From the IMG/VR virus record IMGVR_UViG_3300005826_000023: a stretch of 44,907 nucleotides of DNA, one strand, 5' to 3'. The notes under the pieces are model-generated. The model was not told where the DNA came from and ran no database searches. It saw nothing but the letters and a program-made list of their open reading frames with translations. Below, one piece after another: positions 1 to 44,907 of this stretch. Numbering within the stretch: position 1 is the stretch's first letter; each line of letters begins with the position of its first letter. The position numbers and the translations under genes are program-made. This DNA comes from a virus.

Positions 1-120
1 ACTCGTGTATTCGGCGATAAGGCCGCTCCGTTCCTTTCAACGGGCCAGACCAACGCCAAACTTTTCGAGGAAGCCTATCAACGTTCGCGCGTCCTGGCCA
101 GCAAACCCCAGGTGCGTAAC
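1..120. repeat. Terminal redundancy copy 1, identical to 44788..44907 (circularisation overlap)
   Basis: Compared base by base: 120/120 identical. It lies inside an open reading frame. Confidence 0.95.
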
Positions 121-3100
121 CTCGCAATCGACCAGGAATTCATCCGGCAAAACCGGAAATTAATCGGTCGGTCAGTGGCAGACACGCTTATCGAGAATGT
201 GGCGGCTGATGCTGCCATCGCTGCCACCATGCACTCTAGCGACTTCCTGTTTCCGGATGAAATGTCGCTCATGGACCACGCGCTTTTCTTCGGCGGCACC
301 AATGCTATCTTTGGCGTGGCAGCCCTGGCTCATGCCAATTTTGTCCTCAAGCGGGGTATTCAGCAAGCGGCTGGCTCGGTCACAAAGGATGCTACCAATC
401 CGGGCAAAATACCCTTCGTCGATATTCAGGCGCAAATCTCCGGGGACAGGCACGCGGCGCTGACCTGGTTGGCGCATTATCGCGAGGATATTGCAGAACA
501 AGCGACGGCGGTTCGGCAAGCCCAGGATGAACTCTCCGTTTCTGCTACGCAAAGTGCTGATTCTGCCACTGCACAACGCATGAAGGACGTCATTGTCAAA
601 ATCGGCAGTGACTCTCCGCATACGGATATCACGCGCAGTTACGATATGTCTGCGGATGGCCCCGCGGTTAACACCATCCGTGAGGTGCTACGCAACGACC
701 CGAGTGCTGCATCTGGCGCCACGTCGTTTGAGGATTTTGCGACTCGTTCAGCGGCATCCGTGAATATTGCCATCGACACGCGCATGGCTGAGTTGAAGGC
801 TACACTCTCGGATATATCTGCGGAAATGACCGCGTTAACAAAACAGAACGAGCGCGGCTCGCGGAAGTTCACGAAGTTGCGGCAACAAGCCAGCAAAACG
901 CAGGCGGAGTTGGCTACAGTTTCGCAGTTGACGACAACGCTGTTTGAGATTGACGGCTCTACCTCAGTCACGCGTACACGTGCAGCCATCTTTCAGGATG
1001 GCGAACGCAAGATTGCACAGCTGCCTGACAAACAGGCGCTCATCCGCGTTAGCGGTCATGAGGTGACAATTTCGGAAACTGGTGCTGTCGAGATTCCCAT
1101 TACGCACATTCCCGAAGGGCTGACGCAGCGGAATCCAGCGCTAGAGGCCATCAAATACAGCCAGCCCGATGTCAACAAATCGCTGAATGTCCGTAACGCC
1201 AACGAACTTCGGCAGAAACTGCGTGGTGTTTTGGCCAGTCTACCCGTCACGCCAGAAGTCAAAGCCTTCCAGTCGCAGATTAAAGAACCGTCCTTCGTCG
1301 GCTATGTCATTGACGAGTTCGATTCGTTGGCATCCATGACGCCAACGGATAACTTCCGCATTCCCGTGACAATTGCTCGTGAGCAGGCATACGGTTTGGA
1401 TGCGAAGGGTCGTTTGCTTTTCCAGCCGCGTGGCCGGCAGTCAATGGATGGCGGGGCTTTCATTGCGCTTGACCACGAGGCCAAGACTGCCGTTTGGGAT
1501 GGACTGCAATCGCACATCGACCGAGTTACGCCCGAGACGTTTCCGGTAGGACTCAGCGTGCGCAGCTCGGACCACTTCACGAAGTTGGATTATCTTGAAG
1601 AGCTTGCCGCCAAATTTGGAGACGAGCGCCTCGCTAGAGAATTGTCCGACAGTATTGATAGCGTTGATGACATTCGCTACCTCAGCCTGAGCAAGAAGTT
1701 CGATGCCTATCAGCAACTTCGCAATATGGCCGATGAAGCCCATTTACGCGGCGAGGAGCGCCATATCTATGGCAACCTCGATAATGTGGCACGCGCGCTG
1801 AACCTGCCGCGAGATAATCACCCGTTGCTGACTTTCTTTGAGTCGCAACGCGTGGATGGCATAACTGTCAAGCTCGAATCACTTGCGAAGAACATGGAGG
1901 AACTGCGTGTTCGGTTGCGCCAGTATGTGGACCCACTAGAAAGCGATGGTCCGTTCGTCGGCACTACCACTGGTACCATGCTGCAAATGGCGCGGAATCG
2001 CAAGCCGATTCTTGGCGTCATGCGCATGGATATGGTGTCAATGGGTGCAGACCGTAGCGATTTGCTGCAGTACACCATGCGCCAACGTGCGACAGTGATG
2101 GAGAAACTCAAGCAGTCCACGCGAACAGGCGCGCGTCTGGTTCCCGCTATTGCCACGATGGCCGAACAGCAGCCCGCTATCATCAAGGCGGCAAAAGATG
2201 GCATCCAGAAACTCGTCCACGGTACGCTACTTGGTAGCAAATTGACGTCCGGCTTCGTGACGCAGGCATTCCGGCTGCGTGAAATGCCAGGTGCGCGGGC
2301 CATCGACCAGGCTACGGATTTGTTACAGAAGGTTGGCGAAAAGCAGATGGAACATTTGCTGCAATCGCCGAACTCGATGACACGTAGTCGGGCGAATCCC
2401 GCCGGTCTTAGCCATCAGCAAGTTATCAATCGCCTCATCGACGGCAATCATAGGGCCGACTTGTTGTCGTTTTCTGTTGCGCGTAATGCCATGGGCGCTG
2501 GTTGGGAACTTGCCGAAGCCGTGCCATACACAGCCGATGGAAAAACTGTCTACCAGTTCGAGCTGAAAGATTCCGTGACGAATCGGCGTATCTGGCGCGA
2601 AATGTTTGGCACGGACATGCCCGCGATTGACAAGAATAACAAGGTGTTCATGCCGATAACCGGGCGTCCTGTAACATACGGCGCTACTGAAACGGCATTT
2701 CATGCCATCTCGACAGTGGATGAAATCTCACAGGCGCTGTTGGCCGAATCGAATGCTCTACGCGTGGCGAAAGGTTTGCGGCCGATGCAGCACAAGCGTT
2801 GGCATATGCCGGCTCGCGTGCTGGAATCGAAGGAACTCGTCTATCTGCTTGATTCGGCGCAAAATGTGAAAACTGTCGTGGGCGGTGCTACGCCAAAGCA
2901 AGCGCTCGCCCGTGCACAGAAGGAAATCGACGAAGCCAAGCGCAACGGTGTCTTTCTGACGAAGGTTAATCAGCAGGATATAGCGCGCTACTATGACGCT
3001 AAGCTGGAAGCCTTCTTTGATATGAAGGACTTTAGCCGCCCGTGGGCGCAGACAGGGCCATCGAAAGGCAAATCGTTTGGCGAGGTTACGGAAACGGGCC

Positions 3101-5076
3101 CGCTTGCTGTACAATCCATGATGGAATCCCTGTTGCGGGGTTTCAGCGATGTGACACGCGAAGCACGGCTTACCCTTTTCGAGCCAGAACTGAACTACCT
3201 AAACCTGCAAAATGCCGCGGCAGGATTTGCTAATCGTAGCGACTCCGTGTTCTCTCTAGTGGCTAACCGTCTTGTCGGCACACAGAATCTCGCAGCTGAT
3301 AGCATTATCGGCCGTACGTTGCTGGCAGTAGAGACCAACTATGATAAGGCAATGACCGCCATCTGGGATGCAATGGCAAGTGCGCGAGGTGTGGCAACAA
3401 CGGCCGCCCAGCGAGCCACTGGCGGCGACCCGCAAGCATACCGGGAATTGAAGGAAGCGTTGCCGAGTACGCATCAGCCATTTAACGATATGATGGATTA
3501 CCTCAACCGCACGGATGTTGCGCGCATCCCGCCCGAGTTGAGGCGGCACGCTGCTGGCTCCAATGAAATCACCACGGCTGTCACTATCCGCATGTTCGAC
3601 GTTGGCATGGGGTTGGTCAATATCCTGTCACTGGCAACGACGTTGCCGCCTGTTTTGAAGATGCTGGAGCGGCGGACTGGTGAATCTGTTGCCGAGCACC
3701 TGGAGCGCATTTCCGGCTTTGGCGCTACAACGCCAGGCGGCGTGCCATATGTTAGCCCAACACGCGCTATCATTGAAGGGATGCAATTCTTCTTCTCGGA
3801 GGAAGGCCGGCGCGTGGCAGCAGAGGCGCGCAAACGCGGCTTCTTCGACCAGTTTGCCGCGGAACAGGTGGATATCTACGGGAGAACAGGACAGCAGTTT
3901 GTCACGAGTCATTTGCGGTCGTTGGCGGATAAGACATCCGTAGTTACCGATAAGACGGAGCGCCTTGCCCGTAGTTTGTCGTTCATGACATTCTATCAGA
4001 TGGGGAAAAAGGGTCTGGGTCTGGAAGATAACGCGGCAATGGCATTCGCACACGCCCAGGCCAACAATACTATTGCCGACTTCCGGCCAAGTAACCGACC
4101 CGTTATCTTCCAAGGTGCGGCCGGTATGCCGTTGGGACTATTCACCACCTTCATGTGGAACTTCTTGCAACGGATGTTCAATATCGTGGAGACTGGAAGC
4201 AAAGGTGCTGCGGCTTACCAGTTTGGCCTGCAAGCCTCTCTGTTTGGCGCAGAGTCACTACCTGGCGTGGAGGGGTACATGAATGTATTTACCTCCAACT
4301 ATGATGGCAGTCTCTCACCAGTTGATAGACTGCGTGAGGGATTTGGCGACACCTTCACCGACGTGTTCCTCAATGGCAGTGTGTCCACGCTGCTATCGCG
4401 TGGAATCACGTCTTTACTGCCGGGGGATTCCCCAAGTGGCGGTATCTCCATTGGTCCGCGTGCCGGCGTAGGCTTGCCGTTTGAATCCGGCATCGGTACG
4501 CAATCCATCGCCGCGTTCCGTTTGGCAGAACGTGCCTGGCGGACAAGTTTGGAAATCTTCGACAGTGTCGTGCAAGAGCGCGGGCTGAATTCAACTCAGG
4601 CTGCCCAGATTCTGGCAGCATCCAACATCAACAAGGGCCTCAGTAATGTCCTCGAACTCGCCTCCGGACAAGCCACCGACCTCTCCAATAACCTTATCGA
4701 GGAAGATACGCGTACCCGTGTTGGCATCGCTGCCAGAACTATTGGGTTCAAACCTCTCTTTTCAAATGAACTCCGTCAGGAAAACCGCCGCCATCGCGGA
4801 ATACTCCGCGCACAGTCTGAACTCAAAGAGCGACTGCGGGAAAATCTAATCGCCAAAGCGCGGTCTGGCAGTTTGCAATCGGATGATGTGGAAGAGGCGC
4901 TGGCCGACTACATGCGAGCCGGCGGTCGTCCTGACACATTTAAGCGGTTCTTCGTGTCACAGATGACGCGTGGTGTAACGAACAAGCTCGACCTGGATTT
5001 GGCAGAAGCGTTGCGTAACTCCGCCGACCAGAACCGCATTGCACGGTTGCTTACATTGTCAGATGAAGGCTTCTGA
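1..5076 (+). CDS. Giant internal virion / DNA-ejection protein (T7 gp16-like position). This is the C-terminal 1,691 aa; the N-terminus is at 44377..44907 across the circular junction. Full length 1,828 aa
   Basis: Frame 1 is open from base 1. The ORF-track start at 112 is only an internal GTG. The ATG at 44377 is in the same frame through the 120-bp overlap. It is the last and largest of the 136/281/734/1828-aa series. No enzymatic motif recognised. Confidence 0.8.
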   Translation, partial: TRVFGDKAAPFLSTGQTNAKLFEEAYQRSRVLASKPQVRNLAIDQEFIRQNRKLIGRSVADTLIENVAADAAIAATMHSSDFLFPDEMSLMDHALFFGGTNAIFGVAALAHANFVLKRGIQQAAGSVTKDATNPGKIPFVDIQAQISGDRHAALTWLAHYREDIAEQATAVRQAQDELSVSATQSADSATAQRMKDVIVKIGSDSPHTDITRSYDMSADGPAVNTIREVLRNDPSAASGATSFEDFATRSAASVNIAIDTRMAELKATLSDISAEMTALTKQNERGSRKFTKLRQQASKTQAELATVSQLTTTLFEIDGSTSVTRTRAAIFQDGERKIAQLPDKQALIRVSGHEVTISETGAVEIPITHIPEGLTQRNPALEAIKYSQPDVNKSLNVRNANELRQKLRGVLASLPVTPEVKAFQSQIKEPSFVGYVIDEFDSLASMTPTDNFRIPVTIAREQAYGLDAKGRLLFQPRGRQSMDGGAFIALDHEAKTAVWDGLQSHIDRVTPETFPVGLSVRSSDHFTKLDYLEELAAKFGDERLARELSDSIDSVDDIRYLSLSKKFDAYQQLRNMADEAHLRGEERHIYGNLDNVARALNLPRDNHPLLTFFESQRVDGITVKLESLAKNMEELRVRLRQYVDPLESDGPFVGTTTGTMLQMARNRKPILGVMRMDMVSMGADRSDLLQYTMRQRATVMEKLKQSTRTGARLVPAIATMAEQQPAIIKAAKDGIQKLVHGTLLGSKLTSGFVTQAFRLREMPGARAIDQATDLLQKVGEKQMEHLLQSPNSMTRSRANPAGLSHQQVINRLIDGNHRADLLSFSVARNAMGAGWELAEAVPYTADGKTVYQFELKDSVTNRRIWREMFGTDMPAIDKNNKVFMPITGRPVTYGATETAFHAISTVDEISQALLAESNALRVAKGLRPMQHKRWHMPARVLESKELVYLLDSAQNVKTVVGGATPKQALARAQKEIDEAKRNGVFLTKVNQQDIARYYDAKLEAFFDMKDFSRPWAQTGPSKGKSFGEVTETGPLAVQSMMESLLRGFSDVTREARLTLFEPELNYLNLQNAAAGFANRSDSVFSLVANRLVGTQNLAADSIIGRTLLAVETNYDKAMTAIWDAMASARGVATTAAQRATGGDPQAYRELKEALPSTHQPFNDMMDYLNRTDVARIPPELRRHAAGSNEITTAVTIRMFDVGMGLVNILSLATTLPPVLKMLERRTGESVAEHLERISGFGATTPGGVPYVSPTRAIIEGMQFFFSEEGRRVAAEARKRGFFDQFAAEQVDIYGRTGQQFVTSHLRSLADKTSVVTDKTERLARSLSFMTFYQMGKKGLGLEDNAAMAFAHAQANNTIADFRPSNRPVIFQGAAGMPLGLFTTFMWNFLQRMFNIVETGSKGAAAYQFGLQASLFGAESLPGVEGYMNVFTSNYDGSLSPVDRLREGFGDTFTDVFLNGSVSTLLSRGITSLLPGDSPSGGISIGPRAGVGLPFESGIGTQSIAAFRLAERAWRTSLEIFDSVVQERGLNSTQAAQILAASNINKGLSNVLELASGQATDLSNNLIEEDTRTRVGIAARTIGFKPLFSNELRQENRRHRGILRAQSELKERLRENLIAKARSGSLQSDDVEEALADYMRAGGRPDTFKRFFVSQMTRGVTNKLDLDLAEALRNSADQNRIARLLTLSDEGF

Positions 5077-5111
5077 CAGCGGCTTGACTCCTCAGTCGAT
5101 TCTGTCAGTTT

Positions 5112-5152
5112 GGTTGTACCGGAGTCGTCCACCCCGGTACAACCTTTTTTAT
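5112..5152 (+). terminator. Rho-independent terminator at the convergence of the two arms
   Basis: An 11-bp perfect stem GGTTGTACCGG (5112-5122) / CCGGTACAACC (5134-5144) is followed by TTTTTTATTT. On the minus strand the same hairpin has no U-tract. Confidence 0.8.
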
Positions 5153-5165
5153 TTGCTCTCTCCAC

Positions 5166-5495
5166 TCACTCCGCGATGCGCAAGACGCAGCGTAGAATGC
5201 TGTCGCCTTCAATTTCATCGCATACCAGCCGCGGATCTTGCAGTGGAAGAAGAATCCATCCTGGTGTTGGCGGTTCGCCGAGGCATGGGGTATCAATCGT
5301 GTCACAGCGCCATATCTCGGTTGGGATAATTCGCAACGTTGTCACGGCCGGTGGAGCCGGTTCTAGTTGCGGCAAATCTGGCGGACATGGACCAGAGGAA
5401 CCGCAGCCCTGCGCTGCCACATCAACGCAAATCAGTAACAGCGTGATTACCAGAATGAGCGATGCCCAATCGACACAGTTTGGTTTCGTTAGCAT
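5166..5495 (-). CDS. Proline-rich secreted or lipoprotein-like protein, o-spanin (Rz1-like) candidate, 109 aa
   Basis: Uses internal Met28 of ORF 5166..5576. Hydrophobic N-terminus ends in AAQGC. The mature part contains PCPPDLPQLEPAPP and PPTPGWILLP, which resembles the lambda Rz1 PPPPPAWIMQPPP region. Confidence 0.55.
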   Translation of the reverse strand: MLTKPNCVDWASLILVITLLLICVDVAAQGCGSSGPCPPDLPQLEPAPPAVTTLRIIPTEIWRCDTIDTPCLGEPPTPGWILLPLQDPRLVCDEIEGDSILRCVLRIAE

Positions 5496-5515
5496 TTTCT
5501 TTTCCCGATAGTTTT

Positions 5516-5812
5516 TCACTGCTTTTCCTCCGCCAGGGGAAAATGCTTGCCTTCCCCTTCCTTGAACACCCGGCAAAGCGCGTCGTACGCTTGTTTGCTT
5601 TTCTCATCATCGCCGAAGTAGCGGTCCAGCGAACCTTGGCTGGCAACAACACACAGTAGGCGGAAGCCAAGTCGGAGACTCTTATCTGCCACTGTGGCAG
5701 CGCGCGTCTCTACCTGGCCCACCAGCGTATCGAGTGCGTCGCTAGATTGCGCGACAGCGCACCCGGTAGTTGCCAAACTGGTGATGAGAACGATTGTCAC
5801 GATTGCTTTCAT
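5516..5812 (-). CDS. Small lipoprotein or signal-anchored protein, 98 aa. Possible i-spanin partner or superinfection-exclusion lipoprotein
   Basis: Uses internal Met29 of ORF 5516..5896, preceded by a GGAGG RBS. N-terminus MKAIVTIVLITSLATTGC looks like a signal peptide plus lipobox. Confidence 0.65.
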   Translation of the reverse strand: MKAIVTIVLITSLATTGCAVAQSSDALDTLVGQVETRAATVADKSLRLGFRLLCVVASQGSLDRYFGDDEKSKQAYDALCRVFKEGEGKHFPLAEEKQ

Positions 5813-5828
5813 CGTGTTCCTCCTATGG

Positions 5829-6140
5829 CTATCTCGGTGGGCCAGGCGGTCTTGGCGGTTTGCCTGGAATGGTATCGCTTGTCTTGCTTGCCTCATAGTA
5901 CGGACACTGCCCCGTGGGATTCACCTCTACTGTATGTGGCAAGGGTTTGCCGTTATAGAACACCTCCCGTCCGGTAGTGTAATCTAATAAAGACTTGTGT
6001 GGCGCATCGACTGCGTTGCAAAAGTTGAACCGCCAATCTCGGTCCAGGTCGATTGGCCGTAGCAACGCAAACGTCTCAAGGTCGTGCTGCTCAAAGTTCT
6101 TGCAGTTCACACAGAACGTGTACTGTCTGTATACAGGCAT
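5829..6140 (-). CDS. Cysteine-rich hypothetical protein, 103 aa (CxxC ... C ... CPYY)
   Basis: ORF packed tightly between neighbouring genes. Four Cys arranged like a metal-binding site. Confidence 0.65.
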   Translation of the reverse strand: MPVYRQYTFCVNCKNFEQHDLETFALLRPIDLDRDWRFNFCNAVDAPHKSLLDYTTGREVFYNGKPLPHTVEVNPTGQCPYYEASKTSDTIPGKPPRPPGPPR

Positions 6141-6143
6141 GAC

Positions 6144-7484
6144 TCATTTCTCCGTGTTAGCCACATTATCGAGCGGAAGTGGTGGCGGGTCGTTGCCAGT
6201 GAGAATACTCAACACATCGTCATCAACAGGCGTAAACTCCACGGCCTCTCGCAAGTCGTCTTTATAGACAAACGCCGAACCCAGTGTAGTTGTAACCTGT
6301 GCGATTTTGCCAGCGTTGACGAGGCCCGCCAATGAAGTCCGGTAGTCAATCTGTTTCATATCCCGCTGCATTACCGTCCAAAGAACGACATCGGTCACTG
6401 GCTGTCCCGCGCCGCGAATGAACTCTACCATCTTCTGCTTGGCGCGTGCCAGCGGTGATAGACCATATTCGCCAAGTGCATCCGGCATGTACTGCTCCGT
6501 CAGGTGCAGCAATCCGTGAGCCTCGTATACATCCTGCGGTTCAATCTCGTAACTACCGCGAACGGCCGCGAGTAACATGCTCACCTTGAGCAAATGAATC
6601 TGGCGGCGCTCGGCATAATACATGAAACGGTTATCGTGAATCTTCACTCGGTGCGAGTATAGGGTGTCAAACATTCCGGCGGCAGTGGCAGATTCTCGCA
6701 TTGCACCACGCATCTCGTACCATAGCCAACTGTAGACTTCGCCAAGTGCCTTTTTCAGACCCTGGTCTAATTTCGGACGGGGCACATCCTTATGTTTCGT
6801 CGCGCCGAATACCATTATGATGCGCGACATGAAACCCTGGCCGATGGCTTCTGCCGGTAACAGGGTACTGATATCTGTTGGCGTGGTCCCGCCTATCATA
6901 GTTGCCAACGGATTGGTCAACGTGGCCATATCGCGGCGTAGCCCGTACTTGTAATCGTCTCCATCATATAGGCGAATAAGGAAGCGCGTAAGGTCCAGGT
7001 TGTTCTGGCCCATAAAGCTACCCCATTCTTTAGCGCAGATAAACATGACGTGCTTATCCACATTGTTTATCTCCACCTCCTTATTCGCCAAGATATCGCC
7101 CATTGCCACTACATCACCAGCATCTAGTGCGCGATTCTCTTCGTCCTCTTCTTCGTCGCTAATGGCGCCAAGCGCAGTAATCAATCCTTGCCGTTGCCCG
7201 GCGGTATCGTCGGGTGCAAAGCGCACATCCGTATGCGCACGCACGAAATCCGAAGCCAGTTTGATGGCCGTGCTTTTTCTGGTGGCAGGCGGCCCGACCA
7301 GCAGTGTATATATATTCGGATACACATCGCCAATATCGAATGGAAACCAGACATGCCGTCCCATGCTAGCACTAGCCGCTGCCAATGCTGACCAAATGTG
7401 CATTAACTTTGGCGGTTCCGTATCCTCCGTATAAGCAAGATGCGCACGGATAAATGGATTCGTTACCTCGTCAATAGATTCCAT
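6144..7484 (-). CDS. P-loop NTPase of DUF3987 / primase-associated helicase type, 446 aa
   Basis: Walker A is LLVGPPATRKST. Later segments ICAKEWG, MIGGTTPTD and GFMSRIIMVF resemble the DUF3987 pattern. Family assignment is from memory of motifs only. Confidence 0.7.
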   Translation of the reverse strand: MESIDEVTNPFIRAHLAYTEDTEPPKLMHIWSALAAASASMGRHVWFPFDIGDVYPNIYTLLVGPPATRKSTAIKLASDFVRAHTDVRFAPDDTAGQRQGLITALGAISDEEEDEENRALDAGDVVAMGDILANKEVEINNVDKHVMFICAKEWGSFMGQNNLDLTRFLIRLYDGDDYKYGLRRDMATLTNPLATMIGGTTPTDISTLLPAEAIGQGFMSRIIMVFGATKHKDVPRPKLDQGLKKALGEVYSWLWYEMRGAMRESATAAGMFDTLYSHRVKIHDNRFMYYAERRQIHLLKVSMLLAAVRGSYEIEPQDVYEAHGLLHLTEQYMPDALGEYGLSPLARAKQKMVEFIRGAGQPVTDVVLWTVMQRDMKQIDYRTSLAGLVNAGKIAQVTTTLGSAFVYKDDLREAVEFTPVDDDVLSILTGNDPPPLPLDNVANTEK

Positions 7485-7509
7485 ATCGCGCGTTCCATAT
7501 CTCCGTGGG

Positions 7510-8160
7510 CTAGAAGCGCTTCCCGTGTTTGCGTGGCCTCTCGCGATTCGTCAGCATCTTCAGGACGATGATTTCGCCAGGAGTGAAGCTGTCCGGATGG
7601 TGCTTCAGGTTATGTAGCCATCCCATTAAATCCATGAGCCGGATAATGGCATCGGCTAATTCCACTTGTAGCGAAGGCGCCGGCACCTTGTCGTCAAACG
7701 CATACGGGTCGTTCCGCAATATCTCGACAGCCTCCGCCAACTCTGTCACCACCAACATGATTTTGGTGGACACGTAGAACGACAGCGGTAGCAAGTGCGC
7801 CGGCGGTCTATTTCGGCTCTGATACGAACTTTTGTCAATTGGGCCTGTGAACATTTCTGGTATGCGGATGTAATTAGCCTCATCATGGAATCCGCTTTCC
7901 GTTGCTTGCCGGCGACTCTCTTCGATAGCACCGTCCAGATATAGCGCAACATCGCTTGCTCGCAACTGGCGCCCTGTCCCTGGCAAATAGTTGAACGTCG
8001 CCCAAAATAGCTCATTGGCGCGTTTGGTTTTGTAGTGCGGACAGGCGCCTGCAAAGTTGGTTACTGCCTCTTTCTGCGATTGGCAGGGTGTAACGCCGCT
8101 GACTTCTATTCCGCAAACTTCACAGCGCACGGGCTCGATCGGTGTGTGCGTCTCAGACAT
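7510..8160 (-). CDS. MazG-like nucleoside triphosphate pyrophosphohydrolase with an N-terminal Cys-rich extension, 216 aa
   Basis: C-terminal half has ELAEAVE ... ELADAIIRLMDL and ends NRERPRKHGKRF, typical of phage MazG. N-terminus has CEVC ... C ... CPHY. Confidence 0.7.
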   Translation of the reverse strand: MSETHTPIEPVRCEVCGIEVSGVTPCQSQKEAVTNFAGACPHYKTKRANELFWATFNYLPGTGRQLRASDVALYLDGAIEESRRQATESGFHDEANYIRIPEMFTGPIDKSSYQSRNRPPAHLLPLSFYVSTKIMLVVTELAEAVEILRNDPYAFDDKVPAPSLQVELADAIIRLMDLMGWLHNLKHHPDSFTPGEIIVLKMLTNRERPRKHGKRF

Positions 8161-8872
8161 AGCCCCAATCCTCCCAAAATGTTGGTGACGTGTAAAAGCT
8201 GCATAATCTGGTGACGCGCTCTTGCAGCCACGTCAAATCGCGATTGTTGACAATGGTAGCATATCCGTCTGGGAAGTACGCCGCCAACAAGCTGACTTCA
8301 TCCGCCAGTAGCTTATTCAGGGCTTCTGACTCATGTAACGCATCGCGTCCCGGCTCGATGTGATACGGTCGATATATGTGGATTATCAACGCCTGCTTAT
8401 CCTTTAGCAGCGAAAGCTCATTGGGGAAACGCACGTCCGTAAAGATGCAGGGTTGTGGCCAGGTGCTGGCCATCCGATAATCCGCCAGCTTTACCCAGAG
8501 GTCTTGATGCACCAGTTTGCGACCCCACTCGGTTCCCAGCGTTTGCAACATTTGGCCGCGAGTCGGCGCCTTCGTGTGCTTGTTGGCTAGAGGACCGATG
8601 GGTTCCTGCTTGGCGATTGATTGGCTCAACTGCCGCACGTATAAATCTGGCGGTATAGTCCACGGCTCTTGCTCTTTCAGCAACGTGTGATGCCACTCCA
8701 GTGCCCACAACATTATTTTGAGTGGGTCTGCAAAACCCATGCACTTATATACGCCATTGAAGTGCTCGTTGATGAATCGAGCAACCGTGTCCTTACCGTG
8801 CCCTGCCTTACCGACGATGCCAATGTATCGAGGCATCGGCGGGCGCGTATCTACTAGCGATTCGTCTTGCAC
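8153..8872 (-). CDS. Deoxynucleoside monophosphate kinase-like P-loop protein
   Basis: P-loop IVGKAGHGKDT, and later HESE. GTG at 8872 has GGAG 7 nt upstream. Alternative starts are ATG 8836 (MPRYIGIVGK) and ATG 8920, which overlaps the polymerase gene. Confidence 0.7.
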   Translation of the reverse strand: MQDESLVDTRPPMPRYIGIVGKAGHGKDTVARFINEHFNGVYKCMGFADPLKIMLWALEWHHTLLKEQEPWTIPPDLYVRQLSQSIAKQEPIGPLANKHTKAPTRGQMLQTLGTEWGRKLVHQDLWVKLADYRMASTWPQPCIFTDVRFPNELSLLKDKQALIIHIYRPYHIEPGRDALHESEALNKLLADEVSLLAAYFPDGYATIVNNRDLTWLQERVTRLCSFYTSPTFWEDWGYV

Positions 8873-8876
8873 TATC

Positions 8877-11384
8877 TCACTCCTCGACAGCAAAGAACTT
8901 CGCCTGCCAAGCGTCATCATGGGCTTTTATCTCGGCGAAGGTTATACCGGGGGTAAACGGCATCATCCGCTTACCCCAACCTATACCCACCTTAGCTTCG
9001 GAGGGTACAACGAATTTTTTACCAGATGGCGCTACACGTTCGTTGGCCATCATGCCGCCCACTTCTTCAATTAGCTCCAGCTTGTCAATTGGTACCTGCC
9101 CGATGATGGAATCATGCACCTGGAATAGCAAGATACCGCCGCGCTTTTCCCAGTCACTGTAGTAGATATTCTCTAGCGCCTCGTTGATATTACAAGCCGT
9201 GCCGGACTGCCCAAAGAATGCGGCCAAGTCTCGATGCACCGTGTCGTCCTTCGCCATGTCGCCAAAGAATGTGCGTGTATAGCCGCCAATGCAAGTAGCG
9301 CGATTATTATGCCGAATCGCCGTTTTAATTTCTGTCTCAATCCACGGGCGCAAACCGCGATAGAGCTTATTGAAATACACCCACAGAAGATATTCGCAGA
9401 ACTTCACGCAGCGTTTTAAATCCCAGTTACCGGCCTTATCATAGCCAAGTTGTTGCGCCGCAGCCACGACAGATTGCCGTCCCATCGTAATGAAAAGCGT
9501 GTAAGCCATCATCAGATAGTTGGCGCCGTATGTGACACGCTTTGTAATCTGGCGGACACCCTTAGTGGAATCGACCACCCAAGGTTCCTCCGCCACATAG
9601 CCCGCGTAGATATCTTCATATTTGCGGCGGAAGAACTCCGCCGCATGGACGCAGTGTGCGTCCTTATCCCCTGTCAAGTTGGCGATGTACGCTTCCTCAT
9701 CTGCATGGAATGCAGTGAAGTAGCCATCTGACTGGGCATAGTCCCGCTCGAATAGCACGTAACCTGGGTCAGCCTCCAGCATTACACGTATTGCATAGGG
9801 GACGTTTTGAATTTGGGTGCCGACATGCAGGTTGCTGTTCTTGCTGCTGTATCTGGCATTCTTGGTGCCAGTGGAATTTAGCGTGAATAGCAGGCGGTCA
9901 TTGTAAAGCCGCAGCGAACTGCCATACTTGCTGACGTTGTTGGCGGGTTTCTTTGTCGCCCATATCTGCTCAACGATGCGGGCAATCAGTGGGTGCTGGG
10001 TTTGGATAACCTTTAACACCTTCTCATCTACAGTCTTGCCCTTCCTCGGCAATGCCTTCGCACCAAGTACATCATACAGCAACTCGGCAACTTGCTGATT
10101 GGAGTTGGGATTAAACTCTGGAGTGGCTACCATCGTCCGCAGTATTTCCAACTGCTCGGCAGACTCGGCGTGGTTATCGAACTCTAGCTTTGTCTTTATC
10201 GCGTGGTTGACTCGGATGCCCCGTGTTGACATTGCCAGACTCGGGCCGGTAAACTGGCGAATTTCTTTCTTGTAGTTAATGAGCGCCCAGTCCTGCTTAG
10301 CGATGAGCGACATTATTGGCGGGACGGAGACCAGCGTGTAGTAGCAGTCTAGCGCGTTGTATCGCCAGTACCGCTCCATGCCTTTTTCGGTTGTCGGTAG
10401 CGTGCCGACTTTCACATCTTCTTTGGCGTTCTCGACGCTTTTGCCTTCATCCTTCCAGTATTGCACGTAGTCACAGCAGATACTCGCGATGAAGTCGAGG
10501 CGCTTTGGCGCTTGTTGCCAGACCGCGTGGAACGCCACGGCTGTATCCAACCACCAGTTACGTACGGGCATGTTCTCCCGCACGAAGTAGGTGGAATCAT
10601 ACAAGCCATTTTGCATTACCTTTGGCACTGAGTTATCAAGTAGTGCGGCTACCTCTGTACGTACTCGGGCTTCCACATCCGCACTTGGCCAAAATGGTTT
10701 GCCTCCCTCACTATGCCCTGTATACCACGGGATGACCCACACAGATATGCTTCCGTCACGATGCCATCCGGCGATACCCGTGCAACTAATCGTAGCGGTG
10801 TACCCGGCTCCGATTGTCTCCACATCAATTGCCAAGCATAGACATGTCGCTGCTGATTCTTTGGCGGCTTCGACTTCAGCAAGCGTTCGGCACACTTGAT
10901 AGCGAAATCTTGGTTGGGGTCGTTGTTCGCCATAGAGCCACCTCCGCAGTTTGTGTAAATCCTTTAGCATTACCCACGGTGTGTATACGTTGCCACGCAT
11001 GACAACTTGCACGATGGGTACCAAGACAAATACAGGGATACCTTCCCACGCGTAGACGCAGCCACGGCAGAGATGCAAGCTGTGCTTACCCGTTAGGTAG
11101 TATAGCGCAACCGCATCTTGCACGATGATGAAGTCTGGTTTGGCATTGCGGAGGCGCGCAAAGAACTCCGCGCGCTTACTCTCGTCCGGCACGTATTTCT
11201 TCTTGCCAACTTTCTTCTGGCAGCCAACGGTCAGCGCGTGATAGCTTGTGAGCATCGCCGGCACACGCGCCTTGCGGAAATACTTTATTTGCAAACTACG
11301 TAGCTTCTCGCTGAAGCGATTAGTAGTCAACACCGTAATCCGCCGATACAGGCAGGTGTCATTTGACAACGGCTGCGGTCTCAT
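8877..11384 (-). CDS. Family A DNA polymerase with 3'-5' exonuclease domain and a roughly 190-aa N-terminal extension, 835 aa
   Basis: Exo motifs: LAIDVET, QNGLYD, YNALD. Pol motif A RDYAQSD, motif B RQITKRVTYGANY, motif C QVHDS. GGAGGA RBS upstream. Confidence 0.92.
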   Translation of the reverse strand: MRPQPLSNDTCLYRRITVLTTNRFSEKLRSLQIKYFRKARVPAMLTSYHALTVGCQKKVGKKKYVPDESKRAEFFARLRNAKPDFIIVQDAVALYYLTGKHSLHLCRGCVYAWEGIPVFVLVPIVQVVMRGNVYTPWVMLKDLHKLRRWLYGEQRPQPRFRYQVCRTLAEVEAAKESAATCLCLAIDVETIGAGYTATISCTGIAGWHRDGSISVWVIPWYTGHSEGGKPFWPSADVEARVRTEVAALLDNSVPKVMQNGLYDSTYFVRENMPVRNWWLDTAVAFHAVWQQAPKRLDFIASICCDYVQYWKDEGKSVENAKEDVKVGTLPTTEKGMERYWRYNALDCYYTLVSVPPIMSLIAKQDWALINYKKEIRQFTGPSLAMSTRGIRVNHAIKTKLEFDNHAESAEQLEILRTMVATPEFNPNSNQQVAELLYDVLGAKALPRKGKTVDEKVLKVIQTQHPLIARIVEQIWATKKPANNVSKYGSSLRLYNDRLLFTLNSTGTKNARYSSKNSNLHVGTQIQNVPYAIRVMLEADPGYVLFERDYAQSDGYFTAFHADEEAYIANLTGDKDAHCVHAAEFFRRKYEDIYAGYVAEEPWVVDSTKGVRQITKRVTYGANYLMMAYTLFITMGRQSVVAAAQQLGYDKAGNWDLKRCVKFCEYLLWVYFNKLYRGLRPWIETEIKTAIRHNNRATCIGGYTRTFFGDMAKDDTVHRDLAAFFGQSGTACNINEALENIYYSDWEKRGGILLFQVHDSIIGQVPIDKLELIEEVGGMMANERVAPSGKKFVVPSEAKVGIGWGKRMMPFTPGITFAEIKAHDDAWQAKFFAVEE

Positions 11385-11447
11385 TCCTCATCCTCCCATT
11401 CCGCTGCCGTGTAACGGAAAGTGTTGCGTTGTTCATCCGTTGCCCTT

Positions 11448-11801
11448 CTACGGGTCAATGGAGATTATGAGCTGGCTTTTACTTACGCGACGCGCGTGCT
11501 TCATAAGGTGCGATGCAAGGTGCATTGCTTGCTCTGGATCCATTGCCATCCAATTGACCGGGGTTCCAAAGTCCAAGACAACTTTTTCGTTGTCTTTATC
11601 AGAGCCAACCGAAAAGCGAACAGCCCCATGATCGCTTGGGCCGTACATGCCGGCCGGATGGTCTCGCAACGCGCCTAAATTCTCTAGACGCGCGGCTGGC
11701 GTCATCGCATCTTCTCCAGCGCCTCTCATTTCTTTATATGCTTCGAGAAGGGATCTAGCAATTTTATTTTCCGGATTTCCGTTGTCGTGATGATTTGCCA
11801 T
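11448..11801 (-). CDS. Hypothetical protein, 117 aa
   Basis: ORF in an operon-compatible position. Confidence 0.65.
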   Translation of the reverse strand: MANHHDNGNPENKIARSLLEAYKEMRGAGEDAMTPAARLENLGALRDHPAGMYGPSDHGAVRFSVGSDKDNEKVVLDFGTPVNWMAMDPEQAMHLASHLMKHARRVSKSQLIISIDP

Positions 11802-11815
11802 ATCAATCTACCTTT

Positions 11816-12166
11816 TCATTGACGATTATTAGCGGCCGTGCCTGCAATCTGCTGCGGCAGCGGCCGCCAGAGTACCGGCCTGTCTGGCCATACGTCCCCA
11901 TCGATATATGCCCACCACTGCCCGTCGGGCCAGGTGCCCTCGTATTTGCACTTGTACGGCATCGGTGAATCCGGCCGCCATGCGAGAAACATGCCGCCGC
12001 CTTTCGGGTAATATTCGGCCGGCCTCCATCCGGCATTGCGCAATTCCCAGAATGCCGCCGCAGCCCGCTCCATTGCTGGGTGCGCCCATTCAAGGCGCTC
12101 CGCGCGTTCAGCTATTGCGGCCCTCGTCCAGCGCTCTCGCAACCCTGTCCAGTCAGGTTCGCTCAT
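11816..12166 (-). CDS. Trp-rich hypothetical protein, DUF551-like C-terminus, 116 aa
   Basis: AGGAGG RBS and an ATGA overlap with the upstream stop. C-terminus WPDGQWWAYIDGDVWPDRPVLWRPLP resembles DUF551. Confidence 0.7.
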   Translation of the reverse strand: MSEPDWTGLRERWTRAAIAERAERLEWAHPAMERAAAAFWELRNAGWRPAEYYPKGGGMFLAWRPDSPMPYKCKYEGTWPDGQWWAYIDGDVWPDRPVLWRPLPQQIAGTAANNRQ

Positions 12167-12405
12167 CCCTCGCCCTCCTTCTTTCGCATTAGTACGTTTA
12201 GCCCGGCGTCATTGTAGACACCGGTCAACAGCCAACAAGCTAACTTCACCATGTCGTCTATGTCCGTGGCCTCGTCTAAGCCGCCTATACGACAAAGTTC
12301 GCCAAATTCAGTTAACTGATTAGGGGTGAAGAGCGAGAGGACAAGCGTGAGTTTAGCCCTTCCTCGCAATGAAGTATTCGTGCGGGATTGTTTTGCTTCA
12401 CACAT
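12163..12405 (-). CDS. Hypothetical protein, 80 aa
   Basis: GGAG lies 11 nt upstream of the ATG. The 3' end carries the RBS for the next gene and is coupled to it by an ATGA overlap. Confidence 0.55.
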   Translation of the reverse strand: MCEAKQSRTNTSLRGRAKLTLVLSLFTPNQLTEFGELCRIGGLDEATDIDDMVKLACWLLTGVYNDAGLNVLMRKKEGEG

Positions 12406-12560
12406 TTTGTCAGTCGCTCCAGGATACCGAAGTAGGCCAGTGCAGACAGCTTGTCTATCTCTTTGGTAAAGATAACGACGCAGTCTAAATCAAACTCCTC
12501 GCTACCCTTGCCAAAGAGCACGAACTTGCACAGCGGTGGATGGACGCGCAGTAGCAGCAT
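12312..12560 (-). CDS. Possible hypothetical protein, 82 aa, overlapping the next ORF by 94 nt
   Basis: The protein-like sequence KFVLFGKGSEEFDLDCVVIFTKEIDKL argues for a real gene. Against it, the ATG abuts the terminator U-tract and has no RBS. Confidence 0.3.
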   Translation of the reverse strand: MLLLRVHPPLCKFVLFGKGSEEFDLDCVVIFTKEIDKLSALAYFGILERLTKCVKQNNPARILHCEEGLNSRLSSRSSPLIS

Positions 12561-12591
12561 AAAAAGACCGGGTGCCAACTGACACCCGGTC
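12561..12591 (-). terminator. Rho-independent terminator after the DUF669-like gene
   Basis: Minus strand reads GACCGGGTG-tcagttgg-CACCCGGTC followed by TTTTTAT. Confidence 0.8.
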
Positions 12592-12607
12592 CTCCGCAAT
12601 TAGCGGA

Positions 12608-13219
12608 TTACTTCCTGCCGCCGATTGCCAATCCGCCACTGCGAGCAGGCGTAGCCGGAGTTGCAGCCGCACCGGCGGAGGCGACTCCGACAGCCGCTGA
12701 GACCACGGCAGGTCGAATCTTCTGCGGGTCCAGGTTGGCATATACCTTGTCCGGGTCATCCTTATCCCGGCGATGCTTGATGCCGCCTTTGAACTCGATT
12801 TTCGATTCACCGAACTGCCGCATCAGTTGCAGGAACGTGCCCTTCCCCTGGAAACCGGCATCCTGCATGAGTGCCACCATTTGGCCGACGCTCTTGTCCA
12901 GGTCGAAAATCATGATTCGCTCCTGGTGAACCTCGCCGATGTAATCGGCCGGATTCAGCGTCTTGTCCTGGAGCGCTTCCACCGCCAGGCATTCGAGCGT
13001 CACCGACATGACAGCACGCTTTCCGCTCTTGGTGTCTTGCGTGCTCAGGTCGGAACTCTGCACACGCCAGTGGAACATCCCGACGGGAAACTGCGTATAG
13101 CCACGCCACGGGTCGACATCGGAAATATCCAGCTCTGCCAGCTCGGCAAGAGTTGCCAACTGGTCATCGCCAATCAGCACGTCCTCCAATGCCATTTCTT
13201 CTGCGGTCATTTCATTCAT
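12608..13219 (-). CDS. DUF669-like protein, putative ssDNA-binding partner of the AAA_24 ATPase, 203 aa
   Basis: ATG at 13219 has GGAGAG 6 nt upstream; the ORF-track start at 13237 is a TTG. The FPVGMFHWRVQSS...SGKRAVMSVTLE pattern and the position near the ATPase fit DUF669. Followed by its own terminator. Confidence 0.6.
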   Translation of the reverse strand: MNEMTAEEMALEDVLIGDDQLATLAELAELDISDVDPWRGYTQFPVGMFHWRVQSSDLSTQDTKSGKRAVMSVTLECLAVEALQDKTLNPADYIGEVHQERIMIFDLDKSVGQMVALMQDAGFQGKGTFLQLMRQFGESKIEFKGGIKHRRDKDDPDKVYANLDPQKIRPAVVSAAVGVASAGAAATPATPARSGGLAIGGRK

Positions 13220-13290
13220 TTGAATCTCTCCAAACAAGTTTACGGTTTTGCGGTTTGCTGTTTACTGCCATTTACGGCAGCGGCTTTTAC

Positions 13291-13581
13291 TCAGTCGTCG
13301 TTGTCCTCCTCCAAATCGTCATCGCTATCCGCGTCCATCTCGGGACCGTCGTAGTACAGCATCGAGAGCCCATTCAGCGGGTCACTCACGCCGACCACGG
13401 CGAATGCACAGCCGCCATTGATAGCTGCTACTTCATCGCCATTGAAGTTGTAGTTCATGACGTACACTTCGTCGTCCATCGGCAGCTTCATGAGTGCTAA
13501 TATGACATCGCGCACCGTCCCCAACACGTGCTCGGGCTTCCTGCGCGGCGGGTCCGGCAGCTTCTTGAATACCAAAGCCAT
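13291..13581 (-). CDS. Hypothetical protein with a strongly acidic C-terminus, 96 aa
   Basis: GAGGAG RBS. C-terminus DADSDDDLEEDNDD. Confidence 0.7.
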   Translation of the reverse strand: MALVFKKLPDPPRRKPEHVLGTVRDVILALMKLPMDDEVYVMNYNFNGDEVAAINGGCAFAVVGVSDPLNGLSMLYYDGPEMDADSDDDLEEDNDD

Positions 13582-13595
13582 CTTCTTTGCTCCTC

Positions 13596-14612
13596 TTAGC
13601 GTTTGCCAATCGTGAGCTTTGTCCGCACACGTGTTGGCTGGATTACAGGTGCTGCTTCGGTAGCCACCTGCATAGTTGCTACAGTAACCTGCTCCCGTTG
13701 CGCGATATAATCACGCTCCAGTTGCAAGTCAGCCGCAGACTCAATGTAAGGATAGACACACGGGGGCGGCAGATTGTTCATGTCGGGACGCGGAATCCCG
13801 CCCATGTCACACACTTGCCAAAATTGCGCGTCATCCCATTTGTGAACGGCAGGCGGCAGACACCGGCTCCCGGCATCCTTATCCTTGTTGCCGTCTGTGT
13901 CGATATAGAACGTGCTACCCTCCTTGTAGAGACGCAACACGTCATCGAATTCTTTGGCGAGTGTCTGCCCGTGCGGGTTGCTGGTTGACACTGGCTGGAT
14001 ACGAGAGTTGACAAGTCGGCGCGTGCGCCCCGTTCCTTTGTATTTCTCGTATGTCGTCTCGTGTGCAACTACGACAGAGTGGAATTGCCCGGCTTTTAAC
14101 TGGCCAAGAATCCAACTTGCCAAGCGCCCCACGAACCCGTACCCATCCCACTCGGGTTTGGCTGCATCCGCCAGGTCGATTTTATTCTCTTGGGAATACT
14201 GCATAACCAGACTGCGACAAAGTGCAGTCCAGCTATCCAACGCTACAACAAGGTTTGGGTTATCTCCGCCCAAATCATAGCGGTAGCTTCCTTGCGTCGG
14301 ATACAAGGATGCACGACTCGTCGCGGGATTCCAATAGAAGAAGAACCGCCGAAAGGCAACGGCAACGGCCTGCGCTGCAACAGCCCGTGTCGGATGGTCG
14401 CCGCAATTGATAACGTGGATGCGCTCCTGCGCTGCTGGCGTTAGCTGACGCAGAATTTTGGCACCTTTGTCGGCGTCGAACAGTAAGACGTCGAAGCCGG
14501 CTTCCGCCGCCGTGCCAACCCACCACGTTTTCTTGCTCTTACCTAAACCGTAGACAAGCGCACGCAGGTAGCTGCCGTCTTTGGCAGCGAGATACTCATT
14601 GAGACTTGGCAT
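13596..14612 (-). CDS. RecA-fold AAA_24 / Sak4-like ATPase, 338 aa
   Basis: YGLGKSKKT is followed by VLLFDADKG. Walker B-like VVALDSWT. ATG 14612 is preferred over the upstream TTG at 14636. Confidence 0.7.
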   Translation of the reverse strand: MPSLNEYLAAKDGSYLRALVYGLGKSKKTWWVGTAAEAGFDVLLFDADKGAKILRQLTPAAQERIHVINCGDHPTRAVAAQAVAVAFRRFFFYWNPATSRASLYPTQGSYRYDLGGDNPNLVVALDSWTALCRSLVMQYSQENKIDLADAAKPEWDGYGFVGRLASWILGQLKAGQFHSVVVAHETTYEKYKGTGRTRRLVNSRIQPVSTSNPHGQTLAKEFDDVLRLYKEGSTFYIDTDGNKDKDAGSRCLPPAVHKWDDAQFWQVCDMGGIPRPDMNNLPPPCVYPYIESAADLQLERDYIAQREQVTVATMQVATEAAPVIQPTRVRTKLTIGKR

Positions 14613-15036
14613 TGCTGCGCGCCTCAGTCTCACCAATGAGCATCGCCTGCAACTGTTCGTTCACGCGCATGTATTCTTGATACAACCGGCCGAAGATTTG
14701 TGCAGCCGCAACGGAGCAGACTGTCTGTTGCGGTTCCTCGTTAGCAAACTGGACACCGATGGTCGCGGCAAACCAGACGTTGCGGCACTCGTCCTCCGTA
14801 GTTTGCTGCGCGTCGATGACCATTACCCAGCACTGCGGTTCGTACAGGGCAACGAGCTTGTCATTGCTGTCTAAGAACGCCAACCGCACGTACTCCTCGT
14901 TCTTGTTAACAGCCGTGGCAAGCAACTTGGCATTGTGCTTGAACCTGTTGCCCGTCTCTGTCACGACAATGTACTCGCCAAAGCGATCGTGTGGAATCGG
15001 CACTTCCTCTGCGGGTGTTTTCTCACGGGTAGTCAT
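14596..15036 (-). CDS. Hypothetical protein, 146 aa
   Basis: Internal ATG with an AGGAGA RBS and an ATGA overlap with the upstream stop. Confidence 0.7.
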   Translation of the reverse strand: MTTREKTPAEEVPIPHDRFGEYIVVTETGNRFKHNAKLLATAVNKNEEYVRLAFLDSNDKLVALYEPQCWVMVIDAQQTTEDECRNVWFAATIGVQFANEEPQQTVCSVAAAQIFGRLYQEYMRVNEQLQAMLIGETEARSNAKSQ

Positions 15037-15584
15037 TGCTTGTCTCCTATGAAAATTTCTGGCACGCGATTGAAACGGTATTGCTCTTCGTTTGGCAGTA
15101 CAGAATAGCCAATGGCCTCGCACTGCTTGTCCACTTGCGGCCAGAACTTCGCCATGACATGCGGCTTTACGCCGTACAGCCTGGCAACGCCTTCGAATAA
15201 TTGGCGAAAGTTAGCAACTGGGTCTTTATCACCTTCGTATACAATTACATCCTTGACTGTATTTTCATACGTTCGGCAGCCAGCAGCATTGTACATGAAC
15301 AATGCATGGCTCTCGCGACGTGGCGTAAGAAAGCCATCGGGCGCCTGGAAACCGATGAAAAGCGGGAAGCGGAATACGCCATAGCGTTTCTTGCCTTTGT
15401 GCATTATCGTGCGCTGCTCGGCGGCCATAACGACAAGCTGATTCTCTACGGAATCTCGCGCCTCACGCAGTGCCAGTTCCTCGGCTGCGCGTTCTGGGTC
15501 ACTGGTAAGCAACTGACGCGCACGTTCTTCCTGTATCAACTGGTGCAGCATTTCGTTGAACTGGTCGTTGCTCATCTTGGCCAT
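15033..15584 (-). CDS. Hypothetical protein, 183 aa
   Basis: Internal ATG (Met47 of the ORF) preceded by GAGGAAAG. Confidence 0.7.
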   Translation of the reverse strand: MAKMSNDQFNEMLHQLIQEERARQLLTSDPERAAEELALREARDSVENQLVVMAAEQRTIMHKGKKRYGVFRFPLFIGFQAPDGFLTPRRESHALFMYNAAGCRTYENTVKDVIVYEGDKDPVANFRQLFEGVARLYGVKPHVMAKFWPQVDKQCEAIGYSVLPNEEQYRFNRVPEIFIGDKQ

Positions 15585-15847
15585 GTCTTTCCTCGACGTA
15601 TGAACTCTTCTATCCGCTGCGTATCCTTGGGAATCAAATCGCGTATTGCATCCGGTGTCGGCAGCAACAAGGCGTGCCGATTTGGCTGCTTTGCCTCTGA
15701 GTATCGACCAGCCTTCTGGCACCTAACACAAGTGCCGTTGGAATAGCGTTCACGTTCGCCACACCAACGGCACGCGCGACCTGTGTATTTCTCATTCACG
15801 CCCTGGCAGCTTACAAGCCTTCCAATTCCAACGACATGGTAAACCAC
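15572..15847 (-). CDS. Small zinc-ribbon protein (CRWC-x9-CVRC), up to 91 aa
   Basis: Two CxxC pairs. Start is uncertain; the alternative is GTG at 15799. Confidence 0.55.
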   Translation of the reverse strand: MVYHVVGIGRLVSCQGVNEKYTGRACRWCGERERYSNGTCVRCQKAGRYSEAKQPNRHALLLPTPDAIRDLIPKDTQRIEEFIRRGKTWPR

Positions 15848-16797
15848 GGCTGGAAACTATCGTCTTTTTGCGCTTCCTCGAACATCTCATTCGTACCAAA
15901 ATACGCATTGAGATAATCGTGGTCGCGTGTTTCGCAATATTGGTAGTAAGGGCAGATACCCCAATTGACGCAACTTTGTCCGTGGCGTGGAAACCAGCCG
16001 GCAGTATAGAACATCTGTAACTGCCGCAGCATCAGTGCCGCTTCTTGTGCCCACTCGGTTACATCTGCGTGCGACCGTTTGAATGTCAGCGGGCGGACCT
16101 TTGGCATTAGCGCGTCTATGTACGCTAACAGGTAGGTGATTTCAACCTCATCGAAATGCTGTCCAGTGACAGTTTCCAGGACCAACGCATATGGCAGCAT
16201 CTGCGCATCGTTGGCAAACATGGGAACATAATCGGACAGGTTTTTGGTCGTCGTCTTTACATCAATGGGGATAAACTTGTTGGCGAAGAAGTCGTACAGG
16301 ATAGCGTCGATGTACCCTATCCAAGAGACAGGGACGCATGGACTGCCATCTTCATTGAACCGGCCGTCCAGCGAAAAATTCGCAAAGAAAATTTCAAAAG
16401 GCACCTCGATAGCATAGCGTTCTTCGCTGGTGCCGTCGGCTTGCGGCACGGCTATCTTGGCAATGTTTGTATGGGCGAAGCCCTCAAACGCCATCATCTC
16501 TTGCAACGTAATGAAACAGCATTCAAGTGAACGCTGGTCCATTGGAGACTTCTGGAACTCGATAGGATAATGCTGCATCATCCGCCATAGTGCAGCATCG
16601 GCGTCATTGGTACGCAGCCATTCGTACCAGCCTTCGTGCATTGCGCTGCCGGCATTGCCAGCTAGTGACGCCTCATTTACCCGCGCTAGATTGTAGAACT
16701 TGCGGAACTCTAGCTTACGCGGGCAACTGTCAAACGTCACCTTCGAGCTATGTGACAGACGGAGATGTTGCAGGCGCGGATACAGTGAACCGGCCAT
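15811..16797 (-). CDS. PD-(D/E)XK Cas4/RecB-like exonuclease with an Fe-S type cysteine set, 328 aa
   Basis: N-terminal Cys (DSCPRK). Catalytic-type motifs GYIDAILYD ... IPIDVKTT. C-terminal CVNWGICPYYQYC. Confidence 0.8.
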   Translation of the reverse strand: MAGSLYPRLQHLRLSHSSKVTFDSCPRKLEFRKFYNLARVNEASLAGNAGSAMHEGWYEWLRTNDADAALWRMMQHYPIEFQKSPMDQRSLECCFITLQEMMAFEGFAHTNIAKIAVPQADGTSEERYAIEVPFEIFFANFSLDGRFNEDGSPCVPVSWIGYIDAILYDFFANKFIPIDVKTTTKNLSDYVPMFANDAQMLPYALVLETVTGQHFDEVEITYLLAYIDALMPKVRPLTFKRSHADVTEWAQEAALMLRQLQMFYTAGWFPRHGQSCVNWGICPYYQYCETRDHDYLNAYFGTNEMFEEAQKDDSFQPWFTMSLELEGL

Positions 16798-17351
16798 TAG
16801 CCAAAATCCAAGTCATCGATGTTCATCTCCGCAGCAAGCTTAGCGCTCTCTTCTTGGCGCTTCGTCCTGGCCACCTTGTTGGCCGTTTTCTTGCCAACTA
16901 CCAGACCGGCGCTTTTAGCGCACGCTCGCACTAGCAGGCCGATATCCTCCGGCCGTAGCATGTCCGCGAGTCTTGGGTGCCCGCGCAGGAACGTCATAGC
17001 GCGATGCACATTGGTGGAAACTTGGTCGCTGTCGATGTTGGCCGACAACTCTTGCAGCGTATGGCGCAATTCCTCCATCGCTGCTTGCAACGTCTCAGAT
17101 GTATCTGGCAGTTGGCCCGGTTCAACAACTAACTCGCCAAGTGCCTTGGCTACTACTTCGGGTTCCTGCGATTTGGGTAAGGGTTTGGCAGGTATAGTCG
17201 CAGGCGCGGAGCCCGCGGTAATTGGAATTTCGCCTTTTGTGCGTGCCATCTCTTGCTTCAGCATTTCTGTAATACTGGTACTGGATGGCTGTTCTGCCGG
17301 TTTCGGTAAGGCGTTGGCAGACCGCGTCTTTATCTTGGACAAAAGACTCAT
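16797..17351 (-). CDS. Hypothetical protein ending in an acidic/aromatic tail (NIDDLDFG), 184 aa
   Basis: ORF is coupled at both ends by ATGA and TAATG overlaps. Confidence 0.7.
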   Translation of the reverse strand: MSLLSKIKTRSANALPKPAEQPSSTSITEMLKQEMARTKGEIPITAGSAPATIPAKPLPKSQEPEVVAKALGELVVEPGQLPDTSETLQAAMEELRHTLQELSANIDSDQVSTNVHRAMTFLRGHPRLADMLRPEDIGLLVRACAKSAGLVVGKKTANKVARTKRQEESAKLAAEMNIDDLDFG

Positions 17352-17926
17352 ATGGAAATCTCGTCAAAGATGCGCGTCAGCTCCCGCATCAGTTTGAATT
17401 CGGCACCCGTCTTTTGCAGATAGACCGTAGTGACGGTAACTGTGCCGTCGGCGTCTTGCACGTTGCGCTCGTCCAGTTTGACTACAAGCATACGGAATGG
17501 CACTGGCGTCTGCTTGTAGTGCTCGCGCACCAATTGACGCAAGCGCGAAAGCTCGACGCGCATTCTGTGTACCTGCGCACGGGCCTCTTGCTCCGTGCCG
17601 TAGTACTCGAATGACCACGCAACATCTTGCTTCGCCTCCTTTAAGAAACGAAGCAACGTTGTTTTGGCCCTGTCGTTTACGCGCACAATTACTTCTCGGT
17701 TGTTGGCAAGAACTTGCGGCACTTTGGGCAAGTTATGAGACTTGACACTAGCGACAGGCCGTCGCTCCAACTGGCACGTTCCATTCGTTCTTTCTGGGTA
17801 AAGATGCCAGGCGCCGTCAGCAGCACGGCCGCTTGTCTGCCTGTGCATTTTGGCCGATGGTCCGTCTCCGACATCGGTAGATGAATCACTGGTGGCGCGT
17901 TGTTCATCTGTTGCGTGCCTCTTCAT
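17348..17926 (-). CDS. Hypothetical protein, first gene after the 18-kb terminator, 192 aa
   Basis: ATG at 17926 has a weak GGAAAG RBS. The ORF-track start at 17941 is a TTG. Confidence 0.65.
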   Translation of the reverse strand: MKRHATDEQRATSDSSTDVGDGPSAKMHRQTSGRAADGAWHLYPERTNGTCQLERRPVASVKSHNLPKVPQVLANNREVIVRVNDRAKTTLLRFLKEAKQDVAWSFEYYGTEQEARAQVHRMRVELSRLRQLVREHYKQTPVPFRMLVVKLDERNVQDADGTVTVTTVYLQKTGAEFKLMRELTRIFDEISI

Positions 17927-17986
17927 ATTTGCGCTTTCCAAGTTTCGACGACACGGCGGTACTCCTAACGTTTATAACAGCAGTTG

Positions 17987-18021
17987 GCAAAAAAGAAGGG
18001 GCGGTTTTTACACACGCCCCT
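17987..18021 (-). terminator. Rho-independent terminator
   Basis: Minus strand reads AGGGGCG-tgtgtaaaaac-CGCCCCT followed by TCTTTTTTG. Confidence 0.85.
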
Positions 18022-18136
18022 AAGTGGGGGTCTGCCAACTCCCGGAGATAAGGCGGGGTCAATCACACCCATTTATCAGCCACTGGCGCCTATACACTTC
18101 CCAACATTAACCAGTGGCGAGTGTGACCGACCCCGT
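17989..18136 (-). ncRNA. Candidate roughly 148-nt structured non-coding RNA or leader, running from the 18143-18171 promoter to the 17987-18021 terminator
   Basis: No ORF on this strand. A 15-bp outer stem (18135-18121 with 18068-18054) includes two G.U pairs that would be A.C mismatches on the other strand. An 8-bp inner stem pairs 18118-18111 with 18086-18079. Confidence 0.55.
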
Positions 18137-18142
18137 GTTTTT

Positions 18143-18171
18143 AGTATAGCACAGTCCACGCTAAATGTCAA
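18143..18171 (-). promoter_or_regulatory. Consensus sigma70-type promoter TTGACA-N17-TATACT
   Basis: Minus strand has TTGACA at 18171-18166, a 17-nt spacer and TATACT at 18148-18143. The hexamers and spacing match the promoter at 24884-24912. Confidence 0.75.
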
Positions 18172-18380
18172 TAACGCGACTGATTATCGGTTCTCTGTTG
18201 CCAGGCCGCGCACCAGCCATCTTTGGCAACGATTGGGTACGCGACATGCACGAACAGCGGCACGAGACTGGCCACTTCATCCGCTGTCGCTGGCGTCGGT
18301 GTGGTCGACACACGTATGCACACGCAGTAACCCGCAAGTGCCCGACTCCAGCGACAGGTTTGGCATATGTGGCGACTCAT
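18168..18380 (-). CDS. Possible small Cys-rich protein, 70 aa, coupled to the transglycosylase gene
   Basis: ATGA overlap with the SLT gene stop. The stop codon lies inside the -35 hexamer of the next promoter. No recognisable signal peptide. Confidence 0.4.
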   Translation of the reverse strand: MSRHICQTCRWSRALAGYCVCIRVSTTPTPATADEVASLVPLFVHVAYPIVAKDGWCAAWQQRTDNQSRY

Positions 18381-18946
18381 TCCGGCACCTGGATGCAGGC
18401 GAGGTCCCAATTGCGGTCCCAACGCTGCTGGATTTCCCCGCGCTCCGCGGAATCGCCATTTGTATAGGCACCTGGACGCCAAGCATCTATGTACTGCAAG
18501 AAGGCGTTACGCGGTTGTGTTTTGGTCGGTAGAGATAGCGGTAACGTCCACAGCAGTAGACGCGCAAAGACGGCAGCCAGCACCGCATCGTATGGCAACG
18601 CGTCATAGATAAGCGCGTCCCAGCTTTTGCACTCGTCATCCTGCGGCGTTAAGGTGCGCACTGGCTGCCGCATTTTTGCTAGCACGTTATAATCTAGTAT
18701 CTGCAACGCATCCTTTGCGAATGTGGCTGTCGCAGGGTGTCGCAATACGCCACGGATGCCGCCATTAAGCTCAAACTGCCAGTAGCCAACGGCCGGGCCT
18801 TGGCGCTGCACGCGATATTTGGCCAGTGATTCCTGCCAGGCAATTGCCACGAGCATCCGTGTTGCATCTGGCGTGTTCATCCTCTGCGGCAGGATGCTGT
18901 ACGCCGGTTTAATTGCCAGCTCGATGATGCGACTAGTTGGAATCAT
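18377..18946 (-). CDS. Lytic transglycosylase (SLT-domain) endolysin candidate, 189 aa
   Basis: AIAWQES ... GYWQF matches the SLT catalytic Glu-Ser and GLMQ-like motif. Met23 of the ORF is preferred because it has a GGAGC RBS. Confidence 0.75.
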   Translation of the reverse strand: MIPTSRIIELAIKPAYSILPQRMNTPDATRMLVAIAWQESLAKYRVQRQGPAVGYWQFELNGGIRGVLRHPATATFAKDALQILDYNVLAKMRQPVRTLTPQDDECKSWDALIYDALPYDAVLAAVFARLLLWTLPLSLPTKTQPRNAFLQYIDAWRPGAYTNGDSAERGEIQQRWDRNWDLACIQVPE

Positions 18947-19202
18947 GATTGTTGCTCCGGTAGCGGTAGCGGTAGACGTAACCACGCGAGGAACGGCAGT
19001 TGGCACAGCCACTTGTGAGCGTTTTGCCGTTATCGTTTACCTCGACTCTGCCCGTGCCCTTGCAAACAGGGCAAAGTACGCAAACTGCGGTACCGTGCAT
19101 TTCTGTCGGACTGATATAGTCCGCGGAATCAGCCTCCTCGTTGCCCAACATTGCGGCAAACAGGCGCTCGTTCTTTGTCAAATAACAATCTTGCTTTGAC
19201 AT
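18933..19202 (-). CDS. DnaJ-type zinc-finger protein (CPVCKGTG ... CANC), 89 aa
   Basis: Contains a CxxCxGxG motif plus a second CxxC. Confidence 0.65.
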   Translation of the reverse strand: MSKQDCYLTKNERLFAAMLGNEEADSADYISPTEMHGTAVCVLCPVCKGTGRVEVNDNGKTLTSGCANCRSSRGYVYRYRYRSNNHDSN

Positions 19203-19432
19203 TACTCTTCCTCCAGATTACCTACCAAGTGCCATGCGACAAGGCTACCAAGTGCCAGTCCCACGGCGACACCCGCGCTGATTATGGCGCCCAGCAATAG
19301 CGTTTCTTCGCGGAGCAGAAAGGCGCCGACTAAGGAGAACACACCAAGTGCCGCTACGCTCATGGCCCAGTTGCCAAGGCGTACCGCTAGTTGGTACATT
19401 ACTATCATGTACCGTGTTTGGGCGTTTGTCAT
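19202..19432 (-). CDS. Two-TM membrane protein, holin candidate, 76 aa
   Basis: Two hydrophobic helices (WAMSVAALGVFSLVGAFLL and LLLGAIISAGVAVGLALGSLVAW) and a charged C-terminus, EEE. It lies two genes upstream of the SLT gene. Confidence 0.6.
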   Translation of the reverse strand: MTNAQTRYMIVMYQLAVRLGNWAMSVAALGVFSLVGAFLLREETLLLGAIISAGVAVGLALGSLVAWHLVGNLEEE

Positions 19433-19647
19433 ATGCCGACGGTCCTGTCGTAAAGCTGACGCTCCAGCCTGTCGACGTATGTTGCGACGTCATCCGGCGT
19501 GTATCCCATTCCGTCAAAGGATAATATAGCTTGCGCCATATTTGCCAGTACCACGTACCTATCGGCAGCGGTAATAGTCGGCCGCTGTATATTTGCCAGT
19601 TTTTGCAAATCATCTAGTGCGTCGCGAAGTGACACATTCGTCGCCAT
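19429..19647 (-). CDS. Hypothetical protein, 72 aa
   Basis: Internal ATG with a GAGGAG RBS. ATGA coupling to the next gene. Confidence 0.65.
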   Translation of the reverse strand: MATNVSLRDALDDLQKLANIQRPTITAADRYVVLANMAQAILSFDGMGYTPDDVATYVDRLERQLYDRTVGI

Positions 19648-19651
19648 GACC

Positions 19652-20203
19652 TTACTCCTCGTTACACAGATACACCTGGACATTCGCGTAGATGCTGAAG
19701 GCCCGCTCTTGATATGGAATATCGCCCGTCTTTATGTGCTGTTTGTCGCCGATGGATTCTGCTACTAGTGCCCGTGCTCGCATACACGGCAGACAGTACA
19801 CATCTGGCACGCGGATTAAAGCGTCACGTTCTAGATAGCTATAGCATATCGCTTCGCCACAGTCGCGACAGTGGAAAGGTGTGGCCTTGTAGCCTTGCAT
19901 TAGTGAATCCTTTTGTCGGGCGGCATCAGATTGGCATCGGCTATCGCCACGAAAGTGCGAAACTCGTCCACGGTCGTGCAATACCAGCATCGAATCATCC
20001 CGCAGTGGCATCAAGAAGATTGGCCGTGGACATACGTCGCATGTTGCAACTTCTGGCCACGCTTCCACCATGTCCTCGCGCAGCACAGTTGAACCGCCAA
20101 ACATGTATTCATACACGGCATCGTCAAGTGCCACTTGGTCACCTTCCATTGCATCGCGAAGAGCGACCAATGCTGCGCGATGTTTTTCTGCGAGTGTTTG
20201 CAT
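19652..20203 (-). CDS. Cys-rich hypothetical protein, 183 aa
   Basis: AGGAGG RBS. Cys pairs CDVC, CRDC and CLPC. Confidence 0.7.
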   Translation of the reverse strand: MQTLAEKHRAALVALRDAMEGDQVALDDAVYEYMFGGSTVLREDMVEAWPEVATCDVCPRPIFLMPLRDDSMLVLHDRGRVSHFRGDSRCQSDAARQKDSLMQGYKATPFHCRDCGEAICYSYLERDALIRVPDVYCLPCMRARALVAESIGDKQHIKTGDIPYQERAFSIYANVQVYLCNEE

Positions 20204-20275
20204 TGACTACCTCCTAGCCATTGGGATATAAGATGCGCCTACGCACGAGTTTCTCGTTTTTCAGGCCGTTGTTTA

Positions 20276-22369
20276 TCACGACTCCACTTCCCGCGGTGCG
20301 TAGAGAATTGGCAACAGGCTGTCGTTCTTATCTTGCAAGGCCATGATAGATGCGGCCTTCTCGGCCAGGGTTTTGCCTTTGATTTCCTGCCGCGCCAACG
20401 CTTTTGTCAATCCGCGCTCATTGTAAAGCAGGTATACACGGTCCTGTGCCCGAGTAACCCCGGTGTAAAGCCATTCACGCGAAAGCATAACGGCCTGTGA
20501 ACTATGGCAGATTACGATGATATTGCGCCCCTCGCTGCCTTGCATCTTGTGACACGTCATTGCGTAGGCGTGCGCTACAGCAGTGAAGTCGCCAGCGGCC
20601 TGGAATTGTAACTCTGCGTCCTGGCCTTGGAATATAACCTCCATGATATGTGACGCTTGGCGCTCCAACTCTTCTTCCTCTTCTTCGTGCTGGTCCTGGC
20701 TGACGTCGGCGATTTCGTCAATTGCCAATTCGGACAAATCGAAATCTTCCATGTTGGCGATTTGTTCCATTGCCATGTCGGCAGCCATTGTGCCCTTATA
20801 TTGTCCGTTGCGCACGATATTGGTCACGACACCCATTTGACCGTTTGTCAATTTGCGCGTCCGCAAGTTAGACAGCAACATGACTTTGTCCCCGACGGCG
20901 AATACTTTTTTCTCGCGGCCCGCATGGATATATACGCGCTCGTTAATTGGCACCCCTTGCACCTTGCGCACGGGGTTGAACAAATCGACCAAATGGTGAT
21001 TTAGCTCTAGCTGGCCGAGAGTATTGACATTCGTACCCGAGATTAACGCATCGTGCATCGGGTCAAATCGGTCACGTTTCGACATTGCACGAACGAGGTT
21101 ATAGATTTCCTTAAATGCATCCGTCGGCCGATTGGAAATCTTCTTCATGAAGAAAGTTTTACCATCCGGCCGCGGCCTTAGCCCGTGCAGAATGCGGTGC
21201 GCGTTGTCGATAATACCGCCTTCGTCCGTTCGCCAAATCTTTTGTAGCTCATAAGTCGGCCAGTGTTGCATGGCAAATACTAACACGCTGCGCCCTTGTA
21301 CGGGCTGAAGCTGATTAATATCGCCAATTAGGATAATACGGCAATCATCCGGCAGCGCTTCGACAATCTGGTTAAATAACCAGTTTGGCATCATCCCGGC
21401 TTCATCGATAAAGCAAATCTGGTACGGGAGTTTATTGGCAGCGGTGAACGTCGGCACGAATACGCGGACCATTCGCGTTTCTTTTGTTTTGTGGTTGTAG
21501 CGCTCTTCGTACACGGCAGTGTAGCCAAGTGTGCCGTGACCGGTGTCGCAAAGCGCGTGGTATTCTTTTGGCAGATTGCGCTTTATTTGCTGCACACCCT
21601 TGCCGGTAAAGGACACGAAACACATCGCCGGCATTATCTCCGGCCGCGTAGTGCGCATATTTTCCTTCCGCGCCCTGTTCAAATCAATTTCTCGCAAGTT
21701 GCCGACCATACGGGCGACTAACTCGCGGACGGTCGTTGTTTTGCCCGTACCAGCCGCCCCGATAAGACAGCCGTACATTTGGCGAGACAAGCCGTCGACG
21801 GCCTGCAACTGCGATTCGTCCAGTTCCACATCGCTGCGGATTTGACTTGGCAGTTTGTGCGCTTCGATGAACGTCAGGTGTTCCTTCCGCGCCGTTTCGA
21901 TGATTTGCTCGCGCTCTTCATCCGTATGTTCGACGGGCGGCGGTGCCTCGGCTTTATCAGCCGCACGCTGCAATTGCTCGCCGAGTCGCTTTGTCAACCC
22001 GGTGCCGCGTAGCTTGATAGGCTCGTCACGCGCCGGCGCCTTGTGCTTGGCCTGCAGTTTTGCCAACAGCGGGGAGGGTTTCTTATCCGCGGGCGTTGCG
22101 GCCGGCCGCAGTTGCAACTTGGCGGCGGGCTTGCGTTCCACGGCGGGCGGTAGCTTTGGCGCTTCAACCTGTTCGCCAGCTGTCTCTGTGACCAGTCCGA
22201 TGATTTGCACATCATCTACTGACATGCCGTGCTCGACTAGCCTGGCCGCTAGTAACTCGGTGAAATTGGCATATGTCGGCTTCGCCTTGTTAGCGGGCTC
22301 GGCCGGCTCGGCCGGTTTGCTACCGCCGTTGTCGCCGCCGTTGTCGTCGTTGCCAAAGTTGAATTTCAT
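20276..22369 (-). CDS. SF1 RecD/Dda-like DNA helicase with a roughly 230-aa low-complexity N-terminal region, 697 aa
   Basis: Motifs: GAAGTGKTT, CFIDEAGMM, LIGDINQLQPV, TCHKMQGSEG. Start is ATG 22369, with a GGAGG RBS and an ATGA overlap with the upstream stop. The ORF-track start at 22495 is not used. Confidence 0.88.
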   Translation of the reverse strand: MKFNFGNDDNGGDNGGSKPAEPAEPANKAKPTYANFTELLAARLVEHGMSVDDVQIIGLVTETAGEQVEAPKLPPAVERKPAAKLQLRPAATPADKKPSPLLAKLQAKHKAPARDEPIKLRGTGLTKRLGEQLQRAADKAEAPPPVEHTDEEREQIIETARKEHLTFIEAHKLPSQIRSDVELDESQLQAVDGLSRQMYGCLIGAAGTGKTTTVRELVARMVGNLREIDLNRARKENMRTTRPEIMPAMCFVSFTGKGVQQIKRNLPKEYHALCDTGHGTLGYTAVYEERYNHKTKETRMVRVFVPTFTAANKLPYQICFIDEAGMMPNWLFNQIVEALPDDCRIILIGDINQLQPVQGRSVLVFAMQHWPTYELQKIWRTDEGGIIDNAHRILHGLRPRPDGKTFFMKKISNRPTDAFKEIYNLVRAMSKRDRFDPMHDALISGTNVNTLGQLELNHHLVDLFNPVRKVQGVPINERVYIHAGREKKVFAVGDKVMLLSNLRTRKLTNGQMGVVTNIVRNGQYKGTMAADMAMEQIANMEDFDLSELAIDEIADVSQDQHEEEEEELERQASHIMEVIFQGQDAELQFQAAGDFTAVAHAYAMTCHKMQGSEGRNIIVICHSSQAVMLSREWLYTGVTRAQDRVYLLYNERGLTKALARQEIKGKTLAEKAASIMALQDKNDSLLPILYAPREVES

Positions 22370-23076
22370 TGTGCCACCTCCTCGCGCGCCTCGCGCGCCT
22401 TGTCCACTATCGCGACAAACGTCGCCGCAAGTCGGCGCCAGTCGGTCACGTCGCCGCCGCCGCGCGATTGCGCCAAATACTGGGCCGCTTCGCACATCAA
22501 CGCCGACAAGTTATTTATTAGTGGGGTATCATCGGTGGCTGCGACAGGCGGGTGGGCTGCGGATTGCCCGTCGTCAAACGCGTCTGCCAATTCTTCCATC
22601 ATGTCGGCATCCCGGTTGCTGGTATTCGCCAGACCCAAATCGCCCCACGGAAGATTGAAATTCTCAGCGCATATCGGCCCATAACCGTGCGCGACGCTTT
22701 CCAAATTGGTCAGCGGGCGTCCGCAAAACATGCAGAAGCCGGTACGCTGGCCTTGTACCTTTGCATAAGCGGCAGGTTCGGCCGCCAGCATTGCCAATTC
22801 CGCATGGATACCGGCAGTAATGTCGGGCGAAAGCTGCCTGTTGCGGAAGAATTCCCCAGCGTGCGTAATGCGCCCGTACCACATATTGTAGGGGTAACTG
22901 CCAGCATCCTTGACGTTAACAGTCCCGGGGAATCGCGCCCCGTGACCCGCCAGTGACAGGACGATAGTATTGCCATTAGGGGTTTTCATTTTCAATTTCG
23001 GCCACTCGCAACCTTTGGCTTTTGCCACTTGCAACAAGTCGACAATAGACTTGAGATTGGCACTTGGCGTGGTCAT
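22366..23076 (-). CDS. DUF6011-like protein, 236 aa
   Basis: CMFCGRPLTNLESVAHGYGPIC matches the remembered DUF6011 pattern CxxCGRxLT..S...G.GP.C. Confidence 0.65.
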   Translation of the reverse strand: MTTPSANLKSIVDLLQVAKAKGCEWPKLKMKTPNGNTIVLSLAGHGARFPGTVNVKDAGSYPYNMWYGRITHAGEFFRNRQLSPDITAGIHAELAMLAAEPAAYAKVQGQRTGFCMFCGRPLTNLESVAHGYGPICAENFNLPWGDLGLANTSNRDADMMEELADAFDDGQSAAHPPVAATDDTPLINNLSALMCEAAQYLAQSRGGGDVTDWRRLAATFVAIVDKAREAREEVAQ

Positions 23077-24290
23077 GATTTGTTCTCCGTGCGGCCGATG
23101 CGCAGTTTGAATCCGGCGGCAGGCTGCAATTTCAGCGACTCCGACAGTTTGCGCGTGGGTGGGTGGCTTTGTGTGATTGCGGGCTTGACGGCCGCATTGG
23201 CGCCCTCAAAGATACGGCCGGAGAATTGCGGTATTGACGTGGGAGCAGCGGCCGCCTTGCCGTTACCTTTGGGCGGCTTTTCGGCAAAAAGCCCCTTGTC
23301 GAGATACATACTGTAGCTCGACTCGTCGCCATCGCCGAAGTCTAGTTCTGCCAAGTCCAGCCACGCCGCTTCATCGGCCGACCCGGCATCGTTCCGGGCC
23401 TGTTTATGGAATAGCGACAGGCCGCCTAGCTCGACATGGGTTTGGCCGATAACGGCTAACGTAATTTGTGCGCGGTCGCATAGTTCGTCACGATATGCGG
23501 CATACCGCCGCTTGGCCGTTTGCGTGACCATGCTGCGAATTCGGGAAACGAGCACGTCGGCCAGCGCGAGGAAGGGATTATCTGCCAATCGGCCGGCAAT
23601 GAGCGCGCCAGCGGTCGGCAATGCTGGCGCAAAACGAGAGTTCAAATCGGGATTGCATAACCCGAGATGGCGCCGGAGCAACTCATTGCATAGCATGATA
23701 TCCTGAATGCGGCAGGCGCCCACTTCCAAGGCCTCTACTATGCCCTGCCACAGTCGGCGCCGCTCTTCCCGCAACTCCCACGTGACAGACTGGGCGCGGG
23801 CCAAATTGCCAAATTCCAGCCGCGTCCAGGAGTATACGAAATACCCTACCGGGTCCAGTTTGCGCAAATTGGACAGCGTATCCGGCCCGGTTTCAGACCA
23901 TAAAGGCGAGTATTCACCCAACGCCGTGCATCGCAGCAAACTCGCGGCTGTCTCTGCGCCATGTATGCGCAACATGTCGGCGAGCGTGCGCGGCTGGCGG
24001 GTGCCATATGGAGCACCCGTCTTGACGCAATATAGCGTGGCAAAATCCGCCAACTGGTCAGTGTCTACCAACGCTTCGATTGACCGCGCGTGGACGTGTG
24101 CCATATTGTTCAGCGTTACGCTGTCAATCTGACACATGCGACGCACTATGTCGTCGCATCTATCAATAACGGTAGCATACTTCCGTGTGCGGCGGCGTTG
24201 GCGTTGCCGTTGTGCATCCTCTTTTCGTTCTATCATTGCAATCTCCGGGTTACGCGGATAATGGCAAATCATCCGCGGGGAATAAGCCAT
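23073..24290 (-). CDS. Hypothetical protein, first gene of the leftward operon, up to 405 aa
   Basis: Long ORF. The alternative start ATG 24236 has GGAG 8 nt upstream. No motif recognised. Confidence 0.7.
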   Translation of the reverse strand: MAYSPRMICHYPRNPEIAMIERKEDAQRQRQRRRTRKYATVIDRCDDIVRRMCQIDSVTLNNMAHVHARSIEALVDTDQLADFATLYCVKTGAPYGTRQPRTLADMLRIHGAETAASLLRCTALGEYSPLWSETGPDTLSNLRKLDPVGYFVYSWTRLEFGNLARAQSVTWELREERRRLWQGIVEALEVGACRIQDIMLCNELLRRHLGLCNPDLNSRFAPALPTAGALIAGRLADNPFLALADVLVSRIRSMVTQTAKRRYAAYRDELCDRAQITLAVIGQTHVELGGLSLFHKQARNDAGSADEAAWLDLAELDFGDGDESSYSMYLDKGLFAEKPPKGNGKAAAAPTSIPQFSGRIFEGANAAVKPAITQSHPPTRKLSESLKLQPAAGFKLRIGRTENKS

Positions 24291-24335
24291 CTAGCAGTAA
24301 AGCGCTCCCGTAACAAATCAATCGAACAAGCCCCG

Positions 24336-24364
24336 AGTATATCACAGGCCGCGACAAAAAACAA
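24336..24364 (-). promoter_or_regulatory. Leftward promoter: TTGTTT-N17-TATACT with an extended -10 (TGaTATACT)
   Basis: Minus strand reads ggggTTGTTTtttgtcgcggcctgTGaTATACT. It sits about 45 nt upstream of ATG 24290. Confidence 0.65.
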
Positions 24365-24883
24365 CCCCCATGCAGCGATTTGGCAATCGGCTACGCGCGC
24401 TTGAGCAGCGGCGGTTTGGCGGGTTGGTGGCTGGCGATTAGGCCGGTGGTCGCTGGCTGGTGGTCGATGGCGGCTGCCGTTGCCAAACGGGATGATTCCT
24501 AACATAACAATTTCTAACAGAAACGGCCGGCCGGCGCCCTCCCATACCCCTATCCCTCGGAGGGGCTAAAATGGTCCTTAATTGCCAATAGGCACTCCCG
24601 CCAAGGGTAACCTGGTCAACCCTTATAGCCCCTCAACAAAATGCAATCAAATTATACTCAATTGGCAACGGGTGGGGTAGCGTACGCTGGCATGGACTAG
24701 TGCCAATAGGCGAGCAGAATGACCGTCTGGGAGACAAGGGTGCTGCGGTGGCCCCCGGAAGGGTCGATGTTATTTACTGTTATGTTATGTTACTCACGCA
24801 TTGGCATTACTCGTTAGCATGTAACCGTCTTACGCTGGCAACAACCCGCGGACTACGCACATCTGGAAAACGTCTATTATCGC

Positions 24884-24912
24884 TTGACACGGCCCGCGAT
24901 TGGCGCTATACT
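24884..24912 (+). promoter_or_regulatory. Rightward early promoter TTGACA-N17-TATACT
   Basis: TTGACA at 24884-24889, 17-nt spacer, TATACT at 24907-24912. Confidence 0.8.
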
Positions 24913-25059
24913 TTGCGCATGGTGATCAACGAACACGGCAACGGACAGGGCAGCGCGATGCTCGCGCGGTCCATCATGCCAGGGACGGCGACCTCATCCA
25001 CGCGCGGCCGGTCCCACGCGCGCGGTTCTTCTCACCGGGACCAACGGAGACACTCTAAG

Positions 25060-25878
25060 ATGAACGACGAAACGAAGACGACCGACGAAACGACCGACGC
25101 AGCCGACGCGGCCGACGCGACCGCTGCCAAACTAGAAGATGTAGGAAAGGAGTATTTCCCACCTTCCAAGCTAGAGGATGCGCAAGCATCCATCGACCGC
25201 GCAATCGAGGCGTGCGCGGCGGAGAACGCCATCGTGCGGTACAACTTCGACCCGGAGCGGACCACGGAACCGCCAGAAGGCTACGGAGTCGGAATCCAAC
25301 GCATCGCGAAAAAGGCGGCCAAGCGCGGTGAAAAGCGGACCTCGCTTGGCGTTGCCATCGCGTTCCTGCCAGACCTCGCCCTCGCCGCCGACGACCCGCG
25401 CGGGGAAGCTGTTCTGCGGCAAGTGTGGTTCGATAGTTGTATGCGGGACGTGATGAACGCGGTGCGTCCCAAAGACGACGGGTCGACAGGAGAATCCGTG
25501 CCCTACTCGTTGGATGATTTTCTGACGACAGGGCGCGCCGCAACCGCCAAGGTCTGGCGGGCCATCGGGCCGGGAGCTCTGAAGATGCTCAAGGACACGA
25601 AGCGGCTTCCGGCTTCCGTCGACATCGGCAGTTTCCAGAAAGTGTTGAGCAAGGCGGCATTCGCGGCGGCATATCCGGCAACGGCCAAGGTGCCACAGAC
25701 GACGTGGATGAAAATTTTGGATTCCCTGGCCGCGCGAGCGCGCAACGCCGGCATGTCGCCGGAGGTGTTCCTAGGCTGGAAGGAAACGCGCCACTTGGCG
25801 GATGATGAGGCGGACTTCGACCCGGACGCGCTGCTGGAGGGTCTGGACGACCTTGAAAGCATCGACGACGAACAGTAA
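25060..25878 (+). CDS. Hypothetical early protein with acidic N- and C-termini, 272 aa
   Basis: ATG 25060 has GGAGA 9 nt upstream. The in-frame upstream extension back to 24700 would cross the promoter, so it is not used. Confidence 0.7.
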   Translation: MNDETKTTDETTDAADAADATAAKLEDVGKEYFPPSKLEDAQASIDRAIEACAAENAIVRYNFDPERTTEPPEGYGVGIQRIAKKAAKRGEKRTSLGVAIAFLPDLALAADDPRGEAVLRQVWFDSCMRDVMNAVRPKDDGSTGESVPYSLDDFLTTGRAATAKVWRAIGPGALKMLKDTKRLPASVDIGSFQKVLSKAAFAAAYPATAKVPQTTWMKILDSLAARARNAGMSPEVFLGWKETRHLADDEADFDPDALLEGLDDLESIDDEQ

Positions 25879-25955
25879 AACGCCGAGCGCGAGGCGACGC
25901 AATAGGGGCACAAGGACGTGCCCCGCTTCGACTGCTAACCCCAGGAGTAACCCAA

Positions 25956-26186
25956 ATGCCAAATAAATGTAGCTGTGGTGGACGTTACGTGCCCGCGTGG
26001 TACTACGTGGAGGACTGCGCCACGAAAGAACGCTTCGCTATCGCCATTTGCGACCGATGCCAGCGCACCATCCGACAGCGCAAACGGGAGAGCGCGGCGC
26101 GTAAAGCTTACGTGGCGCGACTCTTGGCGGGGCGCGAGCGCGGGGAACGCGGGGAACGCGGTGAATACGCGTCAATGAACGCGTGA
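25956..26186 (+). CDS. Small zinc-ribbon protein with an ERGERGERGE repeat, 76 aa
   Basis: AGGAG RBS. Cys pattern CSCG ... C ... CDRC. Contains a 9-bp x3 tandem repeat at 26136-26162. Confidence 0.65.
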   Translation: MPNKCSCGGRYVPAWYYVEDCATKERFAIAICDRCQRTIRQRKRESAARKAYVARLLAGRERGERGERGEYASMNA

Positions 26187-26437
26187 TGGACACCCCCGAT
26201 TACATCAACGCCAAAAACGCGTTGTTGCTGGCCGCGTTCCACGTGTCGCCCACGGTAGCCGCACAACGCGGTTTCGTAGCGGCCGTGCATCGACTCGAAG
26301 CTACCCACAGAGGTACGGCCGCGTACGCGCGAAACGCGTTAGTACTTGCGCACCTGTGCCGACTCATCGCGGCAGGAGTGACGGCTGACGACTGGCCGCA
26401 ACCGCGTGACGCGGCGCGCATGGACGACGGCCGCTAA
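26183..26437 (+). CDS. Hypothetical protein, 84 aa
   Basis: ATGA-type overlap with the upstream gene. Followed by a terminator. Confidence 0.6.
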   Translation: MMDTPDYINAKNALLLAAFHVSPTVAAQRGFVAAVHRLEATHRGTAAYARNALVLAHLCRLIAAGVTADDWPQPRDAARMDDGR

Positions 26438-26451
26438 ACCGCCAACCATTG

Positions 26452-26488
26452 GGGCGCGTGGCTGCAACGGCTACGCGCCCTTTTTTGG
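26452..26488 (+). terminator. Rho-independent terminator ending the rightward early operon
   Basis: GGGCGCGT (26452-26459) / ACGCGCCC (26473-26480) followed by TTTTTT. Confidence 0.8.
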
Positions 26489-26524
26489 CACTTGCCAATG
26501 CGAATGATTCTCATTCCGCGGCGC

Positions 26525-26817
26525 GCTCGCTTCGCTCGCTTTCAATGTGTCGCTTCGCGACGTAATATCTGCCACCTGTGGTGGCACAGCGCTTCGTGAG
26601 TACACTCGCGTAAAGCGTTCTTGTTGATTAGCTCGCTTCGCTCGCAAAGGTTGGCAGGACACGTCCTGTGTCCTGCCATTAGCGGGCTCGGCATCCTGCC
26701 TCGCAACTCGCTGTCGCGCGCGTTGTGGCACTGTGTGCCTATCTTGCCCGCCACGTTCCGTGGCTCAGCACATTGCTCTGGCTGCGCCAACCGCAATGCG
26801 TAAGGTGCGCTTCGCGC
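26525..26817. repeat. Cluster of GCTTCGC (bottom strand GCGAAGC) heptamers, including a 15-bp direct repeat
   Basis: Perfect heptamers at 26529, 26552, 26635 and 26809, and a GCTTCGT variant at 26591. GCTCGCTTCGCTCGC occurs at both 26525-26539 and 26631-26645. Confidence 0.85.
26653..26677. repeat. Perfect 10-bp inverted repeat with a 5-nt loop
   Basis: GGCAGGACAC-gtcct-GTGTCCTGCC. Confidence 0.9.
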
Positions 26818-27007
26818 GTAGTCCTGGGGGCTAAAACGCGTTGCCGGGGTGGGGTGCTTCCCCCCATTCGCTGCCGTGCCGTCCGTGTATAAATACCCCC
26901 GCGTCCAGTTTGCCGCAAAAAATAAAACGCTTGCATTCATATTGGTCCGCACCCAACTGGCGGATTTTCGTAATGCCAAATACCCCCCTGTGACTAACAT
27001 TATTAAA

Positions 27008-27035
27008 TTGCATATTTGGCAGTTTCGTGTATAGT
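27008..27035 (+). promoter_or_regulatory. Candidate promoter for the virion operon: TTGCAT-N16-TATAGT
   Basis: TTGCAT at 27008-27013 and TATAGT at 27030-27035, in an AT-rich tract 86 nt upstream of terS. Confidence 0.45.
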
Positions 27036-27120
27036 TAAAGAATAGAGCCGCGGCGGGGCGGGGGCCGCCCGATAGTTGCCAGTCACGGCCGCCCGTGCGA
27101 CAGGAAAGGAGTGTTAGGAA

Positions 27121-27732
27121 ATGAGCACCGATAGCAACAAGCAGAACGGGAAGTTGGCACTTTCGACCAACGGCGACGTGGCTTCGCGCCTTGCCAAAAT
27201 GGTGGCAATGGGTGTTTCAGTCGAGGACATCGCGCAGGCCACGATGTTGCCAGCTTCTCAAGTGGCAGATTTGGTTGAAACGCCAGATGTCCAGAAACTC
27301 GTGCAGGAGTACGCTGCCGAGAACATCGACACTTTCCAAACACTGAATCAGGCGTGGGATAATATCGAGCAGTTCGGCGCATTGCGCGTGCTAGAAGCTT
27401 TGCGCAACAATCCTGACCCTGACTTTGCTCTGCGAGCATCTATCATGGCAAACAAGGCACAGCGGCGTGGACCGCGACATAACTTCCAGGTGGCGACCCC
27501 GCGAAATGGCGAGCACGTGGTCGTACATCTGACGCAGCGATTCACCGATAGACTGCAACAGTCGTTCACCATCTCCCGTGAGGAGAAGGACCGGCCGCAG
27601 AAATCGGATGACTCAATGGCACTGACGCAGGCAGAACGTGTACTTAGCGCCCGCCCGCCTGCGGCAGACTTGGACATGCAAGATGCCGATGGGTTGCTGT
27701 CGGCATTTGACAACGCTATGTCCTACGCCTAA
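27121..27732 (+). CDS. terS: Terminase small subunit candidate, 203 aa
   Basis: AAGGAG RBS. HTH-like N-terminus VSVEDIAQATMLPASQVADLV. Immediately upstream of terL with a TAATG overlap. Confidence 0.65.
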   Translation: MSTDSNKQNGKLALSTNGDVASRLAKMVAMGVSVEDIAQATMLPASQVADLVETPDVQKLVQEYAAENIDTFQTLNQAWDNIEQFGALRVLEALRNNPDPDFALRASIMANKAQRRGPRHNFQVATPRNGEHVVVHLTQRFTDRLQQSFTISREEKDRPQKSDDSMALTQAERVLSARPPAADLDMQDADGLLSAFDNAMSYA

Positions 27733-29237
27733 TGCACGCGAACACCGCCATCTCGCAACCGGTAGCATTATCGGTTGACACTATCGTGACTGCCCTTGAG
27801 CACGATAGCGAGTTTTTCATCGAGTATTTTATGGGCGAGGAACTGACAGAGGCAGTTCCCAAATTCCATGTAGATGTATTCGACGATTTCCGCGATAAGG
27901 CGGTTCGCCGAATGGCGGAGGCGGTACCGCGTGACCACGCCAAAACAACACTAGCAAAACTGGCGTGCCCATTCCACTGGCTCTTTGTCGATGAGGTGGA
28001 ATTCATCGTCTATTTGAGCAACACCAGCACGTTGGCAATCGAAGCCTGCCGTGACGTAATGCGGTTTATGGAGTCCGATAACTTCATAGCGGCATTCGGC
28101 GGCATTAACTACGAGGTCCAACGTGTTGGTGAAGGTTTCTACATCTTCACGATAGCACGTACAGGCAAACGCTGCATCCTCCGTGCGCAAGGCATGGGCA
28201 AACAGGTGCGCGGCCTGAACATCGGACATCAACGTCCACAACTTGCCATCGTCGATGACCTCGAAGATGAGGAGACGGCAGGTGATGAAACGCAATTCTT
28301 GAAATGCAAGCGTTGGCTGTACGCTGCATTCATCAAGGCGCTCGACAAGAAGTGGAATAAAATAATCCACATCGGCAATATTCACGGCGTGCGGTCCATC
28401 CTCGACCTGCATTGCAAATCCCCCTTCTGGTACAGCCGCCGATTTGGCTGCTTGCTCTCTGATGGAACGCCGCTTTGGCCTGAAATGTGGCCAATCGAGA
28501 AGTTGCAGGCGGATTATCAGGAATATTGCAGCATGGGTTTGGCAGACGTCTGGTTTGCCGAGATGATGAACCTGCCGCTGGCTGGTGGCAGAGCGCTAAT
28601 CAAGGCGCAGGACATCCATTACCTGCCAGCAATGGTGCCTGGCGAACAGGAATACGCGTTTTTGTCTGTTGATTTGGCATCTTCGCGTAGAGAATGGGCA
28701 CACAAGACGGTGGTTGCCGTCCATGCCTGGAATGCCGAATTCAACAAGTGGCAAATCGTGGAGATTGATCACTGGGTAGGTATTGACCCTGTGCAATTGT
28801 TCCATTCGCTCGTTGCCTACAGCGAAGAGTGGAATGCCTGGGTTTGTGGAATTGAAAATTACGCGTTTCAGGACGCACTTCGGCCAATTTTCGACCACCT
28901 GGCTGCCATTTATTACCCGGATTACCCGTTGCAATTCGTCGGTATCAATCATGGCCGGCAGAATAAGAATATTCACATCTCTGGTTGGGCAGCAATGCTC
29001 AAAGACCGTCCAACTCAACCTGCCAGTTATGGCTTGACGGAAGGTGACTGGATAATCACCAAGCAGTTGCTGACTTACGACATGCAAGCAAAGGATAATG
29101 ATGACGATGTTATTGACGCTTGTGCGTATGGACCAACAATGACTGCGCGGCACATGGCGCTTATCATGTCTACCATCCGTGAAGGTAAACCGGCGCAGGA
29201 AAAAGCCCGCGGCGCCCTACAAGTTTGTGGAGTATAG
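27732..29237 (+). CDS. terL: Terminase large subunit, 501 aa
   Basis: Degenerate Walker A AVPRDHAKTT, Walker B LAIVDDLED, nuclease acidic residues FLSVDLASS and DDDVIDAC. Sits upstream of the portal gene. Confidence 0.85.
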   Translation: MHANTAISQPVALSVDTIVTALEHDSEFFIEYFMGEELTEAVPKFHVDVFDDFRDKAVRRMAEAVPRDHAKTTLAKLACPFHWLFVDEVEFIVYLSNTSTLAIEACRDVMRFMESDNFIAAFGGINYEVQRVGEGFYIFTIARTGKRCILRAQGMGKQVRGLNIGHQRPQLAIVDDLEDEETAGDETQFLKCKRWLYAAFIKALDKKWNKIIHIGNIHGVRSILDLHCKSPFWYSRRFGCLLSDGTPLWPEMWPIEKLQADYQEYCSMGLADVWFAEMMNLPLAGGRALIKAQDIHYLPAMVPGEQEYAFLSVDLASSRREWAHKTVVAVHAWNAEFNKWQIVEIDHWVGIDPVQLFHSLVAYSEEWNAWVCGIENYAFQDALRPIFDHLAAIYYPDYPLQFVGINHGRQNKNIHISGWAAMLKDRPTQPASYGLTEGDWIITKQLLTYDMQAKDNDDDVIDACAYGPTMTARHMALIMSTIREGKPAQEKARGALQVCGV

Positions 29238-29239
29238 CA

Positions 29240-31195
29240 ATGGCAACTCGTAAGAAAGGTCGGCAACCGGCCAAATCCAACCGGAAGGCAACAGGTTACC
29301 GCCTGAACGACACGTTGACGCTCACGGAAAAGCAACATACCAAACTGCTAGACCATCTTCGCGGTCTGATGGATTTGGGTGCGCCGATGCGCGATGTGCG
29401 GGCGAATCGCTACGAGTTTATCGACCGCGAGGTGTATGGCTATCTTCTGCTGAGCGAAGATGACAAGAAGCGTGAGCGCGATAATCGCCGGGGTAAGGGT
29501 CTCAAAGTGGTGGATGTGAAACTGCCAATGACCCTAGTCAAGTTGGAAGACGCCGTCGTGCAGTCGTTGCTACTTCTCGCACCCGACGAAGCCATGTACA
29601 ATGCGGTGGCGCCTCGCGAACAGCAGGATGTGGCAAAGGGTTTTGCCGCCCTGATGAACCAGCACGACGAGACATTCGGCCATTACGCGGAACTGGCAAA
29701 GTTCATCTTCAACGCGTACAAGTACAACTGGGCCGGTATTATGGCTGAGTGGCGAGAAATCAAAGGCTCGCAGATTAACAATGCCGCTGCTGGCGGTGTT
29801 GAAATTCAACATGACCAAGTGCTCTATGCGGGCAATCGGTTGGAGACTACCGACGCGTACAATACATTCTACGACCCGGCTGTAGAACCCAAAGACGTCT
29901 ATCAGGAAGGCGAGTTTGTTGCCGTAGTTGACCTGAAGCGGAGGTTTTGGCTACGCAAACAGGCGCACTATGGCAGATTGTTCAACCTCGAAAGGCTGAT
30001 GGACAACTCCGCCTTCAAGGCGCGGTATTACCGCCAACGACCAGTCATCGACCCGTATGCAGCTGCCGGTATCGAAGGTGGCACTAACTGGGTCAGCCTC
30101 TTGTCAATGTCTACGGAATCCGATATCGAAGATGTGGATGTCCACGAGCGTATTCGCATCCTCGTGTTCTTGGACCCGCGCGAATACGGGTTGGTGCCAG
30201 CCAGCGAGCCGAGTACCATGCAGGTGTGGGAGTTCCACATCGGCGATTCTGGCGTCATCATGTACGGCAAGGCACAGGATAACGCGCATGGCTATCTACC
30301 GTTGTGTATCACTACGCCAAATGATGACGGTTTCGGCTGGCAGACGAAGTCCTGGGCTGAGCATCTGATTCCGCTGAATCGGTTTGCCAGTTTCCAGATG
30401 AATGTGCACCAACGGGCGGCACGTAAATCTCTATACGGATTGCTGTTCTACGATAGCAATCTGTTCCCGTCACTTGGCAGTGATGAAGAGGATTTTGTCG
30501 CAGGCAAGATTCCGGCACGTACTACAGCGCAGGATATTGACTTTCGCAAGCGCGTCATGCAAATTACGGATGCGCCCGATACTGGCAATACCATGCGGGA
30601 TATCGGCGATATCGACAAGCTCATGGAGCAGATATTGCCAACGCAGTTGCAGCGACAGGTGGCCGACTTGGAGCGCGCAACGCAATACCAGGCTGCTGCC
30701 ACCGTCCTTGGCGGCAGTCGTCGCCCGCTGAAGTTGACGAAAATCATCAACAGCCAGGCAATAAATCCGCTTCGTTTTATGCAGATGCAGAACATTTTCC
30801 AGTATGCGTCTGCAATCGAGATTGTCGGACAGGACGGGAACATTGTGCAAGCGGACCCGACTGCGTTTCGCAATACGAAGCTAGTGTTTGCCATGAGCGA
30901 TGGTATGAAAGGATTGGACAGGCTGACGCTCATCATCACCATCAAGGAAGTGCTGAACAATATCATTCAGTCGCAGGCAGCATTGCAGGAATTCGACGTG
31001 CCGGCACTGATTGATTACTGGACCGGCCTGATTGGCGACTACACGGACTTCAAGCAGTTCCGTCACCAGACGCCATTCGACCAACTTACGCCTGAGCAAA
31101 AACAGCAAGCGTTTCTCCTGTTGCAACAAGCGCTGCAGCAGGCGCAAGAAGGCGGCGCTACCGCGTTGGCGGGTCCGGCTGGTCCGGCTGGCTGA
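29240..31195 (+). CDS. Portal protein, 651 aa
   Basis: Size and position directly after terL. ATG 29240 has GGAG 9 nt upstream; the ORF-track start at 29225 is a TTG. Confidence 0.8.
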   Translation: MATRKKGRQPAKSNRKATGYRLNDTLTLTEKQHTKLLDHLRGLMDLGAPMRDVRANRYEFIDREVYGYLLLSEDDKKRERDNRRGKGLKVVDVKLPMTLVKLEDAVVQSLLLLAPDEAMYNAVAPREQQDVAKGFAALMNQHDETFGHYAELAKFIFNAYKYNWAGIMAEWREIKGSQINNAAAGGVEIQHDQVLYAGNRLETTDAYNTFYDPAVEPKDVYQEGEFVAVVDLKRRFWLRKQAHYGRLFNLERLMDNSAFKARYYRQRPVIDPYAAAGIEGGTNWVSLLSMSTESDIEDVDVHERIRILVFLDPREYGLVPASEPSTMQVWEFHIGDSGVIMYGKAQDNAHGYLPLCITTPNDDGFGWQTKSWAEHLIPLNRFASFQMNVHQRAARKSLYGLLFYDSNLFPSLGSDEEDFVAGKIPARTTAQDIDFRKRVMQITDAPDTGNTMRDIGDIDKLMEQILPTQLQRQVADLERATQYQAAATVLGGSRRPLKLTKIINSQAINPLRFMQMQNIFQYASAIEIVGQDGNIVQADPTAFRNTKLVFAMSDGMKGLDRLTLIITIKEVLNNIIQSQAALQEFDVPALIDYWTGLIGDYTDFKQFRHQTPFDQLTPEQKQQAFLLLQQALQQAQEGGATALAGPAGPAG

Positions 31196-31476
31196 TGGAC
31201 ATTCCGAGTGTCCGTGCCGCGTGGAACGATTTGCCACCGCATATGCGGGAAGAGCTGGCACTTGTGCTGGCTTCTCCAACGCTGCATATGCTGTTAGCGC
31301 TCTACCGTAAACGCTTGGATGAAAGCGAGTTGACATTGCGTGTGCCGGAATTGCTGGATGCCGTGCACTTGCAGACCTTGGCGTTGCAAAAAATCCGGCT
31401 GAACGATGTCCGTAGCTTCGTCGAGGATTTGGCATCCCATCTTCGCGAGATAGCAAATGACCATGAGGAGTTTTAA
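31195..31476 (+). CDS. Hypothetical protein, 93 aa
   Basis: TGATG overlap with the portal stop. Confidence 0.65.
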   Translation: MDIPSVRAAWNDLPPHMREELALVLASPTLHMLLALYRKRLDESELTLRVPELLDAVHLQTLALQKIRLNDVRSFVEDLASHLREIANDHEEF

Positions 31477-31477
31477 A

Positions 31478-32215
31478 ATGTTCAAGAACTTTCTGCGGCA
31501 TCCGCTGCAAAACAAGGATGGTGACACGGGGTCTGGCAAAGCCGACAAAGATAACAAGAGTGACTTGTCGCCTTGGGCTGCGCCTGCTACAGTGACAGAG
31601 CAATCCGCGGGAAAAGGGAAAGATGACGACAGGGAGGGTGACAAAAATCGCGGAAGCTCATTGGCAGAATTTGTCAAAGGGCTTGACCTTACGGGTGGCG
31701 TCGATGTCGAGGCAATTCAGAAGGGCATGGAAGATGGCGATTTGTCGCCACTTCGAGCGGCTCTCGATACCGTGGCAGAAAAGACGTTCACGGCCGCCAT
31801 GCTGAATGCCAACCGCATCATGGAGCGCAGGTTCGAGGCGCTGAAAGAGGAAACGACGTCGACAACTCGTGCCACAATGCGGAGTGATGAAGCTCTGCGG
31901 CAGTTGCAAGCCAAGTTGCCAATTGCCAAGGACGAGCTTTTCGAGCCTGTTGCGCGTACCGTCCTTGGCGGATTTCTGCGAAAGGACGGCGCCACTGTCG
32001 AAGGCGCAATCAACAAGACGCTGCAATACTTCGACAAGATGGCGGAGACACAAGGTTGGCAGACGCGGCCACCACAGGATGACAAAAGACCGGGTGGCCG
32101 TTTGCCTTCAGTGCCGCCGGGTCGTAGTACGGATAATAAAGACGACGATGACGATGAGGCGCCTTCCTGGGCTGCCATTCTTACAGGTGGACCTGTACCC
32201 AACGATGAACCGTAA
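31478..32215 (+). CDS. Scaffolding protein candidate, 245 aa
   Basis: Charged, helical, low-complexity protein between portal and capsid genes. ATG 31478 has a GAGGAG RBS. Confidence 0.65.
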   Translation: MFKNFLRHPLQNKDGDTGSGKADKDNKSDLSPWAAPATVTEQSAGKGKDDDREGDKNRGSSLAEFVKGLDLTGGVDVEAIQKGMEDGDLSPLRAALDTVAEKTFTAAMLNANRIMERRFEALKEETTSTTRATMRSDEALRQLQAKLPIAKDELFEPVARTVLGGFLRKDGATVEGAINKTLQYFDKMAETQGWQTRPPQDDKRPGGRLPSVPPGRSTDNKDDDDDEAPSWAAILTGGPVPNDEP

Positions 32216-32231
32216 AACGAGGTAACGCGAA

Positions 32232-33407
32232 ATGGCAGTAAAAGGCGTATTCGCGTCGGACCAGAACATCCAGGCATCCCGGAAAGGTGACTTTGCCGCG
32301 GGGCTGCTTCAGGTCGTTCCAACGGGCTCGGCGCGTCTCTTGTCCCTCTCCGCCGGTATGGAGGAGAAGGATGCAATTGACACAATCACGACGTGGTTCG
32401 AGGAAAACCACTTGTCGGGTCGAAACACCATCACCAACAATGCCGGAACTGGCACCACGATGGTGTTCTCCGATGCCACTCAGGTGGAAGTCGGCCAGGT
32501 CTACATGGCCGAAGCCTCGGGTGAATACGTGTTCATCGACGCAATCACGGGCTCCAGTGCCACTGTGACGCGCGGTTTTGGTGACACTTCGCCGGGTGCG
32601 CTCGATGGCAGTGTCACGCCCGTGCCGTTGCAGCTCATCACGCAGGCAACGGAAGAAGCCTCGGCGCGTCCCGTGGCAATCGCCAACATCGGCTTTCCCC
32701 GGTTCAATTACATCCAGACGCTGCGACATGCGTGGGATGTGTCGGGTGTGGCACAGGCGGTGGAGTATCATACCGGCCCGGTGGTTGCCAAGAACAAGCG
32801 TGACGCAGCGCTGTTCCACGCAGAAGCCATCGAGCGTGCCATCATCTGGGGCAAGAAGGCCATAGGCACGCTGAACAGCCGCGTGTTCCGCACGATGGAT
32901 GGCATTCGCTATCAGCTTTCCAGCAACATCGCGTCACAGGCATCTGACACCGACTGGGATGACCTCGATACGTTCCTCCAAGCCATCTTCGAGAAGAACA
33001 TCAAGGGCAAGCCCAACGAGCGCATCGTGTTCTGTGGCAACACCGTCGTGCGAGTTCTCAACAAGATTGCGCGCCTCGATGGCATCACGAACCTGGTACC
33101 GGGGGAAACCTCGTTTGGCCTCAAGGTGACGAAGTGGGAAACGCCATTTGGCGATATCTCGCTGATGACGCATCCGCTCATGAACGAATCGCCACTCTGG
33201 ACGAAAGACATGCTCGTCATTCATCCGGGTGCGGTGCGTATGCGGTGGCTGCGGCGCACTTTTGAGGACAGTTACGACCGGGATGGCACTCGCGCAGGTG
33301 TCGATGCGGATTTTGGCGTCATGACGTCGGATTGCTGCATCGAGTACATGGCGGAAGCCACCGGCGGGTACTACAGCGGCATCGACACCGCTGCCGCGAC
33401 CGCGTAA
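32232..33407 (+). CDS. Major capsid protein, 391 aa
   Basis: Size and position after the scaffold gene. Followed by a stable hairpin. Confidence 0.85.
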   Translation: MAVKGVFASDQNIQASRKGDFAAGLLQVVPTGSARLLSLSAGMEEKDAIDTITTWFEENHLSGRNTITNNAGTGTTMVFSDATQVEVGQVYMAEASGEYVFIDAITGSSATVTRGFGDTSPGALDGSVTPVPLQLITQATEEASARPVAIANIGFPRFNYIQTLRHAWDVSGVAQAVEYHTGPVVAKNKRDAALFHAEAIERAIIWGKKAIGTLNSRVFRTMDGIRYQLSSNIASQASDTDWDDLDTFLQAIFEKNIKGKPNERIVFCGNTVVRVLNKIARLDGITNLVPGETSFGLKVTKWETPFGDISLMTHPLMNESPLWTKDMLVIHPGAVRMRWLRRTFEDSYDRDGTRAGVDADFGVMTSDCCIEYMAEATGGYYSGIDTAAATA

Positions 33408-33435
33408 CAATACTGAGGCAACGTGTAAGGTCAAC

Positions 33436-33461
33436 CGGGTGGCGCAATAGTGTGCCACCCG
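33436..33461 (+). other. Stem-loop downstream of the capsid gene with no U-tract
   Basis: CGGGTGGC (33436-33443) / GCCACCCG (33454-33461). Confidence 0.5.
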
Positions 33462-33497
33462 TGTATGAAGCAATCAGCAAACTAGGAGGATTGCAAA

Positions 33498-33740
33498 ATG
33501 GCAATCGACTTTGGGCCTTTTGGTTCTTACGTATTGGTCACGGGTGTCGTTGATGCCACGGCGCAAGCGCAGATTCAGACGTGTCTCGTGGCACTGAAGG
33601 CACTTCTGCCGGATGGCTCCGACGGTTCCAGTCCGGCCATTTCGCCGGAGTTCGACCGCATTCCGCCAATGGATGCGCGCAAGCTCCGTGACGAAATCTC
33701 GGCCATCCAGGTGACAATCGCAGCCGCGCCAACGTCGTAA
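33498..33740 (+). CDS. Hypothetical virion-module protein, 80 aa
   Basis: AGGAGG RBS. Confidence 0.65.
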   Translation: MAIDFGPFGSYVLVTGVVDATAQAQIQTCLVALKALLPDGSDGSSPAISPEFDRIPPMDARKLRDEISAIQVTIAAAPTS

Positions 33741-33795
33741 CGCGCGCTTGCGACAATGCCGAAATGGGTGGGTGGAGGGCAAATGAGGAGGAGTC

Positions 33796-34437
33796 ATGTC
33801 CGAATGTATTTATACGGCGCGACAAGCGCCAAACTTGCGCGTCAGTTTGCGCATTGACGGAGCGAAGCGGTATATCGAGTTCAAGGAGTGTCGCTTTGTC
33901 ACGGAGGATGAAGCGGTAATTGCAGAACTTGACCGTATGCTTGCCAGCCCGAAGTACGGCAGCTTGCGGCAGCTTGTTCGCAAGGTTGACAAAGAGGCAG
34001 CCGAAGCCCTCGTACGTGAGCATCGTCGCCAGAAAGGCAGGCTCAATGCCGCTGTCAAAGGTGCCACGACGACGGCCCCGCTGGACGAAGCGCGGAAGCT
34101 CATTCCGCCAAGAGAACATGTCAACAAGCTTCCAATCGACGTCAACGAGATGACGCAACCGGAAGCCGAAATGTTGCAACAGCAGTTGGCCGGTGACGAC
34201 ATTCGCCTCATGGAAGAAACGGACCTGGCAAAGTTGCGAGCGGAAACGCAGGTAGCACGCGCGGCGCAAGTGCCGGTTTCCGATGTTGACGTTGGCGAGG
34301 ATATCGTCAAGGGCGATGACTCCACGCTACTGGCGGGTATCGGTGCAGGTGACCCGCATCCCGAATTGCCGCGAGCTGATGATGTGAAACTGGCTTCTGG
34401 ACTCCGTCTCCGGTCCAAGTCGGCGGCATCCGAGTAA
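33796..34437 (+). CDS. Hypothetical virion-module protein, 213 aa
   Basis: GAGGAGG RBS. Confidence 0.7.
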   Translation: MSECIYTARQAPNLRVSLRIDGAKRYIEFKECRFVTEDEAVIAELDRMLASPKYGSLRQLVRKVDKEAAEALVREHRRQKGRLNAAVKGATTTAPLDEARKLIPPREHVNKLPIDVNEMTQPEAEMLQQQLAGDDIRLMEETDLAKLRAETQVARAAQVPVSDVDVGEDIVKGDDSTLLAGIGAGDPHPELPRADDVKLASGLRLRSKSAASE

Positions 34438-34443
34438 GCGGCA

Positions 34444-35124
34444 ATGGCAGACTGGGGGACATTCTCAGCGGCGGTTGATGAGGTAGTGGCACGCACGGGT
34501 CGCCCTGATAGGCGGGCGGCTATTGCGGGTTGGCTACGCGCGTCAATGCGAGAAATTCAGGTACGTGCGTTCTTCCACAATGATTTGGTGGAGGACCAAC
34601 TTACTGCTATCGCAGAACCGTTTATTTGGGAGTGTCCCCCAGGTTTTCGCCAACTATTCACTCCCATGTATCCGGAGTTACTCGATGACCACGGGCGACC
34701 AATATTCCCGCGATTCGCGCCACCATCCAAGATGCAACAGCGTGAATTATATTATTGGTACCGGAGTGGAGACAGCCTTGTCTTTGCTGGGATGGGCAAT
34801 GGTGGGTTGGTGGATGTCGCTTACTTCTCGTATTTCACGCCACTGGCGTATATACAAGAAGAAACGGCACGTCCGGCAACTTATGATTTGGCAACGGGTG
34901 CTTGGGCCTATCTCTCAGCAGGCACGCCCGCGGAGGAAGCGGTAGCGCGTGCGCGGGTAACTAATTGGCTTCTGTTCGATTACTTCGAGGCGTGTATTGA
35001 GGGCGCAACTGCCAAGTTGTTCAAGTCGTATAACGACGAACGCGCATCGTCGGCTTTCGCGCTGTTCCGTTCGCTTTCCAATGATGTTCTGAAGGGTGCG
35101 GCCAGTGTATCCGTGGACGGATAA
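34444..35124 (+). CDS. Head-tail adaptor or tail tubular A-like protein, 226 aa (assigned by position)
   Basis: Position between the capsid and nozzle genes. Confidence 0.55.
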   Translation: MADWGTFSAAVDEVVARTGRPDRRAAIAGWLRASMREIQVRAFFHNDLVEDQLTAIAEPFIWECPPGFRQLFTPMYPELLDDHGRPIFPRFAPPSKMQQRELYYWYRSGDSLVFAGMGNGGLVDVAYFSYFTPLAYIQEETARPATYDLATGAWAYLSAGTPAEEAVARARVTNWLLFDYFEACIEGATAKLFKSYNDERASSAFALFRSLSNDVLKGAASVSVDG

Positions 35125-35637
35125 ATGAGTCATCATCCACTCGATATTGACTTAACACCGCCAAGTGTCGATGCAGACCTAGAACGGTATCTCATCAGCA
35201 ACTTTGCGTTGTTACGTCAGTGTCGAACGCAACAGATAATTTTGAGTTTCGATAGTCCGCCGATGATTCCAACGGGCGCGGAGACGGCATTAGCTACGTT
35301 ATCGGCTCCGCGGGTTGTTCTTGACTCACGTGGACAATGGAATGGGCAAGTATACACGGCAGATGTAGACCATCAACTCTTGGTTCAGCAATTTGGCGTG
35401 TTTTTCACCAATCCAACAGGAAGTCGACGCATTGGCATCAGCCGTAACGGTGCCGCCATGATTGTGACAGACGCACGATTGGCACTTACAGGTATATCAA
35501 CCGTTATGAACGGTATGTTCTTCACGGATGTGGTAGTTGGTGACACGATTACACCCGTGGCCTGGCAGGATTCCGGCGGAAACGTTGGCTGCTACATGCA
35601 GTGCTTTTTCTCCACCATGTCTTTGACGCGGGCGTAA
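35125..35637 (+). CDS. Hypothetical structural protein, 170 aa
   Basis: Abuts the upstream stop. Confidence 0.7.
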   Translation: MSHHPLDIDLTPPSVDADLERYLISNFALLRQCRTQQIILSFDSPPMIPTGAETALATLSAPRVVLDSRGQWNGQVYTADVDHQLLVQQFGVFFTNPTGSRRIGISRNGAAMIVTDARLALTGISTVMNGMFFTDVVVGDTITPVAWQDSGGNVGCYMQCFFSTMSLTRA

Positions 35638-35641
35638 ACTC

Positions 35642-36172
35642 ATGGGCCTCTATTTCGACCACATTTTCAGATTTCCGGCGGGCTTTACTGGTTTTCCCGG
35701 GCGAAAGCCTTTGCCGGAACCGTTGCTAATCACACGACGTAATACGGTACCGCAGGTTGGCGCTCAGCGGATGCTCCGTATGATTGCGCGCGCGGACGTG
35801 ACGGATATTACCGCTGGTGGCAACTGGTACGTGGGGCTTTGTGACCAGGTGCCGGTCATCAACGACGAGTTGTCCGATGTAACCTCCGAGTTGACATCAG
35901 CGGGTGGCTATGCACGTAAAGCCATCACGCGTAATGCAGCAGGTTGGCCTACCGAGGAATATCTAAATACGGTTGCCACGATTTTGTCGACGACCGTCAC
36001 CTTTTCGGCATCTGGTGCCGATTTCAGCGGCGTTTTCACACGGGCGTTCTTGTGTAATGTCGCGTCTGGCAGTGCCGGCATTCTCTTCTCCTACGGCGGG
36101 CCGCTGACGGTCGGCATTCTTGTGCCAGATGGTCAGGATTTTGATATGCAGTTTCGGTTGGGGCTAGCCTGA
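35642..36172 (+). CDS. Hypothetical structural protein, 176 aa
   Basis: ORF within the tail module. Confidence 0.7.
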   Translation: MGLYFDHIFRFPAGFTGFPGRKPLPEPLLITRRNTVPQVGAQRMLRMIARADVTDITAGGNWYVGLCDQVPVINDELSDVTSELTSAGGYARKAITRNAAGWPTEEYLNTVATILSTTVTFSASGADFSGVFTRAFLCNVASGSAGILFSYGGPLTVGILVPDGQDFDMQFRLGLA

Positions 36173-36181
36173 GTCACGTTA

Positions 36182-38125
36182 ATGCCAAATGCGCGTGTAG
36201 CTCTAACGCAGGTTCGCGGGCTGATTCCGCTTATCGACCCCAAGCGGATTACAGACCCGACAATTTCGCGCGCACGTAATGTGGTCATTGACGCGGATGG
36301 CCCAAAATCGGGATTTTCTAGTCGTGTATTGGTCGGCAACTACGCTTGTCAAAAAGCGTTTGCTGACCCGCTTGACGTTGCGTCATTTCGTGTAGCCAAC
36401 GAGACAGAGACATTTTTCTTCACGCACAAGGCTGCATTCAAGTACGATACGCCGAATCGCAATCTGGTTCCGGTGCTAACGTATTCCTGGGGGCTGACTT
36501 CATTCTTCCCGTTTACGCACGCCGTTGTCAATAGCGTCGATTACTTTGCCCGGCAGGGTACAGGTCTGATTGCCTATGACTCGACAACGGGTGAGTGGAC
36601 ATTCCTCAATAATACCGTTGTGCCAGGTATACCAAACGGTATCTTGGCATGTGCTGAGAGCCAAGGGCGGCTGGTTGTCGCGGTTCCAGGTGCAACGCAC
36701 TGGTCTGCTATTGATGACGGGCAGGACTTTATCACTTCTACGACGACAGGTGCCGGCTTCCAGTCATTGTCGCTTATCGGCGCTGCTGGCGCCGGTTTGC
36801 AGCTTGCTGTCTGGGGTTATCCAGGCGGTATTCTGACATTCACGCGGCGTGGTATTATGCGCTCGCAGGCGGTTAATTCCATTAACCCATTCCGCCATGA
36901 GGCGTGGTCGGATTTGGAAGCCATTAATCCGTATTGCATAGCGCCATTCGATAACGACAAGATAATCTTCCTTACCCGCCGTGGTTTCTATATCACGGAT
37001 GGATATAAGCGGCCGGAACTCTGGCAGCCCGCTATGTCAGAGTATTTGCACGCACGACTTCTGCCAACTCTTGACCTTACGTTCAACAGCATGTTGCGTC
37101 TCTATGTGGCGCCAACACGTGATTGGGTTATTTTGTCGTACAATACGACAGGTTCCGCAGAGGGCTATTACAACCAAGCGTGGGTGTACTACGGCCCGTC
37201 GAATGAGTGGGGCATCTTCAACAGGTTGCACACGGCGTTTGTCGATTTGCACTTCGAAGATGCGCAAGATGTGAATCTCGGCTTCAAGCTGGGGTTTGTC
37301 GATAATCTCGGTGCAGTTCATCTGCTGACGGATACTACGTTCCACGATAATTACACTGATAGCGACAGTATCTGGGTATTGGATTTGCGTGGCCGCAGCG
37401 AGTGGCCGGCCGAATTGCAGCCCATTACCGCTACGCTACCCAACGGTATTTGCACGTTCTCGTCGGTTGGGTATATCACTGGCGATATATCCGACAGATT
37501 CACGTCGCCAAATGTCTACGATAGGCGTATCGTCGTAGATGACGTAATTGCTGCCCTGACAGTGCCCCCAGAAGGCGGCACTATTGGCGGTACACCAAAG
37601 CAGTTTGCTTCGTACTGTGATGTGGAAGGCGGATTGCGCATTTTCCGACAAGCGGTTCTCCCGCCTGTTAAATCGGCACTGGATGCCTATATTGAAATCG
37701 GACTTTTCCGCGGAGGGAGAAACGCCGATATCGACGAATTGAGTACCATCATTGATTTGGCAATCAGTATGGAAGAGGGTGCCATCGGTGATATGTTCGA
37801 AGATTATATCGCGGATTACTCACCCGACGATATCTTCTTTGACTGGAGTACGGGTGACGATACAGCCGAAGATTGGGGCTTTGACAGCGACGCTTTCTCC
37901 GAGTACAAGGCGGAAATTGTTGGCACTATCGACGGCAAGAATCCCTGGGAAGGGAACAGCAACACAGACGCTGAGTTGATTTACACGAGTGGCGGAACAC
38001 GATTCTACTCCGCGAATGTAACGGGGTTGCATCTTCTCGTGAAAATCAAGGCGGATGCGGTTGGCGAATCCTTCTTCTTGAAAACTCTTGAAGCGACGGT
38101 GCAGCCCTCCGGGAGACTACAGTGA
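36182..38125 (+). CDS. Tail tubular B / nozzle-like protein, 647 aa (assigned by position and size)
   Basis: Largest tail-module protein, located upstream of the fibre gene. Confidence 0.6.
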   Translation: MPNARVALTQVRGLIPLIDPKRITDPTISRARNVVIDADGPKSGFSSRVLVGNYACQKAFADPLDVASFRVANETETFFFTHKAAFKYDTPNRNLVPVLTYSWGLTSFFPFTHAVVNSVDYFARQGTGLIAYDSTTGEWTFLNNTVVPGIPNGILACAESQGRLVVAVPGATHWSAIDDGQDFITSTTTGAGFQSLSLIGAAGAGLQLAVWGYPGGILTFTRRGIMRSQAVNSINPFRHEAWSDLEAINPYCIAPFDNDKIIFLTRRGFYITDGYKRPELWQPAMSEYLHARLLPTLDLTFNSMLRLYVAPTRDWVILSYNTTGSAEGYYNQAWVYYGPSNEWGIFNRLHTAFVDLHFEDAQDVNLGFKLGFVDNLGAVHLLTDTTFHDNYTDSDSIWVLDLRGRSEWPAELQPITATLPNGICTFSSVGYITGDISDRFTSPNVYDRRIVVDDVIAALTVPPEGGTIGGTPKQFASYCDVEGGLRIFRQAVLPPVKSALDAYIEIGLFRGGRNADIDELSTIIDLAISMEEGAIGDMFEDYIADYSPDDIFFDWSTGDDTAEDWGFDSDAFSEYKAEIVGTIDGKNPWEGNSNTDAELIYTSGGTRFYSANVTGLHLLVKIKADAVGESFFLKTLEATVQPSGRLQ

Positions 38126-39015
38126 GCAAACGTGTACAGCGGCTTGGGCATTCCGGGACAACGGCTCTCACCTTTGTTGGCCTAGAGCGCGAACTCACAA
38201 TCGACACTACGCGGCGGTCAGTGCGGCTGCACGATGGTGCCACGCAAGGCGGCGTCGAATTGGCGCGAGCGGACCTCAATAATGTGCCAGATGCAACCAC
38301 AACGACGCCTGGCCGTTTCTCGTCTGCCAATCTCATCGCGCTCAATCAGGCAATCAGCGACATTGCGGATAATGTCACGGCGATTGGCGTAAATGCTGCT
38401 GATATCGCAACTAACGTGGCCGATATTGCGGCACTTGACGCGGCAAAACCCGACAAGGTGGTGCCTGCTGTGGCGGGTAATGTCGCCACGTTGACGGCTG
38501 GCGGTGCATTGGCAGATGGAGGCAAAACCGTTGCGCAACTGAACGACTGCGTAGCTGGCACTGTAGCGCTGTTTTTGCAAGCAGCCGCTCCTGCTGGCTG
38601 GACGCTCAGTGCCGCACACAACGACCGTGTGCTCCGTATTAACAATACGGTAGGTGGTGGAGTTGGCGGGTCCTGGACTATCTCTGGTTTCGCGTCGGCT
38701 GGCCACGTTTTGACAACCGCTGAACTACCCGCATCTGGTCTCACGGTGACGGGTACAGCGGCATCAGCGGGTGCCCATACACACAGCACTCCGCGTGCCA
38801 ATGCTGTAAATTCCGGTACGACGACACTGCGTCGCGGCGACGATGCAACAGTTAGCGGGGCTACGAATACGTCGTCCGATGGTGCGCACACGCACTCGGT
38901 CAGTGGCACAACGTCTAACATGGGTAGTGGTAATGCGCACGCACACGGACTGACGTACACGCCCGGTTGGCGTCCGCTCTATGTCGATGCTATTGCCTGC
39001 ACACGGAATGCGTGA
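38122..39015 (+). CDS. Tail fibre protein, 297 aa
   Basis: GTG start with a GGGAG RBS. The N-terminus RLGHSGTTALTFVGLERELTIDTTRRSVRLHDGATQGG resembles the widespread fibre N-domain seen in BPP-1 Mtd. The C-terminus has three G(A/N)HxH repeats, as in the tail-collar domain. Confidence 0.8.
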   Translation: MSKRVQRLGHSGTTALTFVGLERELTIDTTRRSVRLHDGATQGGVELARADLNNVPDATTTTPGRFSSANLIALNQAISDIADNVTAIGVNAADIATNVADIAALDAAKPDKVVPAVAGNVATLTAGGALADGGKTVAQLNDCVAGTVALFLQAAAPAGWTLSAAHNDRVLRINNTVGGGVGGSWTISGFASAGHVLTTAELPASGLTVTGTAASAGAHTHSTPRANAVNSGTTTLRRGDDATVSGATNTSSDGAHTHSVSGTTSNMGSGNAHAHGLTYTPGWRPLYVDAIACTRNA

Positions 39016-39317
39016 TGCTTGGCGCATTCCCATGTATGACGGGTCGAGGCTGCCCAAAAGCCAAAATGCGAGAGGGGTCACGTGATTTTTGCCCCTGCTG
39101 GATTTCCAACGGAATGCGGGAGACAAATTTAGCCACGGGTGAAGAGCGCGAGATTATCGGTTGCTACTTCCAGGTAATGCCAAGGCTCATGGAACATGCT
39201 GTCAAAGCTGGTAATCGCCCGGCTGAAGAGTTATCTGCTATGCGCGAGCAGGTAGTTAATACTATTGCTACGCATATGGCAACACCCATTCAAGAAGTGT
39301 TGGGCTATGCCAAATGA
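39015..39317 (+). CDS. Cys-rich hypothetical protein, 100 aa
   Basis: TGATG overlap with the fibre stop. Cys pattern CMTGRGC ... CPC. Confidence 0.6.
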   Translation: MLGAFPCMTGRGCPKAKMREGSRDFCPCWISNGMRETNLATGEEREIIGCYFQVMPRLMEHAVKAGNRPAEELSAMREQVVNTIATHMATPIQEVLGYAK

Positions 39318-39546
39318 GTGGTGGCAGGAATTTGGTATTTGCTCCGCATTAGTGGCAGCGCTCATTTACGTCGTCACTGCTTGGCGTGCAGAAATAAACG
39401 ACCACAAGGATACGCTTAACAAGCTTGTCACCCGGTTAACGGAAACTGACCGAATAGTGCGTGAGGCATTATTGCATCTTGGCGATGAACGTACGTTGTC
39501 CCAGCGGCTACTAAGTAGGCACGATACGCGTGACAAAGATGGTTGA
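39307..39546 (+). CDS. Single-pass membrane protein with a charged helical C-terminus, 79 aa. Holin or i-spanin-like candidate
   Basis: TM segment FGICSALVAALIYVVTAW. Position after the fibre gene parallels T7 gp17.5. Confidence 0.55.
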   Translation: MPNEWWQEFGICSALVAALIYVVTAWRAEINDHKDTLNKLVTRLTETDRIVREALLHLGDERTLSQRLLSRHDTRDKDG

Positions 39547-39724
39547 CCATTTGTTGGACATTTGCTTTTTTCGCCTAAAGCGTCGAAAAGAGAAGATTTT
39601 GCTTGCTGAACGCGCGCGTGAAGCACACGATGCCGCCGTTTACTTGCGGCGTAGAGCGCACGCTGTCCGCACGCATATGAATACTGGTGGCAAATCAACT
39701 ATAGGCAACCACAATGATTCGTGA
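39539..39724 (+). CDS. Possible small basic protein, 61 aa
   Basis: Fills an otherwise empty 170-nt gap and overlaps both neighbouring genes. Confidence 0.4.
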   Translation: MVDHLLDICFFRLKRRKEKILLAERAREAHDAAVYLRRRAHAVRTHMNTGGKSTIGNHNDS

Positions 39725-40901
39725 TATCGTCCGAGCAGATAGTCCCTCACCGTTGTCCGCGGCGAATAATGCTTTGGTGAATATCATTGCCAACATTGAT
39801 GGCAGTGAGGTCACAGGTTTTACGGAGGGTACGCTGCTAAATGGTGTATACTCTCCTAGGCACGTGGTGTTCAACGTCGGCATTGGGTCAGCCGCCAATT
39901 TTCAAGGAGAATACTGGGCCTCAATCGTCGATACGAATTTCTACGGTGGTAGCAGCAATACAGCAAGTTCGATTATTGGCGCATCGTTGACCCGCGTCAT
40001 TATCAATTCAGCTGGCGTGATTGCCCGTGCCATCGTGCGGCAAACCGAGATTGAGGTTCCGGACGGAGATATTGGCACCATTGTCATGCATCGCATGGTG
40101 ATGCGTGAGCAGGCCGACCCGCAACCAACGACCTCACTCATCTACGAGGAAGTCGAACTCTTTTCTGCGGCGGGCCTATTTGGCACTGTCATCGCGCGAT
40201 ATATTCCCAATACGCAGAGCGCCGATGTATCGGGCACCAAGTATCTGGACCTCAGCGAGCCGCGGGACGTACATAGCAAAATCAACGGCAAGATTATCAA
40301 TCATGCCGGACACGAGCGGGCCGCAGCCAACCATCCCGGCATCGCCAATAATCTGTATTACACATCCGACTTTAACACAGTAACGCCTATTGTACTGTCG
40401 GCAGCCGTTCTGTACTGGACGCCAATCTTCGTGCCGGCAAGAATGCAAGTCACGGAGTACAGCATCAATGTGACTACCGGTGTAGGCGGCGGTTTGCTAC
40501 GTCTCGGTGTGTATACGTCACTTGCTGGCTACCCGTCTCTGCCGCTGGGCGTTTTGTTCGGTACACCAAATCCAGAACTTGGTGAGGGTGTGTTTGCCAC
40601 GGATACGACTGGCGTGAAAACAATTGCGGCCAATCGGCTGCTTGACTCGGGTATGTACTGGCTGGCCTTCCATTCTGCCAACGGTACACACGCCGTCTCG
40701 GGCGGTGCGTTTACGCCGGAGATACGTGCCAATTTCATGGGCCGGACGTCACTTATTGTAGCCGCGGCATCCAATGCCAACACATCTTGGGTTGTCCGTG
40801 CTTACGGTTCAAATCTGCCGCTGTTGGCAGATGCTTCTGTCGCACCCCGGCAAACAGGTTCACTCTCAATTATTGGTGGCTTGCGCGGTATCGCTGGCTG
40901 A
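39714..40901 (+). CDS. Second fibre- or receptor-binding-like structural protein, 395 aa
   Basis: Ser/Thr/Gly/Asn-rich, beta-rich sequence in the tail module. Confidence 0.6.
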   Translation: MIRDIVRADSPSPLSAANNALVNIIANIDGSEVTGFTEGTLLNGVYSPRHVVFNVGIGSAANFQGEYWASIVDTNFYGGSSNTASSIIGASLTRVIINSAGVIARAIVRQTEIEVPDGDIGTIVMHRMVMREQADPQPTTSLIYEEVELFSAAGLFGTVIARYIPNTQSADVSGTKYLDLSEPRDVHSKINGKIINHAGHERAAANHPGIANNLYYTSDFNTVTPIVLSAAVLYWTPIFVPARMQVTEYSINVTTGVGGGLLRLGVYTSLAGYPSLPLGVLFGTPNPELGEGVFATDTTGVKTIAANRLLDSGMYWLAFHSANGTHAVSGGAFTPEIRANFMGRTSLIVAAASNANTSWVVRAYGSNLPLLADASVAPRQTGSLSIIGGLRGIAG

Positions 40902-40910
40902 GTAAGACTC

Positions 40911-41321
40911 ATGGACCTTGGCGAATTCTTCAAAGAGTTGCTAAATGATGCCATTGACACGGGTATCGGCAACCTCTTTGGCCCTTCTGATTCTGGCGGA
41001 CCTGCATCGTCTGTAGGCGATAACACGCCTAACTTGCTCGGTATGACAACGGATGATGTAATAGAGGATGAACCGCCACTAGGCCAAATTACCAAATCTG
41101 ATGATATCGCTGGGCGCCTTCTCGCTGGCGTTGGCATAAACGCCGAAGCGGAAAAGGATGAACCGTCCGGTATCAAGTTGAAGATGGACTTCAACCGCGA
41201 TACAGTCGAGACAAGCGGAATGGCGGAAGCGCTAGCCGCGAATACGGCCCGAATGAATAATCGAATTTTGGCTAAGCTTCTCAGCGGCCAAGATTTTGAG
41301 CCGGGAGATTTTGTGCCATGA
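40911..41321 (+). CDS. Internal virion protein A-like, 136 aa (T7 gp13 position)
   Basis: Size and order parallel to T7 gp13-16. Confidence 0.6.
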   Translation: MDLGEFFKELLNDAIDTGIGNLFGPSDSGGPASSVGDNTPNLLGMTTDDVIEDEPPLGQITKSDDIAGRLLAGVGINAEAEKDEPSGIKLKMDFNRDTVETSGMAEALAANTARMNNRILAKLLSGQDFEPGDFVP

Positions 41322-42163
41322 AATTGGTTGACAGACTTGCACACATCTTTGGCGCGATGTTGGTCGGACCCAGTGCCGGTTCGCCAAGTTCGCAGCGTGG
41401 TATTTTGGATTTGGGTTTCAGCAAGAAAAAGGAGAAATCCGTCTCGCAGCAGCAGACGGAAGCCACGCGCGATTCTACCAAGAGAACGGAATCTGAGAAA
41501 ACTGCGGATACGCAAGAGCAGCAGACGCAGGAACAACAGCGCACGCTTTTTAGCCTGGAAGTGCAGCAGCAGTTGGAGCAACAGCTGCTGACGTTTCTTG
41601 GCACTGGAGGCAACGAGACAGTTGCTGGTGCTTCAGCAGCAGAACTTGCCAGCCTCGGCGACTTCCTTCGTGAGCGTGCGTCTGGTGCGGAAGCTGCCAT
41701 CGGGGAGCAGACGGGCGCCTTGCTTGCTAATGCCCGCCGAGAAGGGCAGCGTGAACTTGGTCGCTTGCAAACGGGCCTAGCACGCGCCGCCGGTAGCGGG
41801 CAGAACTCTGTGGTGCAACTTGCGACGCAGGAGGCTGCCAATGACTTGCAGGTACAGCTTGCAGGTCTGGAGGCGCAGTTGAATCTCAATGCGCGTAATA
41901 CTGCCACTTCCGAATTTGACCAGGTTATCAAAACGCTATCGGCTGCACCGGCAGCCGCCGCGCAGGGCACTAATGAACTTGTGCAATTGGCAAGCGTGTT
42001 ACGCGGTGCGACGGAGACTGTCACCGGCACGACCGAGCGGCAAGCAACAGCGCAGGAGTCTCTAACGGCCAATGAGACGCTGAACGAGATTATCAAATCG
42101 CTCACGACAGGCGCCAGCAGCAGTAAGCGCAGTGGCTTTTCGCTGGGACTTGGCTTCAAATGA
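41318..42163 (+). CDS. Internal virion protein B-like, 281 aa
   Basis: ATGA coupling. Q/A/E-rich helical sequence. Confidence 0.65.
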   Translation: MKLVDRLAHIFGAMLVGPSAGSPSSQRGILDLGFSKKKEKSVSQQQTEATRDSTKRTESEKTADTQEQQTQEQQRTLFSLEVQQQLEQQLLTFLGTGGNETVAGASAAELASLGDFLRERASGAEAAIGEQTGALLANARREGQRELGRLQTGLARAAGSGQNSVVQLATQEAANDLQVQLAGLEAQLNLNARNTATSEFDQVIKTLSAAPAAAAQGTNELVQLASVLRGATETVTGTTERQATAQESLTANETLNEIIKSLTTGASSSKRSGFSLGLGFK

Positions 42164-42172
42164 GGCAGCATC

Positions 42173-44377
42173 ATGCCTAAAAACGACGAAAATACGCAGA
42201 TTGCGGACATTCTGCAAGGTGCGCAGCCACTGGATGTGTCCATCGCTGAGTCACTTCGTGGCGTAGACGAGCAGCAATCTACGCTTGCTCAGGAAGCATT
42301 GGAAGCATCCGCCGCCAGGAAGGAATTTAATGCTGCCGCGCTGATGGCATTCGACCGGGGTACGGAAATTGCCCAGGAACGCAGCGCTATCTTAGCGAAA
42401 TCGGCATCTGCGCAGGAAGATTTGCTTGGTCAGATGCAGGAACATCTGACGCGGCTAAATGAAATCGGCTCCACGCCGTTCCGTGCGCCTTTCGAGCCTC
42501 TCATCGAGCTATTCGACCCGGAGGATTCTCGCAGCGGACGAGTGCGATCGTTGGCACGGACGCAAACGCAGCTTGATTTGGTGAAGGCGCGTACGGGTTT
42601 GGAGGAAGCGCGTCTCCGCGACAAGGAAGCCGCAACACTGCGCGATGTCAGACGAGCGCAACTCAATTACCAAAATGAGACGAGCGACGTAACTGCGGCC
42701 CGGCAGCTACTTAACGATATCAGCGCATCCACTGATATTCGCCAGAGCATGACCGGGCAAATGCTGCAGACTATGGACGCCAGCGAACTGCGTACGGTGG
42801 AACCAATTGTTGGCAAAGAAGCTGTTGCTGCTGAACGCGCTCGCCGCGAGTCACGCACTATTGTGTTGCAATCGCAACGTCGGGCAGCGCGTGAAGCCAC
42901 ATTGACAGATACGGCTGATGACGCTCTGCAAGCCCTCGTTAGCAAGGAACCCGAGTCACCTCGTGGCGTTGCTGCGGCACGAGAGATTGCCCGGCGAAAA
43001 GATACGGCGCTCTCTCGGCAGGTGGCACAGACAGAGGCACTCAAAGTGCATCTGGGTACGCTTTCTGCATCGCAGTTGGACCGGGCTGCGGCAGAAGGCA
43101 AGATTCCCAGCCAACTTATCAGCGGCGAAATAGACCGCCGGCACAACAATGACATAGCCAAGCAATTGAATGAAGCGGCCGTCACAACGAAGAATGAGGA
43201 ACTTCGCAAGTTGGCAAAAAAGCTCACCGGCGAAGGCATGAATCTCTTCGACCTTGAAGCCAATATTAAGGCGGCCAACGAGAACGGCGGGATTTATGTT
43301 GCGCCAAACGGCCTCACATTCGCTGTTGCCGAGCTTGTGGAATTCAAGGCGAACCACGTTCAGGCGCAGGTGCTGAATTTTGGTATGCAAACGTCGACCG
43401 CTGGTGCCACACAGGCAATCGACGCTGCAATGAGTTCGTTGCAGCGTATGGCTGGTCTTGGTGGTACACAAGTGTCTGAAGATGGCACTGCGCCGTCACT
43501 TGTCGAGCAGGCTCGTGTAATGGCACAGAGTCCACATCTGGCTGGCGACGTGCGAGCAGCGGCTGCACGCACGGCAAGTGCGCTGGAGGCAGTGAAGGAT
43601 TTGCCAGATACTGCCCAGGCATTAGCCGTTCAGCAAGCCGCATCATCTTTCCTGGAAGCCGAGGCTGCACAACTCAAGCGGCGTATGGCTACGGTGCCAA
43701 ACGACGAGAGGCTCGGTTATCAGGAATACTTCGACACGGGTATCATCCGGTCGCAGCAGAATGCCTACAAGATGGCCGTATCACCCGTTTTGAATGGCGA
43801 TACGCGCACGGAATCCGTCGTGCACAACACTGCTTTGCAGGCAATTGGCGCTATCTACGCGGAGCAAGGAAGAGCAAAAGCTTTGCTGGTCGGTGACCAA
43901 GATATCGCCCTGCGGAATCTGCTCACCGACCCCAACAATCGGAAGGAGGTACTTGTTGCCACGCAGAACACGGCATTGGCATTGACCTACGAAACGGCTG
44001 CGCGTACAATTGACGACCCACAGTTGCAACAGCTTCTGCAAGACCGCAACAGCATCCTCTATCCGGATGGGAAATTCAGCGAAATTAAGTTGATGCAGGT
44101 GCTGGCCGACCCAAGTCGAGAAGGCATGAGTATGGCGGATTTCCAAACGCATCTTGTCAAAGCCTCACAGGAAGTCGTTTCGCGTGAAATGGAACCAAGA
44201 GGCGAGGAAGCGCCCGTGCAGGCTGCGCTGAATAACATCCTCTTTGGCAACAAACAGCAACAGCTATTTCCCGGCTTCGTAATGAACCATCTCGTCGCTA
44301 TTCGTGCTGCGGCCGTGCGCGCTACGCAGGCTGAGCAACGTAGCGGCGGCTTGTTGAACTTCGCAGGCGGCTCGTAA
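42173..44377 (+). CDS. Internal virion protein C-like, 734 aa
   Basis: Long alpha-helical A/Q/E/R-rich protein, comparable in size to T7 gp15 (747 aa). Confidence 0.7.
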   Translation: MPKNDENTQIADILQGAQPLDVSIAESLRGVDEQQSTLAQEALEASAARKEFNAAALMAFDRGTEIAQERSAILAKSASAQEDLLGQMQEHLTRLNEIGSTPFRAPFEPLIELFDPEDSRSGRVRSLARTQTQLDLVKARTGLEEARLRDKEAATLRDVRRAQLNYQNETSDVTAARQLLNDISASTDIRQSMTGQMLQTMDASELRTVEPIVGKEAVAAERARRESRTIVLQSQRRAAREATLTDTADDALQALVSKEPESPRGVAAAREIARRKDTALSRQVAQTEALKVHLGTLSASQLDRAAAEGKIPSQLISGEIDRRHNNDIAKQLNEAAVTTKNEELRKLAKKLTGEGMNLFDLEANIKAANENGGIYVAPNGLTFAVAELVEFKANHVQAQVLNFGMQTSTAGATQAIDAAMSSLQRMAGLGGTQVSEDGTAPSLVEQARVMAQSPHLAGDVRAAAARTASALEAVKDLPDTAQALAVQQAASSFLEAEAAQLKRRMATVPNDERLGYQEYFDTGIIRSQQNAYKMAVSPVLNGDTRTESVVHNTALQAIGAIYAEQGRAKALLVGDQDIALRNLLTDPNNRKEVLVATQNTALALTYETAARTIDDPQLQQLLQDRNSILYPDGKFSEIKLMQVLADPSREGMSMADFQTHLVKASQEVVSREMEPRGEEAPVQAALNNILFGNKQQQLFPGFVMNHLVAIRAAAVRATQAEQRSGGLLNFAGGS

Positions 44378-44907
44378 TGGAAACGCTTGACAACGGCTTT
44401 AATGCCGCTTTCCAGTTCCATCCCGCGGACCAACGGTTGTTGGATATGCGTGGGTACAACCCAGTGGCAGCTTTCGATGAGAGCACCACTGAGTTAATGG
44501 GCGCGCAATTTCAAATGTACGAGAAGCAGCGTAGCTGGCTAGAAAGCGCTGGCTATTTGCTACCAGGGGTATTGCTCTCTGCAATTGACACCTTCGCCGA
44601 ATCGTTTGGTCTCATTGACGATGCGACGATGGAAAATGCGCTCAAGGAGAAATTCCCAGATTTCGGCGATTACTTCAGCGACAATCGGGCTGTCCTCGGT
44701 GCCGTTGGCGATATCGGCGGCGCCTTCGTCCCCGGTATGCTAGCTGTCAAAGCTGTGCGCACGACAGGTGTCATCGGGAAACTGGCCACTCGTGTATTCG
44801 GCGATAAGGCCGCTCCGTTCCTTTCAACGGGCCAGACCAACGCCAAACTTTTCGAGGAAGCCTATCAACGTTCGCGCGTCCTGGCCAGCAAACCCCAGGT
44901 GCGTAAC
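44377..44907 (+). CDS. N-terminal 177 codons of the giant 1,828-aa internal virion protein; continues at base 121 of the window
   Basis: The ATG shares one base with the upstream TAA (TAATG). The frame stays open to the window end and through the 120-bp overlap into 1..5076. Confidence 0.8.
   Translation, partial: METLDNGFNAAFQFHPADQRLLDMRGYNPVAAFDESTTELMGAQFQMYEKQRSWLESAGYLLPGVLLSAIDTFAESFGLIDDATMENALKEKFPDFGDYFSDNRAVLGAVGDIGGAFVPGMLAVKAVRTTGVIGKLATRVFGDKAAPFLSTGQTNAKLFEEAYQRSRVLASKPQVRN
44788..44907. repeat. Terminal redundancy copy 2, identical to 1..120
   Basis: Compared base by base: 120/120 identical. Confidence 0.95.

Follow-up and report, generated by a model that had tools for sequence, protein, structure and literature searches.

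We suggest that the minus-strand interval from 18171 to 17987 of the window (the whole stretch of phage DNA analyzed, 44,907 nt) carries a lineage-specific, structured 5' leader, which lies behind a conserved promoter (P2) and ends in a strong intrinsic terminator (T1), acting as an attenuator and as the source of a short RNA; we hold this reading at about even confidence. The first-pass annotation had proposed either a discrete small RNA or a downstream operon that depends on read-through, and every sequence feature that it listed was confirmed at the coordinates given. Both are probably true, as two outputs of one promoter, because the promoter that precedes the RNA is the operon promoter in relatives.

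The window, whose first and last 120 nt are identical, represents a complete phage genome of ~44.8 kb. The minus-strand genes span 24290 to 5166 and include early genes, a RecD/Dda-like helicase, small accessory genes, a PD-(D/E)XK exonuclease and a Sak4-like annealing protein, together with DNA polymerase I, a dNMP kinase, a pyrophosphatase and a primase; the terminase and structural genes are on the plus strand. No RNA polymerase or sigma factor was detected among the phage proteins scanned. Among cultured phages, Polaromonas phage Tiera and the Pseudomonas 119X/PaP2 group come closest, with a Pol I identity of only ~28%. The same phage is represented in other samples by five more contigs, at 99.9-100% identity; of these, L001 and L077 alone span the RNA, both with 100% identity across it, and the three further contigs stop short. 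The Columbia River estuary sediment metagenome is the source of one contig of this phage (PMC6848030). It is present in JGI samples 3300021351, 3300021346, 3300022384 and 3300005828 and in SRR7090821.

P2 is located at 18143-18171 on the minus strand, with the -35 hexamer TTGACA at 18171-18166, a 17-nt spacer and the -10 hexamer TATACT at 18148-18143, as annotated previously. It matches the consensus at 11 of 12 positions, carries in addition a TG extension at 18151-18150 (-15/-14) and conforms to a sigma70-type promoter with the predicted +1 at ~18136-18138; by these features it is predicted to be very strong. The identity of its hexamers and spacing to those of the rightward promoter at 24884-24912(+), also reported in the first-pass annotation, was confirmed. 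In the 12 kb scanned no other site reaches 11/12 matches, the chance expectation being, by our own arithmetic, ~0.6 such sites per whole 44.9 kb. A design common to the two promoters was considered and rejected: the leader following 24884(+) is not unusually structured (z = 0.5), so a structured leader is not the general design of this phage.

The -35 hexamer of P2 contains the TGA stop of g70, an uncalled 70-aa ORF (18168-18380, minus strand) whose ATG overlaps the stop codon of the upstream 211-aa gene (ATGA). The g70 frame has a weak coding signal at 18288-18240, and searches with queries minus the first 10 residues gave no Pfam match and no credible homologue, only low-complexity matches. 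The candidate role of g70 as a Q-like or Ogr-like factor was rejected on the lack of a Pfam match to the same shortened queries. Homologues of the upstream gene, g211, adjoin tail genes in quite different contexts and have no such RNA nearby.

We retrieved 16 related loci via the neighbouring proteins (L002, L003 and L004-L017; 15 distinct loci, L005 being the same stretch as L003) and added L080 later. The loci have in common a syntenic block consisting of the helicase, variable small genes, a CxxC zinc-finger gene, the g192 homologue, g184, the exonuclease, g229 and Sak4; the zinc-finger homologue in the window is g183 (19652-20203; E = 3e-6). The region upstream of the g192 homologue is contained in 11 relatives, and a sigma70 promoter was detected immediately upstream of this gene in nine of them. 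In eight (L002, L004, L006, L007, L009, L014, L015 and L017) the pattern TTGACW-N14-TGNTANNNT is found at the syntenic site, once per locus and always before the g192 homologue, and its one single match in the 44.9-kb window is P2 at 18171. The promoter hexamers of L015 are identical to those of P2, the spacer motif AACTnTG recurs in most of the relatives' promoters, and the TGA stop of the upstream gene lies inside the -35 hexamer in L004, L006 and L014 as it does in the window. L080, the closest relative, has TTGACT-17-TATTAT before the g192 homologue, without the TG. The promoter-bearing relatives have 30-43% exonuclease identity and differ in G+C; the contig with the closest exonuclease (43% identical) has the promoter and no RNA. 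Since the same pattern occupies the same syntenic site in relatives, P2 appears to be the orthologous, positionally conserved promoter of the recombination operon, in the order g192-g184-exonuclease-Sak4.

Judged by the spacing between the -10 and the start codon, the relatives' leaders are 0-76 nt long, two of them looking leaderless, and no hairpin or terminator was found in these leaders. The promoter in relatives thus adjoins the first gene, which suggests that the RNA and T1 are a lineage-specific addition in the operon 5' leader. The element and the ~280 nt that follow it are absent from all 11 relatives, and the window carries ~2 kb of additional genes upstream of P2 besides this insertion downstream of it. 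The element does not correspond to a moron (an autonomous promoter-gene-terminator insert), as the promoter is conserved and is not part of the insert. A promoter-plus-terminator pair at 11482-11577 of L004 was discarded, being inside the DNA polymerase gene. The first-pass annotation had named missing conservation of the stems in relatives as a result that would speak against it, and formally this is what was found, no relative having the element. We read the absence as a probable lineage-specific gain and not as disproof of function, because the nearest relative is distant (43% exonuclease identity).

The search for the RNA elsewhere gave no homologue. The Rfam scan proposed earlier was run on the whole window (Rfam 15) and returned no family at the gathering thresholds; the best permissive match was MmgR (RF00519), with 17.4 bits versus the gathering threshold of 41 (E = 0.68), over a generic 3' module only. 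ARAGORN detected no tRNA or tmRNA. The RNA had no match in a distant-setting blastn against 50,697 phage records, in blastn and nhmmer against the 16 related loci, or with a single-sequence covariance model against 19 sources. Exact-word probes, three against IMG/VR and one against GTDB genomes, returned nothing beyond chance matches of 15-31 nt. The predicted stems consequently rest on one sequence, as no homologue of the RNA was found and the contigs of the same phage are identical across it.

The 151-nt transcript 18137-17987(-) is predicted to fold at -68.8 kcal/mol, versus -50.3 +/- 4.0 for shuffled sequences (z = -4.6), and none of 200 shuffles was as stable. Its main feature is a long 5'-terminal hairpin of 82 nt and ~26 bp (18054-18135, minus strand; pair probabilities 0.95-0.99), which starts 0-3 nt from the predicted +1. 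The lower stem has 17 bp (18135-18119 with 18070-18054), and the upper stem of 9 bp (18118-18110 with 18087-18079) is stacked on it; an 8-nt bulge is present on the 3' side only (18078-18071, UGAUAAAU), and the apical region comprises 22 nt (18109-18088). This is essentially the structure annotated before as stems of 15 bp and 8 bp with a 24-nt loop. The strand asymmetry claimed earlier also holds: the hairpin energy is -45.5 kcal/mol on the transcribed strand versus -33.9 on the complement, a difference of 11.6 kcal/mol that is due to four wobble pairs (G10.U77, G11.U76, U18.G69 and U28.G51), where two had been counted.

The transcript appears to be non-coding, in agreement with the first annotation: a codon-position Markov model, trained on the phage's own long genes, detected no coding signal in any frame from ~18216 to ~17720. 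The sole ORF within the transcript (35 codons, ATG at 18072) has no Shine-Dalgarno sequence and runs through the terminator, and it does not qualify as a small-protein gene. The hairpin is followed by a C/U-rich linker, CCUUAUCUCC (18044-18053, minus strand), which is predicted to be single-stranded, being unpaired in both the MFE and the centroid structures. An anti-Shine-Dalgarno role had been proposed for this linker, and it found no phage target above background: when the linker, the apical loop and the internal loop were each paired with 137 phage translation-initiation regions, the duplex energies did not surpass the tail obtained for random windows of the genome.

T1 (17989-18021, minus strand) has the features of an intrinsic terminator, as annotated. 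The stem-loop at 18021-17997 has seven G/C-rich pairs plus two (AGGGGCG...CGCCCCU; -15.6 kcal/mol, pair probabilities >0.99) and is followed by the U-tract UCUUUUUU at 17996-17989; with no T-run on the other strand, T1 should be unidirectional. The predicted short transcript would extend from +1 at ~18136 to a 3' end at ~17989, that is ~147-150 nt. Between the linker and T1 there is a small hairpin A of 18 nt (GGGAGUUGGCAGACCCCC, 18026-18043, minus strand). The C-run of hairpin A can also pair with the G-run of T1 (CCCC:GGGG), giving an antiterminator-like alternative, hairpin B, into which transcript prefixes of 126-132 nt are predicted to fold. Three overlapping hairpins are thus predicted (GGGAG...CCCCC, CCCC:GGGG, and GGGGCG:CGCCCC with the U-tract), and the terminator form is the default, the best structure without T1 having -60.7 kcal/mol versus -68.8 with it (~8 kcal/mol worse). 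The set would have the geometry of an attenuator, with the caveat that the alternative pairings are built from runs of G and of C, and energy models pair such runs promiscuously. T1 is in addition bracketed by an inverted repeat on the minus strand, AGUUGGCA (18040-18033) and UGCCAACU (17989-17982), which in a 498-nt fold forms a helix of 8-10 bp around T1; this pairing is possible solely in the read-through RNA.

Downstream of T1 no promoter with at least 9/12 matches was detected. The finding that P2 is the orthologous promoter of the downstream block in relatives strengthens the earlier statement that this block lacks one of its own; the statement needs the qualification that one weak extended -10-like site, TGtTATAAA (17971-17979, minus strand), lies beyond T1, lacking a -35 and the T at -7. 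Under relaxed rules this is the only promoter candidate between T1 and the conserved core of g192. The replication/recombination block had been placed ~60 nt beyond the terminator, and in our analysis the conserved core begins only at about GTG 17686. The ~280 nt in between (17687-17966, minus strand) have no clear coding signal. They contain AGGAG (17966-17962), a GTG at 17954 that starts a 16-codon ORF, and an ATGA junction to a 72-codon ORF (17907-17689); alternatively they encode the N-terminal 80 codons of the called 192-aa ORF (ATG 17926). Plausible start codons after T1 are therefore at 17954, 17926 and 17686. No homologues of the N-terminal extension of g192 were found, and the g192 proteins of relatives align from about residue 80 onward only. 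A gene remnant in 18400-17680 was rejected, tblastx against all loci being empty.

The conserved g192 core (17348-17686, minus strand) is the first gene of the operon and encodes 112 aa from GTG 17686, with the motif HRMRVELSRLR. No Pfam, PHROG or PDB sequence match was found for g192; the AF2 model has pLDDT 82, and its sole fold similarity is weak and Alba/SpoVS-like.

In the mechanism that we propose, the host RNA polymerase would start in vivo at ~18136 and transcribe the ~26-bp hairpin at the very 5' end, and then the C-rich linker and hairpin A. By default transcription would stop at T1, releasing the RNA of ~147-150 nt. A 5'-terminal stem-loop with few unpaired nucleotides stabilizes E. 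coli RNAs, as in the ompA leader. The short RNA is predicted to be very stable, as the stem-loop would protect its 5' end and the terminator hairpin, with its U tail, the 3' end. The operon (g192, g184, the PD-(D/E)XK exonuclease, Sak4 and onward) would be fed by the polymerases that read through T1, since nothing with at least 9/12 matches is present downstream of it. The read-through fraction may be a constitutive leak or may be modulated via the competing CCCC:GGGG pairing. On this view the element would work as an attenuator close to the promoter and as a transcriptional insulator, besides being the source of a 5'UTR-derived short RNA. A terminator this strong before presumably essential genes is awkward, unless the read-through is substantial or a promoter was overlooked; TGtTATAAA might be such a promoter.

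The closest documented kind of element is the 5'UTR terminators of virulent Pseudomonas phages. ONT-cappable-seq of six Pseudomonas phages detected 42 terminators inside 5'UTRs, and 34 of these have a dominant transcript <250 nt plus a long one (PMC10914365). Of the 29 ncRNA candidates listed in that study, two are in LUZ24 and one is upstream of the PAK_P3 primase/helicase gene (PMC10914365). The window element resembles them in the promoter followed by a terminator within 250 nt in a 5'UTR, one of those candidates also being upstream of a replication gene. The distance from start to terminator here is ~148 nt, inside the ~250 nt that defines 5'UTR premature termination, an assignment made at the sequence level. 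The Pseudomonas phage RNAs have short and long transcripts sharing a 5' end, whereas our element is predicted from the genome sequence. LUZ24, which counts among the closest relatives of this phage in culture, is a podovirus that has sigma70-type promoters and relies on the RNA polymerase of its host. The Pseudomonas candidates appear to be conserved in sequence, with PAK_P3 and YuA cited as within-genus examples (PMC10914365); unlike them, the window element is absent from every relative found, and it has no sequence or covariance-model similarity to anything retrieved. The element also resembles the classical attenuators (1:2, 2:3 and 3:4 hairpins) in its three overlapping hairpins with the terminator form as default, and differs from them in that it lacks a leader peptide, T-box, known riboswitch aptamer or known protein-binding repeats. 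There is a resemblance in shape only to the RNase III hairpins of T7 early mRNA (a long hairpin with an asymmetric internal loop) and to the ompA-type 5' stabilizing stem-loops (a stem beginning no more than ~3 nt from the 5' end).

The element, if it acts as we propose, does not open a new class, as promoter-proximal terminators that yield short RNAs have already been mapped by dozens in Pseudomonas phages. The most useful addition comes from the comparison, namely the conserved promoter with a lineage-specific leader. It would be a natural experiment, in which an operon promoter is conserved across a deep phage clade and a structured leader with a terminator has been gained by one lineage, potentially showing how attenuation evolves in phages and how small RNAs arise from 5' leaders. 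The consensus promoter, 5' stabilizing hairpin and strong terminator together could also be a compact, portable part for expression control.

It is possible, and in our view unlikely, that the element is instead a stand-alone gene for a trans-acting phage sRNA, in which case T1 would stop essentially all P2 transcripts and the operon would use another promoter. Such an RNA may act through the C/U-rich linker or the loops on host or phage mRNAs, or by titration of an RNA-binding protein, for example Hfq, CsrA/RsmA or RNase III. Phage sRNAs that act on the host have been described, and the layout is of the enterobacterial type: a structured body, an unpaired C-rich segment and a Rho-independent terminator that ends in a long U tail. 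GGA-containing motifs are seen in the apical loop and at 18043-18039, and the weak TGtTATAAA just past T1 would be the alternative promoter. The only Rfam similarity is to an sRNA: MmgR, like the element, has a small hairpin, C-rich sequence that is single-stranded and a terminator whose U tail is long, although this weak match is confined to the generic 3' module and falls below the gathering threshold. The orthology of P2 argues against an sRNA gene of this kind, as the operon would have lost its conserved promoter, and the site that would replace it lacks the -35 and the -7 T. The RNA is, moreover, not conserved, and its linker and loops pair with phage translation-initiation regions no better than with random genome windows.

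That the RNA has no dedicated function seems quite improbable to us. The insertion would then be neutral or selfish, or the terminator would have been acquired for the upstream early/lysis unit, with the short RNA as a by-product. This is consistent with the absence of the element and of the ~280 nt after it from 11/11 relatives, with the lack of a homologue anywhere searched, and with the inverted repeat around T1. The site is also in the hypervariable stretch from the helicase to g192, in which relatives have different accessory genes. The wobble pairs, however, favour the transcribed strand by 11.6 kcal/mol, and the predicted 5' end coincides with the start of the hairpin, which directly follows one of the two strongest promoters in the genome. 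Insulation of the operon from the upstream unit would, furthermore, call for a terminator ahead of P2 rather than behind it.

We consider it very unlikely that the element is a checkpoint for processive antitermination like lambda PR'-6S-tR'/Q, N-nut or HK022 put, the alternative raised in the first-pass annotation. P2 polymerases would pass both T1 and a second terminator, T2, owing to a phage protein or to the nascent hairpin, while the upstream early/lysis transcripts would stop at T1. The layout is lambda-like, with a strong sigma70 promoter, a short terminated RNA (~150 nt versus 194 nt in lambda) and a long promoterless operon; both T1 and T2 lie inside the 12.8-kb arm with no visible promoters after either, and a structured RNA emerges ahead of the first terminator, as in put. 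In contrast to lambda, no Q-family protein was found among the ORFs scanned, the element precedes recombination/replication genes and not late genes, and it is not conserved. Neither Q, N nor another antiterminator family was detected with Pfam/PHROGs in the ORFs scanned, including the upstream ORFs g405, g236, g183, g84, g76, g89, g211 and g70 (Pfam and/or PHROGs), a scan that very divergent proteins could escape. By eye, boxA, boxB and ops-like motifs are absent, and the early transcribed region has only a weak 3/6 -10-like hexamer, CACACT, at ~+17 to +22. The analogy is unsupported: besides the scan for antiterminators, which found none, the shape is not that of put and no Rfam family matched.

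We give least credence to the idea that the 5' hairpin works in cis like put, or binds a phage protein not yet recognised, and so lets only P2 polymerases pass T1 and T2: in put, two adjacent stem-loops of ~65-70 nt in total follow the promoter and affect RNA polymerase in cis, and the element, although it too would be a structured nascent RNA between a promoter and the first terminator for which cis action is possible in principle, has a single 82-nt 5' hairpin plus an 18-nt hairpin, no sequence similarity to HK022 putL/putR and not the two-stem shape. Such a device would have the whole 12.8-kb replication arm transcribed while transcripts from the upstream early/lysis unit are halted at T1, and it would be a new, lineage-specific RNA-based form of processive antitermination in a virulent podovirus-like phage.

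T2 (12561-12608, minus strand; -21.7 kcal/mol) is located ~1 kb after Sak4 and closes the recombination module. Its position is conserved, equivalents being detected in L002 (15637-15684), L004 (10408-10455) and L007 (9679-9726). These relatives have the T2-like terminator without the leader RNA, so that passage of T2 there needs no such element, which argues further against a checkpoint role. In the window and L004, the two genomes inspected by eye, T2 is directly followed by genes with no visible promoter, so that read-through of intrinsic terminators seems to be usual in this group of phages.

The word TTGCCAA/TTGGCAA was considered as an operator common to the element and the main control region and was dropped, as it is a coding-sequence word genome-wide; it is over-represented in the genome.

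The two ends of the window form an exact 120-nt direct repeat (1-120 identical to 44788-44907), and the window is therefore a complete phage genome of ~44.8 kb, circularly closed or terminally redundant.

The public call of g192, the first gene of the recombination operon (192 aa, ATG at 17926), is probably too long. The g192 proteins of the relatives, with lengths of 109-146 aa, align from the GTG at 17686, and no coding signal was detected in the first 80 codons of the called 192-aa ORF. An alternative chain can be read in 17686-17966 (minus strand), in which AGGAG-N7-GTG at 17954 opens a frame of 16 codons, followed through an ATGA junction by a 72-codon ORF, whose TAA lies two bases before the GTG at 17686. 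The g192 gene (17348-17686, minus strand) and its homologues represent an uncharacterised protein family with the invariant RV-LSR-R motif (alignment A4). The AlphaFold model of g192 (pLDDT 82) has the topology helix-strand-helix-strand-strand-helix; the fold search detected only weak matches, to Alba and SpoVS-like nucleic-acid-binding proteins (E ~0.08, TM 0.34-0.50), and other similar small DNA-binding proteins reached TM values up to 0.58.

In two related loci, L006 (5073-5110) and L014 (5088-5125), just 6 nt separate the end of the -10 element of the conserved promoter from the start codon (ATG) of the g192 homologue, which implies that the g192-homologue mRNAs of both phages would be leaderless.

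The window carries additional genes at 18377-19683 (minus strand), which are located between its zinc-finger gene and P2, the conserved sigma70 promoter of the recombination operon, and look like a lysis cassette within the early arm. Judged by eye, g76 (19202-19432) appears to encode a protein with two transmembrane segments, and the related loci L011 and L016 have, at the equivalent place, a protein that likewise by eye appears GH108-like. The g211 gene (18377-19012, minus strand) belongs to phrog_3108, and its homologues in other phages follow tail genes and adjoin small ORFs. The g211 stop codon overlaps, as ATGA, the start of g70, an uncalled 70-codon ORF (MSRHICQTCRW..., 18168-18380, minus strand) with a weak coding signal, for which a search for homologues found none. 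The g70 TGA stop sits within the -35 element of P2, and a stop codon is placed in the same way in L004, L006, and L014.

The strong intrinsic terminator T2 (12561-12608, minus strand) has a conserved position in the clade, ~0.85-1 kb after the gene for the annealing protein Sak4, and its equivalents were located in L002 (15637-15684), L004 (10408-10455), and L007 (9679-9726). Inspection by eye of the window and L004 showed that T2 is directly followed by genes, with the DNA polymerase further downstream, and no promoter was visible between T2 and the following genes in these two sequences.

A candidate promoter, TTGTTT-17-TGaTATACT, was read from the sequence at 24336-24364 (minus strand) and is likely the leftward early promoter; it scores below the threshold of the promoter scanner. 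It lies a short distance before the first leftward gene, whose ATG is at 24290, and has the TATACT -10 element in common with both consensus promoters.

The heptamers TTGCCAA and TTGGCAA occur in 41 copies throughout the window genome vs. ~5 expected from the base composition (for instance, at 17984, 18223, 24380, 24480, 24582, and 24662), mainly within genes and with a strand bias according to the genome arm. Codon context, a binding site or another cause could account for this excess. The divergent control region contains two copies of TGCCAATAGGC, at 24583 and 24701, and a single copy of the short GTTAT tandem TGTTATGTTATGT (24778-24790, plus strand). The tandem is also present once in the closest relative, L080, between the first early gene and the helicase (1647-1659, minus strand), and ~0.02 matches of this type would be expected by chance in the window.
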